The notes under the pieces are model-generated. The model saw only the letters and a list, made by a program, of their open reading frames with translations, did not search any database and was not told where the DNA came from. Below, in pieces: positions 1 to 64,000 of a DNA stretch of 64,000 bases. Origin of the DNA: Escherichia coli (GTDB taxonomy: Bacteria > Pseudomonadota > Gammaproteobacteria > Enterobacterales > Enterobacteriaceae); the NCBI RefSeq assembly GCF_011045215.1, contig NZ_CP049201.1, one strand, 5' to 3'. Position numbers and translations under genes: made by a program. How positions within the stretch are numbered: position 1 is the first letter of the stretch; each line of letters opens with the position of its first letter.

Positions 1-9065: not shown

Positions 9066-9903
9066 CAATACTTTTACCTTATGCTGTCGTAAAAAATGGA
9101 ATCTCATCCGGGACATTTTCCGGTGGATATAAGACAGCCCGGTGTCTGTATTGTTCCTGTCACTTACGATGAGTGCATTTGTAATCAATAAATATCGGGG
9201 GTGACGGTCATCCCGGAACAAATGACTGAAAACGGCGTCAAAGTTACAGGAAAACACCGTTTATCGACACCGGACAAAAGAGCGTTGTCGGTATCCGGCT
9301 CAAAAGCAGGAATAACAATCAGCGTCATGGCGTGGTGAATGCCGGTGCCAGGTAGTCAGCAGGTAATTATTGATGGCAAGACCAAAAGGTGCGTTAAACA
9401 AACGAACCCTGTCAGTGGTGAATATGGTACAGCCCGGTGAGGTAAAATATTTTTCACTTGAACAATTTTTAAAGAACCGGAAACGAACCAAAATGGGGCG
9501 TCGTTCCCGGAAGAACTCATCTCAGACAGAGGGCCAGGAACAAAAACAGTGTGACGGAGTAAAGGACCGGGAGCTTACCGGTAATTCAGCACCGGCAGAA
9601 CAATCTTTATGCCACGTATACTCCGGATGTTCACTTATCAGCGGTCATGGCTGAATACATAGTTGTGCTGGTGATATTGATGATGTTCTGTCATGGGGAT
9701 GGCTGGTGTGTTTTGATAATCCGTAACTTGTATGCCCGCACAGAGCTGTTTCATCTGGTGGATATGACAGTGATGAAATCATGTTGTACCGCTGTTAAAA
9801 ACAGTCGTTCAGTCCTTTATGTTACCCGTTTTGGTAACAATCAGTTGGTCATGGACGTGTGAACCATCTGTGCTTCCATTGAATTTTATGGACTGATAAA
9901 GTT

Positions 9904-10563
9904 TTGTCAGATGAATTTTTATACGGAATTCTTTTCAGTATGCATACACGAATTGATTATCTGGTGAATAAATACAGTTTTACAGAACTGAATGAATCTC
10001 CACGTCTTCGTCGGCAGTGGCAGGATGTTCTGGAGGAGTGCCGGCAGACAGAGGCCGGGCCAGAAGAACGGCTGCGTATTGCACTGCTGAATGTGGATTA
10101 CGTCACCAGTTTTGAGCTGCCTTTTCGCTTGCTGCTTACCCGGACACCACAACTGATTGCCGCGCTGCGTGAAGAATGGGGCATCAGCCAGAAAAATGTG
10201 GTGTTCAACGATAAACGGTTTGGCTGCGTGTACAGCCTGAAGGCCAGCCTTTCGGGTGTGCCGGATACATTCCGGTATCATCTGTCTCACCGTATTCGTC
10301 GCGTGGTTGGGAATGAAAACACATCATTGCCATATCAGCAGGTTGCCCGGGAAGTGAAAGCGTCCCGTGAACGGCTGAAGTATGCGCTGGAAGCAGGTTT
10401 ACTGGTGACCGCACTGGACGGGCTGTTCTGGTCTGGCAGTCAGCGTATTGCGGCTGATGTCCTGAGATTAAGACAGAGCGGAATGCCGGTAGTGACAACG
10501 AATGTGGAGGTGCACGATAACCTGACGGGAACAACCCGCAAAGTGCCGGCATACCATCTCTGA
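9904..10563 (+). CDS. Hypothetical protein (219 aa)
   Basis: Long ORF with host-like codon usage; no recognisable motif. Confidence 0.45.
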   Translation: MSDEFLYGILFSMHTRIDYLVNKYSFTELNESPRLRRQWQDVLEECRQTEAGPEERLRIALLNVDYVTSFELPFRLLLTRTPQLIAALREEWGISQKNVVFNDKRFGCVYSLKASLSGVPDTFRYHLSHRIRRVVGNENTSLPYQQVAREVKASRERLKYALEAGLLVTALDGLFWSGSQRIAADVLRLRQSGMPVVTTNVEVHDNLTGTTRKVPAYHL

Positions 10564-10649
10564 TACGACCATCAGGGGGGGCTCTGGCAGCAGTATGACA
10601 TTCTTTATACTTTTACCCGTGCCTGAAAACATGTGCTAAGGAAACGGGA

Positions 10650-10883
10650 ATGGCAAGGTCCGATTACGATATTATCAATCTGTCTCTGGAACATGAACTG
10701 AATGAGTGGCTGGCAGAGAGAGGTTATGCCGGACTGGCGGATAACCGGAACCGCCTGGCAGAGGTGGTGACCCGCAAATTGCAGGACAGCTTTTATATAA
10801 ACGTTTCCTGGGATGCGCTGAACACAGCATACAGTGAACACCCTGAGTGGTTTTCAGGGCTTGTCTCCGGGGATGAGAATTAA
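10650..10883 (+). CDS. Hypothetical small protein (77 aa)
   Basis: ORF only; no recognisable motif. Confidence 0.35.
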   Translation: MARSDYDIINLSLEHELNEWLAERGYAGLADNRNRLAEVVTRKLQDSFYINVSWDALNTAYSEHPEWFSGLVSGDEN

Positions 10884-10935
10884 TAAGTGGATTATGCTGC
10901 CATCAGGCAGTGTGATTGCCGGCAGGGATTTCGTT

Positions 10936-11127
10936 TTATTCTGTTTCTTCCCGGGGTTCGGGTTTGAATTTTCCCAGGAAGTTGTACATCGGTCGCATGC
11001 AGGGATGCGGATAGCCGTCCCGCATAAACACCACCCGGGTTTCCTCAACACTGGTCACGGTGACAAGCGCACCATGATCGTCTCTGTATCGCTGATTGAT
11101 TTTCGGTAATGGAATATCTTCTGACAT
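10936..11127 (-). CDS. Hypothetical small protein (63 aa)
   Basis: ORF only, convergent with the upstream genes; no recognisable motif. Confidence 0.3.
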   Translation of the reverse strand: MSEDIPLPKINQRYRDDHGALVTVTSVEETRVVFMRDGYPHPCMRPMYNFLGKFKPEPREETE

Positions 11128-11480
11128 AGATTTCAGAACGGTAACAGTTAACTAAAATTTCACGTGGTATCGCTGAATCAGGAGACGGCGTTTCCTGATT
11201 CACACTGTCAATTTACTGTTTTACGAAACATTTTCTCCTCCCTTCTTCCTGTGTGTTTTATTGCGCACTTCCTTTATGCCATTTCCATTTCCCGAAACTC
11301 GCTTAAGTGTTGCTAAAACATTGCTCATCGCAATTTTCAATGACCGAAATCAAATATCACTATTTTTTATGCTAACCAACTGTATTAAAAGCATTCGGCG
11401 GAATAATTTTCTGCGGTTTTCTATTAATCATGGTTATAAGTTTTGCATTATGCTGGTTTTACGACACGGGACAGAATAAA

Positions 11481-11552
11481 GATCTGTATATTTGCTATAT
11501 ATCGATCGATACATCTGTCATATTGAGATTTTACAGATCTTTACTCTATAAT
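11481..11552 (+). promoter_or_regulatory. Putative T6SS operon promoter region with clustered GATC sites
   Basis: AT-rich 480-bp gap before tssB; TTGAGA (11523..11528) and TATAAT (11547..11552) with 18-bp spacing; GATC at 11481, 11504 and 11536 within 60 bp. Confidence 0.35.
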
Positions 11553-11632
11553 GAGCAAAATTAAATCAGTGCACAAGGGGAGGCATCTGCGGTGATGGAC
11601 CCCCTGAGATGCAGGCTTCACAGGAGAGAGTC

Positions 11633-12130
11633 ATGAGCAGTTCGTTTCAGAATGAAATCCCGAAAGCAAGGGTAAATCTGAAATTAGACCTACATACAGG
11701 TGGTGGGCAGAAGAAAGTGGAGCTTCCGCTCAAACTGCTGGTTGCCGGTGATTTCAGTAACGGACAGGAAGAGCGTCCACTGTCAGAGCGTGTAAAAACG
11801 GATATTAATAAAAACAATTTTAATGATGTTCTGGCAGATATCTCCCCGTCTGTGCGTCTGAATGTGGAGAACACGCTTGCCGGTGATGGCTCTGAAGAGA
11901 GCATCAGCCTGACGTTCCGCAATATGAACGATTTCACGCCAGAGCAGGTCGCCCGACAGATTCCCCGTCTTAAAGCCATGCTGGCCATGCGCAGCCTTCT
12001 GCGGGACCTGAAAGCCAATCTGCTGGATAACGTGACTTTCCGTAAAGAGCTGGAAAAAATTCTGCGTGACCCGGCACTGAGCCAGACGCTGCGTGATGAA
12101 TTGCGTGCACTGGTGCCGGAAAAGGCGTGA
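11633..12130 (+). CDS. tssB: T6SS contractile sheath small subunit TssB (VipA)
   Basis: 165 aa from the ATG preceded by AGGAG (the ORF-track start at 11609 lacks an RBS); first gene of the sheath pair, directly followed by tssC. Confidence 0.88.
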   Translation: MSSSFQNEIPKARVNLKLDLHTGGGQKKVELPLKLLVAGDFSNGQEERPLSERVKTDINKNNFNDVLADISPSVRLNVENTLAGDGSEESISLTFRNMNDFTPEQVARQIPRLKAMLAMRSLLRDLKANLLDNVTFRKELEKILRDPALSQTLRDELRALVPEKA

Positions 12131-12151
12131 TTTAACGGATTACGAGAGAAA

Positions 12152-13696
12152 ATGCTGATGTCTGTACAGAAAGAAAAGAACGTCGCAGAGAGTGTGGTAT
12201 CTGAAACGCATACCGGCGACAGCGTATATGCTTCCCTGTTTGAAAAAATTAACCTGAATCCGGTATCTGCCCTGAGTGCACTGGATATTTGGCAGGATCC
12301 ACAGGCCATGTCAGAAGCGTCTGCAGATGAACGCCTGACGGCAGGGATGCAGGTGTTTATGGAGTGTCTGGCAAAAGCCGGTACGCAGGTGGAAAAACTC
12401 GATAAAGCGCTGATTGACCATCATATTGCAGAGCTTGATTATCAGATCAGCCGTCAGCTGGATGCTGTGCTTCATCATCCGGAATTTCAGAAAGTTGAAT
12501 CCCTGTGGCGGGGCGTGAAGTCTCTGGTGGATAAAACGGACTTCCGCCGTAATGTGAAAATTGAGCTGCTGGATCTGTCCAAAGACGATCTGCGTCAGGA
12601 TTTTGAGGATGCGCCGGAAATTATTCAGAGCGGTCTTTATCTGCAGACCTATGTGGCTGAGTATGACACGCCGGGTGGTGAGCCCATTGCCGCCCTGGTT
12701 TCGGCCTGGGAGTTTGATGCATCTGCACAGGACGTGGCACTGCTGAAAAATATTTCCCGGGTGGCGGCATCCGCGCATATGCCGTTTATTGGTTCAGTTG
12801 GCCCGGCGTTCTTCCAGAAAGAAACCATGGAAGAAGTGGCTGCCATCAAGGATATTGGCAACCACTTTGAACGTGCCGAGTACATCAAGTGGAATACTTT
12901 CCGTGAGACGGACGATGCCCGCTATATTGGTCTGGTGATGCCCCGTGTACTGGGACGCCTGCCGTATGGCCCGGATACCGTACCTGTCCGCAGCTTTAAC
13001 TATGTTGAAGAGGTGAAAGGACCGGATCACCATAAATATCTCTGGACGAACGCGTCTTTTGCCTTTGCCGCCAACATGGTGCGTAGTTTTGTCACCAATG
13101 GCTGGTGTGTTCAGATCCGCGGGCCTCAGGCCGGTGGTGCGGTGCAGGATTTGCCAATCCATCTGTATGATCTGGGAACCGGTAATCAGGTCAAAATACC
13201 GTCAGAGGTGATGATCCCGGAAACGCGGGAGTTTGAATTCGCTAATCTGGGCTTTATTTCTCTCTCTTACTACAAGAACCGGGATTATGCCTGCTTCTTC
13301 TCCGCCAACTCCGCCCAGAAACCGGCGCTGTACGATACGCCGGATGCGACAGCGAACAGCCGTATTAATGCCCGTCTTCCCTATATCTTCCTGCTGTCCC
13401 GCATTGCGCATTACCTGAAGATCATTCAGCGGGAAAATATCGGTACCACCAAAGATCGCCGTCTGCTTGAGCTGGAGCTGAATAACTGGATCCGGGGACT
13501 GGTGACGGAGATGACCGATCCGGGCGATGAGCTGCAGGCCTCGCATCCGCTGCGTGACGGAAAAGTGGTGGTGGAAGATATCGAAGACAATCCGGGATTC
13601 TTCCGCGTGAAACTCTACGCCGTACCGCATTTCCAGGTGGAAGGTATGGATGTCAGCCTGTCACTGGTTTCGCAGATGCCGAAGGCAAAAGCGTAA
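12152..13696 (+). CDS. tssC: T6SS contractile sheath large subunit TssC (VipB)
   Basis: 514 aa, size and position after tssB; conserved core such as FIGSVGPAFF, PRVLGRLPYG. Confidence 0.9.
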   Translation: MLMSVQKEKNVAESVVSETHTGDSVYASLFEKINLNPVSALSALDIWQDPQAMSEASADERLTAGMQVFMECLAKAGTQVEKLDKALIDHHIAELDYQISRQLDAVLHHPEFQKVESLWRGVKSLVDKTDFRRNVKIELLDLSKDDLRQDFEDAPEIIQSGLYLQTYVAEYDTPGGEPIAALVSAWEFDASAQDVALLKNISRVAASAHMPFIGSVGPAFFQKETMEEVAAIKDIGNHFERAEYIKWNTFRETDDARYIGLVMPRVLGRLPYGPDTVPVRSFNYVEEVKGPDHHKYLWTNASFAFAANMVRSFVTNGWCVQIRGPQAGGAVQDLPIHLYDLGTGNQVKIPSEVMIPETREFEFANLGFISLSYYKNRDYACFFSANSAQKPALYDTPDATANSRINARLPYIFLLSRIAHYLKIIQRENIGTTKDRRLLELELNNWIRGLVTEMTDPGDELQASHPLRDGKVVVEDIEDNPGFFRVKLYAVPHFQVEGMDVSLSLVSQMPKAKA

Positions 13697-13711
13697 GGCA
13701 GGCGTCGGGAA

Positions 13712-15049
13712 ATGAAGATTTATCGTCCACTGTGGGAAGACGGGGCTTTTCTGATGCCCCAGCAGTTTCAGCAGCAGGCTGCCTGGGATGTTCATCTGGC
13801 AGACAGCGTTGCCAGAATGGGGCTGGCGCATCCATGGGGCGTGGTGGCTGCAGAGTTTGATGACTCTCTGTTACCTCTTTCACGGTTGAATGCCACCCGT
13901 CTGATTGTTCGTTTCCCGGACGGAACGCTTATTGATACGGAACGCGCGGATAATCTGCCTCCGGTCTGTGATTTATCGACGGTTTCTGATCGTTCCCTGG
14001 TGGATATTGTGCTGGCACTACCGTTACTGAATGCTAACGGTGGCAACCTTGATAATGGCAGTGAGAGCGAGCGTCCGCGTCGCTGGAAATCAGAAAGGGT
14101 GAATGTGCAGGAGCTGGCCGGGCATGAGCAAAGCGAAGTGGCGGTATTGCGGCATAACCTGACTCTGCGCATGGCTCATCAGGAAAATGCTGCCTGGCTG
14201 ACCTGTCCCGTTACCCGTCTTGTTCGTGATGCACAGGGACAGTGGTGCAGGGACCCGCGTTTTATTCCCCCTCTGCTGACGCTGTCTGCCAGTCCTTCGC
14301 TGATGACTGAACTTGCGGAGTTGCTTCATCACCTGCAGGCGCGTCGCCAGCGACTGATGTCCATGCGTCGGGAGAACAATGCCCGTCTTGCGGATTTTGC
14401 AGTGGCGGACGTGTCGTTGTTCTGGTTGCTGAATGCCCTGAACAGTGCGGAGCCTGTTCTGAAAGAGTTGCTTGACATGCCTTACCGCCACCCGGAACTG
14501 TTGTACAGGGAGCTTGCCCGACTGGCAGGCTCCCTGCTCACATTCTCGCTTGAGCATAATGTGGATGCGGTTCCGGCATACCATCATGAAACACCTGAAA
14601 ATGTTTTCCCACCTTTGCTTTCTTTGCTGAACCAGCTGCTGGAGGCAAGCCTGCCTTCCCGTGTGGTCTTCATTGAACTGAAACAAAATGGTGTGATGTG
14701 GGAGGGGGCATTACATGATGCGCGTCTGCGCGAAGGGGCTGATTTCTGGCTTTCAGTGCGCTCTTCCATGCCCGGGCATGAACTGCAGACGAAGTTTCCG
14801 CAGCTATGCAAAGCCGGAAGCCCCGATGATGTGTCTGAGGTGGTGAATGTGGCGCTGAGCGGGGTCATTATCCGTCCGGTTACGCATGTACCGGCGGCCA
14901 TTCCACTCCGGCTGGAAAACCAGTATTTCGCGCTGGATTTAAGTACGGATGCGGCCCGGGCGATGCTGGACGCGGGGCGTTGTACTTTCTACACCCCGGC
15001 ATCGCTGGGGGATGTGAAACTGGAACTTTTTGCGGTGCTGCGGACATGA
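13712..15049 (+). CDS. tssK: T6SS baseplate protein TssK
   Basis: 445 aa; N-terminal MKIYRPLWEDGAFLMPQQFQQQ typical of TssK; position between tssC and tssL. Confidence 0.85.
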   Translation: MKIYRPLWEDGAFLMPQQFQQQAAWDVHLADSVARMGLAHPWGVVAAEFDDSLLPLSRLNATRLIVRFPDGTLIDTERADNLPPVCDLSTVSDRSLVDIVLALPLLNANGGNLDNGSESERPRRWKSERVNVQELAGHEQSEVAVLRHNLTLRMAHQENAAWLTCPVTRLVRDAQGQWCRDPRFIPPLLTLSASPSLMTELAELLHHLQARRQRLMSMRRENNARLADFAVADVSLFWLLNALNSAEPVLKELLDMPYRHPELLYRELARLAGSLLTFSLEHNVDAVPAYHHETPENVFPPLLSLLNQLLEASLPSRVVFIELKQNGVMWEGALHDARLREGADFWLSVRSSMPGHELQTKFPQLCKAGSPDDVSEVVNVALSGVIIRPVTHVPAAIPLRLENQYFALDLSTDAARAMLDAGRCTFYTPASLGDVKLELFAVLRT

Positions 15050-15699
15050 ATAAACCTGTTATCTCCCGGGCTGAACAGATTTTTTATCCCGGCTGGCTGA
15101 TGGTCAGCCAGCTGCGCAGCGGGCAACCGGTTGAGGATGGTAAGGCCCTGTATCGCCGTGCCTGTCAGCTGGTGAAACAGGCGCGTGAAGAGCTGGCCGA
15201 AGCAGGATTCAGTCAGGAAAACAGTGACACCATGTTGTATGCCTTCTGTGCCCTGCTGGACGAGAGTGTGCTGAACCGCGAAAAAACAGATGATGGCTGG
15301 CACACCTGGCAGCAGGACCCGCTGCAGGCTCATTTTTTTGGTACGCTCAATGCCGGTGAAGAGCTCTGGGAGCGTATTCGTGAGCAACTGAAATTACCAG
15401 CGCCGGATGTGGCGGTACTGACATGCCTCTGCCGTACGCTTCAGCTCGGTTTTACCGGTCAGTACCGGTCGCAGGATGATGAGCGTCGCGAAGATGTAAT
15501 ACGCGCACTGACAGCGCGTGTTCCTGCATTTACTTTCGCACAGGATGCGCCGGTGGTGGTGCGTGCACCGGGTTACCGTGCTGGCAGAACGATGTACTGG
15601 TTGTCATGGGTGGCGGGTATTGTGACGCTGGCTGGTCTCTGGTGTGTGCTTTCTTCTGTGCTTGCAGACCAGGTGGCACGGCTTACCGGACAGGGATAA
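15046..15699 (+). CDS. tssL: T6SS membrane-complex protein TssL (DotU-like)
   Basis: ATG overlaps the tssK stop (ATGA); about 217 aa with a single C-terminal TM helix, as in DotU/TssL. Confidence 0.8.
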   Translation: MNKPVISRAEQIFYPGWLMVSQLRSGQPVEDGKALYRRACQLVKQAREELAEAGFSQENSDTMLYAFCALLDESVLNREKTDDGWHTWQQDPLQAHFFGTLNAGEELWERIREQLKLPAPDVAVLTCLCRTLQLGFTGQYRSQDDERREDVIRALTARVPAFTFAQDAPVVVRAPGYRAGRTMYWLSWVAGIVTLAGLWCVLSSVLADQVARLTGQG

Positions 15700-15701
15700 C
15701 C

Positions 15702-17432
15702 ATGCACGTACGTTCCCGTCTCTGGCTGACAATACTGAGTCTGTTCCTGACACTGTGGCTGATTTCGGGATTCCTGCCGCTGTCTGTAGTAAACCAGATA
15801 ATACTGACCCTGGTTTCAGTTGTGGCGGCGGGGCTTGTGCTGTGGTACCAGTGGCGTTGTCTGTCTTCCCGTCGTGATATCCCGGAGAAGGCCGGCGATG
15901 ACGGTCTGCCGCCTGAGTATTTTCAGGGACATGTGCTGCTTGTTGCCGGAAACTCAGATGCGTGGTTCGAATCCGGTCAGGCATACCGGGAAACAGCATC
16001 GGGATGGTATCTTCGTGTGGATACGCCGGAGCAGATGAGAATACTGGCAGAACGGTTGTCGTATAACCGTCCGGCCCTGTGTGGCCAGGTCGTGGTCATG
16101 CTGGGACTTTTACCGGAGCAGCATACCTCAGATGAAGCTTTTCTGCCGTGGTTGCGGAACTGGCAGCGTGCAGTCATGCAGTGCCGGCAGTGGCTGAATA
16201 CCACGCCACCGGTGCTGGTGACATTGATGGTTTCAGAGCCGTCACCACAAAACACATCCTTAAATAAGCACTCTGCACACTGGTTTACACTGACACCGGA
16301 CCTGCCGGGAATGCATATACGCCTGACAGAAGCCGGAGCCATTCCGGCAGAGGAATGGCTGCTGGCGTGTGATGCAGCGTCCAGGCTCCGGTGCGTCAGT
16401 GAACTGTTATGGCTGAATGCCATGTTGTCCTGGTACAACAGGGTTACTGATGCCCTGACAGATATTTGCCGGCAGGAGCACTTTTATTTCCGGCCGGTTG
16501 CCGTTGGATTCTGTCTGACGTCGGTTGCGGCCCACCCCGGTAATCTCTGGCAACAACAACTGACGTCCCTCACTGCACTGCCACCGTCTGCCGGCGTGTC
16601 ATCACAGGCACTGCCGTTGCCGGATATTCTGCTGTCCGGTATCCCCCGTCATCGTGGACTCAGTCACTGGCACAGACTTTGTCGCCAGACAGGGGCGATT
16701 GTCGGTGTTTTTCTTCTGCTGGCTATACTGGCGTCTTTTATGAATAACCAGCGACTGGTTCGCAGTGTGGGGGAGCACCTGACGGCCTGGCACCGGATGA
16801 GCGGATATTCATCTGAATCGAAAACAACAGCACTGCAACGTCTTCAGGCTGACAACCAGTTACTGAACGACTGGCAGCAACGTGGTGTGCCACAGCGTTA
16901 CGGACTGGGATTGTATCAGGGAATGTGGCTGATATCGCCGGTTGAGCGAGCGATTAGTGAGCGGGTTGCACCACTGCCTCCCCGTCCGGTGATACAGAAA
17001 GTTACTCAGACGCCGAAAACGGTTCGCCTTAACAGCCTGGCGCTGTTTGATGCCGGTAAATGGACGCTGAAGCCGGGCGCCACAAAATGGCTGGTGAATG
17101 CCCTGGTGGATATTAAGGCAAAAGCAGGCTGGTTGATTGTGGTCAGTGGCCACACGGACAATACCGGTGACCCGCAGCGCAACCAGGCTCTGTCCCTGAA
17201 GCGTGCAGAGGCCGTTCGCGACTGGATGCGGGATACCGGCGATATTCCTCAAAGTTGTTTTGCCGTACAGGGATACGGTGAAAGCCGCCCTGTGGCCCCG
17301 AATGACACGGCGGAAGGCCGTGCGCGTAACCGCCGTGTTGAAATCAGTCTGGTACCGCAGGCCGATGCCTGTCGTCTGCCGGACGCTTCCCCTGCGCCGG
17401 AAGAGGGCGCATCAGAAAACATAACGGAGTAA
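15702..17432 (+). CDS. tagL: TagL-like inner-membrane protein with C-terminal OmpA-family peptidoglycan-binding domain
   Basis: N-terminal TM helices, C-terminal segment VVSGHTDNTGDPQRNQALSLKRAEAVRDWM...NRRVEI is an OmpA/MotB-type PG-binding signature; start at the ATG giving MHVRSRLWL. Confidence 0.75.
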   Translation: MHVRSRLWLTILSLFLTLWLISGFLPLSVVNQIILTLVSVVAAGLVLWYQWRCLSSRRDIPEKAGDDGLPPEYFQGHVLLVAGNSDAWFESGQAYRETASGWYLRVDTPEQMRILAERLSYNRPALCGQVVVMLGLLPEQHTSDEAFLPWLRNWQRAVMQCRQWLNTTPPVLVTLMVSEPSPQNTSLNKHSAHWFTLTPDLPGMHIRLTEAGAIPAEEWLLACDAASRLRCVSELLWLNAMLSWYNRVTDALTDICRQEHFYFRPVAVGFCLTSVAAHPGNLWQQQLTSLTALPPSAGVSSQALPLPDILLSGIPRHRGLSHWHRLCRQTGAIVGVFLLLAILASFMNNQRLVRSVGEHLTAWHRMSGYSSESKTTALQRLQADNQLLNDWQQRGVPQRYGLGLYQGMWLISPVERAISERVAPLPPRPVIQKVTQTPKTVRLNSLALFDAGKWTLKPGATKWLVNALVDIKAKAGWLIVVSGHTDNTGDPQRNQALSLKRAEAVRDWMRDTGDIPQSCFAVQGYGESRPVAPNDTAEGRARNRRVEISLVPQADACRLPDASPAPEEGASENITE

Positions 17433-17437
17433 TTTTT

Positions 17438-17929
17438 ATGGCAATTCCAGTTTATCTGTGGCTGAAAGATGATGGCGGTGCAGATATCAAAGGGTCCGTG
17501 GATGTTCAGGACCGTGAGGGCAGCATTGAGGTGGTGGCTCAGGAGCACTGCCTCTACATCCCGACGGATAACAACACCGGTAAGCTGACCGGTACCCGTA
17601 TTCACACACCGTTCCTGTTTACCAAGGAAATTGATTCTTCCAGCCCGTACCTTTACAAGGCCGTGACCACCGGGCAGACCCTGAAGTCTGCTGAATTTAA
17701 GTGGTACAAAATCAATGACGCCGGTCAGGAGGTGGAGTACTTCAATACGAAGCTTGAGAACGTGAAGGTGGTGAAGGTTAATCCGGTCATGCACGACATC
17801 AAGAATCCCACCTACGAGAAGCATAACCACCTTGAACAGGTGGAACTGCGCTACGAGAAAATCACCTGGACCTACAAGGACGGCAACATCATTCATTCCG
17901 ACGCATGGAGTGAACGTACCACCGCGTAA
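17438..17929 (+). CDS. hcp: T6SS tube protein Hcp (TssD)
   Basis: 163 aa; MAIPVYLWLKDDGGADIKGSVDV start is the classic Hcp N-terminus; GGAG RBS. Confidence 0.9.
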   Translation: MAIPVYLWLKDDGGADIKGSVDVQDREGSIEVVAQEHCLYIPTDNNTGKLTGTRIHTPFLFTKEIDSSSPYLYKAVTTGQTLKSAEFKWYKINDAGQEVEYFNTKLENVKVVKVNPVMHDIKNPTYEKHNHLEQVELRYEKITWTYKDGNIIHSDAWSERTTA

Positions 17930-17936
17930 TTCTCCC

Positions 17937-17975
17937 GGACGGGCAGGGCATCCTGTCCGTCATTTTTATTTTTTC
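17937..17975 (+). terminator. Intrinsic terminator-like hairpin plus T-run after hcp
   Basis: GGACGGGCAGG-GCAT-CCTGTCCGTC stem followed by ATTTTTATTTTTT. Confidence 0.55.
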
Positions 17976-18097
17976 TTCAGCATCTGTTGGCGGGTGCTGA
18001 AGAAAAAATTCTCAATCCTGAACACAGACCTGATGCGCCTGGGTTACGGCGAAGGGCGGTAGCGTGCCTGACGGTCTCCTGACAGTGAGTGAATAAC

Positions 18098-20785
18098 ATG
18101 GAAAATTCGGCAGCTCTGTTACGTCGTCTTAATCATTACTGTGCCCGTGCACTGGAAGGCGCAGCCTCCCTTTGCCAGACCCGGGCCCATGCAGAAATCA
18201 CCCCGGAGCACTGGTTACTGAAACTGCTGGAGCAGGGGGAAGGAGACCTTACCGTGCTGGGCCGGCGTTATGGCTGGGATATGGACGCGATATGGCAGTC
18301 GCTGCTCGGCTGGCTGGATAACCAGCCCCGTAGCGTACGCAGTCGCCCGCAGCTTGCGCCGTCCCTGAATGCCCTGCTGAAACAGGCCTGGATGGTGGCC
18401 TCATTACAGGGGGAAGAACATATCCGCAGCGTGCATCTGCTGGGTGCCCTGACGGAACATCCGCACCTGGTTCGCTGTGACGGGCTGTGGCCCCTGCTGA
18501 CACTGAGTCAGAGTCAGTTGCAGCGTCTGTCCCCGCTGCTGGATGCGCAGTCTGATGAGTGTCCGGAGAGATTACAGGATGCAGAGCCTGTGCTGCCTCA
18601 GGGAGACAATGTGACCTTTATCGGGCGCCCCGTCGGTGCGGATACGGCGGGTATACCGTCAGGTGACCTGCCGCCTGTGTTACAGAGTGCGCTGGATAAA
18701 TTCACCCGGGACATCACGGCCAGTGCGAGAGAGGGTAAAATTGACCCGGTATCGGGGCGCGATACGGAAATCCGCCAGATGGTGGATATTCTCTCCCGCC
18801 GCCGCAAGAATAACCCGATTCTGGTGGGGGACCCCGGTGTGGGGAAAACGGCTCTGGTGGAAGGGCTCGCCCTGCGTATTGTGGAAGGTAACGTACCGGA
18901 ATCACTCAGACCCGTCACCCTGCGCACCCTTGACCTCGGCCTGCTGCAGGCCGGTGCCGGCGTGAAGGGGGAATTTGAACAGCGCCTGAAAAACGTGATT
19001 GATGCCGTGCAGCAGTCACCGGCTCCTGTTCTGTTGTTTATAGATGAAGCCCATACCCTTATCGGGGCCGGTAATCAGGCTGGCGGCGCGGATGCGGCGA
19101 ACCTGCTGAAGCCTGCGCTGGCGCGGGGTGAACTGCGCACCATTGCCGCCACCACCTGGTCTGAGTACAAACAATACCTGGAACGTGACGCGGCCCTGGA
19201 GCGGCGTTTTCAGATGGTCAGAGTGGACGAGCCGGATGATGAGACGGCCTGTCTGATGCTACGCTCCCTGAAATCCCGTTATGCGGAACATCATAACGTG
19301 CATATCACCGATGAGGCGGTACGTGCTGCCGTCACACTGTCGCGCCGTTATCTGACAGAACGTCAGTTACCGGACAAGGCCGTTGACCTGCTTGATACCG
19401 CTGCTGCCCGTGTGCGTATGAGCCTCGACACGGTGCCGGAACAGCTGACCCGTATCCGTTCACAGCTCGCCTCCCTCGGTATGGAAAAACAGGCACTGCT
19501 GGAAGATATTGCCGTTGGTCATCAGAATCACGGCGAACGCCTGTCTGCCATTGAGCAGGAAGAGAATGTGCTGATGACAGCACGTGATGACCTGGAGCAG
19601 CAGTACGCCCGGGAGTGCGAACTCACCGGTGAGTTACTTGAAAGCCGCAGCGATATTTCCCGCCAGAGTGAGACACATCACCTGCAGCAGGCACTGCACG
19701 ACATTCAGCAGAATCAGCCCCTGCTCAGTGTGGATGTTGATGTACGCACCGTGGCCGGTGTGGTCGCGGACTGGACCGGGGTGCCGTTATCCTCACTGAT
19801 GAAGGACGAACAGACGGAACTGCTGCATCTGGAAAAGGATATCGGCAGACGGGTGGTCGGACAGGACGTGGCACTGGAATCCATTGCACAGCGTCTGCGT
19901 GCGGCGAAAACGGGTCTGACATCCGGTAACGGCCCCCAGGGGGTGTTCCTGCTGGTTGGCCCCAGTGGTGTGGGAAAAACTGAAACGGCACTGGCACTGG
20001 CAGACGCGATGTACGGCGGCGAAAAATCACTGATTACCATCAATCTGTCGGAATATCAGGAGCCCCATACGGTTTCCCAGCTTAAGGGCTCACCGCCCGG
20101 GTACGTGGGATACGGTCAGGGGGGGATTCTGACGGAGGCTGTGCGTAAACGCCCTTACAGCGTGGTGCTGCTGGATGAAGTGGAAAAGGCCCACCGGGAT
20201 GTGCTGAATCTGTTTTATCAGGTATTTGACCGGGGCTTTATGCGCGACGGCGAGGGGCGTGAAATTGACTTCCGTAATACGGTCATACTGATGACCTCCA
20301 ACCTGGGCAGTGACCTTCTGATGCAGCAACTGAGCGAAAAGCCGGAGACAACGGAATCGGAGCTGCATGAGCTTATCCGTCCACTGCTGCGCGACCACTT
20401 CCAGCCTGCCCTGCTGGCTCGCTTTCAGACCGTGATTTACCGTCCGCTGACACAGTCTGCCATGCGCATCATTGTGGAGATGAAGCTTGCACAGGTCTGT
20501 GAACGCCTGCACTGCCATTATGGACTGAGTACATCGGTTGATGAACGTGTGTACGATGCCCTGACATCAGCCTGCCTGCTGCCGGATACGGGCGCCCGGA
20601 ATGTGGAGAGTCTGCTGAACCAGCAACTGCTGCCGGTACTGAGCCGGCAGTTGCTCAGCTATCTTGCTGCCAGACAGCATCCGACGTACCTGTCTCTGAC
20701 GTGGAATGATGAGGATGGTATTGTGATAGCGTTTGATGGAATCAATAGCGATTATCCGCAGGAAAGCATATATGGACAGTGCTAA
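18098..20785 (+). CDS. clpV: T6SS AAA+ ATPase ClpV (TssH)
   Basis: Two AAA+ modules with Walker A GDPGVGKT and GPSGVGKT, Walker B LLFIDEAH and VVLLDEVEKA, ClpB-like N-domain. Confidence 0.93.
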   Translation: MENSAALLRRLNHYCARALEGAASLCQTRAHAEITPEHWLLKLLEQGEGDLTVLGRRYGWDMDAIWQSLLGWLDNQPRSVRSRPQLAPSLNALLKQAWMVASLQGEEHIRSVHLLGALTEHPHLVRCDGLWPLLTLSQSQLQRLSPLLDAQSDECPERLQDAEPVLPQGDNVTFIGRPVGADTAGIPSGDLPPVLQSALDKFTRDITASAREGKIDPVSGRDTEIRQMVDILSRRRKNNPILVGDPGVGKTALVEGLALRIVEGNVPESLRPVTLRTLDLGLLQAGAGVKGEFEQRLKNVIDAVQQSPAPVLLFIDEAHTLIGAGNQAGGADAANLLKPALARGELRTIAATTWSEYKQYLERDAALERRFQMVRVDEPDDETACLMLRSLKSRYAEHHNVHITDEAVRAAVTLSRRYLTERQLPDKAVDLLDTAAARVRMSLDTVPEQLTRIRSQLASLGMEKQALLEDIAVGHQNHGERLSAIEQEENVLMTARDDLEQQYARECELTGELLESRSDISRQSETHHLQQALHDIQQNQPLLSVDVDVRTVAGVVADWTGVPLSSLMKDEQTELLHLEKDIGRRVVGQDVALESIAQRLRAAKTGLTSGNGPQGVFLLVGPSGVGKTETALALADAMYGGEKSLITINLSEYQEPHTVSQLKGSPPGYVGYGQGGILTEAVRKRPYSVVLLDEVEKAHRDVLNLFYQVFDRGFMRDGEGREIDFRNTVILMTSNLGSDLLMQQLSEKPETTESELHELIRPLLRDHFQPALLARFQTVIYRPLTQSAMRIIVEMKLAQVCERLHCHYGLSTSVDERVYDALTSACLLPDTGARNVESLLNQQLLPVLSRQLLSYLAARQHPTYLSLTWNDEDGIVIAFDGINSDYPQESIYGQC

Positions 20786-21413
20786 AGAAATTGCCCGGGA
20801 TATGCTGGAGTCCGTAAATATTAATGGGGATGGGTTTCTGGGGGCCGTCGGGAAGGGGCTCATATCTTTGCCAGTCAGTCTCGGTTATATGGGATATGAT
20901 TTTACAGATACCGGGCATAGGCGGGAAAACCAGAATGACAAATTCAGAATGGCCAGACTGGTAGAAAAAGGCATTTTCAGCCGTGATATTATTGGGAAAA
21001 TTATCAGTATTTGTCTTGAAGACTTTGTATCCCGGATCAATATGGAAAAAATAGGCTCCATTGTGAAGAACGTTTCAGGAGATCTGGCAGGTAGAATGGC
21101 ATTTGCTGAATTGACCGGGGTTAAACTGGGAGAGGCTCTGGTATCCAGAGGGCTGGCTGCTTTTTTTGCAGGGAGTTTTGCCGGGTTGTTATTATCTGTT
21201 GGCGCAGAGACATCGCGTGCGATTTACACATCCCGTTTTCTGAAAGACAGAAATCCGGTGTTGCATGATAAGCTGAAAGCTCAGGGGGATTTGGATCTTT
21301 TGTACTTCCTTGTTGAAGATATTGTGCGCCCGTTTGAACGAGCCTGTATTGTCGCAGACCGAAATTCGGCTGAGTTTGACCGGATATGCGAATATTTTTT
21401 CGGTGGTTTATGA
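20774..21413 (+). CDS. Hypothetical protein with a Gly/Ala-rich hydrophobic segment (putative membrane-active effector)
   Basis: 213 aa from MDSAKEIARD; segment GLAAFFAGSFAGLLLSVGAET; located between clpV and vgrG; function not recognised. Confidence 0.45.
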
Positions 21414-21637
21414 AGATAAAAAGAACATTACTTATAATGCTTTCCCGATTTATCCGTGGCGCAGGTATGGGGTTAGGTGCGTCGGGTATTGTATTTACAG
21501 TCTGGTTCTTTTTTCTCTCATCTTCTGAATTTAAATATCTGTGGGGAGGGCTCTCTGTTGCGTTATTTTTTGTCGGTTATCTGATGTATCGATTTGCATA
21601 TGCATATATTTACGATGAATGGGATGATTATCAGTAA
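21410..21637 (+). CDS. Small two-TM membrane protein (putative cognate immunity)
   Basis: 75 aa, ATG overlaps the upstream stop (ATGA); two hydrophobic helices GMGLGASGIVFTVWFFFL and LSVALFFVGYLMY. Confidence 0.4.
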   Translation: MKIKRTLLIMLSRFIRGAGMGLGASGIVFTVWFFFLSSSEFKYLWGGLSVALFFVGYLMYRFAYAYIYDEWDDYQ

Positions 21638-21715
21638 TTCTCTCTGAAAATAAAGCTTAACGGTCATCATTATATAATTGCAGTTCAATACCGGTACAGA
21701 CATGGAGTTAACAAT

Positions 21716-24238
21716 ATGAGTCTGACAGATACACTTTCAAAAACTATCTCTGTTTCCCTGAATCGTTACCATTTAATTATTCCCTCCTGCCCGTCACCAC
21801 TGGATGTTGAGCATTTCAGCGGCAGGGAGGAGATGAGTCAGACCTATTATTACATCATCAATTTTACCAGTACTGACAACGACCTGGATGCCGGGCTGCT
21901 GCTGCGTAAATCAGCCACATTTACAATGGGTACGGGAGGGCTTAAGGAGCAGGTGAGCCAGAAAGTAGTACATGGTGTCATTACAGATTTTCGCCGTATA
22001 TCGGGCTCCGCCGACCAGGCAAAATACCAGGTGATACTGGAACCATTTATTAAACTACTGGACAGGCAGCATCGTTCTCACCGATTTTTCGTTAACAAAT
22101 CGGTGCCGGAGGTGGTGACAGAGGTTCTCCAGGAGCACGGTCTGAAAGGCTGGGAGTTTGAGTTCCGTCTCAAAAAAACGTATCCGAAGCGTGAACAGAT
22201 TAACCAGTATCAGGAAAGTGACCTGCAATTTATTCAGCGTTTGCTGGCTGAAGTGGGGATTTTTTATTTTTTCACCCTGCAACCGGACACGCAGACGGAA
22301 GTGGTGCATTTTGGTGACAGCCAGGCAGCGCTGACGTTTGATAAGACGCTGGCGATAAACAGTCCGTCCGGAATGAATGATAACAGAGCGGATTCAGTGT
22401 GGGGGCTGAATGTGACGCACAATGTGGCAGAGGCTAGTGTCACCACAAAGGCTTATAACCATCGTGAAGCACAATATCTGTTGCAGTCCGCCCCGGCAGA
22501 CATGACGCATGGTGATGGTGACGGAATTAACTATGGTGAGGTGTACCACTACCATTTCCGTCATCTGGAACGGGGGGATAAAATCGACCCGGTGCCGGAG
22601 ACGGCCAATTTTTATGCCCGCCTTGGTCATGAACGCTATCTGGCGGAGCAGGTACGGATAACCGGTAACAGTACAGACGCCACGCTGGCACCTGCTCAGG
22701 TTCTGACTATCACCGACAGTCTTCCGCCGACGTTGCCTGCGCTGCTGCGCAATCCGGTGTTGCTTACCTGTGTCGGTTTTTCTGCAAGTCGCAAGGATGC
22801 CCTGCAGGTTGTACTGAAGGGCGTTCCTTACAGTGAAGTTATCTGCTGGCGTCCTCCTTTACTGCCCCGTCCGAAAGTTACCGGTACCATGACGGCCCGT
22901 GTGACCAGTGCAAAAGAAGGGGATATCTACGCCTGGCAGGATGCATCAGGTATGTACCGGGTGAAATTTGATGCTGACCGTGATGATAAAAATCCAGGAC
23001 AGGAAAGTATGCCGGTACGTCTGGCCAAACCCTACAGTGGTGATGCTTATGGTTTTCATTTTCCGCTGATTCAGGGAACGGAAGTGGCCATTGCTTTTGA
23101 GGAAGGTGATCCGGATCGTCCCTATATTGCGCATGCCCTGCATGATTCACGTCATGTTGATCACGTTACCGATAAGAACGGTACGCGCAATGTTATCCGT
23201 ACGCCAGCAAATAACAAATTGCGAATGGAGGATAAGCGCGGCGAGGAGCATATCAAGCTCAGTACCGAGTATGGCGGTAAGACACAACTTAATCTTGGCC
23301 ATAACGTTGATGAGGAGCGGGTGGTTAGAGGAGAAGGTGCAGAGTTGCGCACTGATGATTGGGTGGCAATTCGGGGGGGGAAAGGGATTTTATTAAGTGC
23401 CGACGCTCAACCAAATGCTGATGGTGTAATGCTTGATATGCATAAAGCTATACAGCAGTTGGAACATGCTCTTGCTCTTGCAAAAAGCCTCGGCAAAGCA
23501 GCTGAGACAGCAAAAGCAACTTCGGCAGATTCAGATAGCCAGTCTATTTTGAAAAGTGCGCTGTCCGGGTTGCAAAAACCAGGGATATTAGCACATTCAC
23601 CTATGGGAATTGGTGTGGTAACTCCAGAAGCAGTACGGATTGCTTCTGGAAATCAGAGTGTAGGAATAGTTTCTGGTCGTAATACGGATATTACTGCAGC
23701 TCAGTCAGTAACTGTTGCGGCATCGAATTCTGTCAGCCTATTTGCGCAAAGTGCGGGGATGCAACTTTTTGCAGGGCAGGGCAAAGTGGATGTGCAGGCT
23801 CAGGGAGATGCGCTGAATCTCCAGGCACTAAAGGACGTCACAGTTACTAGTAATCGTGGTAGTGTAACGTTAAGCGCTAGTAAGGAGTTAACTCTTGTTT
23901 GTAATGGTGCTTACATCAAGATCAGTGGCGGAAATATCGAACTTGGATGTCCAGGTAATATTCTGCTTAAATCTGCGAATGTGCAAAAAATGAGAGCGGC
24001 AAACTTAAATCTATCTCCTCAGGTGTTGCCTAAAGGATTCAAGGGAGGATTTACAATAACTAATCAGGATACGGGGGAAGTGATGCCGTACATCCTTTAT
24101 AAGATAACTACCGCAGAAGGTGATGTTTATTCAGGTACAACAGATAAACTTGGCAATACCATGCCAATTTATACAGCGTCGCCATCATTAATGAAAATTG
24201 AGTTTCCTCTAAGCAGTGAACAAGGAGGGGCATTATGA
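21716..24238 (+). CDS. vgrG: T6SS spike protein VgrG (TssI) with C-terminal extension
   Basis: 840 aa, longer than a minimal VgrG; gp27/gp5-like N-terminal region then repeat-rich beta-prism region and an extra C-terminal tail of about 100 aa. Confidence 0.9.
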   Translation: MSLTDTLSKTISVSLNRYHLIIPSCPSPLDVEHFSGREEMSQTYYYIINFTSTDNDLDAGLLLRKSATFTMGTGGLKEQVSQKVVHGVITDFRRISGSADQAKYQVILEPFIKLLDRQHRSHRFFVNKSVPEVVTEVLQEHGLKGWEFEFRLKKTYPKREQINQYQESDLQFIQRLLAEVGIFYFFTLQPDTQTEVVHFGDSQAALTFDKTLAINSPSGMNDNRADSVWGLNVTHNVAEASVTTKAYNHREAQYLLQSAPADMTHGDGDGINYGEVYHYHFRHLERGDKIDPVPETANFYARLGHERYLAEQVRITGNSTDATLAPAQVLTITDSLPPTLPALLRNPVLLTCVGFSASRKDALQVVLKGVPYSEVICWRPPLLPRPKVTGTMTARVTSAKEGDIYAWQDASGMYRVKFDADRDDKNPGQESMPVRLAKPYSGDAYGFHFPLIQGTEVAIAFEEGDPDRPYIAHALHDSRHVDHVTDKNGTRNVIRTPANNKLRMEDKRGEEHIKLSTEYGGKTQLNLGHNVDEERVVRGEGAELRTDDWVAIRGGKGILLSADAQPNADGVMLDMHKAIQQLEHALALAKSLGKAAETAKATSADSDSQSILKSALSGLQKPGILAHSPMGIGVVTPEAVRIASGNQSVGIVSGRNTDITAAQSVTVAASNSVSLFAQSAGMQLFAGQGKVDVQAQGDALNLQALKDVTVTSNRGSVTLSASKELTLVCNGAYIKISGGNIELGCPGNILLKSANVQKMRAANLNLSPQVLPKGFKGGFTITNQDTGEVMPYILYKITTAEGDVYSGTTDKLGNTMPIYTASPSLMKIEFPLSSEQGGAL

Positions 24239-26145
24239 GTGAGTCAAAAACATCTGCTGTAGGAACATTCAGTAAAGCCCATGCTCCTGCGCAAAAGAAA
24301 TGCTGGATTGAAATTCAGCTGGTTGATGAGAATGATAACGCTGTAGCTAATATGCCATGGCGAGGGGAGAATGAAGCTACTCGTGATAAAGTTATTGAGC
24401 CTTATAGCGGAGTTACTGATTTAGATGGTATTTTGAGGATCGATGATTTGCTTCACCCAGATCTTACTCTTTTTGTTGAAGCTCAACCACTTGTTGACGA
24501 AATGGAGCATAGACCTTTAAGTATAGAGAGAACATGTTCCTATTCGATGAAAAATTCACCAGTAACTGTTGATAAGCGGACCAATAATATTTGTTATTAT
24601 GTAGTTGTCGGTCAATTGTGCGATAAAGCTCCAAGTATACCTGGTTGGAATAGTAAAGAATTACCTGCCTTTCATTTTCCCGATCGTGATTTTTCAGGAC
24701 TAACTATTTCAAATGCGTACTTTAATTCGAGAGTTATAGTAAAAGTATGTCCATTTAGAGCATGGAATTTACTTCTTCATCATGCAAAGGATTACTCTAT
24801 TGTAAATGCGTTTAATTTGGGGCTTTTAGCTGAATTTGTTTATTCTGACAAAGAAAAAATCCTGTCCTTTTTTAATGAGCAGTGTCAAGATTTATCTAAA
24901 GTTCCTAGTATGCTCTATGAAACCATTTCTGTTGATGTGCCGTTTAGAGAACGTTATGTAAATCCAGTATTTCTTGATACTACAGAAGGTGATTTTGGAG
25001 AAGGGGGGACCCAGCTTTTCTTCGTCAGCAATTTGACTAAGCTATTAGTCGGCTGGAGAGGTACTGAGCCAGATAAACTAGCAGATCTTATTACTGATGG
25101 GGCATTTAGGCCGGTGCCATGTCCAGATATAGTGCCATCAGGTCATTGTCACAAAGGTTTTTTAGATGCATTTAATTTAGTTGGAAAAAAATTCAGGGAC
25201 CAACTCAAACAAATTCAGAGTTTGTCGAGTGGCCGTGAATTATTTATTGCAGGACATAGCTTAGGCGGTGCATTAGCTCTAATTCATGCTGCTGTGTTGC
25301 GTGATTATCAACCAATAATCTATACATATGGAATGCCGCGAGTATTTACGGCATCGGCTATTAATAAAATTAAAAATATTTCTCACTATAGACACGTTAA
25401 TGATTCAGATTCAGTAACAAGCATTCCACCGGAGTTAGAGTTAGATAATAAACTCTATGATCTTTGGGGACCTTACGGTGTTGTCTATGGATTTGTTGGT
25501 TCTGTTTTGGCTATGGGAATTCAAGGCGCAGGAATAAAGTTTGGTGATCCTTATTGGCACCATGGTAGCACTGTCTGCTTTTTTAAGGTTGAGCAGTCTA
25601 TTGTTAAGCGTTTAAAAAGAATTATGCCGCTTATAGGCATGGATGTTAAAAAACCATATATATCAATAAGGGAGATCTCATTTGACAAATGTAAGCTATA
25701 TCTTGTTCCAGATCTTAATGAGAAAATGTTTTGCGCTACAGCAGAGGAGCAAAATAATTTTGTGAAAAGTTTGTCCCCTGAAAGTTTAAGATGCTATTTT
25801 CCTAAAAATAGTAATCCAGAACTTGATTCTTGGACAAATCCAATAAATCATTCCATGTCAAACAAATACATGCCTTTTATTAATAATGAGCTGATTGAGC
25901 TAACAGATCCTGAGCGACCAATGGAAAGAAAACTGAATAGGAAAAAATTTTCAATTGCTGTTGATAATGCAGCGAAGTTAACAGAAAGCACTTCGAAGCA
26001 TGAGCTGGAAAGAAATAAGAACTTTTTATTGTTGCAAGATATGTTGCCAAAAACATTAGAAATATCAAAGTCAGAAAATAACTGGGTGAATGCATTGATT
26101 AGATTTAAAAATAGTGCAAAGGAAGAGTATGAGAATATTAATTAA
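24235..26145 (+). CDS. Putative T6SS phospholipase/lipase effector (class-3 lipase-like, GHSLGG nucleophile motif)
   Basis: 636 aa; start overlaps the vgrG stop; GHSLGGALALIHAA at about 25252..25290 is a GxSxG alpha/beta-hydrolase nucleophile elbow; AT-rich relative to the core genes. Confidence 0.75.
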   Translation: MSESKTSAVGTFSKAHAPAQKKCWIEIQLVDENDNAVANMPWRGENEATRDKVIEPYSGVTDLDGILRIDDLLHPDLTLFVEAQPLVDEMEHRPLSIERTCSYSMKNSPVTVDKRTNNICYYVVVGQLCDKAPSIPGWNSKELPAFHFPDRDFSGLTISNAYFNSRVIVKVCPFRAWNLLLHHAKDYSIVNAFNLGLLAEFVYSDKEKILSFFNEQCQDLSKVPSMLYETISVDVPFRERYVNPVFLDTTEGDFGEGGTQLFFVSNLTKLLVGWRGTEPDKLADLITDGAFRPVPCPDIVPSGHCHKGFLDAFNLVGKKFRDQLKQIQSLSSGRELFIAGHSLGGALALIHAAVLRDYQPIIYTYGMPRVFTASAINKIKNISHYRHVNDSDSVTSIPPELELDNKLYDLWGPYGVVYGFVGSVLAMGIQGAGIKFGDPYWHHGSTVCFFKVEQSIVKRLKRIMPLIGMDVKKPYISIREISFDKCKLYLVPDLNEKMFCATAEEQNNFVKSLSPESLRCYFPKNSNPELDSWTNPINHSMSNKYMPFINNELIELTDPERPMERKLNRKKFSIAVDNAAKLTESTSKHELERNKNFLLLQDMLPKTLEISKSENNWVNALIRFKNSAKEEYENIN

Positions 26146-26890
26146 GAACATGATGTACATCTTTTCTTTTTTTTTGTTAGGGTGTGATAAAAATGAGTCA
26201 TTGAATCCTCCATCCAATGGTGAAATGGTTTCTGTAATTGCAAAGATGCCAGCGGGCAGTAAAATATTGCCATTGGAAATTATGTATCGTTCAACCACTT
26301 GCTTGAAGAGTCGTAAAGATTCAAATGGAGGTATAGTAAAAGAACCAGGATATTATTTTGTCAAGAAAGAATTCAATTCTGTATCAGACGATAATATATT
26401 TAATCTGAAGATTCCACGTGATGGTGGAGGGCAGTGTAACTGGGAGTTAAGCAACATAACGTTAGGGTTCTATTTAAAAGAACTTCCTTCAGGTAAAGAT
26501 GAAAAGAGTGAGAATATACCAATTAAAGAAATTATTGTGTTTGATGATAATTCACCTCAGCGGCTAAGTGGAACATACGAGATTATTAATGGAGATGTTA
26601 CACTGAAAGAGAATTACTTTCCTTTAATTACAAAGCGCAGGAATAGCAATACCTTATTGGAATATTCCATTGTCAGGTCTTCACCAGATGTGATTTATAA
26701 ATCAACATCGGCAAAAAAAGTTATTTTTGAACCAAGGATTCATTTTTCAAAAGTTTTACGCGCGACAGAACCGACAGGGCAAAAAGTCGGAGTGTATATG
26801 TCGGTGTTGTATCCTGATGGAACTATCGAGAATGGGCCATATTTCCCTAATTACAAAAAACTTCAGTTCCTTGAGAGAGGTAATGATTGA
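26129..26890 (+). CDS. Lipoprotein, putative immunity protein for the lipase effector
   Basis: Signal peptide with lipobox MRILIKNMMYIFSFFLLGC; overlaps the effector 3-prime end; same low GC. Confidence 0.6.
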   Translation: MRILIKNMMYIFSFFLLGCDKNESLNPPSNGEMVSVIAKMPAGSKILPLEIMYRSTTCLKSRKDSNGGIVKEPGYYFVKKEFNSVSDDNIFNLKIPRDGGGQCNWELSNITLGFYLKELPSGKDEKSENIPIKEIIVFDDNSPQRLSGTYEIINGDVTLKENYFPLITKRRNSNTLLEYSIVRSSPDVIYKSTSAKKVIFEPRIHFSKVLRATEPTGQKVGVYMSVLYPDGTIENGPYFPNYKKLQFLERGND

Positions 26891-27493
26891 TTATTTATAA
26901 TTAATTTCTGTATTTTTAGATTGAATGTTTTATGTATCTGTGAATGCGTGGTGTTCCGAATCGGATTTTGCGTTATTATTTCTAATGTCGTAATTAAAGA
27001 GAAAGAGTTTAGCTAAAACGATTGTTTTCATTCTAAACATAGAGTAAATATGAAGTGTTTTTTATCAAGTCTACGAACTCTCAGTATTATGTTTTTTGTG
27101 CCGATTATATTTTTCATCTTTCAGTACGAATGCTGGAGTAAGTGATAGTTTTGATTTGCTTATAATTGGGGGATTGTTTCTCATTATCTTGGTTAGCAAA
27201 TCCATTTATTATAGAAGTAATCAAGATAAATAATTTATTATATTTATAATTGTCCCTGGTGTCATTTTTATTGTTCATTTCTTTCTTAGAAGTTAAAGGC
27301 ATTATTGTGAAGGTTGGGAAGGGAAAATGTTAATAATGTTTTATGGCTTGGGATATTGGATGTGAGAGTCATGCTTCATTTAGCATGATGTTAACTCAAA
27401 ATATCGACATTCATTAGCGTAAAAATTAAAATAATGAATATCTCTGATTAATTGTTGTCTTAATTTATATCGTCTTATAAAGTTGAGGTGTGG

Positions 27494-27760
27494 ATGTCAA
27501 GTAGTTTTGTTTTGCTGGGTGATAAAACAACTCATGGTGGCGAAGTGATCTCAGCTTCTTCAACCATGATTGTCGATGGTAAAAAAGTAGCTCTTGTCGG
27601 AGATATGGTTAGTTGTCCTGTTTCCGGACATGGTACTAATCCTATTGTGGAGGGCTCTCCTGAATGGATATCTGATGGAAGAGCTGTTGTGATTGATGGA
27701 TGTAAATGTCTGTGTGGGTGTAAGGTTATATCCAGTGCACCGGAATGTGCAATAGGATAA
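27494..27760 (+). CDS. PAAR-domain spike-tip protein
   Basis: About 88 aa, Gly/Cys-rich with PAAR-like motifs (VSCPVSGHG, GCKCLCGCK); GAGG RBS before the ATG. Confidence 0.8.
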   Translation: MSSSFVLLGDKTTHGGEVISASSTMIVDGKKVALVGDMVSCPVSGHGTNPIVEGSPEWISDGRAVVIDGCKCLCGCKVISSAPECAIG

Positions 27761-27763
27761 AAC

Positions 27764-28912
27764 ATGGGATGGAGCAGAACAAAATCATTATCAACAGAAT
27801 TACCTCATAAACCATCAATGATGTTGTGGTTTATGACAGGGGCATTTATGGCTGTTGTTGGTGCTCTGTTGTTTATTATCCGGGCATCAGGATATGTGAA
27901 AGCATTAAATAATTTCAGTATCTGGTGGCTTGCATTGACTCCTCCGGGGAGCTGGTTTTTCCTGTTTTGCCTGCGACACTGGCAGTGGAGCAACCAGATG
28001 GATGAACATTTGTTTCTTAAAAAAGAGGGGGAGTATGCTCAGAAACAGTGGGAATCCTGGGCCGAAAGGTATCTTGTTATTACTGCCAGTTGTGTTTATT
28101 TGCCTGATAAAATAACGGTAGCTACTCTTTGTGATGAATTGCCTCTGCAGTATGGCCTTGTAAAGAAAATAGATTATCTTTCTGACAGTGGGCATAAGGT
28201 TGAAGCCTCTTTACGTGTCTTGCTTAGGGAGATAACGGATAAATTTTGTCAGTTACCTGCCGCTCTCCCTGTAAATGTGACGCTGATAACCGATCAGCCT
28301 GATTCTGAAATCAGATCTGCTTTTGTTTCTGCATGGGAAGCGTTATTTCCCCAACGCGTCGTTCCTGACAATATTGAGGTTACTCCCGACTTTTCCATGG
28401 GGTGGGGTGATGAGCGTCTGAAACAACCAGTGCTGACTGTGGATTTGATACTGGTAATACAGCTTAATGGGGGAAATGCATACTCTGACGGACTGGCTGC
28501 ACTTTTGTTGACCAGCGATGATGTTGCGCAAAAATATAATCTGCCGCATTCAGCCCGTCTGCTACGCCCGATGTCGCTGGATATCAACAAGTTTAATGAT
28601 GAATTCACACTTTTCCTTGAAACCCAGACAGCTGCCTGTCGTACCGCTCGTGTACTGGGGGACTGTTATCACTGGGAAAAGATTGCTGCACCGCTGATGA
28701 CTATTGGAAACCAGTATGGTGCCGGATGGGAACCGTCCGGACGTATGTTACTGGAAAAATGGTGCGGTATCCCGGGACCTGCTGCTCCGTGGCTGCTTAC
28801 TGCTCTGGCAGCCGATCTGGTCTGTCTTGGTAATGATTCTCTCCTGACTTTATTCTCATCCGGAGAAGAACATTTTATCAGTACTGTTACATCAGGAAAC
28901 CAGAATGAATAA
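27764..28912 (+). CDS. T6SS-associated inner-membrane protein of unknown function
   Basis: 382 aa with two N-terminal TM helices; 3 bp after PAAR and overlapping the tssM start. Confidence 0.55.
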   Translation: MGWSRTKSLSTELPHKPSMMLWFMTGAFMAVVGALLFIIRASGYVKALNNFSIWWLALTPPGSWFFLFCLRHWQWSNQMDEHLFLKKEGEYAQKQWESWAERYLVITASCVYLPDKITVATLCDELPLQYGLVKKIDYLSDSGHKVEASLRVLLREITDKFCQLPAALPVNVTLITDQPDSEIRSAFVSAWEALFPQRVVPDNIEVTPDFSMGWGDERLKQPVLTVDLILVIQLNGGNAYSDGLAALLLTSDDVAQKYNLPHSARLLRPMSLDINKFNDEFTLFLETQTAACRTARVLGDCYHWEKIAAPLMTIGNQYGAGWEPSGRMLLEKWCGIPGPAAPWLLTALAADLVCLGNDSLLTLFSSGEEHFISTVTSGNQNE

Positions 28913-31900
28913 ACTGGCCTGTCTGTCTGGTCGCTTTGGGCGACCGGGGATTGTATTTATTGGTGTGGCTGCGCTCTGGTGGCTGATAACCCGATATGGA
29001 GCATATCTGGGGGCAGAAACACGCCGGGATCAAATACTACTGCTGATATTGCTGAGTCTGGGGTTGCTCTTTGTCTGTTACCTGCCTGTGATGAAAAAAT
29101 ATGTTCAGGAACTGACATATCGACGCAGGGCCCGTAAGGAGCAAAGGTTACCTGACGATGAAGAGCGACTGGCTCAGACGCCACCGCGCTATGTTACTGT
29201 TCAGGATATTCGTCATACTCTGCGGCGCCAGTATGGCAGATTCTGGGGACGTAAGATACGCATTCTGTTGATAACAGGTACCGCCTCTGAGGTTGAGTTG
29301 TTGACCCCGGGCCTGACAGAACAGTTCTGGCAGGAAGAGCAGGGGACATTGCTTCTCTGGGGAGGAGACCCCTCGCAGCCGGAAAACGCAGACTGGCTGG
29401 CTGCGTTACGCCGTCTGCGTTACCGGCCTGCTGATGGCATTGTCTGGGTAACTTCCGGACTGAGTGAAACATTATCCGCACCACTTACAGAAGATGCCCT
29501 TGACAGGGTTTCCCGTGCAGTCAGTTCATGTTGTGAGCGCCTTGGCTGGCGTCTGCCGCTGTATGTCTGGTCACTGCAGGAGAGTCCGGATGAGCGTGGG
29601 CGTATTACTCAGCCCGTGGGATGCCTTCTGCCGGCAGAATGTCGTTCTGACAAACTGAAAGCACAACTACAGGCCATGCTCCCCGGGCTTGTTACTCAGG
29701 GGATACAGCAGATATGCAGTGCCCCTCGGTATTATTTTTTGTTGTCGCTGGCAGAGCGATTCAGACGAAATATTGATGCTGTGGTGGAGCCATTATCCGT
29801 ATTACTCCGTTCATACCGTCAGTTGTTGCTGGCGGGTATTGTTTTCAGTCCGGCAACTGTCGGTGGTGAACGAAGTGTCAGACATCGCTGGCGAATGGAT
29901 AACCGCTGGGAGGCGTTGCCGGAGACAGTGCAGCAATTACCTGTCCGGCTACAGCCTTCCCGCACAGGTCATAACTGGCGCAGAAGCCTGACTGTTATGG
30001 CGGTCATACTGATGATGGCTCAGGGAACAGGAATGGTGGTTTCCTTTCTGGCAAACCGGAGTCTGGTTGCTGAAGTACAGGAACAGATTCGTCCAGTTCA
30101 GAACCAGCAACAGTCTCTTACAGAACGTCTGCAGGCGTTGCTGAATCTGCAGAAATCCCTGGCCCGCCTTCAGTATCGTGAGGAGCACGAGGCGCCATGG
30201 TACCTGCGGGCCGGTATGAATCAGAATGCAGACCTGCTCGCGGTCGTAATGCCTCTTTATGCACAAAATGCACATCTTTTACTGCGTGATGCCGCTGCTG
30301 CTCATCTTGAGCAGCAGCTCAGAATATTTATTCGTCTTCCTCCGGACAGCCCGCAGCGGGGGAAAATGGCAAAAGCCGCCCGTGACCAGCTCAGACTGTA
30401 TCTGATGCTGGCGCAACCGCAACATATGGAGTCCGCCTGGTTCAGTCGTACGCTCATGCGGGAATGGCCACAGCGTGACGGTGTGAGTGCCGGTTTCTGG
30501 CAGGCTAACGGCCCGACGCTGCTGGCGTATTATGCCTCCGGGCTTATTACCCATCCTCAGTGGAAGCTGACAGTTGATGAAGAGCTGGTCAGCCAGAGCA
30601 GGACTCTGCTGCTTCGCCATATGGGAACACAGAACAGCGATGCCATGCTGTATCAGAAAATGCTGGCACGGGTGGCACATCAGTTTGCGGATATGCGTCT
30701 GACGGATATGACCGGTGATACTGATGTCTCCCGCCTCTTTTTCACCGATGAAGTGGTCCCCGGTATGTTTACCCGCCAGGCCTGGGAAGAGGCCGTATTG
30801 CCGGCCATAGATACCGTGATTAATGAGCGTCGTGAAGAAATGGACTGGGTACTGACTGATGGCAGGCAGAAGACACCGTCACCGGTATCGCCGGAAGCAC
30901 TCAGACAGCGCCTGAAAACGCGCTATTTTGCTGATTTTGGTAATGCCTGGCTGAATTTTCTGAACAGTCTGCAGTTACGCCGGGCTCAGACGCTGTCTGA
31001 TGTGACAGAGCAGCTGACGCTGATGGCTGATGTGCGCCAGTCCCCCCTGGTTGCACTGATGAATACGCTGGCGGTTCAGGGGCGTACTGGTCAGCCCCGG
31101 GAAGCAGTTACTGATTCACTGGTTAAATCTGCCAGAAACCTGCTTTCACAGGAAAAACAGCCGGTGACAGCACAGGAAAGCCGGCTTCACGGTCCTCTGG
31201 CGACGACTTTCGGGCCGGTGCTTGCACTGATGGATAATCAGAACAACAGCGCGGATATGCTGAATCTGCAGACGTATCTGATCCGGATTACACAGGTTCG
31301 TCTGCGTCTGCAACAGATTGCCGGCTCTTCTGACCCGCAGGCCATGATGCAGATGCTGGCACAGACAGTATTGCAGGGGAAATCGGTTGATTTAACTGAT
31401 ACCCGGGATTACGGCAGCCTGGCCGCTGCCGGACTCGGACAGGAGTGGTATGGCTTCGGACAGACGGTCTTTGTTCGCCCGATGGAGCAGGCGTGGCAGC
31501 AGGTTCTTACACCCGCGGCAGAAAGTCTGAATACCCGGTGGCGTACTGCGGTGGTGGATGGCTGGAATAATGCATTTTCCGGGCGTTATCCGTTTAAAAA
31601 TGTCAGCAGCGATGCTTCACTTCCCCTGCTGGCAAAATACCTGAATACGGACACGGGACGTATTGCCCGTTTTCTGCAGAATAACCTGAGTGGTGTGTTG
31701 CGCAGGGAAGGCAATCGCTGGGTACCGGATACCATTAATACCCGGGGGCTGACATTCAACCCTGCGTTTCTGAAAGCCATCAATACCCTGAGTGAAATAG
31801 CAGATGTGGCGTTCACCACAGGTAACGCGGGGCTGCATTTTGAGCTGCGACCGGGAACTGCTGCCGGTGTGATGCAGACGACGCTGATAACCGATAATCA

Positions 31901-32294
31901 GAAACTGATTTATGTTAATCAGATGCCGGTATGGAAGCGATTTACCTGGCCGGCTGATACGGAAGCACCTGGCGCCAGTTTAAGCTGGGTAAGCACTCAG
32001 GCCGGTACCCGTCAGTATGCAGACCTGCCGGGAAGCTGGGGGCTGATACGTCTGCTTGAGATGGCCCGACGGAAAGCCGCACCGGGCGTTGCCAGTGGCT
32101 GGAGCCTGAGCTGGCAGGCGCAGGACGGTCGTATGCTGAATTACACACTGCGAACTGAAGCGGGGGAAGGGCCGCTTGTATTGCTGAAACTCCGCAATTT
32201 TGTTCTGCCGGAAACGGTTTTCGAACTCTCCGGTACGTCAGCGTTTACAGGCAATGACGAAGATGCCGGGGATTCCGTGGAGGAGACTGACTGA
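28905..32294 (+). CDS. tssM: T6SS membrane-complex protein TssM (IcmF-like)
   Basis: 1129 aa with N-terminal TM helices and large periplasmic region; size and position match IcmF/TssM. Confidence 0.88.
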   Translation: MNKLACLSGRFGRPGIVFIGVAALWWLITRYGAYLGAETRRDQILLLILLSLGLLFVCYLPVMKKYVQELTYRRRARKEQRLPDDEERLAQTPPRYVTVQDIRHTLRRQYGRFWGRKIRILLITGTASEVELLTPGLTEQFWQEEQGTLLLWGGDPSQPENADWLAALRRLRYRPADGIVWVTSGLSETLSAPLTEDALDRVSRAVSSCCERLGWRLPLYVWSLQESPDERGRITQPVGCLLPAECRSDKLKAQLQAMLPGLVTQGIQQICSAPRYYFLLSLAERFRRNIDAVVEPLSVLLRSYRQLLLAGIVFSPATVGGERSVRHRWRMDNRWEALPETVQQLPVRLQPSRTGHNWRRSLTVMAVILMMAQGTGMVVSFLANRSLVAEVQEQIRPVQNQQQSLTERLQALLNLQKSLARLQYREEHEAPWYLRAGMNQNADLLAVVMPLYAQNAHLLLRDAAAAHLEQQLRIFIRLPPDSPQRGKMAKAARDQLRLYLMLAQPQHMESAWFSRTLMREWPQRDGVSAGFWQANGPTLLAYYASGLITHPQWKLTVDEELVSQSRTLLLRHMGTQNSDAMLYQKMLARVAHQFADMRLTDMTGDTDVSRLFFTDEVVPGMFTRQAWEEAVLPAIDTVINERREEMDWVLTDGRQKTPSPVSPEALRQRLKTRYFADFGNAWLNFLNSLQLRRAQTLSDVTEQLTLMADVRQSPLVALMNTLAVQGRTGQPREAVTDSLVKSARNLLSQEKQPVTAQESRLHGPLATTFGPVLALMDNQNNSADMLNLQTYLIRITQVRLRLQQIAGSSDPQAMMQMLAQTVLQGKSVDLTDTRDYGSLAAAGLGQEWYGFGQTVFVRPMEQAWQQVLTPAAESLNTRWRTAVVDGWNNAFSGRYPFKNVSSDASLPLLAKYLNTDTGRIARFLQNNLSGVLRREGNRWVPDTINTRGLTFNPAFLKAINTLSEIADVAFTTGNAGLHFELRPGTAAGVMQTTLITDNQKLIYVNQMPVWKRFTWPADTEAPGASLSWVSTQAGTRQYADLPGSWGLIRLLEMARRKAAPGVASGWSLSWQAQDGRMLNYTLRTEAGEGPLVLLKLRNFVLPETVFELSGTSAFTGNDEDAGDSVEETD

Positions 32295-33892
32295 TGGCTT
32301 CCATTCATTCGCTCCTCAGTGCATGCCAGACGACACCCCGGGATGTGGCTGAACCGGCTCAGGTGCGTATTGTGCTGTGGGATAAATGGCTTGCTCCCGT
32401 GACGCCAGATAATCCCGCAGGTGATGATGCGGGGTACGATGATGATTTTCAGCAGATGCGTGAAGAGGTCAATAAATTCTCCGGAGCCGATGCCGGAATA
32501 GTCAGCCAGCTTGCAGAAAAATTACTGACCACCAGAACCAAAGATATCCGGGTGGCGACCTGGTATATCTGGGCCCGTCTGCGGCAGGATGGTGAAAAAG
32601 GTCTGGCCGACGGTCTGGAGCTGCTGACCGGTTTGTTGCAGCGTTTTGGAGAGCACCTGCATCCACAACGGTCACGGGCCAGGAAGGCGGCGCTGGAGTG
32701 GTTATGCAGCGCCCGCATACTGGACAGTCTGTCTCTGTATCCGGAGGTGGTGAAGGCGGATACCCTGCGCATTGCCGGGGCGCTGTGGCTGGCAGAACAG
32801 ACCTTTACGGATGAGGCTTCCGCCCCGGTGCTGAACGGGTTATATCAGGCACTTGAAAATCGCCTGATGAAGGCCGGTGGTGTTGATGCAGTGGTGCCTC
32901 AGGAGGCTGCCGCGCCGGCACCGACGGTAACATCCGGCAGCGTCACGGCACTATCTGCCATCACCTCCGGACAGGAACTGCTGTCACAGGCTCGTGTTCT
33001 GGCAAAATATCTGCGTGACCAGCCTGAGGGCTGGCTGGCGGCTCATCGGCTGATGAAAAGCGTCCGGCATGACACGCTGCATCAGTTACCGCCGTTATCT
33101 GCTGATGGACGGACCCGTATTGCCCCACCGGGGCCGGACCGGCGTGCGTCACTGAAACGGTTGTATCTGCAGCAGAACTGGTTGTCACTACTTGAGCAGT
33201 GTGACGATATGTTTGCCCGGGGAGCCAGTCATCTGTGGCTGGACCTGCAGTGGTATATTCATCAGGCGCTGTTGCAGACCGGAAAAGAAAATTATGCTGC
33301 CATTATTCAGTATGACCTGAAAGGATTGCTTCTGCGCCTGCCGGGGCTTGAGACACTGGCTTTTAACGACGGCATGCCGTTTGCCGATGACGTGACGCTG
33401 AGCTGGATACAGCAGCAGGTGATGGAGTGTGGTGAACGCTGGGCGGAAGAACTTTCTGTAACGATAACGGCAGCTCCCGGAGATAACGACATTTTATCTC
33501 TTGAGCCGGAAGCCCTGCAGATTGCGGATAATGAAGGAACAGAAGCCGCTTTAAGCTGGTTACAGGCACGTCCCGGTATTCAGTCTGACCGCAGCAACTG
33601 GCTACTGCGCCTGTTGATGGCCCGTGTTGCCGAACAGACTGGAAAAAATGACCTTGCCCTGCATCTGCTTGCGGAGCTGGATGAACGTGCAACCCGGCTG
33701 ACCCTGTCACAATGGGAACCTGAACTGGTATTTGAAGTAAAAGCCCGCCGCCTGAAACTGTTGCGTATGAAGTCCGCAAAAACTGAAAGTGACAGAGTGC
33801 GTCTGCAACCTGATATGGAACATCTTCTTGCCGGGCTTATTGCTATTGATGCTGCCAGAGCTGCTGTGTTGTGCAATCCGGGAAGTTCATGA
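32294..33892 (+). CDS. tssA: T6SS protein TssA (ImpA N-terminal domain)
   Basis: 532 aa; N-terminal VTPDNPAGDDAGYDDDFQQMREEVNK is the ImpA_N signature. Confidence 0.8.
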   Translation: MASIHSLLSACQTTPRDVAEPAQVRIVLWDKWLAPVTPDNPAGDDAGYDDDFQQMREEVNKFSGADAGIVSQLAEKLLTTRTKDIRVATWYIWARLRQDGEKGLADGLELLTGLLQRFGEHLHPQRSRARKAALEWLCSARILDSLSLYPEVVKADTLRIAGALWLAEQTFTDEASAPVLNGLYQALENRLMKAGGVDAVVPQEAAAPAPTVTSGSVTALSAITSGQELLSQARVLAKYLRDQPEGWLAAHRLMKSVRHDTLHQLPPLSADGRTRIAPPGPDRRASLKRLYLQQNWLSLLEQCDDMFARGASHLWLDLQWYIHQALLQTGKENYAAIIQYDLKGLLLRLPGLETLAFNDGMPFADDVTLSWIQQQVMECGERWAEELSVTITAAPGDNDILSLEPEALQIADNEGTEAALSWLQARPGIQSDRSNWLLRLLMARVAEQTGKNDLALHLLAELDERATRLTLSQWEPELVFEVKARRLKLLRMKSAKTESDRVRLQPDMEHLLAGLIAIDAARAAVLCNPGSS

Positions 33893-34025
33893 GATGTCTG
33901 AATTATATTCATGTGTAATCTGATTAATGAAATCCGGCCTGCAGTTCAGTTCGGACGATTGTTTGAAGTATGGTTGAAGTCAGAGCGCGAGTCTCCGGAA
34001 CAGTTAGCTTTATTCTGAGAAGATA

Positions 34026-35789
34026 ATGGACGATTTAACCCTGCGTTATTTTGACGCTGAAATGCGTTATCTGCGTGAAGCCGGAAAGGCGTTTGCACAG
34101 GCTCATCCCGATCGGGCGGCGATGCTGGATCTCGATAAAGCGGGTACGCCTGATCCCTGCGTGGAGCGCCTGTTTGAAGGTTTCGCCTTTTCCATGGGAC
34201 GACTGCGCCAGAAAATCGACGATGATTTGCCGGAGCTTACTGAAAGTCTGGTCAGTATGCTCTGGCCTCATTACCTGCGTACTATCCCGTCCCTGTCGGT
34301 GGTGGCACTGACTCCCCGGTTATCCGTCATGAAAATGGCTGAAACCGTACCAGCCGGACTGGAAGTGACTTCCCGCCCTGTTGGCCCCGGAAATACAGTC
34401 TGTCGTTACCGTACCACCCGGGCCATACCACTGAATCCACTGGCAGTGGAGAAGGTTGTTATGACGACGGAGCCGGACGGGCGTTCAGTGTTGAAAATAG
34501 GTTTTGCCTGCAGTGAACTGGCTGACTGGTCTCAGGTCGATTTGCATCGTCTGAGCCTGTATCTGGCAGCAGAAGCCCCGGTCAGCAGCACCCTTCATCT
34601 GATGATGACAAAGCGTCTGGCTGCGCTGTATCTGAGGCTGCCGGGAAATGATGAGCGGATCCGCATTGACGGATGGTTTTCTCCCGGTGGTTTTGCAGAA
34701 GAAGATCGGCTGTGGCCGAAAGGTGACAGTGCTTTCAGTGGGTATCAGTTATTGCTGGAATATTTCACCTTTCGGGAAAAGTTTATGTTTGTTCATCTGA
34801 ACGGACTGGAGAATGTTTCTCTGCCGGCAGGTATTTCCGGATTTGATCTTGAGGTGGTGCTGAGTCAGCCCTGGCCGGCAGATTTACCTGTGACAGACGA
34901 TGCCCTGTGTCTGCATTGTGTGCCGGTGATTAACCTTTTTACGCTTGAAGCCGATCCACTCATCATCAATGGGCTGGAGAGCGAATACCTGCTGCGCCCG
35001 AAGCGTCTGCAGGATGGGTATACGGAGATATATTCCGTGGATGCGGTGACGGGCTCCGGGCGAACCGGCAGTGCAGAGTACGTGCCTTTTACCAGCTTCC
35101 GTCACCGTGGGGGAATGCTGCGCCATGATGCACCCGAACGTTATTATCATACCCGGGTGAAGCGGGGTGTCACGGGGATGTATGACACATGGCTTATCCT
35201 TGGCGGTCAGCGGTGGGAGGCGGATCGGATGCCGGAGCGGGAAACGCTTTCATTACGTATTACAGGTACCAATGGTCAGCTTCCCCGTCGTGCGTTGCAG
35301 AGTACGCTGCTTGATCGGTGTGAACAGGTACTGCAGACCCCGGTCAGTGTACGTAATCTTTGTAAACCCACGCTACCGGTTTATCCGCCGACAGAAGATC
35401 GTTTTCACTGGCGGGTGATGAGTCATCTGGGGACAGGATTTCTTAACATGCTGAGCAGTGCGGAAGTGCTGCGTGGCACGCTGGCGCTTTATAACTGGCG
35501 GGACGATGAACTTAATCACCGTCGGCTTGATGCCATTCTGGCTGTACAGCATCATCGTATTCAGCGTTTTGAAAAGGGTTTTCTGCTCCGGGGGCTTGAT
35601 GTGGAGGTAACTCTTGATGGCAACGGGTTTGCCGGAGAGGGAGATATTCACCTGTTTGGCGAAATGCTCAACCGTTTCCTGGCCCTGTACGCCGATATGA
35701 ATCAGTTCAATCAGCTCACACTGATTGTTCAGCCTGAAGGAAAATGCATCCGGTGGAAAGAAAATCACAATCCGCGCCTGCCCGGTTAA
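34026..35789 (+). CDS. tssF: T6SS baseplate protein TssF
   Basis: 587 aa; MDDLTLRYFDAEMRYLREAGKAFAQAHPDRAAMLDL start typical of TssF. Confidence 0.85.
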   Translation: MDDLTLRYFDAEMRYLREAGKAFAQAHPDRAAMLDLDKAGTPDPCVERLFEGFAFSMGRLRQKIDDDLPELTESLVSMLWPHYLRTIPSLSVVALTPRLSVMKMAETVPAGLEVTSRPVGPGNTVCRYRTTRAIPLNPLAVEKVVMTTEPDGRSVLKIGFACSELADWSQVDLHRLSLYLAAEAPVSSTLHLMMTKRLAALYLRLPGNDERIRIDGWFSPGGFAEEDRLWPKGDSAFSGYQLLLEYFTFREKFMFVHLNGLENVSLPAGISGFDLEVVLSQPWPADLPVTDDALCLHCVPVINLFTLEADPLIINGLESEYLLRPKRLQDGYTEIYSVDAVTGSGRTGSAEYVPFTSFRHRGGMLRHDAPERYYHTRVKRGVTGMYDTWLILGGQRWEADRMPERETLSLRITGTNGQLPRRALQSTLLDRCEQVLQTPVSVRNLCKPTLPVYPPTEDRFHWRVMSHLGTGFLNMLSSAEVLRGTLALYNWRDDELNHRRLDAILAVQHHRIQRFEKGFLLRGLDVEVTLDGNGFAGEGDIHLFGEMLNRFLALYADMNQFNQLTLIVQPEGKCIRWKENHNPRLPG

Positions 35790-36844
35790 TTACCCGTTAC
35801 CGGAAACAGCTTCCGTATATTAATTTTTACCGCTTCTGTCAGTTACTGGAACAAAGCCAGCCAGACCAGCCTCCCATTGGCAGTGGCTGGCAGGCCCGTC
35901 AGGAAGCGGTTCGCTTTTGTCCATACCCGGGAATGGGGTTTCCTGCGAGTGAAATAAAAGACGCTGTAATTCCTGAAGAATCCCATCTGCCACCCACTGT
36001 ACATGTGACGTTTATGGGACTTTACGGGGTCACGTCTCCGTTGCCGGCACACTATATCAGTGATATTGCACAGCAGCGGGAAGGCCATGAGGCGGCAGCG
36101 GATTTTCTCGATATATTCAGTCATCGTCTGATCACCCAGTATTACCGTATCTGGCGCAAATATTCGTACCCGGCCACCTTTGAGGCGGGAGGGCAGGATA
36201 AAACGTCTCAGTATCTGCTCGGTCTGGCTAGGCTGGGGATCCCCGGATGTGCACAGAATATTGCCACGCCGGTATCGCGTTTTCTGGCGTTATTGCCCCT
36301 GATGTTGTTACCCGGAAGAACAGCTGAAGGGCTGACATCACTGGTAACGCTACTAGCTCCCGGAACACAGGCCCGTGTCTGGCATCATGACCGACGACGG
36401 ATCCCGCTGAAAACACCGCTGACCATGCGTGTTCATCATCCGGTCAGTCTGAAGAGTCGCCCGGTGATGGGCGATCATGCCACGGATGTGAACGGACAGG
36501 TGTTATTACAGCTTTCAACACAGACGGGCAGCGAGGTACAGGGCTGGTTACCGGGCGGGCAGCTGTATTCTGATTTGCTGGCGTTGTTGCACGTTTATCT
36601 GGGAAGCCGTCTGGATGTACGTCTGCAACTTTGTGTTGAGCGTTCACTGTTACCAGATGCCCGGCTCAGTTGCCGGCCGGCAGCCGGTAGTCCGCAACTG
36701 GGGCGCACGGCAGTAATGAGAACACAGGCAAAGATAACGAATTCAGCGGCACGCGTCATGACCATCAGTCTGGGGCGTTATCAGCGGGTTCAGGAACATT
36801 ATCAACGTAAGGAGACTCAGGAAAATGGCGATTATCGCTGGTAA
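35744..36844 (+). CDS. tssG: T6SS baseplate protein TssG
   Basis: 366 aa immediately after tssF with overlap; start codon uncertain. Confidence 0.78.
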   Translation: MHPVERKSQSAPARLITRYRKQLPYINFYRFCQLLEQSQPDQPPIGSGWQARQEAVRFCPYPGMGFPASEIKDAVIPEESHLPPTVHVTFMGLYGVTSPLPAHYISDIAQQREGHEAAADFLDIFSHRLITQYYRIWRKYSYPATFEAGGQDKTSQYLLGLARLGIPGCAQNIATPVSRFLALLPLMLLPGRTAEGLTSLVTLLAPGTQARVWHHDRRRIPLKTPLTMRVHHPVSLKSRPVMGDHATDVNGQVLLQLSTQTGSEVQGWLPGGQLYSDLLALLHVYLGSRLDVRLQLCVERSLLPDARLSCRPAAGSPQLGRTAVMRTQAKITNSAARVMTISLGRYQRVQEHYQRKETQENGDYRW

Positions 36845-37361
36845 GGCTGGTTACGGTCTGATTATTGCGTTGTTTTCCCTGTCGTTATCAGGGTGCGGTC
36901 TGACGCAAAGAGTGGCAGACGGTACGGTATCTGCCACGAAATCCCTGTTTTACCGACAGATAAAAACACTTCACCTGGATATTCGTGCAAGGGAGGCCAT
37001 TAACACCAGTGCTGCCGGTATTCCCCTGTCGGTTGTGGTGCGGATTTATCAGCTTAAAGACAACCGGAATTTTGACAGTGCGGATTATCAGGCGCTTTTT
37101 ACGGGGGACAATGAAATTCTGGCAGGCGATATCATTGCACAGAAAGATGTATGGCTGCAGCCAGGAGGTTCAGTAGCCGTGGATATGCCCCTGGATGATG
37201 CGGCGAAATTTACCGGTGTGGCAGCAATGTTTCTGGAGCCTGACCGGAAGAAAAATACCTGGCGGGTGGTGCTGAGCCGGGATGAGCTTGAGCCGGACAC
37301 GCCCCGTCTTATTGAAGTATCCGGTAACACCCTGACGCTGTTACCGGTGAAGGATAAATAG
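36825..37361 (+). CDS. tssJ: T6SS outer-membrane lipoprotein TssJ
   Basis: 178 aa with lipobox LSLSGCGL; position before tssE. Confidence 0.72.
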   Translation: MAIIAGKAGYGLIIALFSLSLSGCGLTQRVADGTVSATKSLFYRQIKTLHLDIRAREAINTSAAGIPLSVVVRIYQLKDNRNFDSADYQALFTGDNEILAGDIIAQKDVWLQPGGSVAVDMPLDDAAKFTGVAAMFLEPDRKKNTWRVVLSRDELEPDTPRLIEVSGNTLTLLPVKDK

Positions 37362-37363
37362 CG

Positions 37364-37795
37364 ATGCCGCGTCCTTCCCTTTATGAAATTCTCTATGGCA
37401 ATTTCGCTGGCGGGCTGGAGTTAAATCAGGTCGGTGAGGAAGAGCAGGTTATTCTTTCGGTGCTCGATAACATGCAGCGTATTCTGAATACCCGGGCCGG
37501 AAGCCTTAAACATCTGCCGGATTATGGTCTGCCGGATATAACAACCATTCTGCAGGGAATGCCGGGGACGGCGCATCAACTGATGCGCGTGCTTTCAGAT
37601 GTTCTGCTGAAGTATGAGCCACGTATTAAGCGTGTCGACGTGACGATGCAGGAACAGACTCAGCCAGGTGAGTTGCATTATGTCATTGATGCAGAACTTA
37701 AAGATGCAGGGCTGGTTCGCTACGGAACAACATTTATGCCGGAGGGCAGGGTGTTGTTGCGCCATCTGAAACAGCAGCGGTACGTTCAGACGTGA
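37364..37795 (+). CDS. tssE: T6SS baseplate protein TssE (gp25-like)
   Basis: 143 aa; SLYEILYGNF...ILSVLDNMQRILNTRAGS... matches the gp25/TssE family pattern. Confidence 0.8.
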   Translation: MPRPSLYEILYGNFAGGLELNQVGEEEQVILSVLDNMQRILNTRAGSLKHLPDYGLPDITTILQGMPGTAHQLMRVLSDVLLKYEPRIKRVDVTMQEQTQPGELHYVIDAELKDAGLVRYGTTFMPEGRVLLRHLKQQRYVQT

Positions 37796-37951
37796 GCCGG
37801 AGCAGGGAGGGCAAAACAGAAATTAATAAACAGTGATGGATATATGTCAGGTGTGAATGTGACATTATACTGGCTTATGACAACACTGGCTGAATGTTTC
37901 ATCATCCTGATAACTCTGGCATATCAACAATAACAATGTATGAGTTTTTAA

Positions 37952-38353
37952 ATGAAGAAAATTATCTGTTTTCTGTTCGTGGGGCTTTTATTTTCGGTTC
38001 AGGCAGATGCTGCGCGGGGAAGAAAACCCTGCTCGGGTGCTAAAGGTGGTATTTCACACTGCACGTCAGACGGACGTTTTGTCTGCAATGACGGAAGTCT
38101 GAGTCAGTCGAAGCGCTTTTGTTCCGGTTATGGCGTGGCACCCGACAAACGTCAGGTGGAATCACCGGTCACCACGAAGCCGGTTCAGAAGAAAAAATCA
38201 GCGGCTGTCCGGAAGGTGTCACAACCGTCGGTGGCCGGGAAAAATGAGGTTGTACCGGTCACTGAACCCCGTAAACCCACCTGTGCGCCGCTTTATATGG
38301 CCAGCAAACCTGGATTTACACATCTGCCCATTTGTTCCGGTAATCAGTATTAA
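37952..38353 (+). CDS. Secreted Cys-containing small protein (signal peptide)
   Basis: 133 aa; signal peptide MKKIICFLFVGLLFSVQADA; mature part has Cys-containing Gly-rich N-terminal segment and Lys-rich middle. Confidence 0.5.
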   Translation: MKKIICFLFVGLLFSVQADAARGRKPCSGAKGGISHCTSDGRFVCNDGSLSQSKRFCSGYGVAPDKRQVESPVTTKPVQKKKSAAVRKVSQPSVAGKNEVVPVTEPRKPTCAPLYMASKPGFTHLPICSGNQY

Positions 38354-38508
38354 TCTGACACTGAAATAGCAGAGAAATCTGTGCTCAGCCTGCAGTTAAT
38401 TCTGTACTGGTGGGCATCATAAAGCCGGACAGCCTTCCGGGTATAAATATTTCCGGAGGGCGTTAATCAAAGATATTCAGTTACTGAGAAGGAAAATAAA
38501 GGAAAGTC

Positions 38509-39752
38509 ATGGCAGGAAGAAAAAAAGATGATAATGCAGCGGGATTTGTTCTGATTTTAGTTTGCGTTATTCTCTGGGGGATTTATGTGGCGGTCAGGGC
38601 GCTGATAAATCTTAATGAGCGCTTTATTGATGCAGTATCGAATCCGGCAGGTATTATTGGTTTGTTTTTGGGTTTGCTTACTGTATTTGCAATTTTACTT
38701 CGTTTTTTTATTTACCGGAGACTCAGAAAGAAAACAGCAGCCTTTGAGCAGGCCGTTTCAGAGCTGGTTCAGAGAGAACGGGGTTTTAATGAAACTGTCA
38801 ATGCCGCGATAGCCCGGGGAATACGACAGGAAAAGGAGCAACTAGCCAGACGTCGTGAGGATTTCATACCGCCAGACAGAAGGCCAGCCGTGCAATGCAA
38901 CGGATTGTTGATTCCGCTTGGAAATTTAAGGCGAAGACTCTGCTGGCTGGTGTAACGATTAATAACTGGCAAAGCAAATATGACCAGCTTCGTAAGGAAA
39001 GAGAGGCTTACGCTGCTGTCAGTGAGAAAATTGCCTTTCTTAACCTGGAAGATAATTCTGACTGGGAGAGTGTCAGGCAACAGTTTCTGGACAAAGTGGC
39101 GTTGCTGGAAAAAGCGCAGGAAGAAAAGGAATATCAGGCAGAGCTTAAGCGTCAGATGCGTGAAGAAAAAGAGCGTCAGGATGAACTTGACCGGCGCCAG
39201 CGGGAAGCGGAAGAGGAAGAGCGGCGTCTTGCCGAGCAGCAGAAACTGATTGAAGAGGCGCTGCGTGCCGCAGAAGGGGCTCACAGGGAGGAGCTGGAGA
39301 AACAACGCCTGGCGCTGGAACAGAAAATTCAGGAAGCGCATGCGCAGTACGAACGTGCTAAATCCATGGCTCAGCTTACGAAACAGGGGCATGTTTATAT
39401 CATTTCGAATATTGGTTCGTTTGGTGAGGATGTCTTTAAAATTGGCATGACCCGACGGCTGGAACCCATGGACAGGGTCAAAGAGTTAAGTGGTGCTTCT
39501 GTTCCGTTTGATTTTGATGTTCACGCCATGATTTCCTGTGATGATGCGCCTGCGCTGGAAAAAACACTTCATGACAGTCTGGAAAAATACCGCATTAACA
39601 GGATTAACCTGCGTAAAGAATTTTTCCGCGTGAAGCTTGAGAAAATCATTAATGAAGTGGAGCGTCACCACGGGCAGGTGGAATATGTGGCTGACCCGGC
39701 GGCGCTGCAGTACCTGCAGAGTCTGGAGTGCGCGGAAAATGAAGCTGCCTGA
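38509..39752 (+). pseudogene. Membrane-anchored coiled-coil protein with C-terminal T5orf172/GIY-YIG-like domain (DUF4041-type), frameshifted as given
   Basis: ORF 38509..38955 (two TM helices then helical region) and ORF 38895..39752 (coiled coil then GHVYIISNIGSFGEDVFKIGMTRRLEPMDRVKEL...FDFDVHAMI) are adjacent, overlap, and lie in different frames; both frames read as natural protein up to the 38860..38900 interval. Confidence 0.6.
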
Positions 39753-39944
39753 CAATCAGTGTTCTGATTTTATTCCGGCCGGATATAACAGAAGGGATAT
39801 CTGCACATATCCTGCAGCATGGTTCACGGTATTCCGGTCATGTTAATGATTCTGTTTTTTATTTCTGAATAAAACGACACCCACGATATAACGTCGTGGG
39901 TGTCGGTGGTGATTATTTTTTTGTTCACAGATTAAGGTGCGTTT

Positions 39945-41732
<1,788 letters not shown>

Positions 41733-41797
41733 TACCGGATTATTTCTTTATTCCGGGCTTTCACCATACTGTTATTATCAGGTTTATTTAATTCGCC

Positions 41798-42103
41798 ATG
41801 AACCCGTTATTTAACGATATTCAGATGCGTCTTTTTTATCTGAACCACTCTCCGTACTCCTGGCACTGGAATGTCAGATTCAGACCTCAGGAAGCCGTAT
41901 ATATTGGCAACGATACCTGTCATATCACCATTACCTGTAATCAGTCAGGTTTTCATTTAACCCGGGACGGACAACGGCTGTTCACTGAGCGTTATATCAG
42001 AAACCTTAATGAGCTGTTACCGGTTCTGAAACGGCGGTGGGATGTGACACCGGCAATCATCCGTGCAGTGGAATACCTTTCCCGGGTCCCGGTATCACAC
42101 TGA
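41798..42103 (+). CDS. Hypothetical protein (101 aa)
   Basis: ORF only; no recognisable motif. Confidence 0.3.
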   Translation: MNPLFNDIQMRLFYLNHSPYSWHWNVRFRPQEAVYIGNDTCHITITCNQSGFHLTRDGQRLFTERYIRNLNELLPVLKRRWDVTPAIIRAVEYLSRVPVSH

Positions 42104-42157
42104 CATTCTTTCCGTAACTGTTAATCATGATTTAATACAGCAACACTGAATCTGCCG

Positions 42158-43522
42158 ATGACTTCTGAAGTGAAACTGAAAACCGGTGGTGACCCCCGGT
42201 CATTACCGGATTATACTGCCCTACGTGATGAAATCAGCAAACTGACCCACCCGGCACGCCCGGATGTGGACTGGCGTTATGTGGAAACACTCTGCCTGCG
42301 TCTGTATGAACACAATGGCGTGGAATTACAGACGGCATCCTGGTACACCATCGCCCGGATGCATACAGCAGGGTTAAGTGGCCTGAATGAAGGGCTGGCT
42401 CTGATTGTGGCGCTGACCCGGCATCACTGGTCAGTGATGTGGCCGCTGAATACCCACGCCCGGCTGGAAATTATTACCGGTCTGTTCAACCGTCTGCAAA
42501 AAACGCTCCGGGCCATGCCACCGGATAACCGTGACAACCTGCCTCAGCTGTATCAGACCGAAACATTCCTGAAGGTACTGAGTGACATATTTATCCGACA
42601 TGAGCTGAAGCAAAACAGCCGGCTGGTGTTACTGGAAAACATGGTGAAGGGATATATCATTCGTCTGGAGAATCAGCCTTTACAGGGGGATGATTCGTCC
42701 CCGGTAACGCTTCCTGCTCAGGCACTCCGGTCTGATGCACCGGATGTGCAGGAACATCAGACCCTGCCGCACTCCCGTCTGGTGTATATTGTTTCTGAAA
42801 CAAAAGCAGAACCCTCCCCCTCCCTTCAAAAGTCTTCACCCACGTTTCTGAAACCGTTTGTGGCTGGTGTCTGTGCGGCATTGCTGGCTGTCAGCATGGC
42901 CATTCCGGGATGGCAGTTTCTGACACAGCCATCACCGGCGGAGCAGCAACTCAGGGCGCTGCTGACCCCCCCACCGGATGTGCTTTCAGCAGACCAGATG
43001 ACACAGCTCAGCAGAATACCCTCACTGTTAAATCATGTGTCAGAGTGGATACCCCTTTCCGGTCAGCAGATAACGCGACTGACAGAACTACCGCCGGCAT
43101 ACAACCTGCAACGCAGTGCGCAGCTGCTGCAGCAACTGATGGTGCTTTTTCCCGATAATCCCCGTGTCCAGGAAATGGTGGATAACTGGCAGAAGAGTGT
43201 AATGAGCCGTGCGCTCCCGGAAGAGGCGATGACGGGCTGGAACGAAGGTATGACCCGCTTACAGCAGCTGGCTGAGCGCCTGAACCGTCTGGATGAACAG
43301 CGGGGAAAATACATAACGGTCAGTGAACTGAAAACGGAGGTGTTTGGCATCATGCAGGCTTTTAACCGGCATATCCCGGCAGAAGAGCAGTTACGTCGCT
43401 ATGGCGAAGCCCGCAACCAGAATGGCAGTGAACAGCAGCAAAAACAGGCTGAAATGGCGCTGAATCAGTTGATTAACCGTTATCAGATGGAACACACAGG
43501 CAATCAGGAGGGGCAGCCATAA
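42158..43522 (+). CDS. ImpA_N-domain protein (TssA-related, TagA/VasL-like) with internal TM helix
   Basis: 454 aa; N-terminal GGDPRSLPDYTALRDEISKL...PDVDWRYVETLCLRLYEHNGVELQTASWYTIARMHTAGLSGLNEGL matches the ImpA-related N-terminal domain; hydrophobic segment FVAGVCAALLAVSMAIPGW mid-protein. Confidence 0.65.
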   Translation: MTSEVKLKTGGDPRSLPDYTALRDEISKLTHPARPDVDWRYVETLCLRLYEHNGVELQTASWYTIARMHTAGLSGLNEGLALIVALTRHHWSVMWPLNTHARLEIITGLFNRLQKTLRAMPPDNRDNLPQLYQTETFLKVLSDIFIRHELKQNSRLVLLENMVKGYIIRLENQPLQGDDSSPVTLPAQALRSDAPDVQEHQTLPHSRLVYIVSETKAEPSPSLQKSSPTFLKPFVAGVCAALLAVSMAIPGWQFLTQPSPAEQQLRALLTPPPDVLSADQMTQLSRIPSLLNHVSEWIPLSGQQITRLTELPPAYNLQRSAQLLQQLMVLFPDNPRVQEMVDNWQKSVMSRALPEEAMTGWNEGMTRLQQLAERLNRLDEQRGKYITVSELKTEVFGIMQAFNRHIPAEEQLRRYGEARNQNGSEQQQKQAEMALNQLINRYQMEHTGNQEGQP

Positions 43523-43846
43523 TGGCTGATTAGATAGGGTAATGTAAAATAATGCAACAATAACGTTTACACAATAAGGTGTAAGCTGAAATTAACTCGT
43601 TCGTGGAATAACCTAATGAGTAAGGTTCTGCTACTTTGAGTTGGATAAGTTATATAGAACAGCAGTCCTGATAGTCAGAAAGAGTTTTTTCTGGGGTGTA
43701 TTTTTATAGGGTGTTAATCTGGTATTTAATTAAAAGACGGAGTTATTTATACTGACATATCAAATAAATAATTTTTAACGACTTTTCTATTTGGCTGATT
43801 GTTTTGCGTTCTTTTTATAAGGTGTTTTATTTTTAAAGGTTTTTTG

Positions 43847-45662
43847 ATGAGATTACATAGTCTTAAAATAAAAGGATTTAAACGTATCCAAACTGCAAGA
43901 GATAATATTTGGTGATACCACGTTTCTCATTGGTGCTAATAATGCCGGTAAAAGTTCTGTTCTGAAGGCCGTTGAATGGCTGCTTTCAGATAAAAAGAAG
44001 ATGGATATTGACTTTTTTTATTGTGAATCTGATGAATCACGTGAAAATAAAATAGCAACTGAGTCAATTGTACTCGAGGCTGAATTCAGAAATGTACCGG
44101 AAGAGGCATTGCAATGGAGAGGTTTTAGGGGGAGGATATTTGAATATAATGCTGGAAATAGTGGGGAAACGGGAAAGTCTCTGATTTACAGGAAAACATA
44201 TGAACCGGGGAATGATGTTGTTATTGAATTGAAATCTTTTTCAAGAAAATTGAATACACGATTTGAAACCGCAGTCAGAGCATCTGACTTGGTAGAAGCT
44301 GGTGCTGATGCCGAAATCATCACTGAGTATTTTCCAGATCAAGCTAAAAGATTTAATGCAGCTGACAAAGAAAAATTAAAACTCATTGATGAATTATGGG
44401 ATATTTCTGATGATGAAGAAGTTTGGGATAAAAACCCGGGGGGAATTGCAGGTGTTGTGTTATCCCGATTACCTGCTTTTCTATTAATACCAGCAGAATC
44501 AGCTTCTCATGAAATTGACACAAAAGCGGGAGCTTTGCAGAAAACGCTGAATGAACTATTCAAAGATGTTCGTGGCAATTCAGAAAATTATAGAAAGGCC
44601 CAGGAGTCTCTGAATGCGCTTGCGAAGGAATTAGATCCTGCAGATGAAACGTCAGAATTTGGTGTGATGATGGGAGAACTTAACAGTGTATTAAGCGGAG
44701 TTTTTCCAGAGTCAAAGATATATGCTACGGCTGATTTATCTGATCCTGATAATGTTCTCCTACCTTCATTTTCGGTTGAAATGTCGAGTAACATTAAAAC
44801 ATGTGTATCGAATCAAGGAACCGGAATGATTCGAGCAGCTGTATTTGGATTGTTGAGATTTCGGCAGCAATGGCTGAGAAAAAAAGGTAAGGATGATGCT
44901 GCTACCAGAAGTCTTATTATTGGATTTGAAGAACCAGAAATTTATTTACACCCTAGTGCAGCAAACCAGATGAGAGATTTGATTTATGAATTATCAGATG
45001 GACAGTCACAAATAATAGCGACAACACATTCACCTTATTTGATTGATTTGTCGAGAAAACCCCGACAGGTACTTAACCGATTCCATTATGATAATTCACA
45101 TACGACAGTCTACCCGCTCTCAGTGACAGAGAAATTTCTGGCCTTGCAGGATAATGATAAAGATCAGATAAAAATGCTGATTAAGCTGGATGATCATGTA
45201 TCAAGGATCTTTTTTACCCGAAAAGTTGTTGTTGTCGAGGGAGATACAGAGGAAGTCATTATCAAAGAAGCTATCCGCAGAATGCCAAAAGCAATGCGAA
45301 ATAAGTTGCTTGCATCAACAGAGCTGGTTAAAGCACGTGGCAAGGCTGCGATTATCGGCCTGGTGAAGTATCTTAGCGCGCTGGATGTTGATTTTTTTGT
45401 TATCCATGATCGTGATGGCGGAACTCCCGGTGCGGAGATCTTTAATGCGCCGATTGCTGCTGCTGTTGGGGATGCCAGCAAAGTTATCATGCTGGAAGAG
45501 TGTATTGAGGATCTGCTGGGGTACCCAGCTCCAAGTGGTGAAAAACCGTTTAAGGCGTATCAGGAAGCACAGCGCTGGGGAGATAACTGGAATGACGTGC
45601 CTGAACCATTAAGGAGAATACTGACTAGAGCTTTTTCCCCATTTATCGATTTGGCTGAATGA
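43847..45662 (+). pseudogene. OLD-family ATP-dependent endonuclease (ABC-type ATPase plus Toprim), N-terminal frameshift as given
   Basis: ATG at 43847 encodes MRLHSLKIKGFKRIQTARDNI then TGA at 43913; shifting frame at 43908..43913 gives FGDTTFLIGANNAGKSSVLKAVEWLL (Walker A) continuous with the 44001..45662 ORF; downstream TTHSPYLIDLS and Toprim-like VVVVEGDTEE...FFVIHDRDGG. Confidence 0.75.
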
Positions 45663-46077
45663 GCAAAAGGGAAAAACTCTGATAAGTAGAGAGTTGAAGA
45701 TGAGCGCTTGGTGCATTGCCAGCACTCTTTTGATTGAAGATCTTTATTTCAGTGAAAGTGGTGCCTGGTTTGCCTTGCCTAAACGTATCATAAAGTCGGC
45801 ACACCATACCTGATGCTGCTATGCGATGTTCCTGCTGGATGTGATGTCGGAAAGAAAGGCGGAATATTACTGCAATAAGGTAGCAGTCCATATCAGACGC
45901 GGGCCTTTCATGATGAACAGGAGAATAACTTGAGTTGCCGGGAATTGCCGCGGCCATACGACATAATCGGGCCAGAGGAAAACACCAGATGGCCTCAATA
46001 TCTGACATTGTCAGAGACCTTTCGCGGCTCGGCTGGACGGATGAACGCATTGGCACTGAGCGGGGCAAGTGCTAAGG

Positions 46078-46135
46078 CTGAAACAGATTAGCGGGCTGAC
46101 GGGCCTGTTTCAGGAAGAGGATTTCAGCCCGGCAT
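46078..46135 (+). repeat. Diverged copy of the gene tail seen at 1..74 (26-codon fragment)
   Basis: CTGAAACAGATTAGCGGGCTGACGG-CTGTTTCAGGAAGA--ATTTCAG shared with 3..53; reads ...LKQISGLTGLFQEEDFSPA then TAG; in-frame TGA just upstream, so not an intact gene. Confidence 0.5.
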
Positions 46136-46181
46136 AGACGCTTCGCTGATACTGTTATTGTTATTTCAGTGAGTTGATGTT

Positions 46182-46511
46182 TTGAGCAGGAAAAAGAGTA
46201 CCCTGGAAGTTGTGGAAGACAAGGTTGCACAGAAACTGGAGGCTGCAGGTTACTGGCGCAGAGCTTCTGCCCGCTGGTTATTTGTTATGGGCAATTTTGA
46301 ATGTACAGAAGCACAAGGGGAGTGGTTGTTGTTACGCAGGAATTATTGCCTGACGCAGATATCGTCCCCGCCGCTACCTGAAAAGCTGGATATCAGCGAA
46401 GTGGTAAAAGCTGCAGATGCCACGCTGAGGCGAATGGGGATTGCCAGCCCGTCCGGAGAGGTATTCAGAAAAGGTATATTGACCTGTAGATATTCAGATA
46501 ACAGGTATTGA
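46182..46511 (+). CDS. Small regulator-like protein, possibly PerC-family
   Basis: 109 aa; KLEAAGYWRRASARWLFVM...RRNYCL resembles the PerC-family pattern (from recall; low certainty). Confidence 0.4.
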   Translation: MSRKKSTLEVVEDKVAQKLEAAGYWRRASARWLFVMGNFECTEAQGEWLLLRRNYCLTQISSPPLPEKLDISEVVKAADATLRRMGIASPSGEVFRKGILTCRYSDNRY

Positions 46512-47128
46512 TGATGAATAAAGGAAGTATATCAATGACATGGCAGCTTTTATGCGATGAACATGGTTTTACCCGGGAACATTACAGTGAACTGAAGAAA
46601 TTCAGTCCGGAGGTATTACATGAAATTATTGTTGAAATGGCCTGCTGCCATCCATCAACCAGTGTATTGCTCAGGAATAAGTGGCTGACACCGCCGGAGG
46701 ATATTCTGGGGCAGGTTACCCGTGAATACGAACGAAGAATACAGAACTGTCCATCTTTCAGGAGCGAGAAGGAGGTGGAGTCCTGGTTAAATGAACTGTT
46801 TTTTGCTGTGATTGCTCCGCTATACCGTGTTGCTCCCGGACAAACAGAACAGGCTGAATCCTTTATTCTGCAGCTTATTGCGGAGCAGGTTTGGGGACTT
46901 ATTTTAACCAATGATGGTTATTCATGGCATTGTGCCCTTTATGACATGTTATTCTGTCTTGTTTTACGAAACACGAAAGGCCAGCCTGAATATCTGAGAA
47001 AACGAATAACGGAAATAATTAATGAATCTGATATAAGACTGACTGTAGACGAAATTGAATGCCAGATTCAGTATGTTCAGGATAATGAACAAAAGGTGGT
47101 TTTACGTGAGTTGATAAATAATTTGTAA
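46508..47128 (+). CDS. Hypothetical protein (206 aa)
   Basis: ORF overlapping the upstream stop; no recognisable motif. Confidence 0.4.
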   Translation: MMMNKGSISMTWQLLCDEHGFTREHYSELKKFSPEVLHEIIVEMACCHPSTSVLLRNKWLTPPEDILGQVTREYERRIQNCPSFRSEKEVESWLNELFFAVIAPLYRVAPGQTEQAESFILQLIAEQVWGLILTNDGYSWHCALYDMLFCLVLRNTKGQPEYLRKRITEIINESDIRLTVDEIECQIQYVQDNEQKVVLRELINNL

Positions 47129-47168
47129 TGGACGGGGCATACAATAATTCATGTAAGACCATGGAGAA

Positions 47169-47417
47169 ATGAAAGTGAATATGTTCCTTAAGTATCATGA
47201 TGTAATGTCCACCCTGAAAGGCCGACACCAACATTTTGACAGATTATACAGTCAGTATTGTTCGCTTGAACGCCAGATAGCCAGACTTGAAACTGATTTT
47301 GGAGGAGGATATTCCATGAAAGTCGTGATACTCAAACTTGAGAGACTTGATGTGAAACGGGAGTTACAGACGCTTCTTGAAGAAGAAGCAAAACACTTAA
47401 GGCAGGGACTTAAATAA
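47169..47417 (+). CDS. Hypothetical small protein (82 aa)
   Basis: ORF only. Confidence 0.3.
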   Translation: MKVNMFLKYHDVMSTLKGRHQHFDRLYSQYCSLERQIARLETDFGGGYSMKVVILKLERLDVKRELQTLLEEEAKHLRQGLK

Positions 47418-47450
47418 CGTTTTCTTAACAGGAAAAGCGAACTGTTCTTA

Positions 47451-48086
47451 TTGTCGGAGAATGTTATGCGTATTCCATCTTGCAAAGAACCCGGTGAAGG
47501 ACATGTAATACAGGCACTGCGTCAGGCGTATGCCGATAATCCCCGGATATTACCGGGAGACTTATGTGCAAAATTCGACGTATCTGTGTCAACAATGAAA
47601 CGCTGGCTGGCCATGCCAGAGAATGACGTTCAGGCGCTCGTTAATGAAGAAGTGCGGGATATGGCTACTGTTGATGAGGTTATTGAACATTTCTGTCCGA
47701 ACGGACGGGATATACCAGACACGCAGCGTAGATGGCGGCTGTATCAGATTATGCGTGCACTGGAGGACAAGGGCTGGAACAGGATAAAAATTGCCCGTTA
47801 TCTCGGGCTGAATCGGGGGACAGCCCGGTATTATCTTTCAATGTCCGAAGATGAAGTGCAGCGCATCCGGGATATTGCTGAAGGGCGACTGATTATCAAC
47901 GTACGGCGGACAAAAAAACCACTGAAGAAATCAGAACTTCTGGAAATTATTGATGCGCAGAACAAGCTACCAACAATAACACGACCACAGATTTGCGAAG
48001 TTACGGGCCTGAGTATGTCCCGGCTCATGCGGTATCTGGCGTTAAGTCCTGCAGACCGTGAGGCCCTGCTTACTGGTAATAAGTAG
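47451..48086 (+). CDS. Hypothetical DNA-binding protein (HTH-like segments)
   Basis: 211 aa; putative HTH segments CAKFDVSVSTMKRWL and IARYLGLNRGTARYYL. Confidence 0.4.
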   Translation: MSENVMRIPSCKEPGEGHVIQALRQAYADNPRILPGDLCAKFDVSVSTMKRWLAMPENDVQALVNEEVRDMATVDEVIEHFCPNGRDIPDTQRRWRLYQIMRALEDKGWNRIKIARYLGLNRGTARYYLSMSEDEVQRIRDIAEGRLIINVRRTKKPLKKSELLEIIDAQNKLPTITRPQICEVTGLSMSRLMRYLALSPADREALLTGNK

Positions 48087-48306
48087 CCCACAGATGACAA
48101 CCAGTACATTTACAATGTGTGGCGTTTCCGGAGGGTAATGATAAACCGCTTAATCTCCGGAGCGAGAAAACATCACGCTGACCATCTGATATTCATGGGG
48201 TGGGGAAAATCGTGCATTTTGGTTTTGTTAATTTCCGGGAGACAGGGCATTGATTTCCGGGGGAGATTAAACAAATCTTAATCAAAGAAACAGTTGGAGA
48301 TATGTC

Positions 48307-48555
48307 GTGATTTTTTTCATCAAGCTTTTAGTATGTTCCTGTATTTTTTGTGTATCTGCTTATTTTCTTGTCGGTGGAATGGTGTCGTTTATCATATGCA
48401 TTACGACAGGGAATTTTTTAATTCCGGACGGGCAGGTGGTGAGAAGTATTATATGGGGGTGTATTACGGGGGCGGTAATTACATTTATTGTAATGTTTTT
48501 TAATCTGATGGACAGACTCAGTTCCCGTAAAAAAACACGGTCAGATTATGAGTGA
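48307..48555 (+). CDS. Hypothetical small membrane protein
   Basis: 82 aa with two hydrophobic helices; AT-rich. Confidence 0.3.
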   Translation: MIFFIKLLVCSCIFCVSAYFLVGGMVSFIICITTGNFLIPDGQVVRSIIWGCITGAVITFIVMFFNLMDRLSSRKKTRSDYE

Positions 48556-48816
48556 AATTTCCGCTGGTATAACAAACAGGGTTATGGATATTCTCGTTTA
48601 TGTGGAACATTCAGTTTGTATCGGAACTGGTAAGAACCTGACAGTTACATTCCCAATGTTTTATGGGGCTTCGGGGATATATATAATAGTTTATTGATAC
48701 ATGTTCTGTAGTTATACTGCGTATTCCGCTCTATTCGATCACGGATTTGCATCGAAGTCCGATCAGCGATTCGCATACTTTCGATCAACCGGGAACTTAA
48801 CTTTTTCTACCGCTTT

Positions 48817-49572
48817 TTAACTCGTTTTTTCGATGCTTTCCACTACCGGGGGGTTTTTCCTCAGGGACTCTCCCTGAAGGACCAGTCTGTGTGAGTTATG
48901 TACCAGTCTGTCCAGGATGGCATCTGCTGTTGTTGGGTTCTCCATCAGACCATGCCATTTATCTACCGGGAACTGGCTTACCACTATCGTGCTGCTTTGA
49001 CCGTAACGATCTTCTATGAGCTCCAGAAGGTCATTACACTGGGCGTTACTTAACTGTTCCAGCCCCAGATCGTCCAGGATTAGAACCTGTATTTTTTGCA
49101 ACTGTTTCAGATATTTCAGCCAGCTGCCATCAACACGTCCCTGAGCCAGTTGTTCCAGTAATCGCCCGGTTCTACAGTACCGGACGCTGTGTTTCTGTCG
49201 ACATGCCTGTTCGCCCAGCGCATTGGCTATCCAGCTCTTGCCACATCCTGTCGGACCGGTTATCAGCAGGTTTTTCCTGTGGGTTATGTAGTGGCCGTTC
49301 AGCAGTTCCCTCATCTGTTCAGCCCGCAGACCTCTTGAGGCCGGATAGCGCAGCCCTTCCGGTGTTGCCTGATATTTCAGGCCGGCATTTTTTCTCAACC
49401 GTGCCACACGGCTGTTTTCCCTGCTCAGAAGCTCGTCATCAACCAGCAGCGTCAGCCTTTCCTCGAACGACAGTTCGTCGTAGGTCTGAGGCGTTTCCCG
49501 CTGCCGTATCAGGCTCCCGGCCATCGCCGGGAGTTTCAGTTGGGTCAGTTTGTTTAACAGATTATCACTCAT
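48817..49572 (-). CDS. istB: IS21 helper ATPase IstB
   Basis: Start at ATG giving MSDNLLNKLTQ; Walker A GPTGCGKS and Walker B VLILDDLG; the ORF-track N-terminal extension is judged spurious. Confidence 0.85.
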   Translation of the reverse strand: MSDNLLNKLTQLKLPAMAGSLIRQRETPQTYDELSFEERLTLLVDDELLSRENSRVARLRKNAGLKYQATPEGLRYPASRGLRAEQMRELLNGHYITHRKNLLITGPTGCGKSWIANALGEQACRQKHSVRYCRTGRLLEQLAQGRVDGSWLKYLKQLQKIQVLILDDLGLEQLSNAQCNDLLELIEDRYGQSSTIVVSQFPVDKWHGLMENPTTADAILDRLVHNSHRLVLQGESLRKNPPVVESIEKTS

Positions 49573-49588
49573 TCGGTTGTTCCTTCTG

Positions 49589-51235
49589 TCAGTGGTAGTA
49601 GCCAGGACCACGCAGGTTTTCATGCTCTGAAGCATATGCCGGATGTTGTTCGCCCTGGCGGGATAACGGAAGCTCAACGTTATCCCGATGATGACGCAGC
49701 AGATTGTCGATAAAGCGTCTGTCCGGGGCGTTATAGTGCAGGGCAACGTAACAGGCCTTTTCCAGCCGTTCCGGGCCGTATTTTTTCTGAAGTGCCAGCA
49801 GACCCAGGACTGCACGGTAAGCCAGCTCCGGATGGGGTTTGGCTTTCAGCATGGATTCAACCACCCGGCCTGTGGACGGACCTGTACGGTTTCCCTGCTC
49901 GATAAGGCGTTCCGGTGTCCATGTCCCATGCCGCCGGTGGCGTTCTGGCATGTGAAGCGGATTGGTTGTGTGTTTATATTCATGTGTGCTGCGCGGATGT
50001 TGCGCCACACACTGCCCCTTGTGCCAGAGTTGTACCACCGACTGCCCCGCCTTCAGTGACAGACGCTGACCGACCAGTTCGTGTGGAACGGAGTACCAGT
50101 GACGGGCATATTCAACGTGATAGTCAGGGCCAACCTTCACGGCTTTGTATTCCGTGTATTCATAAGGTGCCAGAGGCAGCGGAGAGAGTGCTGGCGCATC
50201 CAGTATGCGGAAGCGTTCTGCACGGGTTTGATTGCCGTACCCCTTCATTGGCCGGTTATTCATGTCTGTCAGTAACTCCCGAAGGCGCGCATTCAGCGCC
50301 CTGAGCGTGTGGAAGGTTTCATTACGGATGCGGGCAAGAAGCCATCGTTCGACGATGAGGACGCCGTTTTCTGCTTTTGGTTTATCTTTAGGTTTGCGTG
50401 GTCGGGCCGGGATAATAACCGTGCCATAGTGCTCAGCCAGCGCCTGATAACTGTCGTTGATGACAGGCTCATAGCGATCGGCTTTTTTCACTGCGCTTCT
50501 GAGGTTATCGGGGATGAGCAGCTTCGGTACGCCGCCCAGGAAGGTCAGGCAACGGCTGTGGGCATTTAACCATGACATCATGTCCTGACCTTCGCACGCT
50601 TCAACATAGGTATAGTTGGACGCCCCCATTACAGCCACGAAGATTGCCACGCGGCGTATCTCTCCGGTGTCCGGATTAATAACAGGGACCGTAGGACCAC
50701 AGAAGTCGATAAAGAGCTTTTCGCCAGCACGATGCTCCTGTCGCATGGAGAGGCGTCGCGTTTTTTTCCACTTCCGGTAGCAACGGCAGAAGTGTGAGTA
50801 TCCCATCGCTTTGTCACCCGCCTGTGCCTTGTATTCCATCCACAACAGTTGGCGCGTCACGCCAGGTTTTCTCATTTCCGTATCGAAGTACAGCATGTCA
50901 GGCATAACAAGCTCCGACGCAGAGGTGTCTTTGGGCGGGTAAATGAGTTTCTCCAGCGTGTCATGGGATATATCAGCAGGTAATGGCCATGACAGAGAAG
51001 AGGCTTTGAAGCGTGCAAGAACCTCAAAAACGGTTGAGGCGCTGATGTGTAATGTCAGCCCGATACAACGGTTAGTCAGCTTCTGGTCGAACTTGAGCTG
51101 AAGGATCTTAAAACAGGTTTCCATAGTGCTCCTGGATTTTCTCTTTCTGGACATTGCCGTCTCCATTGGTTTAAACACGGCAATGAAGACTGTGGCGAAA
51201 AGAGTTAATTCCCGGAGTGACTGGCAGGATGCCAA
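49589..51235 (-). CDS. istA: IS21 transposase IstA
   Basis: 548-aa ORF upstream of and adjacent to istB; start codon uncertain within the first 40 codons. Confidence 0.85.
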   Translation of the reverse strand: MASCQSLRELTLFATVFIAVFKPMETAMSRKRKSRSTMETCFKILQLKFDQKLTNRCIGLTLHISASTVFEVLARFKASSLSWPLPADISHDTLEKLIYPPKDTSASELVMPDMLYFDTEMRKPGVTRQLLWMEYKAQAGDKAMGYSHFCRCYRKWKKTRRLSMRQEHRAGEKLFIDFCGPTVPVINPDTGEIRRVAIFVAVMGASNYTYVEACEGQDMMSWLNAHSRCLTFLGGVPKLLIPDNLRSAVKKADRYEPVINDSYQALAEHYGTVIIPARPRKPKDKPKAENGVLIVERWLLARIRNETFHTLRALNARLRELLTDMNNRPMKGYGNQTRAERFRILDAPALSPLPLAPYEYTEYKAVKVGPDYHVEYARHWYSVPHELVGQRLSLKAGQSVVQLWHKGQCVAQHPRSTHEYKHTTNPLHMPERHRRHGTWTPERLIEQGNRTGPSTGRVVESMLKAKPHPELAYRAVLGLLALQKKYGPERLEKACYVALHYNAPDRRFIDNLLRHHRDNVELPLSRQGEQHPAYASEHENLRGPGYYH

Positions 51236-51327
51236 TCAATGATCGGAAGCGTGCCAAATCGTGATCGATTGTGATGCCAAACTGTGATCGGAGATGGATG
51301 CCAAATCATGATCGATTCGAATGCCAA

Positions 51328-52817
51328 CATACCCTTACCCACAAGTTTTCTGGGCTATTTCTATGGCATTAATTGACAGCATTAATTGTGTTAATCCTGA
51401 CCATATAGTCTTAGGGCCTGGAGGCGAATCATTTTTTCTTGCCAGATATCCTCCTAATCTTGCAAGCATTAAAACCGCCGTTCTTATATTCGGTATGTTT
51501 TCAGGTGGAGGCGTATTCTCTACCAATATCCAGAGATACTCATATTCTTTCTTTTCGAAAATTAAATCACAGGGTTCCTCCGGAACCATTTTATACAATG
51601 AGCTAAGATAAAGTATTCTCCATGAGATTATAAGGTATAAGGCCAGACAGTTCCTTGTGCGTTCAAATGTCTCAAGTTGTAATTTCTCAACCTGACATCC
51701 GCTTTTTAATACCTTAAAGAAAACTTCAATCTGCCAGCGTAATAAATACCATTGAATAAGCTGTGCGGGTTCCGTCAGCTTTTCTGGAGGTACACTACTC
51801 ATTAGCCACCATACTAATGGCTGGACACTTTCTGGAGCATTTATTTCCTTTGCAAGTAATACAGTTACCGTTACCGGAGAACAACGTAACTTTCCTCTTC
51901 GACCGGTGGGTGGATGTAGCGTCAACCTTGCTAAGCGTAGCTCCTGCTGGACTTTGCGGGAAGGTTGTCCTCGTCCTTCCGGAAGGGTAAACTCAATTAT
52001 CTGCTGTGGCAAAATCTGCATCATTTTTTCATTCAGGAGTAATGAGTCTCTTTTTCCTGATGAATTCAGTATAGCCCGGTTAATGCTCTTCATTCTTACG
52101 AGCCAGTCAGCCTTTATCCCACTTTCATTTTCTGCACTCTCAAAGAGGTCGTAAATATCACCTTCACGGTCTGAAACAGAAATTATCTGGGTATCAGGAC
52201 AGGACCTAGCCAGTTCTGTTGCTTTTTTATATCCTTCTATCCACCGTCCTGTTTCTTTCTCACTGATATGTTTCCTGTGAAGTGAATCATTAGTTATTTC
52301 TTTACGACTTTGTTTCTGAGTTTTGAGTTCTTTTCTGAACCATTGATAATCATCATAAACCCCTAAGCAAATACCTGAATCACTTATAACCAATTGAGGG
52401 TGAATAAACAAATCTCGCTCATTTTCATGTCGTCTGGGACCGACGCCCTGTTTCTTTTTTTGACCAGAATAATTTAGTTCAGTCGTATCCTGTAAAACCA
52501 GAGCCCGTTTAAACTGTTTAGTCCTTTCGATGATATTTTTCTTATGGGGAGCCATGATTTTATCGGCTGAAATTTTATCACTGGAAAAGCAACGATAAGC
52601 AGCTTTTGTCTCACTCCAGGTACGGCAGGATACGGGAATACTTTCCTTTGGTGAACGGCTAAGCACACTGAGAACGTGCTTTATTCGCTTTTCGAGCCTG
52701 ATATCACCAACATTCAGAGATTCCAGCTCCTTAATAACCCAGTTTTCCATAGTTCCTCTAAATTATGGTTAATTTATCAACAGAATAACATCACTCGGAT
52801 TTATGGGTAAGGATATG
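51328..52817 (-). mobile_element. IS4-family (IS50-like) insertion sequence, copy B
   Basis: Inverted duplicate of 440..1929 with the same 14-bp terminal repeats and the same 9-bp flanking repeat (GAATGCCAA on this strand at 51319..51327 and 52818..52826). Confidence 0.75.
51335..52750 (-). CDS. IS4-family transposase (identical to 507..1922)
   Basis: Identical 471-aa translation to the copy at 507..1922. Confidence 0.85.
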   Translation of the reverse strand: MENWVIKELESLNVGDIRLEKRIKHVLSVLSRSPKESIPVSCRTWSETKAAYRCFSSDKISADKIMAPHKKNIIERTKQFKRALVLQDTTELNYSGQKKKQGVGPRRHENERDLFIHPQLVISDSGICLGVYDDYQWFRKELKTQKQSRKEITNDSLHRKHISEKETGRWIEGYKKATELARSCPDTQIISVSDREGDIYDLFESAENESGIKADWLVRMKSINRAILNSSGKRDSLLLNEKMMQILPQQIIEFTLPEGRGQPSRKVQQELRLARLTLHPPTGRRGKLRCSPVTVTVLLAKEINAPESVQPLVWWLMSSVPPEKLTEPAQLIQWYLLRWQIEVFFKVLKSGCQVEKLQLETFERTRNCLALYLIISWRILYLSSLYKMVPEEPCDLIFEKKEYEYLWILVENTPPPENIPNIRTAVLMLARLGGYLARKNDSPPGPKTIWSGLTQLMLSINAIEIAQKTCG

Positions 52818-53658
52818 GAATGCCAAACCGTGATCGATTCAGATGCCATTTTGCAGTTATACACTATTGAGTATTATATTGTTATGAAAATATCTGTACT
52901 TATGGAATATTTAATTCTGATGATGGGGCTCTGGTTTGTTGTATGGTTAATTACGGACTGGTTACCTCATATCTGACGGAAAGTGGTATCAGTGTGTATT
53001 CGCATTGACCGGACATCGACATATAACGAATTACGTTCCGGACAAAACTCTCCTGCAGGAAAGGGTAACATTGTATTTTAAACATATTATTCAACCAGTC
53101 ATAAGCATAAACCGACCGCCGTATGTAGCCATTAAGCCAGTATTGGTAACGAAGATACCCACCTTTTCAAAAAGGAAGTGGATAAAAGATAACGAAAATG
53201 CGAAGAGTTGATTAATACATTGAAACAAAATTCATTAATGATGAACTTGGAGAAAAGCTCCATCAAAATACGACACGACCTGTCGTAATTTGTGTTAGCC
53301 AGGAAAGAATATCTACTACTCACTAAAATGATTTAGTGCTGAAAATATTTACAAGCCAATAAATTGACTGGTATTACGGAGTAACGCCCAGGCTATGTTA
53401 ACGAACCCGCTGTTTTATTGGCTCAAAAAACATATCCCAGAGATGTTCAGCCATACCCTCGTTAGTGAGCAAGGTATCCCCTTAGTAGCCAGGGCTGAAG
53501 ATGCCCATTGATGGGCGAAAACCAAGGATCTGGCCGTTAGAACAGTTATGTCGTTAAACACATCACCACCATATGCCATCCGGTTCACTTCGTCGGCCAA
53601 ATTAGTGTGATATTCTTTCCAGAAATGCTGTTGTATCCACGACATAAGGCGATGATTG

Positions 53659-56600
53659 ATGGAGCAGTCTCTCAATTTTGAAATGTTGCGCAGCCAGTGG
53701 CCGGAACTGGCTGAACTCGCGTGTATGGCGGAACGCTATGTTCACTCCGATCCGGAAAGCTGTCTGGTCAAGCTGCGCAACTACACCGAATTGATGGTGC
53801 GCTGGTTGTATCGTCAGGAGCGGTTGCCGGAAGGTATTAAGGCTAATCTTTACGATTTAATGAATGCTGATGTCTTTACCAGCATGATGCCGGAAGCCAT
53901 CATCATGAAAATGGATGCGCTGCGTATCCATGGCAACCGTGCCGCGCACGGCGGACATATCAAAGCTAAAGATACTTACTGGCTGCTCAAAGAAGCGTAT
54001 TTGTTGGGAATTTGGCTGTATGTTCGCTACGCCCACGGTAATGTTGATGACTGCCCCAAATTTACACTCCCTCCATTAACACAATCTTCAGGTCGTGCAG
54101 ATGAAAAACGTCTGGAAGATGCAATCAGGGCTCAGGATGAAAGCCGTGAGCGCGAACTGGCGCTGCAACGCGCACTACAGCAAGAACAGGAAAAGGCCGA
54201 ACACCTCACTCAACGCCTGAATGAAGCCAGAGCGCGTAACCAGCATGTTGCCGATATTCTCTCTATTGATGAAGCGGAAACCCGCCGTCGCCTGATTGAC
54301 TCTCGCCTGCTTGCTGCTGACTGGAATGTAGGCGAAGACCTTAAAAATACCGATCAGGTTACGCAGGAACATCCCGTTAAAGAACAACCTACCGCGACCG
54401 GAGACGGTTATGCGGACTATGTCTTGTGGGATGAGGCACACAAACCGCTGGCGGTGGTGGAAGCAAAAAAAACCAGCGTCAATGCCGAGCAAGGACGAAT
54501 TCAGGCCCGGCTGTATGCAGACTGGCTGGAAAAAGAATACGGCCAGCGTCCGATCATCTTCTACACCAACGGCTATGATATCTGGCTGTGGGATGACCAT
54601 AAAACTCATGGTTATCCCCCGCGTCGGGTGTTTGGCTTCTACAGCAAGGAAAGCCTGCAATATCTTATTCAACAGCGTGAAACCCGTCTGCCGCTGAACA
54701 ATGTGCTGCACGTAAAGGATAACGAAGGTAAGGCCGTTGCCGGACGTTTGTACCAGCTTGAAACCATTGCTCGTGTCAGCGAACGGTTTACCAATAAATA
54801 TCGTCAGTCATTAATCGTTCAGGCCACCGGCACCGGTAAAACCCGTGTAGCGATTACACTGAGCAAACTGATGATAGATGCCCGCTGGGTAAAACGCGTC
54901 CTGTTTCTTTGTGACCGCAAGGAATTACGTAAACAGGCGGCGAATGCCTTTAATCAATTCACCAATGAGCCGCTGTATGTAGTTGGAAAATCGAAAAAAG
55001 CAGACAGGCAGAACGCCAGGATCTACATCGCCACCTATCCAGGCATGATGAAAATCATGGACCATTTCGATGTCGGTTATTTCGATTTGATCATCGCCGA
55101 TGAATCCCACCGCTCTATCTACAACGTCTACGGCGATCTGTTTAAGTATTTTGATGCCCTCCAGATTGGCCTGACGGCCACGCCGATTGACATGGTAAGT
55201 AAAACCACTTTCGGCCTGTTTGGTTGTGAAGGACGTATTCCTACCGCCAACTACAGCCTGGAAGATGCCATCGCCGATAACAATCTGGTTCCCTATGAGG
55301 TTGTCACGCACACCACAGAATTCCTGCGGGAAGGCATCAAACGGGAGAAATTAAGCGACGCACAAATCCGCGAGCTGGAAGAACAAGGCATAGATCCCAA
55401 TACGCTGGAGTTTGATGGCAAGGTGCTGGATGAGGCGATCTACAACAAAGACACCAACCGCTATATCCTGCGTAACCTGATGGAAAATGGCCTGAAAGAT
55501 CGGGACGGCCAGTTGCCAGGTAAAACCATCATTTTCGCCCGTAACCACAAACACGCGCTGCTGTTGAATGAATTGTTCGACGATATGTACCCACAGTTTG
55601 CCGGGCGCTTCTGCTAGGTCATCGACAATTACGATCCCCGTGCCGAGCAACTGATTGATGATTTTAAAGGGCTGGATGAAAGCACCAACAAAGAGCTGAC
55701 CATCGCTATCTCCGTTGACATGCTCGATACCGGTATTGATGTCCCGGAAATTGTGAATCTGGTCTTTGCCAAACCGGTCAAATCAAAAGTGAAGTTCTGG
55801 CAGATGATTGGCCGTGGTACGCGCCTCTGTCCGGGGTTGTACGGTTACGACGATAACGGCAAGCCGCTGGATAAACAGAAATTCCGCATTTTCGATCACT
55901 GGGGCAATTTTGAGTATCACGAACTGCATACCGAAGAGGCCGAAGTCACAGCGACAAAATCGCTTGCACAAAAACGCTTCGAAGCGTGGGTTATGCTGGG
56001 GGCCGCTGCGCAACGTAAATTCGACAAACAGGCGGTGGATTTAGTTGCTCACCAGCTTCGCGAGCAAATCAACGCACTGGATGAAAAGTCGATTGCCGTA
56101 CAGGAAAAGTGGCAGCAAAAAGCGCAGTACAGTGATGCAAAGGTGCTGCGCCAGCTTTCTCCGAAAACACAGCAGGATCTGCTATCTGTTCTGGCCCCGC
56201 TGATGCAGTGGCTGGACGTACGCGGGCAAAGCGATGCCATACGCTTTGATATGGATATTCTGGCGGCGCAAACTGCCCGTTATACCAACCCGGAAGAGCT
56301 GGATGTGCTCTGGCCGGTCATCGTCGAAAAAGTGGAGCGCCTGCCGTCGCATTTGGCGCAGGTGCAACAGCAGGGACAGCGAATCAATCAGCTTCGTGAT
56401 TTGGGCTGGTGGAAGCAAGCCAGTCTGGAAGAGCTGGAGGATATCCGCATTCATTTGCGCGGTATCATGCACCTGATGGAAAAAGACGCGACGCCGAAAT
56501 TTGGTTCTATACAGGTGGATATTACCGAAGATGCGAACCTGATCCAGACGGAAACCCGCAAAACCAACATTCGCTCGATTGATTTCAAACTCTATCGCCA

Positions 56601-57072
56601 GCAGGTTCAGGGGGCACTGGAGCCGCTGTTCCAGCAAAATCCGGTGCTGAAGAAAATCCGCAACGGCGAGCCAGTCACGCAAAACGAGCTGGATGAACTG
56701 GCGAAGCTGGTGCTGATCCAGAACCCCAACGTTGATATCCGGGCACTGAAAGAGTTCTATCCGCAGGCAACCGCCAGCCTGGATAAACTTTTGCGTACCA
56801 TCATCGGGATGGACAGCGACGCGGTGGAAGTGCGCTTTGCTCAGTTCGCCGCTGATAACAGTCTGACCAGCCAACAACTGCGCTTCCTGTCATTGCTGAA
56901 AAACCACATTCGCGATTACGGCACCATTGAAATGCGGCAGCTCTTTGAACAGCCTTTTACGCATATCCACAACGAAGGCGTTACCGGTGTGTTCCCTGAT
57001 ATAGAGCAGATCGCCCGCCTGCAAAAGATAGTCGAAGAGCTGGGTGTTGTGACCGACGTAGCGACGGTATAA
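53659..57072 (+). pseudogene. hsdR: Type I restriction enzyme R subunit HsdR, interrupted by an in-frame TAG at 55615..55617
   Basis: ORFs 53656..55617 and 55720..57072 are in the same frame and the codons between them read on as HsdR (VIDNYDPRAEQLIDDFKGLDE...); helicase motifs QATGTGKT (Walker A), DESH, FWQMIGRGTRL present; likely a CAG to TAG change. Confidence 0.8.
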
Positions 57073-57135
57073 TACGCACATGACAAGCCCCGGCAGCGGG
57101 GCTTTTGTATTTAAAACAGGATATAAAAGCTAACA

Positions 57136-58770
57136 ATGATCACTGGTGACTTAAAAAGTAAAATCAACGGCCTGTGGGAAGATTTCTGGGTGGGTGGTAT
57201 CACCAACCCGCTGACCGTAATCGAACAGATCACCTATCTGATGTATTCCCGGATGCTGGATACCCAGGAACAACGCGACGAGAAGCGTAAACAAATCGCG
57301 GGAATTGATTTTAAACCGCGTTTTGCGCCAGAACAGCAGGAGTTCCGTTTCAGTCACTATAGCAATCTTGGCTCGGATGAGATGATGGAAGTGGTGCGCG
57401 ATGGCGTATTCCAGCATTTTCGTCAGCTCGGCCAGGCCGATGCGTCGAAGGTGACGCTGCTGGGCAACTTTATGAAAGATGCTCGTCTGGAGATTGTTAA
57501 GCCGTCATTACTGACCAAAGCGGTTGAGGTGATCAAAAACCTGCCGCTGGATCGTGGCGACACCAAAGGCGACCTTTACGAATACCTGTTAAGCAAGCTG
57601 ACCACTGCCGGAATCAACGGTCAGTTCCGCACGCCGCGCCACATTATCCGCACGATGGTTGAAATGATGGAGCCGAACCCGGCCCGCGGCGAGACGATTT
57701 GTGATCCCGCCTGTGGCACCGGTGGTTTTCTGGCAACCAGCTATGAATATCTTCTGGAGAAGTACAGCTCGCTGGAATCCATCCATACTGAGATTGGCAC
57801 CAACGAACGTGGCGAGCTGGAAGAGCAAAAAATCTTTACCGGCGATCTGCTGACACCGTGGCGTAACCATGTAGATAACAATATGTTCCACGGTTACGAT
57901 TTTGATACCACCATGCTGCGTATCGCCGCCATGAACCTGATTATGCACGGTGTGGAAGCGCCGGATATTCACTATCAGGACACCATGAGCCAGAGCTTCA
58001 GCACTAACTTCCCTCAGGCCAGTAAAAACGCTTTCAATCTGATTCTGGCGAACCCGCCTTTTACCGGTTCACTGGACGAGGAAGATATCGACTCCACGCT
58101 GTCGGCAATGGTGAAAACCAAAAAAACCGAACTGCTGTTCCTGGCGCGTATTCTGCAAATGCTGAAAGTGGGCGGGCGCAGTGCCACTATCGTGCCGCAG
58201 GGCGTGCTGTTTGGCTCCAGCAAGGCGCACCAGTTACTTCGCAAAACGCTGGTGGAAGATAACCAACTGGAAGCGGTGATCAATCTGCCTTCTGGTGTAT
58301 TTAAACCTTACGCTGGCGTGGCGACGGCGATCCTGATCTTTACCAAAGGCGGTCAAACGGATGAGGTCTGGTTCTACGATCTACAAAATGACGGCTACAG
58401 CCTGGATGATAAGCGCAACCCGATAAAAGACAACGATCTGCCGCATCTGCTGGCAAGCTGGAAGCATTACCGTACTTTACGCGGGCTACCGGTTGATAAC
58501 TTTATGGGTGAGAAGTTAGCCTCGTTGCTTAAACAGCAGTACCCGGAAGGGATTGATGCTGGCGTTGATTTTAAAGATCGCACGCAGGCGGCGTTTGTTG
58601 TACCGAAAGCGGATATTGCTGCGCAGAAATACGATCTCTCTATCAATCGTTATAAAGAGGTGGTGTATCAGGCGGAGGAATATGAAGATCCGAAGGTGAT
58701 ACTAAAGCGCTTAAAAGATTTGGAAAAAGAAATTCTGGCGGATCTGGATGAGCTGGAGGGGATGCTGTGA
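57136..58770 (+). CDS. hsdM: Type I R-M N6-adenine DNA methyltransferase HsdM
   Basis: 544 aa; catalytic NPPF motif ([11 protein letters not shown]), AdoMet-binding region [11 protein letters not shown]. Confidence 0.9.
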
Positions 58771-59894
58771 GTTCGGCGATGGTGAAGTTAGGGGATGTTA
58801 TTAATGTTCACTACGGAAAAGCATTAAAAGCTGATCAGCGAGTATCGAATGGAAGTGTCCATGTTTTTGGTAGTTCAGGAATTGTCGGCAACCACGATAA
58901 AACGCTTTGCAGCTATCCCACGATAATTATTGGCCGCAAAGGCAGCGTTGGTGCTATTACCTGGGCTCCTGACGGAGGTTGGATCATTGATACTGCTTAT
59001 TACGTTGAGATCAAAGATAATAATAAGTTAGATCTCCGATACTTGTTTTATATTCTGAGCGGAATTGATCTCACTAAGAAAACGATTACCACAAGTATTC
59101 CTGGATTAAATAGAGACGATCTCTATGATACATTTATTAAATTACCACCTTTTGAAGAGCAGAAACGAATTGTGGATCTTCTCGATAAAGCTGAGGGTAT
59201 ACGCCAAAAACGTGAGCAATCCATCAAACTGGCTGATGATTTTTTGCGTGCTACGTTTTTAGAGATGTTTGGTGACCCTGTTGAAAATCCCAAAAAATTA
59301 AAAAAATCCCCCATTACTGAATTGGCAGATGTCATTACAGGTTTTGCATTCAAAAGTAATGAGTACATTAATGATTCGTCTGAAGCGGTACGGCTTTGCA
59401 GAGGGGCAAATACGCTTACGGGATATTTAGATTGGGCTGATACAAAATTCTGGACAAAAAACAAACTGGAAAAACTAGATAATTATTTAATTAAGGCAGG
59501 TGATATTATCCTCGCTATGGACCGTCCGTGGATATCAAGCGGGTTAAAAGTATGCATATTCCCTGAAAATCAGCGAGAAACGTACTTAGTTCAGCGAGTA
59601 GCTAGGTTACGACCTCGTTGCGAATCTTACACAAACTATATTTACAGTTGTATTAAATCGCCAGCTTTCGAAAAGCATTGCTGCCCAACAGAAACAACGG
59701 TGCCACATATATCTCCTGTTGAACTTAAAAATTTTGAAGTTCTAATTCCGCCCGACGAACTTATGGTTAATTTTCATTCGATTGTATCAATAATCAACAA
59801 TAGCTTAAATAAAATGGCATCAGGCGATATTGATAGCGACGCCCTCTTCTCTAAGTTAAGTCAGCAGGCTTTTTCAGGACATCTTAAGAGGTAA
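58767..59894 (+). CDS. hsdS: Type I R-M specificity subunit HsdS
   Basis: 375 aa, GTG start overlapping the hsdM stop; two target-recognition halves separated by conserved central helix (LPPFEEQKRIVDLLDKA) and C-terminal conserved LSQQAFSGHL; AT-rich. Confidence 0.85.
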   Translation: MSSAMVKLGDVINVHYGKALKADQRVSNGSVHVFGSSGIVGNHDKTLCSYPTIIIGRKGSVGAITWAPDGGWIIDTAYYVEIKDNNKLDLRYLFYILSGIDLTKKTITTSIPGLNRDDLYDTFIKLPPFEEQKRIVDLLDKAEGIRQKREQSIKLADDFLRATFLEMFGDPVENPKKLKKSPITELADVITGFAFKSNEYINDSSEAVRLCRGANTLTGYLDWADTKFWTKNKLEKLDNYLIKAGDIILAMDRPWISSGLKVCIFPENQRETYLVQRVARLRPRCESYTNYIYSCIKSPAFEKHCCPTETTVPHISPVELKNFEVLIPPDELMVNFHSIVSIINNSLNKMASGDIDSDALFSKLSQQAFSGHLKR

Positions 59895-59900
59895 GTACAT

Positions 59901-64000: not shown

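Follow-up and report, generated by a model that had tools for sequence, protein, structure and literature searches.

The four small plus-strand genes at 46182-48086 of the window (the whole 64,000-nucleotide stretch of Escherichia coli contig NZ_CP049201.1 analysed here) are best explained, with a little more confidence than doubt, as two separate leftovers lying side by side in an eroding defence/T6SS island, with the roles proposed below. The first two genes would form the 3′ end of ibrA-ibrB-pchD-ECs1389, a module widespread in E. coli, of which ibrA (PAPS-reductase-like) and ibrB (ParB-like) have been eroded to fragments here, while the PerC-family gene and its translationally coupled helical partner have been kept intact. 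The last two would be the head of a rare block, consisting of gene 3, gene 4 and an 82-aa ORF, which lies upstream of a type I restriction-modification (R-M) system. The gene identities, family matches, homology breakpoints, distribution and PerC-gene 2 pairing on which this explanation draws were established directly.

The ORF list of the window gives the four frames as 46182-46511, 46508-47128, 47169-47417 and 47451-48086, flanked by an OLD-family gene at 44001-45662 (PADLOC Old, 170 bits) and by the istB/istA genes of an IS21 element at 48817-51235. A sequence-only reading had described four small same-strand genes between the OLD gene and IS21, and this layout agrees with both the ORFs and the RefSeq annotation of E. 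coli C5, which has the same four CDSs and is 98.4% identical in DNA over 45600-48300. The last T6SS gene is TssA/VasL (42158-43522), and the four-gene set comes directly after it, within an island that carries IS elements and has a G+C content of 43-47%. The features of the region are as follows.

45742..45897, plus strand: ibrA (PAPS-reductase/DUF3440) pseudogene fragment, residues 288-339 of 410 (tblastn)
45944..46146, plus strand: ibrB (ParB-like) pseudogene fragment, residues 141-212 of 212, with a frameshift at ~46066 (tblastn)
46212..46511, plus strand: gene 1, PerC-family protein of the PchD type (Pfam PF06069, 88% identity to the O157 EDL933 gene)
46508-47128, plus strand: ORF of gene 2, predicted helical protein (ORF list, homologue alignment)
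47175..47417, plus strand: gene 3, DUF465/YdcH-like small helical protein of 78-80 aa (Pfam DUF465, PDB 1ZHC, NCBIfam)
47466..48086, plus strand: gene 4, 206-aa protein with three predicted tandem 4-helix HTH modules (Pfam HTH, BLASTP, AF2)
48125..48264, plus strand: four direct TYTCCGGRG-like motifs (direct repeat D16)
48307..48555, plus strand: 82-aa hydrophobic ORF, next after gene 4 in the conserved block (ORF list)

Promoter-like and terminator-like sites across 45500-48900 did not exceed the count in shuffled sequence, DNA repeats across 43400-49000 gave nothing of note except the short motif cluster, and RNA family searches of 45500-53700 returned nothing but a sub-threshold match to AfaR. 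With regard to a phage origin, 50,697 phage records contained no DNA or protein match to the region or to gene 4, and the PHROG matches of the set were to generic PerC and HTH families. Searches of the four proteins against PADLOC-DB 2.0 revealed no defence-system match beyond those of gene 4 to mad1 (16 residues of HTH) and of gene 2 to pAgo (a marginal fragment).

The PerC-family gene, its partner and the ibrAB remnants

Gene 1 matched Pfam PF06069 at 112 bits (cut-off 22.6, E 1.6e-32) over profile positions 2-87 of 90, so that a resemblance to PerC first suggested tentatively became a full-length family match. The frame is open from TTG 46182 (109 aa), and the start is most likely GTG 46212, giving a product of 99 aa, because, counted along the 109-aa ORF, the Pfam match opens at residue 11, and the corresponding CDS of C5 is 300 nt long. 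Over 88 residues, the protein was 88% identical to its counterpart in O157:H7 EDL933, a PerC-family protein encoded next to ibrAB and cah. The neighbours of the EDL933 gene are ibrA, ibrB and a gene 2 homologue, with HecB and cah close by, an order that fits ECs1382-ECs1396 of O157:H7, where the PerC gene is pchD, or ECs1388 (PMC1890555). By identity and conserved synteny, gene 1 is identified as an orthologue of PchD, a group 2 Pch: an ibrB fragment lies 5′ of it and an ECs1389 homologue 3′, just as pchD (on SpLE1, or O-islands 43 and 48) has ibrB upstream and ECs1389 downstream. The window differs in that ibrAB is degraded, the gene lies in a T6SS/defence island and not in the tellurite/cah one, and the protein has a divergent C-terminus that is 10 residues longer. 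EPEC PerC (pEAF perABC) and EHEC PchA/B/C, which activate LEE1/ler through relief of H-NS silencing, belong to the same Pfam family, are of similar length (~90-100 aa) and are likewise carried on horizontally acquired DNA, but they constitute group 1, and no LEE is visible in the window. A perC of EPEC pEAF was not identifiable among the best 40 of 95 plasmid tblastn matches (E <= 1e-3), and the PDB held no relative of the gene 1 protein.

Gene 2 could start at ATG 46511 or 46514, overlapping the TGA of the PerC gene, or at ATG 46537. Its alignment with 13 homologues of 56-97% identity contained 59 invariant columns; the family has the invariant motif L(R/K)NKWLTxP. Gene 2 was 79% identical to the homologue at one further locus (L004). 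Against alleles 7-14% divergent in DNA, dN/dS was 0.18-0.23 for gene 1 and 0.32-0.42 for gene 2; judging by these ratios, purifying selection acts on both. Pfam gave no match to gene 2 at E <= 1, DUF6880 (PF21810) included. A profile of gene 2 found proteins of ~460 aa, the C-terminal parts of which match DUF6880, and hhalign aligned gene 2 with the N-termini of these proteins at 98.4% probability (E 4e-15). By this indirect link, gene 2 would correspond to the N-terminal domain of DUF6880 proteins, occurring here as a stand-alone copy. It shares no similarity with the 214-aa gene that precedes ibrA, and was therefore rejected as a paralogue of it.

The pairing with PerC extends to a metagenome contig (L020/L021) that has relatives of PerC (54% identity) and gene 2 (43%) in reversed order and with a 4-nt overlap. 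Gene 2 is not an obligate partner of PerC, however, because F-type plasmids carry ibrAB-PerC without it and because distant relatives of gene 2 lack a PerC neighbour: none was evident, by eye, beside a gene 2-like gene of Pantoea, and none was called alongside three other distant relatives. Among 100,044 species genomes, gene 2 was represented at three loci, namely a likely contaminant (78% identity), the Pantoea gene (34%) and one weak match. A literature search found nothing on IbrAB together with PerC, nor on DUF6880.

Directly upstream of gene 1, ibrAB has been reduced to ~400 bp of fragments, with the loss of ~860 nt from the 5′ end of ibrA and ~550 nt across the ibrA/ibrB junction. The ibrA fragment matched O157 IbrA at 69% identity (tblastn, E 7e-19), and RefSeq places a PAPS reductase pseudogene at the same position in C5. 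The ibrB fragment was recovered by tblastn in two parts, which fall in different frames and both match at 85% identity, and is annotated in C5 as 'IbrB-like domain-containing protein, frameshifted, missing N-terminus'. Judged by this damage, ibrA and ibrB are not functional in the window, which lacks the intact ibrAB of the ibrAB-pchD module. IbrA and IbrB were reportedly described by Sandt et al. in 2002 as immunoglobulin-binding regulators of E. coli ECOR-9. In the IbrAB module of chromosomal islands, PerC and gene 2 are the conserved genes downstream of ibrA-ibrB; the window keeps these two intact, but ibrA and ibrB only as fragments. Compared with PADLOC, IbrA, IbrB and their neighbours showed only a weak PAPS-reductase similarity of IbrA to BrxP and DndC.

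By analogy with PchA, which displaces H-NS at the LEE1 promoter (PMC4764244), the PerC protein of the window may bind AT-rich, H-NS-silenced, horizontally acquired DNA and relieve its silencing, and the gene 2 protein may be its partner or modulator. We infer this DNA binding and anti-silencing, the interaction between the two proteins and all targets. The extrapolation from PchA is weak, because PchD itself showed little effect and another member of the PerC family acts on LEE1 as a repressor, not an activator (PMC11773190). PchD had little effect in LEE, curli and biofilm assays and its function has been termed elusive, and group 2 Pch proteins are not required for ler/espA expression or adherence (PMC6265319). 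Judging by PchD, then, the targets of gene 1 would be other than the LEE.

The DUF465-like and triple-HTH genes

Gene 3 could start at GTG 47175 or ATG 47181. It aligned with the whole DUF465 profile (PF04325, positions 1-48 of 48) at 22.2-22.4 bits, under the cut-off of 25, while relatives 78-81% identical to it scored 24.6-28.2 and a plasmid-borne copy (L029) scored 26.0. An end-to-end alignment with HP1242 (PDB 1ZHC, E 9e-4) and a match to NCBIfam PRK11415 (46.5 bits, cut-off 91) were also obtained. The gene has the same length as members of the DUF465/YdcH family, such as HP1242, and its assignment as a DUF465 protein is borderline by score. An F-type plasmid has a DUF465 locus that is 84% identical to it in DNA, and a locus of a plasmid-like contig was also related. 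To our knowledge, the DUF465 family has no known function, and a literature search on DUF465/YdcH function found nothing.

The start codon of gene 4 is ATG 47466, which a GGAG precedes by 8 nt, and its 206 aa equal the length of the database cluster to which it belongs (P0001). The sequence-only reading was correct that this is an HTH protein, but had given it 211 aa and two HTH-like segments, where we find 206 aa and three modules, at residues ~11-63, 85-138 and 155-203. Module 2 matched HTH_23 (PF13384) at 32.6 bits (cut-off 24.6; residues 93-129 of the 211-aa translation) and HTH_8 at 25.8 bits (cut-off 22), and modules 1 and 3 matched HTH families more weakly. Modules 1 and 3 matched each other by BLASTP (E 7e-5), and in the AF2 secondary structure the same helix pattern recurs three times (model pLDDT 65.6). 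Gene 4 is predicted to be an HTH DNA-binding protein. With a model of that pLDDT, Foldseek found nothing in the PDB at E <= 0.001, and phmmer against the PDB gave nothing useful.

HTH_23 is a homeodomain-like HTH that occurs at the N-termini of transposases, in CENP-B and in paired domains. Gene 4 resembles such proteins in its tandem homeodomain-like HTH domains and weakly matches the N-termini of IS21 and IS481 transposases, but it has three HTH modules and no catalytic domain, and no transposase remnant was detected downstream. An R-M controller (C) protein is ruled out by the length of 206 aa, the three modules, the distance of 1.4 kb to hsdR and the occurrence of hsdR without gene 4. In a set of 5.8 billion proteins, one real cluster of gene 4 was found, a second cluster stemming from 98% identical DNA; in total, 64 identical or near-identical sequences on 49 contigs were recovered. 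The only distant relative was a 223-aa protein of E. coli plasmid pSTEC648_2 (33% identity, E 1e-8), the record of which includes phage-type genes. Selection on gene 4 is not measurable because divergent homologues are absent.

The exact pattern TYTCCGGRG occurs eight times in the window against 1.35 expected, and three of the eight, plus one near-copy, lie between gene 4 and the 82-aa ORF. This cluster is, speculatively, a candidate operator array, and the gene 4 protein would most likely act locally, for example on these repeated motifs just downstream. The 82-aa ORF had no Pfam match and was called as a gene in four of the ten contigs carrying gene 4.

Mosaic structure of the locus

DNA homology to the common ibrAB islands of E. 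coli ends at 47120, the end of gene 2. Matches to the ibrAB-PerC-gene 2 stretch were present in 2,044 of 5,426 complete E. coli genomes and were confined to 45600-47120, where the annotated features are IbrB-like, PAPS reductase, PerC and hypothetical protein. Genes 3 and 4 were found in just one of the 5,426. In the ten contigs with gene 4, DNA homology begins at 46105; the PerC segment is ~90% identical to the window and the remainder 97-98%, and 146 bp spanning the PerC/gene 2 junction are missing from all ten. The breakpoints at 46105 and 47120, together with this deletion, lead us to regard the four genes as two juxtaposed pieces. They had been taken for one regulator gene set, a view that does not survive the breakpoints, which separate genes 1-2 from genes 3-4.

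The order gene 3 - gene 4 - (82-aa ORF) - hsdR-hsdM-hsdS was the same in all ten contigs and in C5, where hsdR is intact, as one haplotype of 97-99% identity, with gene 4 at 1.4 kb from hsdR in contigs without an IS insertion. An obligate link of genes 3-4 to the type I R-M system is ruled out by ~408 other complete genomes with a 97% identical hsdR but without genes 3-4, in which homology starts only at 53102. The PerC-gene 2 pair is also part of the tellurite/cah island of O157, where the ~20 kb inspected contain no T6SS. F-type plasmids have ibrAB-PerC beside K88 fimbrial genes, likewise without a T6SS in the ~17-20 kb covered. The constant neighbour of PerC is ibrAB, not a T6SS.

Alternative explanations and significance

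The position of the set directly after TssA/VasL and amid defence genes, which recurs in many E. coli genomes, could suggest an island-borne cassette whose PerC protein, HTH protein or both cross-regulate the T6SS or the defence genes around it, particularly as PerC and PchABC activate a secretion-system island and PchA acts at many H-NS-bound, horizontally acquired loci (PMC4764244, PMC6265319). We consider this very unlikely, given the T6SS-free surroundings of PerC on the O157 island and the F-type plasmids, and the rarity of genes 3-4. In the ten contigs with genes 3-4, moreover, PerC/gene 2 is disrupted, yet the TssA/VasL end is still called. The closest studied orthologue, PchD, barely affects the LEE (PMC6265319), and the sci-1 type T6SS of the EAEC pheU island is reported to be under Fur control (PMC6730261), with overlapping DNA methylation described in addition (PMC3145626). 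A somewhat less remote alternative, although still improbable, is that genes 3-4 and the 82-aa membrane ORF have nothing to do with PerC and serve the type I R-M/defence block downstream as a control or accessory cassette, or else form a small self-contained, HTH-regulated membrane-effector module. The fixed gene order, at 97-99% identity in the ten contigs and C5, and the four repeated motifs between gene 4 and the 82-aa ORF would fit such a cassette; the ~408 genomes with hsdR but without genes 3-4 do not, nor does the 1.4 kb between hsdR and a gene 4 that is no small single-HTH C protein. The PADLOC match of gene 4 is also limited to 16 residues, and the 82-aa ORF belongs to no family.

It is doubtful, too, that all four ORFs are functionless recombination relics of a decaying island, still open merely because too little time has passed. 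The island is certainly damaged, as ibrAB is in fragments, OLD is frameshifted, an in-frame TAG interrupts hsdR, and insertions of IS21 and IS4 are present; PerC/gene 2 has suffered the deletion in all ten other gene 4 contigs, and gene 4 has no divergent homologues. However, the allele comparisons of PerC and gene 2 gave dN/dS values of 0.18-0.42, and thousands of genomes carry these two genes undamaged. None of the four ORFs is broken in the window or in C5, and 64 sequences of gene 4 are the same or almost the same. The preferred explanation, that of two leftovers side by side, carries a related caveat: with pseudogenised neighbours (OLD, hsdR and the ISs), the four genes may be in the course of being lost too.

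Two further readings concern the pieces themselves. There is a small chance that the PchD-type PerC and the gene 2 protein form an unrecognised two-protein regulatory module, in which PerC would depend on the helical partner for its activity or be gated by it; this would explain the absence of a clear phenotype for PchD expressed alone. Less probable still is a new small regulated effector cassette of defence islands, made up of the triple-HTH protein, the motif repeats and the 82-aa membrane ORF.

What appeared to be a neat four-gene 'regulator cassette' is a recombination mosaic, and it warns against reading T6SS cross-regulation from adjacency alone: the four genes look like ordinary island regulators, and nothing links them to the neighbouring T6SS. 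No function has been described for the triple-HTH protein or for the gene 2 family, and both are narrowly distributed. The importance of the locus is modest, and lies in the placing of an uncharacterised PerC-family gene as a PchD orthologue and in the finding that PchD usually travels with a conserved, ECs1389-like partner gene and ibrAB. As PchD alone showed little phenotype, it would be worthwhile to retest it with its partner gene.

Gene set and state of its surroundings

The four plus-strand ORFs of the sequence-only reading were borne out, with small corrections to their starts, and the same four CDSs are present in the RefSeq annotation of E. coli C5. Among 5,426 complete E. coli genomes, it alone matched 45600-48300 in full (98.4%). 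Promoter and terminator scans performed no better than chance.

Genes of the set and flanking elements
44001-45662: OLD-family gene, flanking the set upstream (PADLOC Old, 170 bits; Pfam AAA_15 and OLD-like TOPRIM)
46182-46511, + strand: gene 1, PerC family; likely start GTG 46212, giving 99 aa
46508-47128, + strand: gene 2; likely start ATG 46511 or 46514, on the PerC TGA (alternative, ATG 46537, preceded by AAGGAAG)
47169-47417, + strand: gene 3, DUF465-like; likely start GTG 47175 or ATG 47181
47451-48086, + strand: gene 4, three-HTH protein; likely start ATG 47466, preceded by GGAG, giving 206 aa, the length of its database cluster P0001
48817-49815: IS21 istB, flanking the set on the other side
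49589-51235: IS21 istA, flanking on the same side as istB
507-1922 (+ strand) and 51335-52750 (- strand): IS4-family transposase genes in inverted orientation, proteins 100% identical

The surroundings of the four genes are decaying, as seen from a frameshift in the OLD-family gene, a premature stop in hsdR, and the bracketing IS4-family copies. The apparent frameshift lies near 43900, at the 5' end of the OLD-family gene (43847-45662), where residues 1-18 of the C5 orthologue fall in another frame, and the Walker A/P-loop motif (GANNAGKS) is upstream of the first usable in-frame start at 44001; either this is a likely pseudogene or the frameshift is a sequencing error. The hsdR gene (53656-57072), whose product in relatives is a type I restriction subunit of 1,137 aa, carries an in-frame TAG (55615-55617) that leaves ORFs of 653 and 450 aa. 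The inverted IS4-family pair brackets most of the window, including the T6SS cluster, the OLD gene, the four genes and IS21, and may be a substrate for inversion or behave as a composite element. In C5 (contig L001, 1-9063), a tandem duplication of the T6SS cluster end (ImpA_N/VasL fragments) and of a '3'-5' exonuclease'/AAA ATPase segment sits upstream of the OLD gene.

Mosaic structure

Common E. coli islands, that of O157 EDL933 included, showed DNA homology over 45742-47120 only, a segment with remnants of ibrA and ibrB followed by PerC and gene 2, its end coinciding with the stop codon of gene 2. Ten E. coli contigs carrying gene 4 (L006-L015) showed homology from 46105, a gap at 46460-46604, and then 97-98% identity through genes 3 and 4 to 48717. 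The gap corresponds to a 146-bp deletion, present in all ten, which removes the 3' end of PerC and the 5' end of gene 2 and fuses the remainders. Identity falls to about 90% in their PerC segment, as against 97-98% for the rest, which marks a recombination joint. With breakpoints this sharp, the set is a mosaic: ibrAB is the proper context of PerC and gene 2, and the block leading to the type I R-M system that of genes 3 and 4. In the ten contigs the upstream slot is occupied by a NERD-helicase gene in place of OLD and the ibrAB remnants.

Homology to the same contigs picks up again at 52849, continuing into hsdR-hsdM-hsdS, and the IS21 and IS4 block at 48718-52848, missing from C5 and the ten contigs, is therefore an insertion. 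Dependence of the type I R-M system on genes 3 and 4 was ruled out by about 408 other complete genomes, which carry the same hsdR (97% identity) with homology beginning only at 53102.

Gene 1 is clearly a PerC-family protein, as the sequence-only reading had proposed, scoring 112 bits against Pfam PF06069 (cut-off 22.6) over nearly the entire profile; a search for a relative of solved structure found none. It is 88% identical to the PerC gene of O157 EDL933 and is a PchD orthologue: ECs1388 of the Sakai strain is named pchD (PMC1890555), and gene order in EDL933, where a HecB-like gene and cah flank the module, agrees with Sakai ECs1382 to ECs1396 (PMC1890555). Intact copies of the module comprise ibrA (PAPS reductase plus DUF3440), ibrB (ParB-like), PerC and a gene 2 homologue, tightly packed on one strand; the window retains only IbrA residues 288-339 and IbrB residues 141-212, the latter frameshifted. 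Intact modules on two contigs (L004, 4280-10397; L018, 5471-11008) have upstream either an OLD-type nuclease and a 214-aa protein or a 722-aa AAA protein, and IbrA has a weak resemblance of the PAPS-reductase type to BrxP and DndC. These OLD/AAA neighbours and the IbrA similarity raised the idea that the whole module might be a DNA-modification or defence system.

Gene 3 is, judged by its profile scores, a borderline DUF465 protein: it scored 22.2-22.4 bits (cut-off 25) across all 48 profile positions, its close relatives scored 24.6-28.2 bits, and it matched HP1242 (PDB 1ZHC) with an E value of 9e-4. A DUF465 locus of a plasmid-like E. coli contig (L027), which carries ParM/StbA and ParE/RelB genes, shares 84% identity with gene 3 plus the initial 72 nt of gene 4; IncF plasmid pABW_A19b (L029) also has a DUF465 gene, next to ParE. 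The central module of gene 4 exceeded the HTH_23 and HTH_8 cut-offs, with weaker HTH matches at both ends. Its three segments can be aligned with one another (module 1 with module 3, E 7e-5), and its AF2 secondary structure repeats one four-helix pattern three times. Gene 4 is a near-orphan, forming one cluster of 64 sequences; a second 'cluster' (81% identity) probably reflects a pair of compensating frameshifts, because the source DNA is 98.2% identical. Beyond these, a single distant relative turned up, a 223-aa protein of E. coli plasmid pSTEC648_2, in a record with phage-type genes. Downstream of gene 4 are four direct TYTCCGGRG-like motifs within 140 bp (48125-48264), followed directly by an 82-aa, strongly hydrophobic ORF without a family match (48307-48555), both kept together with genes 3 and 4 in related contigs.

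Gene 2 and its pairing with PerC

Gene 2 matched no Pfam, NCBIfam or PADLOC family. Its homologues among 5.8 billion proteins were essentially all from Escherichia, and when 1.84 billion representatives were searched exhaustively with its profile, only 39 proteins came up. Across 13 homologues (56-97% identity) 59 positions are invariant, including an LLRNKWLT core, and the motif L(R/K)NKWLTxP persists once more distant relatives are added. The profile also matched the N-terminal ~150 residues of ~460-aa proteins whose C-terminal parts are Pfam DUF6880, and profile-profile comparison with these N-termini gave 98.4% probability (E 4e-15). Together these matches indicate that gene 2 is a stand-alone form of that N-terminal domain. 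No literature on DUF6880 was found. In an unrelated genome (L016, 6001-7395), the gene for a 464-aa DUF6880 protein with such an N-terminal domain adjoins a type I R-M operon.

That PerC and gene 2 form a functional pair is argued by three observations. The PerC stop codon overlaps the gene 2 start codon; both genes are under purifying selection (dN/dS 0.18-0.23 for PerC, 0.32-0.42 for gene 2); and on two metagenome contigs (L020/L021) a gene 2 relative (43% identity) lies directly upstream of a PerC gene, with a 4-nt overlap. The PerC of these contigs is 54% identical to that of the window (89.6 bits in Pfam); the two genes stand in the opposite order, behind a PRiA4_ORF3 gene. This tight group (within 5374-10274) is followed by AHSA1, YejK-like nucleoid-associated protein (NA37) and RelA/SpoT-domain genes, with a 1,953-aa DUF4011 helicase upstream. 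The pair is not obligate, since ibrAB-PerC occurs without gene 2 on F-type plasmids, no PerC neighbour was obvious by eye beside a Pantoea gene 2-like gene, and the gene calls next to three further distant relatives included no PerC.

Proposed regulatory role

The proposal that the gene set cross-regulates the adjacent T6SS or defence genes is conceivable but unsupported, and none of the four genes could be linked to the T6SS. No T6SS was found beside PerC-gene 2 in the O157 island, or beside ibrAB-PerC on F-type plasmids, in the stretches examined, and all other genomes examined that have genes 3 and 4 carry disrupted copies of PerC and gene 2 next to the same end of the T6SS cluster (TssA/VasL gene). 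The sci-1 T6SS of the pheU island is reportedly controlled by Fur (reviewed in PMC6730261), with DNA methylation reported as an added control (PMC3145626).

PchA is a DNA-binding protein whose displacement of H-NS/StpA/Hha complexes activates LEE1 (PMC4764244), and a PerC-family protein of a phage-inducible island (PICI) represses LEE1 (PMC11773190). By analogy, the best-supported reading is that the window PerC would modulate nucleoid-protein silencing of horizontally acquired DNA, possibly with the gene 2 product as its partner. The gene 4 product is a predicted multi-HTH DNA binder, and the TYTCCGGRG-like repeats just upstream of the 82-aa ORF could, speculatively, be a candidate target. 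The region is an ordinary mosaic of island regulators, made up of a PchD orthologue with its gene 2 partner, the borderline DUF465 protein of gene 3 and the orphan triple-HTH protein of gene 4, in which the recurrent pairing of PerC with gene 2 is the only, mildly new point.

Follow-up and report, generated by a model that had tools for sequence, protein, structure and literature searches.

Insertion of ISSso4 in a genomic island

An insertion sequence (IS) that lies inside another poses two questions: which of the two arrived first, and whether the second landed where it did by chance. We asked both of a locus in the window, a 64,000-nucleotide stretch of the Escherichia coli contig NZ_CP049201.1, in which the end of an IS21-family element is split by an IS4-family element. 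Positions 48718–52855 (− strand) hold a full but interrupted ISSso4-family element (IS21 family), which spans 4,138 bp including the nested element and is 97.5–98.4% identical to annotated ISSso4 copies. Subtraction of 51328–52826 leaves 2,639 bp, and plasmid pRM13745-2 carries an uninterrupted copy of exactly this length. The termini read TGC...GCA, and GTTATAC abuts both of them (48711–48717 and 52856–52862). E. coli C5 carries the locus without ISSso4, 99.3% identical over 1,200 bp and, but for the insertion, collinear with the window to left and right; this empty locus contains a single (A)GTTATAC, so the 7-bp duplication is not a chance repeat. The first-pass annotation, made from the sequence alone, had taken GTTATAC directly outside both termini as the mark of a genuine insertion and had proposed a comparison with empty sites in related genomes; the C5 locus, with its one 7-mer, bears the claim out. 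An 8-bp duplication (AGTTATAC) can also be read, at the window site alone, if the element is assumed to end ...GC, but the copy in strain 357900, with the duplication CCCTGAC, fixes the ends as TGC...GCA and hence the duplication as 7 bp. Duplications at other ISSso4 copies measure 7, 7, 7, 6 and 6 bp. The insertion point lies within an E. coli genomic island and is intergenic, flanked on one side by a gene for a helix-turn-helix protein and on the other by a helicase gene that belongs to a type I restriction-modification locus.

Both genes of the host element are intact. istA (49589–51124, −) encodes an IS21-family transposase of 511 aa (NF033546, 287 bits; cutoff 160) and is followed 16 bp later on the same strand by istB (48817–49572, −), which encodes the 251-aa helper AAA+ ATPase (NF038214, 257 bits; cutoff 200), the two-gene arrangement of the IS21 family. 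Neither contains internal stops, and 507 of the 511 IstA residues and 244 of the 251 IstB residues are identical to those of the Shigella sonnei pINV copy. IS21-family elements have TG...CA termini with several direct repeats per end, about 23 bp apart (PMC10122671), and the ends of ISSso4 are of this kind. The istB-distal (right) end (48718–48793, −) consists of three units, R1–R3, with CGATCA cores (GATC at element positions 20, 44 and 66), and the istA-proximal (left) end of five to six units of 22–24 bp (TGGCAT-N-CGATCA), with GATC cores at element positions 21, 44, 68, 91 and 113. The left-end array is now in two pieces. Its terminal 29 bp, comprising the tip and L1 (52827–52855, −), are cut off by the nested element from the inner part (51227–51327, −), which contains L2 (51304–51326), L3 (51280–51303), L4 (51257–51279), L5 (51235–51256) and a partial L6 (51227–51234). 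The duplication size also agrees with the family, in which short duplications of 4–8 bp are the rule (6–7 bp among ISSso4 copies, 7 bp here).

The locus had been described as a complete IS21 whose termini start TGC and carry multi-copy repeat arrays. Arrays are indeed found at both ends, and completeness holds at the level of the IS21 family, with istA and istB intact; the element is ISSso4, however, rather than IS21 proper. In PGAP annotation its relatives carry the name 'IS21-like element ISSso4 family', and the window element is 97.5% identical to PGAP-annotated copies, including that of S. sonnei pINV. It resembles ISSso4 from S. sonnei pINV and from E. coli and E. albertii plasmids and chromosomes in nucleotide sequence (about 97.5% identity), length (2,639 versus 2,638–2,639 bp), TGC...GCA ends, IstA and IstB sizes (511 and 251 aa), multi-repeat termini and 6–7-bp duplications, and differs in being split between L1 and L2 and in its sequence, a variant separated from the S. 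sonnei copy by 67 differences. The number of places per genome at which ISSso4 is found has a median of 1 and reaches 33.

A Tn5-like element between the outermost left-end repeats

The nested element (51328–52817, −; 1,490 bp) sits between L1 and L2 and is flanked by a perfect 9-bp duplication. The 9-mers beside it are of the GAATCCCAA type, exactly GAATGCCAA in the inner (51319–51327) and outer (52818–52826) copies, which is TTGGCATTC on the opposite strand. Five uninterrupted ISSso4 copies hold one GAATGCCAA each, at the L1/L2 boundary, so this duplication, too, is not due to chance and is genuinely the nested element's own, as had been proposed. Terminal inverted repeats, given in the first-pass annotation as 14 bp long, are present (51328–51344 and 52801–52817; CATAYCCTTACCCA) but not as a perfect match, agreeing at 13 of 14 positions (15 of 17).

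Assignment of the 1,490-bp element to the IS4 family, inside the left-end array, stood up and could be refined to the IS50/Tn5 subgroup. Elements of the IS50 subgroup measure 1,350–1,550 bp, have ends of the form CW------Y---CA-A--W- and duplicate 8–9 bp (PMC2266710, Table 1). The end of the nested element, CATACCCTTACCCACAAGTT, matches this consensus at every specified position, and its length and 9-bp duplication also fit. Its single transposase reading frame (51335–52750, −) encodes an intact Tn5-like DDE protein of 471 aa (NF033590, 347 bits; cutoff 160). Precomputed Pfam hits for an identical protein (P0001) are PF14706, PF01609 and PF02281 (Tnp_DNA_bind, DDE_Tnp_1 and Dimer_Tnp_Tn5), covering the Tn5-type DNA-binding, DDE and dimerisation domains. 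Alignment to Tn5 transposase structures (E = 2e-25) recovered DTT, DRE and Y-x2-R-x3-E-x6-K (LQDTTEL, VSDREGDI and YLLRWQIEVFFKVLK), the DDE triad and Y(2)R(3)E(6)K signature of the subgroup. By homology to Tn5 transposase the element would transpose by cut and paste through hairpin intermediates; its protein is only about 22% identical to that of IS50R. PGAP labels the inner element generically as 'IS4 family transposase'; it is rare, with matches in 79 of 5,426 complete E. coli genomes, and appears to be unnamed. One candidate name was ISSfl1, an IS4-family element listed beside ISSso4 in a Citrobacter rodentium table, but its published primers and homology arms are absent from the window at up to 4 mismatches and the identification was rejected.

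Late and independent arrival of the nested element

An identical nested element is also present in E. coli C5, 52F4, 357900 and Ceylon31. Four diverged ISSso4 copies, whose own sequences differ by up to 2.5%, carry it at 100% identity, the host variants being separated by 45–136 pairwise position differences. Between the window and strain 357900, the nested element differs at 0 of 1,490 positions, whereas the ISSso4 around it differs at 65 of 2,610 on one side and 2 of 38 on the other; the nested element therefore arrived late and independently in the two hosts. In C5 and 52F4 the identical element lies at the same outer junction but in inverted orientation. The insertions of the nested element are thus independent and recent, and the order given in the first-pass annotation, IS21 first and IS4 second, is the best reading of a nest in which the inner element is identical while the hosts have diverged. 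The same 9-mer was entered in four diverged ISSso4 copies, the recurrent insertion at one sequence or phase in another element's end that is expected of homing of the IS231A/Tn4430 type.

The window itself contains a second nest of the same kind (402–2342, +), identical to the first, which the first-pass annotation had overlooked. It comprises an ISSso4 left-end tip (402–430), TTGGCATTC (431–439), an identical IS4-type element (440–1929), TTGGCATTC again (1930–1938) and an ISSso4 body that stops at 2342, where it is cut by an IS66-like end. Both the ISSso4 variant and the flank differ from those of the first nest. Its flank might have been a tRNA 3′ end, but a tRNA scan found no tRNA genes in the window.

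In vitro, IstA needs two complete direct repeats that are adjacent, at 23-bp spacing, on each end (PMC10122671), so an ISSso4 in which L1 and L2 lie 1.5 kb apart should be unable to transpose, which adds to the case for ISSso4 having come first. Most likely, then, the insertion disables the left end of ISSso4 and freezes the host element in place, a prediction that extrapolates the effect of splitting L1 from L2 from in vitro data on IS5376 to a left end with five to six repeats.

GATC phasing in relatives of the nested element

Relatives of the transposase down to about 48% protein identity occupy IS21-type terminal arrays in E. coli, E. marmotae and bog metagenomes. A 78% relative on E. marmotae pEM148 adjoins the innermost ISSso4-like repeat upstream of istA, and metagenome relatives at 84, 62, 60, 57, 55, 52, 50 and 48% lie inside arrays with CGATCA repeats, at three or more positions within one array and in both orientations. 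The metagenome host arrays begin TGCGTATTC, TGCGCATTC or TGCATATTC, and the neighbouring istA/istB homologues are only 37–41% identical. In nearly every flank a GATC lies 12–14 nt from the junction, the right flanks of L009 and L023 being without one, and at locus L034 the target could be rebuilt cleanly as GATC ATCTT [TATGTGGCT] TTGTC GATC. The duplication in some relatives seems to be 7–8 bp rather than 9. When metagenomes were scanned without bias for the conserved IS end, 9 of 14 distinct flanks had GATC at 12–14 nt, against expectations of about 1% by chance and about 15% for random insertion within a 23-bp-phased array; the exceptions were relatives below 45% identity or ends without a transposase. 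A scan of one genome per species with a 27-nt IS end returned no match.

No IS21 association was found among the more distant relatives in which it was sought (P0107, P0035 and the 38–43% lineages of the metagenome scan), and the boundary of the clade was set accordingly. P0107 (40%) lies beside unrelated genes, and the 38–43% lineages are without flanking GATC. The 45% relative (P0035, at locus L021) abuts an IS3-like end and has a GATC at 14 nt in one flank only, and it is the only non-IS21 case that bears on the phasing, which is otherwise confounded with location inside an IS21 array. GATC-N19-GATC also occurs at window positions 11481, 1968 and 51263, all unoccupied, so a GATC pair alone is insufficient. 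Tn5 inserts with weak sequence preference; the clade of the nested element, in contrast, seems to have a strong bias towards paired GATC cores within the end repeats of IS21-type elements. The first-pass annotation had passed over this recurrent, phase-specific target preference. A limited search of the literature, covering ISSso4, IS21 and IS4 nesting or hotspots and an IS4-family review, found no description of the association, which is not proof of novelty.

Probable target choice and its alternatives

The anatomy of the nest, the two empty sites and the GATC phasing of the flanks fix what has to be explained. We consider it highly probable that two transpositions, one after the other, built the nest and that a target preference guided the later one. 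ISSso4, through IstA and IstB, would have inserted into the intergenic stretch of the genomic island and duplicated GTTATAC; the 1,490-bp Tn5-like element would then have been cut and pasted between L1 and L2, with duplication of the 9 bp. The clade probably prefers YGATCR-N4/5-[7–9 bp duplicated]-N5-YGATCR, in which two GATC cores stand about 23 bp apart, centre to centre, and the staggered cuts fall symmetrically between them. The tandem 21–24-bp IstA-binding repeats of this IS21-family branch have exactly that geometry, and the fit would explain why the clade is repeatedly nested in IS21-type ends. Judged from natural copies, on which the specificity rests, the nesting seems to reflect a choice of target and not chance, and we infer that the transposase dimer recognises the paired GATC cores directly. 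Evenly balanced, in our judgement, is the broader proposal that a Tn5-like clade (at or above about 48% identity) has evolved to recognise, stringently and symmetrically, a pair of GATC-core half-sites spaced by 23 bp and lives as a hyperparasite of the IS21 family, landing between IstA-binding repeats and disabling them.

Target choice could be real and yet be directed by a protein bound to the repeats, an account that we regard as unlikely but worth weighing. IstA might do so by bending or supercoiling the array, or SeqA/Dam through phased GATCs in the hemimethylated state. Dam regulates IS10 as well as IS50, SeqA has phased pairs of GATC as its binding sites, and bare GATC-N19-GATC sites outside IS21 ends are empty, as such an account would have it. 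IstA, moreover, wraps 23-bp-spaced repeats into superhelical crossings (PMC10122671). A bound IstA is harder to reconcile with the hits in truncated IS21 remnants that are without istA, and the 45% relative has its GATC at 14 nt beside an IS3-like end.

Direct target choice also has to be set against the movement of a ready-made nest. When the junction in strain 357900 came to light, our first idea was that the Tn5-like element had entered ISSso4 elsewhere and that the 4,138-bp composite had then moved as a unit into the window site; the same internal junction, 9-bp duplication and orientation do recur in other genomic surroundings where the 7-bp duplication is another one (in strain 357900, for example, CCCTGAC within ISEc8), and in bog metagenomes one IS4–IS21 junction precedes several different downstream contexts. 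We rejected this idea, and now hold it to be very improbable, on the split of 0 against 65 differences, as about 37 would be expected in the nested element had the two travelled together. Nor is it favoured by the need of IstA for L1 and L2 to be adjacent on an end (PMC10122671), and none of the 5,426 E. coli genomes contained a composite with the window's ISSso4 variant.

We give similarly little credence to the idea that the Tn5-like element inserts almost at random, as Tn5 does, and survives only at neutral sites, other insertion sequences among them, that serve as 'safe havens'. IS-rich islands often contain nested insertion sequences, the window opens with an IS66/ISSso4/IS4 pile-up, and relatives below 45% identity occur elsewhere; yet such survival does not predict that identical copies should strike the same 9-mer at least four times, or that equally neutral IS66, IS3 and IS1 copies in the same genomes should be spared. 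The GATC distance is constant at 12–14 nt in both flanks across about 16–18 distinct sites, whereas random insertion within a 23-bp array would make it uniform. Scarcely credible is a single ancestral nesting copied among ISSso4 elements by homologous recombination or gene conversion with no target preference, for which multi-copy ISSso4 would offer partners, but with only 38 bp of tip-side homology, with variant differences surviving 3 and 5 bp beyond the duplication (52829 and 52831) and 76 bp from the inner junction, and with neither the inverted C5 copy nor the 48–84% relatives explained, the latter sharing one GATC phase although their IS21-type hosts are unrelated and the repeat boundaries differ.

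Comparison with other elements that target transposon ends

The nesting itself is ordinary, a known IS21-family element holding another insertion sequence; what goes beyond routine annotation is that the inner element is rare and appears to be unnamed, and that its Tn5-like clade is apparently specific for the ends of IS21-family elements. The lineage seems to pick its targets by a simple rule, GATC-N5-[duplication]-N5-GATC, which the end repeats of IS21-family elements satisfy. In that case it would stand out as one of the few sequence-directed examples in a transposase family that is otherwise known for inserting almost at random and is exploited for this in the laboratory, and it would offer a natural starting point for understanding or engineering the target selectivity of Tn5-type transposases. 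It would also show clearly how one mobile element can disable another. For annotation, the preference would account for the repeated co-occurrence of the two elements, and ISSso4 copies interrupted in this way are probably immobile.

The clade would be the second IS4-family specialist on transposon ends, after IS231A and Tn4430. Two papers by Hallet et al. (1991 and 1994), both cited in PMC6199540, are said to have found that IS231A targets the terminal inverted repeats of Tn4430. In both cases an IS4-family element favours a target within another transposable element's end, and the target consensus around the duplication is symmetric. IS231A differs in belonging to the IS231 subgroup, in having a host of the Tn3 rather than the IS21 family, and in its consensus, GGG-N5-CCC with bent flanks as opposed to GATC-N19-GATC. 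IS4321 and IS5075 (IS1111 family) target the 38-bp inverted repeats of Tn21-family transposons and disable them; like the nested element, they are specialised on the ends of another transposon, but they use a transposase of the DEDD family, insert in an orientation-specific manner and produce no target duplication.

The outer element and its insertion site

The outer element (48718-52855) starts TGCGTATTCC, ends ...CCATTTTGCA and carries, at both termini, the repeat arrays described in the first-pass annotation. The array units are 22-24 bp long and share a CGATCA core; the istA-proximal end has five to six of them and the opposite end has three. Searches by megablast of complete E. coli genomes, and of plasmids, returned hundreds of copies labelled 'IS21-like element ISSso4 family'. 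Once 51328-52826 is removed, the element measures 2639 bp, the same length as an uninterrupted copy on pRM13745-2; the ISSso4 copies carried by S. sonnei pINV and by plasmids of E. albertii and E. coli are one base pair shorter (2638 bp). Both of its genes lie on the minus strand and lack internal stops: istA (49589-51124, 511 aa) scored above the curated NCBIfam cut-off for IS21 transposases, and istB (48817-49572, 251 aa) above that for the IstB helper ATPase. These intact genes, together with near-identity to the S. sonnei proteins (507/511 residues for IstA and 244/251 for IstB), identify the outer element from its sequence as a complete ISSso4, and every testable defining feature of ISSso4 and of the IS21 family was present. 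The earlier description of a 'complete IS21' thus stands for completeness and family, but the element is ISSso4, an IS21-family member and not IS21 itself.

GTTATAC directly flanks the outer element at 48711-48717 and 52856-52862. We joined 600 bp from either side, retaining one copy of the 7-mer, and this empty-site query matched E. coli C5 (NZ_CP010122) in a single piece over all 1200 bp at 99.3%. The C5 junction reads ...CATGTTCTGTAGTTATACACTATTGAG..., with the 7-mer present once, and collinearity between C5 and the window extends ~7.7 kb leftwards and ~5.9 kb rightwards from the insertion. Comparison with a related genome, proposed in the first-pass annotation, thus upheld its claim of a true 7-bp target-site duplication. 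At the window site alone, an 8-bp duplication (AGTTATAC) could also be read if the outer element ended ...GC; the copy in strain 357900, which has CCCTGAC on both sides, rules this out, as it fits only TGC...GCA ends. Other ISSso4 copies are flanked by duplications of 7 bp (GCCTGAG, CCACACT) or 6 bp (GTCCCG, ATGCTG), so seven is typical, and the GTTATAC duplication is real.

The insertion is intergenic within a genomic island, between a gene for a helix-turn-helix protein and a DEAD/DEAH helicase gene at the head of a type I restriction-modification locus. In C5 this hsdR-like helicase gene, which lies just downstream of the insertion in the window (53656-57072), consists of one 1121-aa CDS; the window version has no indel but contains an in-frame TAG (55615-55617) that splits it into ORFs at 53656-55617 and 55720-57072, and the restriction-modification locus may for that reason be inactive.

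The inner element

The 1490-bp inner element (51328-52817) is flanked by GAATGCCAA (on the other strand, TTGGCATTC) at 51319-51327 and 52818-52826. Uninterrupted ISSso4 copies contain one GAATGCCAA, at the boundary between L1 and L2, the two outermost of the terminal repeats L1-L6 of the left (istA-proximal) end; this is the empty site of the inner insertion, and it bears out the 9-bp duplication noted previously. The family and size assigned to the nested element were likewise correct; its inverted repeats, CATACCCTTACCCA and CATATCCTTACCCA, are imperfect, matching at 13/14 or 15/17 positions. The element's only ORF, 51335-52750 on the minus strand, encodes a 471-aa transposase that matches the NCBIfam IS4-family model NF033590 (347 bits) and contains the Pfam domains Tnp_DNA_bind, DDE_Tnp_1 and Dimer_Tnp_Tn5. 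In its alignment with the Tn5 transposase of known structure (E = 2e-25), the DDE residues and the Y-x2-R-x3-E-x6-K motif are conserved. Element size, 9-bp duplication and ends agree with all specified positions of the IS50-subgroup consensus (IS4-family review, PMC2266710), which places the element by sequence in the IS50 subgroup of the IS4 family, although its transposase shares only ~22% identity with that of IS50R. It is probably unnamed: PGAP labels it just 'IS4 family transposase', and published ISSfl1 primers and homology arms had no match in the window, which led us to reject identity with ISSfl1. The element is rare: of 5426 complete E. coli genomes, 79 gave a match and 45 have near-full-length copies.

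Order of insertion

Strain 357900 carries the same internal junction in a composite that lies within an ISEc8 and has a different 7-bp duplication. Between this composite and that in the window we counted 67 differences. The 2610-bp ISSso4 body accounts for 65 and the 38-bp tip (the outermost ISSso4 segment, beyond the inner element) for the other 2, with none across the 1490 bp of the inner element. E. coli C5 and 52F4 have an identical inner element in the opposite orientation in a third ISSso4 variant, and a second nest in the window involves a fourth ISSso4 copy, which differs in both tip and flank. An identical inner element in diverged ISSso4 variants indicates that it entered several already-diverged copies recently and independently, always at the same 9-mer. 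Spread of the inner element among ISSso4 copies by gene conversion is unlikely, as the tip offers only 38 bp of homology, and bases specific to one variant are kept 3 and 5 bp past the duplication. We first suspected that the 4138-bp composite had transposed here as a unit, with nesting before arrival, which the shared junction and second 7-bp duplication in 357900 favoured; the confinement of all differences to ISSso4 led us to reject this.

Independent entry into resident ISSso4 copies also agrees with IS5376 biochemistry, in which IstA requires two complete adjacent direct repeats per end, spaced 23 bp (PMC10122671). An ISSso4 with L1 and L2 1.5 kb apart should be unable to use its left end, which would place ISSso4 at the window site before the inner element. 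The 0 versus 67 differences and this repeat requirement uphold the proposed order of IS21 first and IS4 second.

Relatives and a probable target preference

We traced relatives of the inner transposase (given as protein identity) into their own contigs. A 78% relative (E. marmotae pEM148) abuts the innermost of the ISSso4-like repeats that precede an istA (TTGGCATCC), and an 84% relative, flanked by a perfect 9-bp duplication, lies within an ISSso4-like array. In an IS21-type element from bog metagenomes, whose IstA is just 37% identical to that of ISSso4, a 57% relative is present at three or more positions of the terminal array and in both orientations. Relatives at 62, 60, 55, 52, 50 and 48% lie in CGATCA-repeat arrays beginning TGCGTATTC, TGCGCATTC, TGCATATTC or TGCGTTTTAC, one of them in the istB-distal end. 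The contexts examined for 45% and 40% relatives were not within IS21 ends. On these sequences, nesting in IS21 ends seems to characterize the clade down to ~48% identity.

Three metagenome contigs hold more distant elements. In L021 (2939-4426), a 45% relative flanked by a clean 9-bp duplication (CCGTTTTAG) has inserted immediately next to the end of an IS3-family element (TGGACACAC...), a hint that more distant group members may favour ends of other insertion sequences. In L038 (~100-145), two ends of a 42%-related element lie head to head only 8 bp (GTCTAGAC) apart, and L043 (463-681) contains a 219-bp, MITE-like pair of L038-type inverted repeats without a transposase, inside a perfect palindrome.

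Reading toward the element, the distance from a GATC to the junction is 12-14 nt in nearly all flanks, and precisely 14 nt for 9-bp duplications; two flanks of traced copies lack the GATC, and some relatives have apparent 7-8-bp duplications. The reconstructed target is GATC-N5-[duplication]-N5-GATC, as at the clean target in comparison locus L034 (GATC ATCTT [TATGTGGCT] TTGTC GATC). In the ISSso4 left end, a 19-nt GATC spacing occurs only at L1-L2 and L3-L4, and L1|L2 is the repeatedly struck site. In a less biased sample, a metagenome collection scanned with the conserved 20-nt end of the inner element, GATC lay at 12-14 nt in 9 of 14 distinct flanks; the remaining five were either from lineages with 38-43% identity or at ends without a transposase. 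Bare GATC-N19-GATC sites at 11481, 1968 and 51263 in the window are unoccupied, which means that other determinants must also play a part, perhaps sequence inside the repeat or a repeat-bound protein such as IstA or SeqA/Dam. Nesting seems to reflect target preference, as judged from natural copies in which GATC phasing is confounded with location in an IS21 array. We propose that members of this Tn5-like clade insert in phase between the repeats that IstA binds at IS21-family ends, and that they probably disable those ends.

The original finding, an IS4-family element nested with duplications in an IS21-family element, was correct and ordinary; the addition is the apparent clade-wide, in-phase landing, which is directly testable. 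Text searches found no report of an association between IS21-family ends and Tn5-like elements, which is weak evidence of novelty. IS231A, an IS4-family element, prefers the terminal repeats of Tn4430, and IS4321 and IS5075 home to the inverted repeats of the Tn21 family. IS231A is closest to the inner element in behaviour and IS4321/IS5075 are a looser likeness; all differ from it in subgroup, host element and target consensus. The clade's landing would thus be a new variation on the known targeting of other transposons' ends.

Other copies of the nest

The second window nest (402-2342) comprises an ISSso4 left-end tip (402-430), TTGGCATTC, a 100% identical inner element (440-1929; transposase 507-1922, plus strand), TTGGCATTC again and just 413 bp of ISSso4. 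It is inverted with respect to the first nest, and ~46 kb lie between the two. The same IS66-like left end (GTAATGTTCCGGGGACCTCATCTT..., then a tnpA-like start) occurs twice nearby, at ~77-400, where the ISSso4 tip breaks it at 402, and at 2343-2500, where it cuts the ISSso4 body at 2342/2343; the window start is thus a pile-up of nested insertion sequences.

The reversed inner element of C5 (L004, NZ_CP010122, 4958-6540) and 52F4 (L005) lies within the ISSso4 left end, flanked by TTGGCATTC on the outer and TTGGCATCA on the inner side, with 46 bp (two repeat units) absent. This structure would fit recombination of a copy at L1|L2 with one at L3|L4, or else a slipped deletion. An older nest copy, 96.9% identical, is present in the pheV island of E. 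coli VR50 and in ~30 other genomes including ST131; it adjoins the afa/dra adhesin operon, and its ISSso4, cut short within istA, is joined to IS66 sequence. At the same place in other strains (L007), the remnants are more decayed.

Follow-up and report, generated by a model that had tools for sequence, protein, structure and literature searches.

We found that the type I restriction gene hsdR of an Escherichia coli strain (1137 codons; positions 53659-57072, plus strand, of the 64,000-nt stretch of DNA analysed here, hereafter the window) is split by one TAG into two pieces, of 652 and 484 codons, that share a reading frame. This amber codon, codon 653 at 55615..55617 (plus strand), is CAG (Gln) in every relative outside the lineage, and the methyltransferase genes that follow are full length. 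Taken as a whole, a real, inherited Q653* allele with a predicted restriction-negative, modification-positive (r- m+) state is the explanation that we hold with good confidence. Restriction has very probably been lost, and methylation probably continues.

The initial annotation had described the two HsdR open reading frames as sharing a frame and parted only by the TAG, with the codons beyond it continuing HsdR, and had attributed the stop to a nonsense mutation, probably CAG to TAG, rather than a gene boundary. Each of these statements was borne out. When 53656-57072 was translated, the TAG at 55615-55617 was the sole internal stop (context ...GRFC*VIDNYDP...), and the open reading frames 53656/53659..55617 and 55720..57072 had a common reading frame. 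The two pieces tile one profile contiguously: against the PADLOC REase_I model PDLC03047 (1107 positions), the upstream piece matched profile positions 6-636 (E 4e-175) and the downstream piece positions 646-1099 (E 9e-92). Repaired across the stop, HsdR has a single Pfam architecture (DUF4145, HSDR_N, ResIII, Helicase_C, and EcoEI_R_C). Two separate genes, or a gene boundary, are ruled out by this contiguous coverage and by the existence of 1137-aa orthologues. Comparison with related hsdR alleles gave CAG at codon 653 in 9/9 orthologous genes outside the lineage (E. coli, Lonsdalea, and Salmonella; 92-99.6% nucleotide identity), and all 14 of the 14 full-length HsdR cluster members carry Q653; a lone C-to-T transition at 55615 thus accounts for the stop. 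With a shared frame, an orthologous sense codon one mutation away, and a stop reproduced in other assemblies, the truncation qualifies at the sequence level as a nonsense pseudogene, and the observation as first made is confirmed. Phase variation of hsdR was considered and rejected, there being no simple repeat around the stop.

The position of the stop determines which parts of the enzyme could still be made. The 5' fragment (53659..55617, plus strand; 652 codons plus the premature TAG) encodes DUF4145, a PD-(D/E)xK nuclease (D253...E268-x-K270), RecA1 (motifs GTGKT at residue 391, DESH at 481, and TATP at 506), and the first part of RecA2. The 3' part (55618..57072, plus strand; 484 codons), predicted to be untranslated barring readthrough, holds helicase motif V (DMLDTGIDVP), motif VI (QMIGRGTR, residue 715), the helical region, and EcoEI_R_C (979-1121). 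Alignments to Vibrio vulnificus HsdR (3H1T) and to EcoKI HsdR showed motifs V and VI to lie beyond the stop, and codon 653 falls within the second RecA-like domain. The TAG parts motifs I-IV from V, VI, and EcoEI_R_C; the uninterrupted combination of nuclease, SF2 motor motifs I-VI, and C-terminal assembly domain is present in the orthologues and missing here. We propose that a genuine C-to-T change at 55615, inherited in the clone, turned Gln653 (CAG) into an amber codon, and that translation would end partway through the second RecA-like domain. The nuclease and RecA1 would remain in the 652-aa product, whereas EcoEI_R_C, the helical region, and both motifs V and VI would be missing; this product would be expected neither to hydrolyse ATP nor to translocate DNA and, by analogy with EcoKI and EcoR124I, would not dock on the methyltransferase. 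Given the domains lost after the stop, restriction should therefore be lost.

The initial annotation had also judged hsdM and hsdS to be intact, and this judgement held. hsdM (544 aa; 57136..58770, plus strand) is full length and encodes N6-adenine methyltransferase motifs (DPACGTGGF at residue 190 and NPPF at residue 306); its one derived change, D11N, is the sole difference from HsdM of an intact sister operon. hsdS (375 aa; 58767..59894, plus strand) is likewise full length, with two target-recognition domains (Methylase_S at 5-154 and 175-331), and both its length and its allele are the same in intact sister operons; the sole difference from an intact sister operon, at residue 189, is one at which the window keeps the ancestral residue. 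The combination of target-recognition domains was absent from complete RefSeq E. coli genomes. Besides the REase_I matches of hsdR, the linked genes matched PADLOC MTase_I (E 3e-191) and Specificity_I (E 1e-58 to 8e-112), RefSeq labels their orthologues as type I M and S subunits, and the SAM-binding and NPPF motifs of HsdM and the paired recognition domains of HsdS are type I features. By these features it is a type I restriction-modification system; it is borne on an island in E. coli and ordered hsdR-hsdM-hsdS. Assignment to three known families was rejected: type IA (EcoKI), with 26% HsdR and 28% HsdM identity and NCBIfam NF008521 scores (249.9 and 74.3 bits) below the cut-off of 729; type IB (EcoAI/EcoEI), with NCBIfam NF046051 scores (185.7 and 35.9 bits) below the cut-off of 550 and only the EcoEI_R_C Pfam domain in common; and type IC (EcoR124I), with only HsdR residues 384-549 matching 2W00 (E 1.5e-7). 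According to textbook type I genetics, an M2S1 complex is an active methylase in its own right; when HsdR is lost, cleavage stops and methylation goes on. The intact HsdM and HsdS would form such an M2S1 methyltransferase, and the bipartite target is probably still methylated.

Closely related loci place the allele in a wider pattern. Intact sister operons (L007 and L009) carry the same four genes at ~99.75% identity, and the same hsdS beside an intact hsdR is known from the ERR10854092 and GCA_009766725.1 lineages. In sister strains, the same module has been broken independently by W14* in hsdR, by a 5' deletion of hsdR, and by a group II intron in hsdM; near-identical copies of the hsd module have been disabled by no fewer than five separate routes. 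An IS21-family element (48718..52855; istA/istB on the minus strand) sits ~800 nt upstream of hsdR, and an IS4-family element is nested in it (51328-52817); the IS21-family insertion is absent from strain C5 and from the intact sister loci. Beyond the end of the window, a 5'-nucleotidase gene and a ScoMcrA-like HNH gene are split in L006, and both are intact in the Salmonella locus L020.

The alternative that survives best holds that the whole system is dead (r- m-), a decaying remnant in which the hsdR stop lowers hsdM-hsdS expression through polarity or D11N impairs the methylase. We consider this unlikely, although several observations would fit it. With 1.45 kb of hsdR left untranslated, Rho-dependent polarity could reduce hsdMS expression. 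The 63-nt gap between hsdR and hsdM is mostly occupied by a terminator-like GC-rich hairpin with a T-tract (57085..57104, plus strand) that lies 32 nt before the hsdM start codon, and a promoter scan found no sigma-70-like promoter for hsdM between the two genes; by eye, TTGTGA-15 nt-TATAAT is a weak candidate. However, the stem of the hairpin is conserved in E. coli, Salmonella, and Lonsdalea (the Lonsdalea loop is variable), at the hsdR stop codon there is an overlapping perfect TATAAT (57068-57073), and 45 nucleotides at the end of hsdR, TATAAT included, are invariant. The hairpin after hsdR and this invariant stretch hint that hsdM has a transcription unit of its own. Across the operon, 8 of the 11 derived substitutions in this lineage change the protein, among them HsdM D11N and R465P in the adjacent helicase, and by this count the whole operon, methylase included, could no longer be under selection; yet a high non-synonymous fraction is usual in very recent within-clone divergence. 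The split defence genes past the window end and the loss of hsdM to a group II intron in sister strains would also suit a decaying remnant, but hsdM and hsdS themselves contain neither stops nor frameshifts, and their catalytic motifs are preserved. The initial annotation had overlooked three caveats, namely possible polarity on hsdMS, the derived D11N, and the damaged fourth gene, as well as the independent disruptions in sister strains.

It is very improbable that the stop is bypassed, whether by an amber suppressor tRNA, by UAG readthrough, or by a split enzyme arising from a restart at ATG 55720. Because the ancestral codon is CAG, a Gln-inserting suppressor (supE type) would restore exact wild-type HsdR; but amber suppressors are laboratory alleles, atypical of wild E. 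coli, and the window contains no tRNA gene and hence no suppressor tRNA. The first in-frame ATG/GTG/TTG after the stop is this ATG, 34 codons downstream, yet no Shine-Dalgarno-like sequence was seen before it, and translation resumed at this point would start within motif V and break RecA2; re-initiation of a split enzyme was rejected on these grounds. HsdR A400T, which is among the changes of the lineage, together with the helicase changes suggests that constraint had already relaxed.

A sequencing or assembly error, with C as the true base at 55615 and hsdR intact, has next to no likelihood. A single-base substitution is the smallest possible artefact, but the same T stands in the Logan assembly SRR11014969 (built directly from reads) and the NCBI draft GCA_036881245.1, whose contig is known from 6 samples; over 11,172 nt, TAG included, each matches the window with 100% identity. 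The exact fourth-gene helicase variant of the lineage is recorded under four NCBI protein accessions. The identical allele in two other assemblies rules out a one-off error, so a true C at 55615, named in the initial annotation as one finding that would overturn it, is countered at the assembly level. GCA_036881245.1 has no NCBI protein call over hsdR, which fits the pseudogene call. None of the 396 matching complete RefSeq E. coli genomes was identical over 121 nt around the stop.

The operon continues with a fourth gene (59901..63182, plus strand), which starts 6 nt after hsdS and whose 1093-aa product, an SF2 helicase, bears a nuclease-like motif (D955...H972-x-K974) in its C-terminal part. 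Five derived amino-acid substitutions are specific to the lineage; one of them, R465P (nt 61294), falls in helicase motif VI and replaces an arginine shared without exception by 62 homologues. The family comprises 873 representative clusters at E <= 1e-30. PADLOC models gave nothing beyond weak motor-domain similarity, PDB sequence and fold searches returned generic SF2 motors only, with no Hna entry, and whole-protein Foldseek likewise returned SF2 motors only and left the C-terminal domains unassigned. On Acinetobacter, Agrobacterium, and Klebsiella plasmids, homologues are found as solitary genes, and in C5, M22546, Salmonella, and SRR1106389 the slot 3' of hsdS is filled by different genes; on both counts, an obligate type I partner was rejected. 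Metagenome contigs with distant homologues of the helicase were too short for context. Hna, a single-protein anti-phage system combining an SF2 helicase with a PD-(D/E)xK nuclease, is resembled in architecture only: the fourth gene, too, occurs alone in defence-type contexts, but its product includes two further regions, a beta-rich N-terminal domain (~130 aa) and a middle region (~450 aa), and gave no sequence or fold match to an Hna entry in the PDB searches. A tentative extension, which we regard as possible though doubtful, is that the clone disarmed both ATP-dependent nuclease motors flanking hsdM-hsdS (HsdR Q653* and helicase R465P) and retained the type I methyltransferase as an orphan with an epigenetic or protective role. 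On that reading, the 1093-aa protein would stand for a single-gene defence family not yet characterised, which in Enterobacteriaceae occupies a variable cargo position 3' of hsdS and on plasmids also occurs by itself.

If the r- m+ prediction holds, the strain and its clone would present a lower barrier to incoming phage and plasmid DNA, and a type I m6A motif would persist without its restriction partner. Both predictions bear on methylome interpretation, on the choice of transformable hosts, and on gene-transfer potential. An hsdR nonsense mutation beside intact methylase genes is an ordinary, well-known route to restriction loss, and the current understanding of type I systems is unchanged; the allele adds a concrete case to the view that island-borne restriction subunits are often lost while methylases persist.

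Among known systems, EcoKI shares the order hsdR-hsdM-hsdS and an HsdR layout that aligns from residue 1 through motif VI, but the system described here belongs to a different type I family, lies on a mobile island, and has a variable cargo gene after hsdS. Unlike the classical EcoKI hsdR mutants of r- m+ laboratory strains, the present allele is natural. The best solved relative of HsdR is the V. vulnificus fragment 3H1T (E 3e-30, HsdR residues 200-724), which covers the nuclease and both RecA-like domains; it is nevertheless remote, and its structure is without the DUF4145 N-terminus and the C-terminal half. A natural precedent is found in Mycoplasma agalactiae PG2, in which hsdR has a premature stop near its middle and methylation by HsdM and HsdS is retained, leading its authors to state that type I methylation does not need HsdR (PMC9465063). 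We predict the r- m+ state because of this precedent and of textbook type I genetics. The two stops differ in origin: that of M. agalactiae was created when a poly(A) tract gained 2 nt and is possibly phase-variable (PMC9465063), whereas that of E. coli is a point substitution with no nearby repeat and would not be readily reversible.

The reading frame of hsdR (53659-57072) is interrupted by an amber codon. The ORF listing and direct translation gave two ORFs in one frame, 53656/53659..55617 and 55720..57072, and the coordinates given in the initial annotation are exact. Read in a single frame, 53656-57072 contains only one internal stop; this TAG occupies 55615-55617, and its translated surroundings are ...MYPQFAGRFC*VIDNYDPRAEQL.... 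That the two ORFs are one hsdR gene, as had been claimed, was corroborated by this reading and by profiles. Together, the two pieces tile the PADLOC model PDLC03047 (type I restriction enzyme; 1107 positions): the upstream one covers positions 6-636 (E 4e-175), the downstream one 646-1099 (E 9e-92). A Pfam run on HsdR with the stop changed to Gln returned a single HsdR architecture: DUF4145 (HsdR 24-111), HSDR_N (147-316), ResIII (363-510), Helicase_C (620-722), and EcoEI_R_C (979-1121). Full-length HsdR orthologs of 1137 aa are common; among 5426 complete E. coli genomes, 412 contain hsdR at a coverage of at least 80%, and the upstream fragment belongs to a 90% cluster with 2685 members, which come from Escherichia, Salmonella, Citrobacter, Enterobacter, Klebsiella, and Lonsdalea.

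The system is type I, as judged by its genes, motifs, and profiles; in RefSeq, the R subunit appears only as a "DEAD/DEAH box helicase family protein." Three families were considered and rejected: type IC (a weak motor match to EcoR124I and nothing more), type IB (score under the NF046051 cut-off), and type IA (26% and 28% identity to EcoKI for HsdR and HsdM, respectively, with a score under the NF008521 cut-off).

Codon 653 is CAG in all nine orthologous genes outside the window lineage (91.8 to 99.6% nucleotide identity), and Q653 was found in 14/14 full-length cluster members read. Since every relative read carries CAG or Q653, the TAG at this codon is attributed to a single C-to-T transition from CAG in the window lineage, as the initial annotation had guessed. 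An isolated base-calling or polishing error, with C as the true base at 55615, is very unlikely judging from other assemblies, in which this base is T. The Logan contig of run SRR11014969, which may be the window's own read set, is 100% identical to window positions 52829-64000 (11,172 nt), TAG included, and the 652-aa and 450-aa truncated products are recorded from that assembly. Contig JBAJZH010000050.1 (GCA_036881245.1; recorded in six samples) is likewise 100% identical over the same 11,172 nt, with TAG; no NCBI protein entry covers hsdR in this assembly, which fits a pseudogene call. The amber allele was absent from complete RefSeq E. coli genomes.

In alignments to EcoKI HsdR and to V. 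vulnificus 3H1T, the closest solved HsdR (E 3e-30), codon 653 falls inside the second RecA-like domain, 3' of the motif IV region (KTIIFARNHKHA) and 5' of motif V (DMLDTGIDVP) and motif VI (QMIGRGTR, HsdR 715). Encoded ahead of the stop are the nuclease motif D253...E268-x-K270 (HsdR 253-270) and motor motifs I (GTGKT, 391), II (DESH, 481), and III (TATP, 506). Because codon 653 precedes motifs V and VI, half of the motor is missing from the 652-aa product, as are the helical region and the C-terminal domain. In EcoKI and EcoR124I, ATP hydrolysis requires motifs V and VI, and binding to the methyltransferase requires the C-terminal part of HsdR. By analogy with these enzymes, restriction is expected to be lost in the window lineage. 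The first in-frame ATG, GTG, or TTG 3' of the stop is the ATG at 55720, within motif V, with no Shine-Dalgarno-like sequence seen 5' of it; no tRNA genes lie within the window.

The initial annotation had also described hsdM and hsdS as intact, and the evidence agrees. HsdM (57136-58770; 544 aa) was matched end to end by PADLOC MTase_I PDLC03021 and carries DPACGTGGF and NPPF, and HsdS (58767-59894; 375 aa) has two Methylase_S domains. The closest intact operon, present in ERR10854092 and GCA_009766725.1, has CAG at codon 653 and shares all four genes with the window, at ~99.75% identity across 11.15 kb. Relative to its nearly identical proteins, window HsdM differs solely by D11N, the derived state being in the window, and HsdS solely at residue 189, where the window retains the ancestral residue. 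hsdS is itself a chimera of target-recognition domains, with a first half like that of strains including D2 (97%) and a second half like that of CU42ET-1 and Eco_24-2013 (97%); this combination occurred in no complete RefSeq E. coli genome and is present in sister draft genomes.

hsdR and hsdM are separated by 63 nt, most of which is taken up by a terminator-like hairpin (57085-57104) and a subsequent T-tract. The 62-nt gap region scored about -18.6 kcal/mol (z -3.2), and the hairpin stem is conserved across E. coli, Salmonella, and Lonsdalea. For hsdM, the promoter scan returned no sigma-70-type promoter. Across five alleles from these same three taxa that are otherwise 2 to 8% apart, the final ~45 nt of hsdR (from 57028) do not vary, and this 3' end includes a perfect TATAAT that overlaps the stop codon of hsdR. 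The invariance and the TATAAT hint at an hsdM promoter embedded in the 3' end of hsdR, and 57028-57104 may be a regulatory region for hsdMS. If hsdMS is transcribed only by read-through from the promoter of hsdR, methylase expression could be lowered by Rho-dependent polarity over 1.45 kb of untranslated RNA. We predict that methylation probably continues. Taken together, the interpretation in the initial annotation is supported, and its r- m+ phenotype (restriction lost, methylation kept) is a sound prediction from sequence.

The operon content given there held for hsdR, hsdM, and hsdS and missed a fourth gene (59901-63182), which starts 6 nt 3' of hsdS and encodes a 1093-aa helicase with ResIII/DEAD and Helicase_C domains. 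Its family spans 873 representative clusters at E <= 1e-30; in PADLOC and NCBIfam it had no family match except weak motor-domain ones. Six C-terminal residues (D948, E952, D955, H972, K974, and Q994) are invariant in a 63-sequence alignment and, in the AlphaFold model (pLDDT 88), sit on an alpha-beta-beta-beta-alpha unit. This unit resembles a PD-(D/E)xK nuclease, from which we infer a putative nuclease function; Foldseek returned SF2 motors only (XPB, RadD, Mfd, LlaBIII, and SauUSI). In Vibrio p337 and Lonsdalea, homologs adjoin type I genes. An obligate type I partnership was rejected, as solitary homologs occur on plasmids of Acinetobacter, Agrobacterium, and Klebsiella. E. coli C5 carries a copy with 99.9% identity to the gene on plasmid NZ_CP010123.1 (214 kb), at 202805-206083.

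The position 3' of hsdS, occupied in the window from 59895 onward by this helicase/nuclease-like gene, holds a PIN-domain protein in C5 (L001, 16340-17744), an AAA ATPase in M22546 (L002, 16352-17881), an uncharacterized 355-aa protein with no Pfam match in Salmonella (L020, 12243-13310), and an AAA_15/AAA_21 ATPase in SRR1106389 (L021, 10334-12852). From these comparisons, the position resembles a variable cargo slot that takes up defense-type genes.

Substitutions were polarized with sister and outgroup alleles. In the window lineage, all five derived substitutions in the fourth gene are protein-changing (A18V, A40V, R465P, P542L, and Y886H). R465, altered by the changed base at 61294, is the final Arg in SF2 motif VI (Q458-x-x-G461-R462-x-x-R465); position 465 is Arg in 62/62 aligned homologs (roughly 30 to 46% identity) and Pro in the window alone, and position 542 is Pro in 55 of the 62. 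R465P is a probable second knock-out in the operon. Operon-wide, 8 of 11 derived substitutions are protein-changing (two in HsdR, A400T and Q653*; one in HsdM, D11N; and all five of the helicase), which fits relaxed constraint. This reading is suggestive only, because a high nonsynonymous fraction is frequent in very recent within-clone divergence.

Mobile elements and other defense-type genes surround the operon. An IS21-family element (48718-52855; istA/istB, TG...CA ends, 7- to 8-bp target duplication GTTATAC) is inserted upstream of hsdR at a distance of ~800 nt, and an IS4-family element (51328-52817; 9-bp duplication GAATGCCAA) is nested in its terminal repeats. C5 and the intact sister loci lack the IS21-family element. 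A promoter-like site directed toward hsdR (52850-52877) may be an IS-created hybrid promoter: the IS21-family element contributes its six terminal bases as the -35 (TTTGCA), and the -10 (TATTAT) lies in the flank. Farther upstream, two defense-type genes (39945-41732 and 44001-45662) lie amid VasL/ImpA type VI secretion remnants; an upstream NERD plus UvrD-like helicase aligned with PADLOC candidate C3a187 over its full length (E 2.5e-141), and an upstream OLD-family ATPase/nuclease-like protein matched Old (E 1.7e-50). Just past the window end (12270-14159 of L006, the extended locus of the window lineage), a 5'-nucleotidase gene (211 + 94 aa) and a ScoMcrA-like gene (phosphorothioate-DNA-binding domain plus HNH; 128 + 138 aa) are split. 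Each is single and intact in the Salmonella locus (L020, 13428-15346), so the island has decayed further.

Outside the window lineage, other copies of the module are also disrupted. In C5 (99.5% nucleotide identity in hsdR), hsdR carries W14* (TGG to TGA; L001, 10099-10101), and its annotated start is later. In two further copies, L008 and L010 (99.56% in hsdR), hsdR is intact and hsdM is split at window-equivalent 58043/58044 by a group II intron of 2.4 kb lying on the opposite strand. In the more distant SRR1106389 copy (~96% identical), the 5' 1.87 kb of hsdR is replaced by transposon DNA, with hsdM and hsdS kept, and L023 (~96% identical) has a small rearrangement at window-equivalent 55508-55576. 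Judging from these alleles, the same hsd module has been disrupted repeatedly and independently in other strains, and so natural HsdR loss with methylase gene retention is common in this hsd family. Nonsense loss of hsdR is a textbook kind of event; beyond the textbook are two features: the operon's uncharacterized helicase/nuclease-like gene was probably knocked out as well, by R465P, and the module has been disrupted independently several times. Natural HsdR loss with the methylase retained is also described in M. agalactiae PG2 (PMC9465063).
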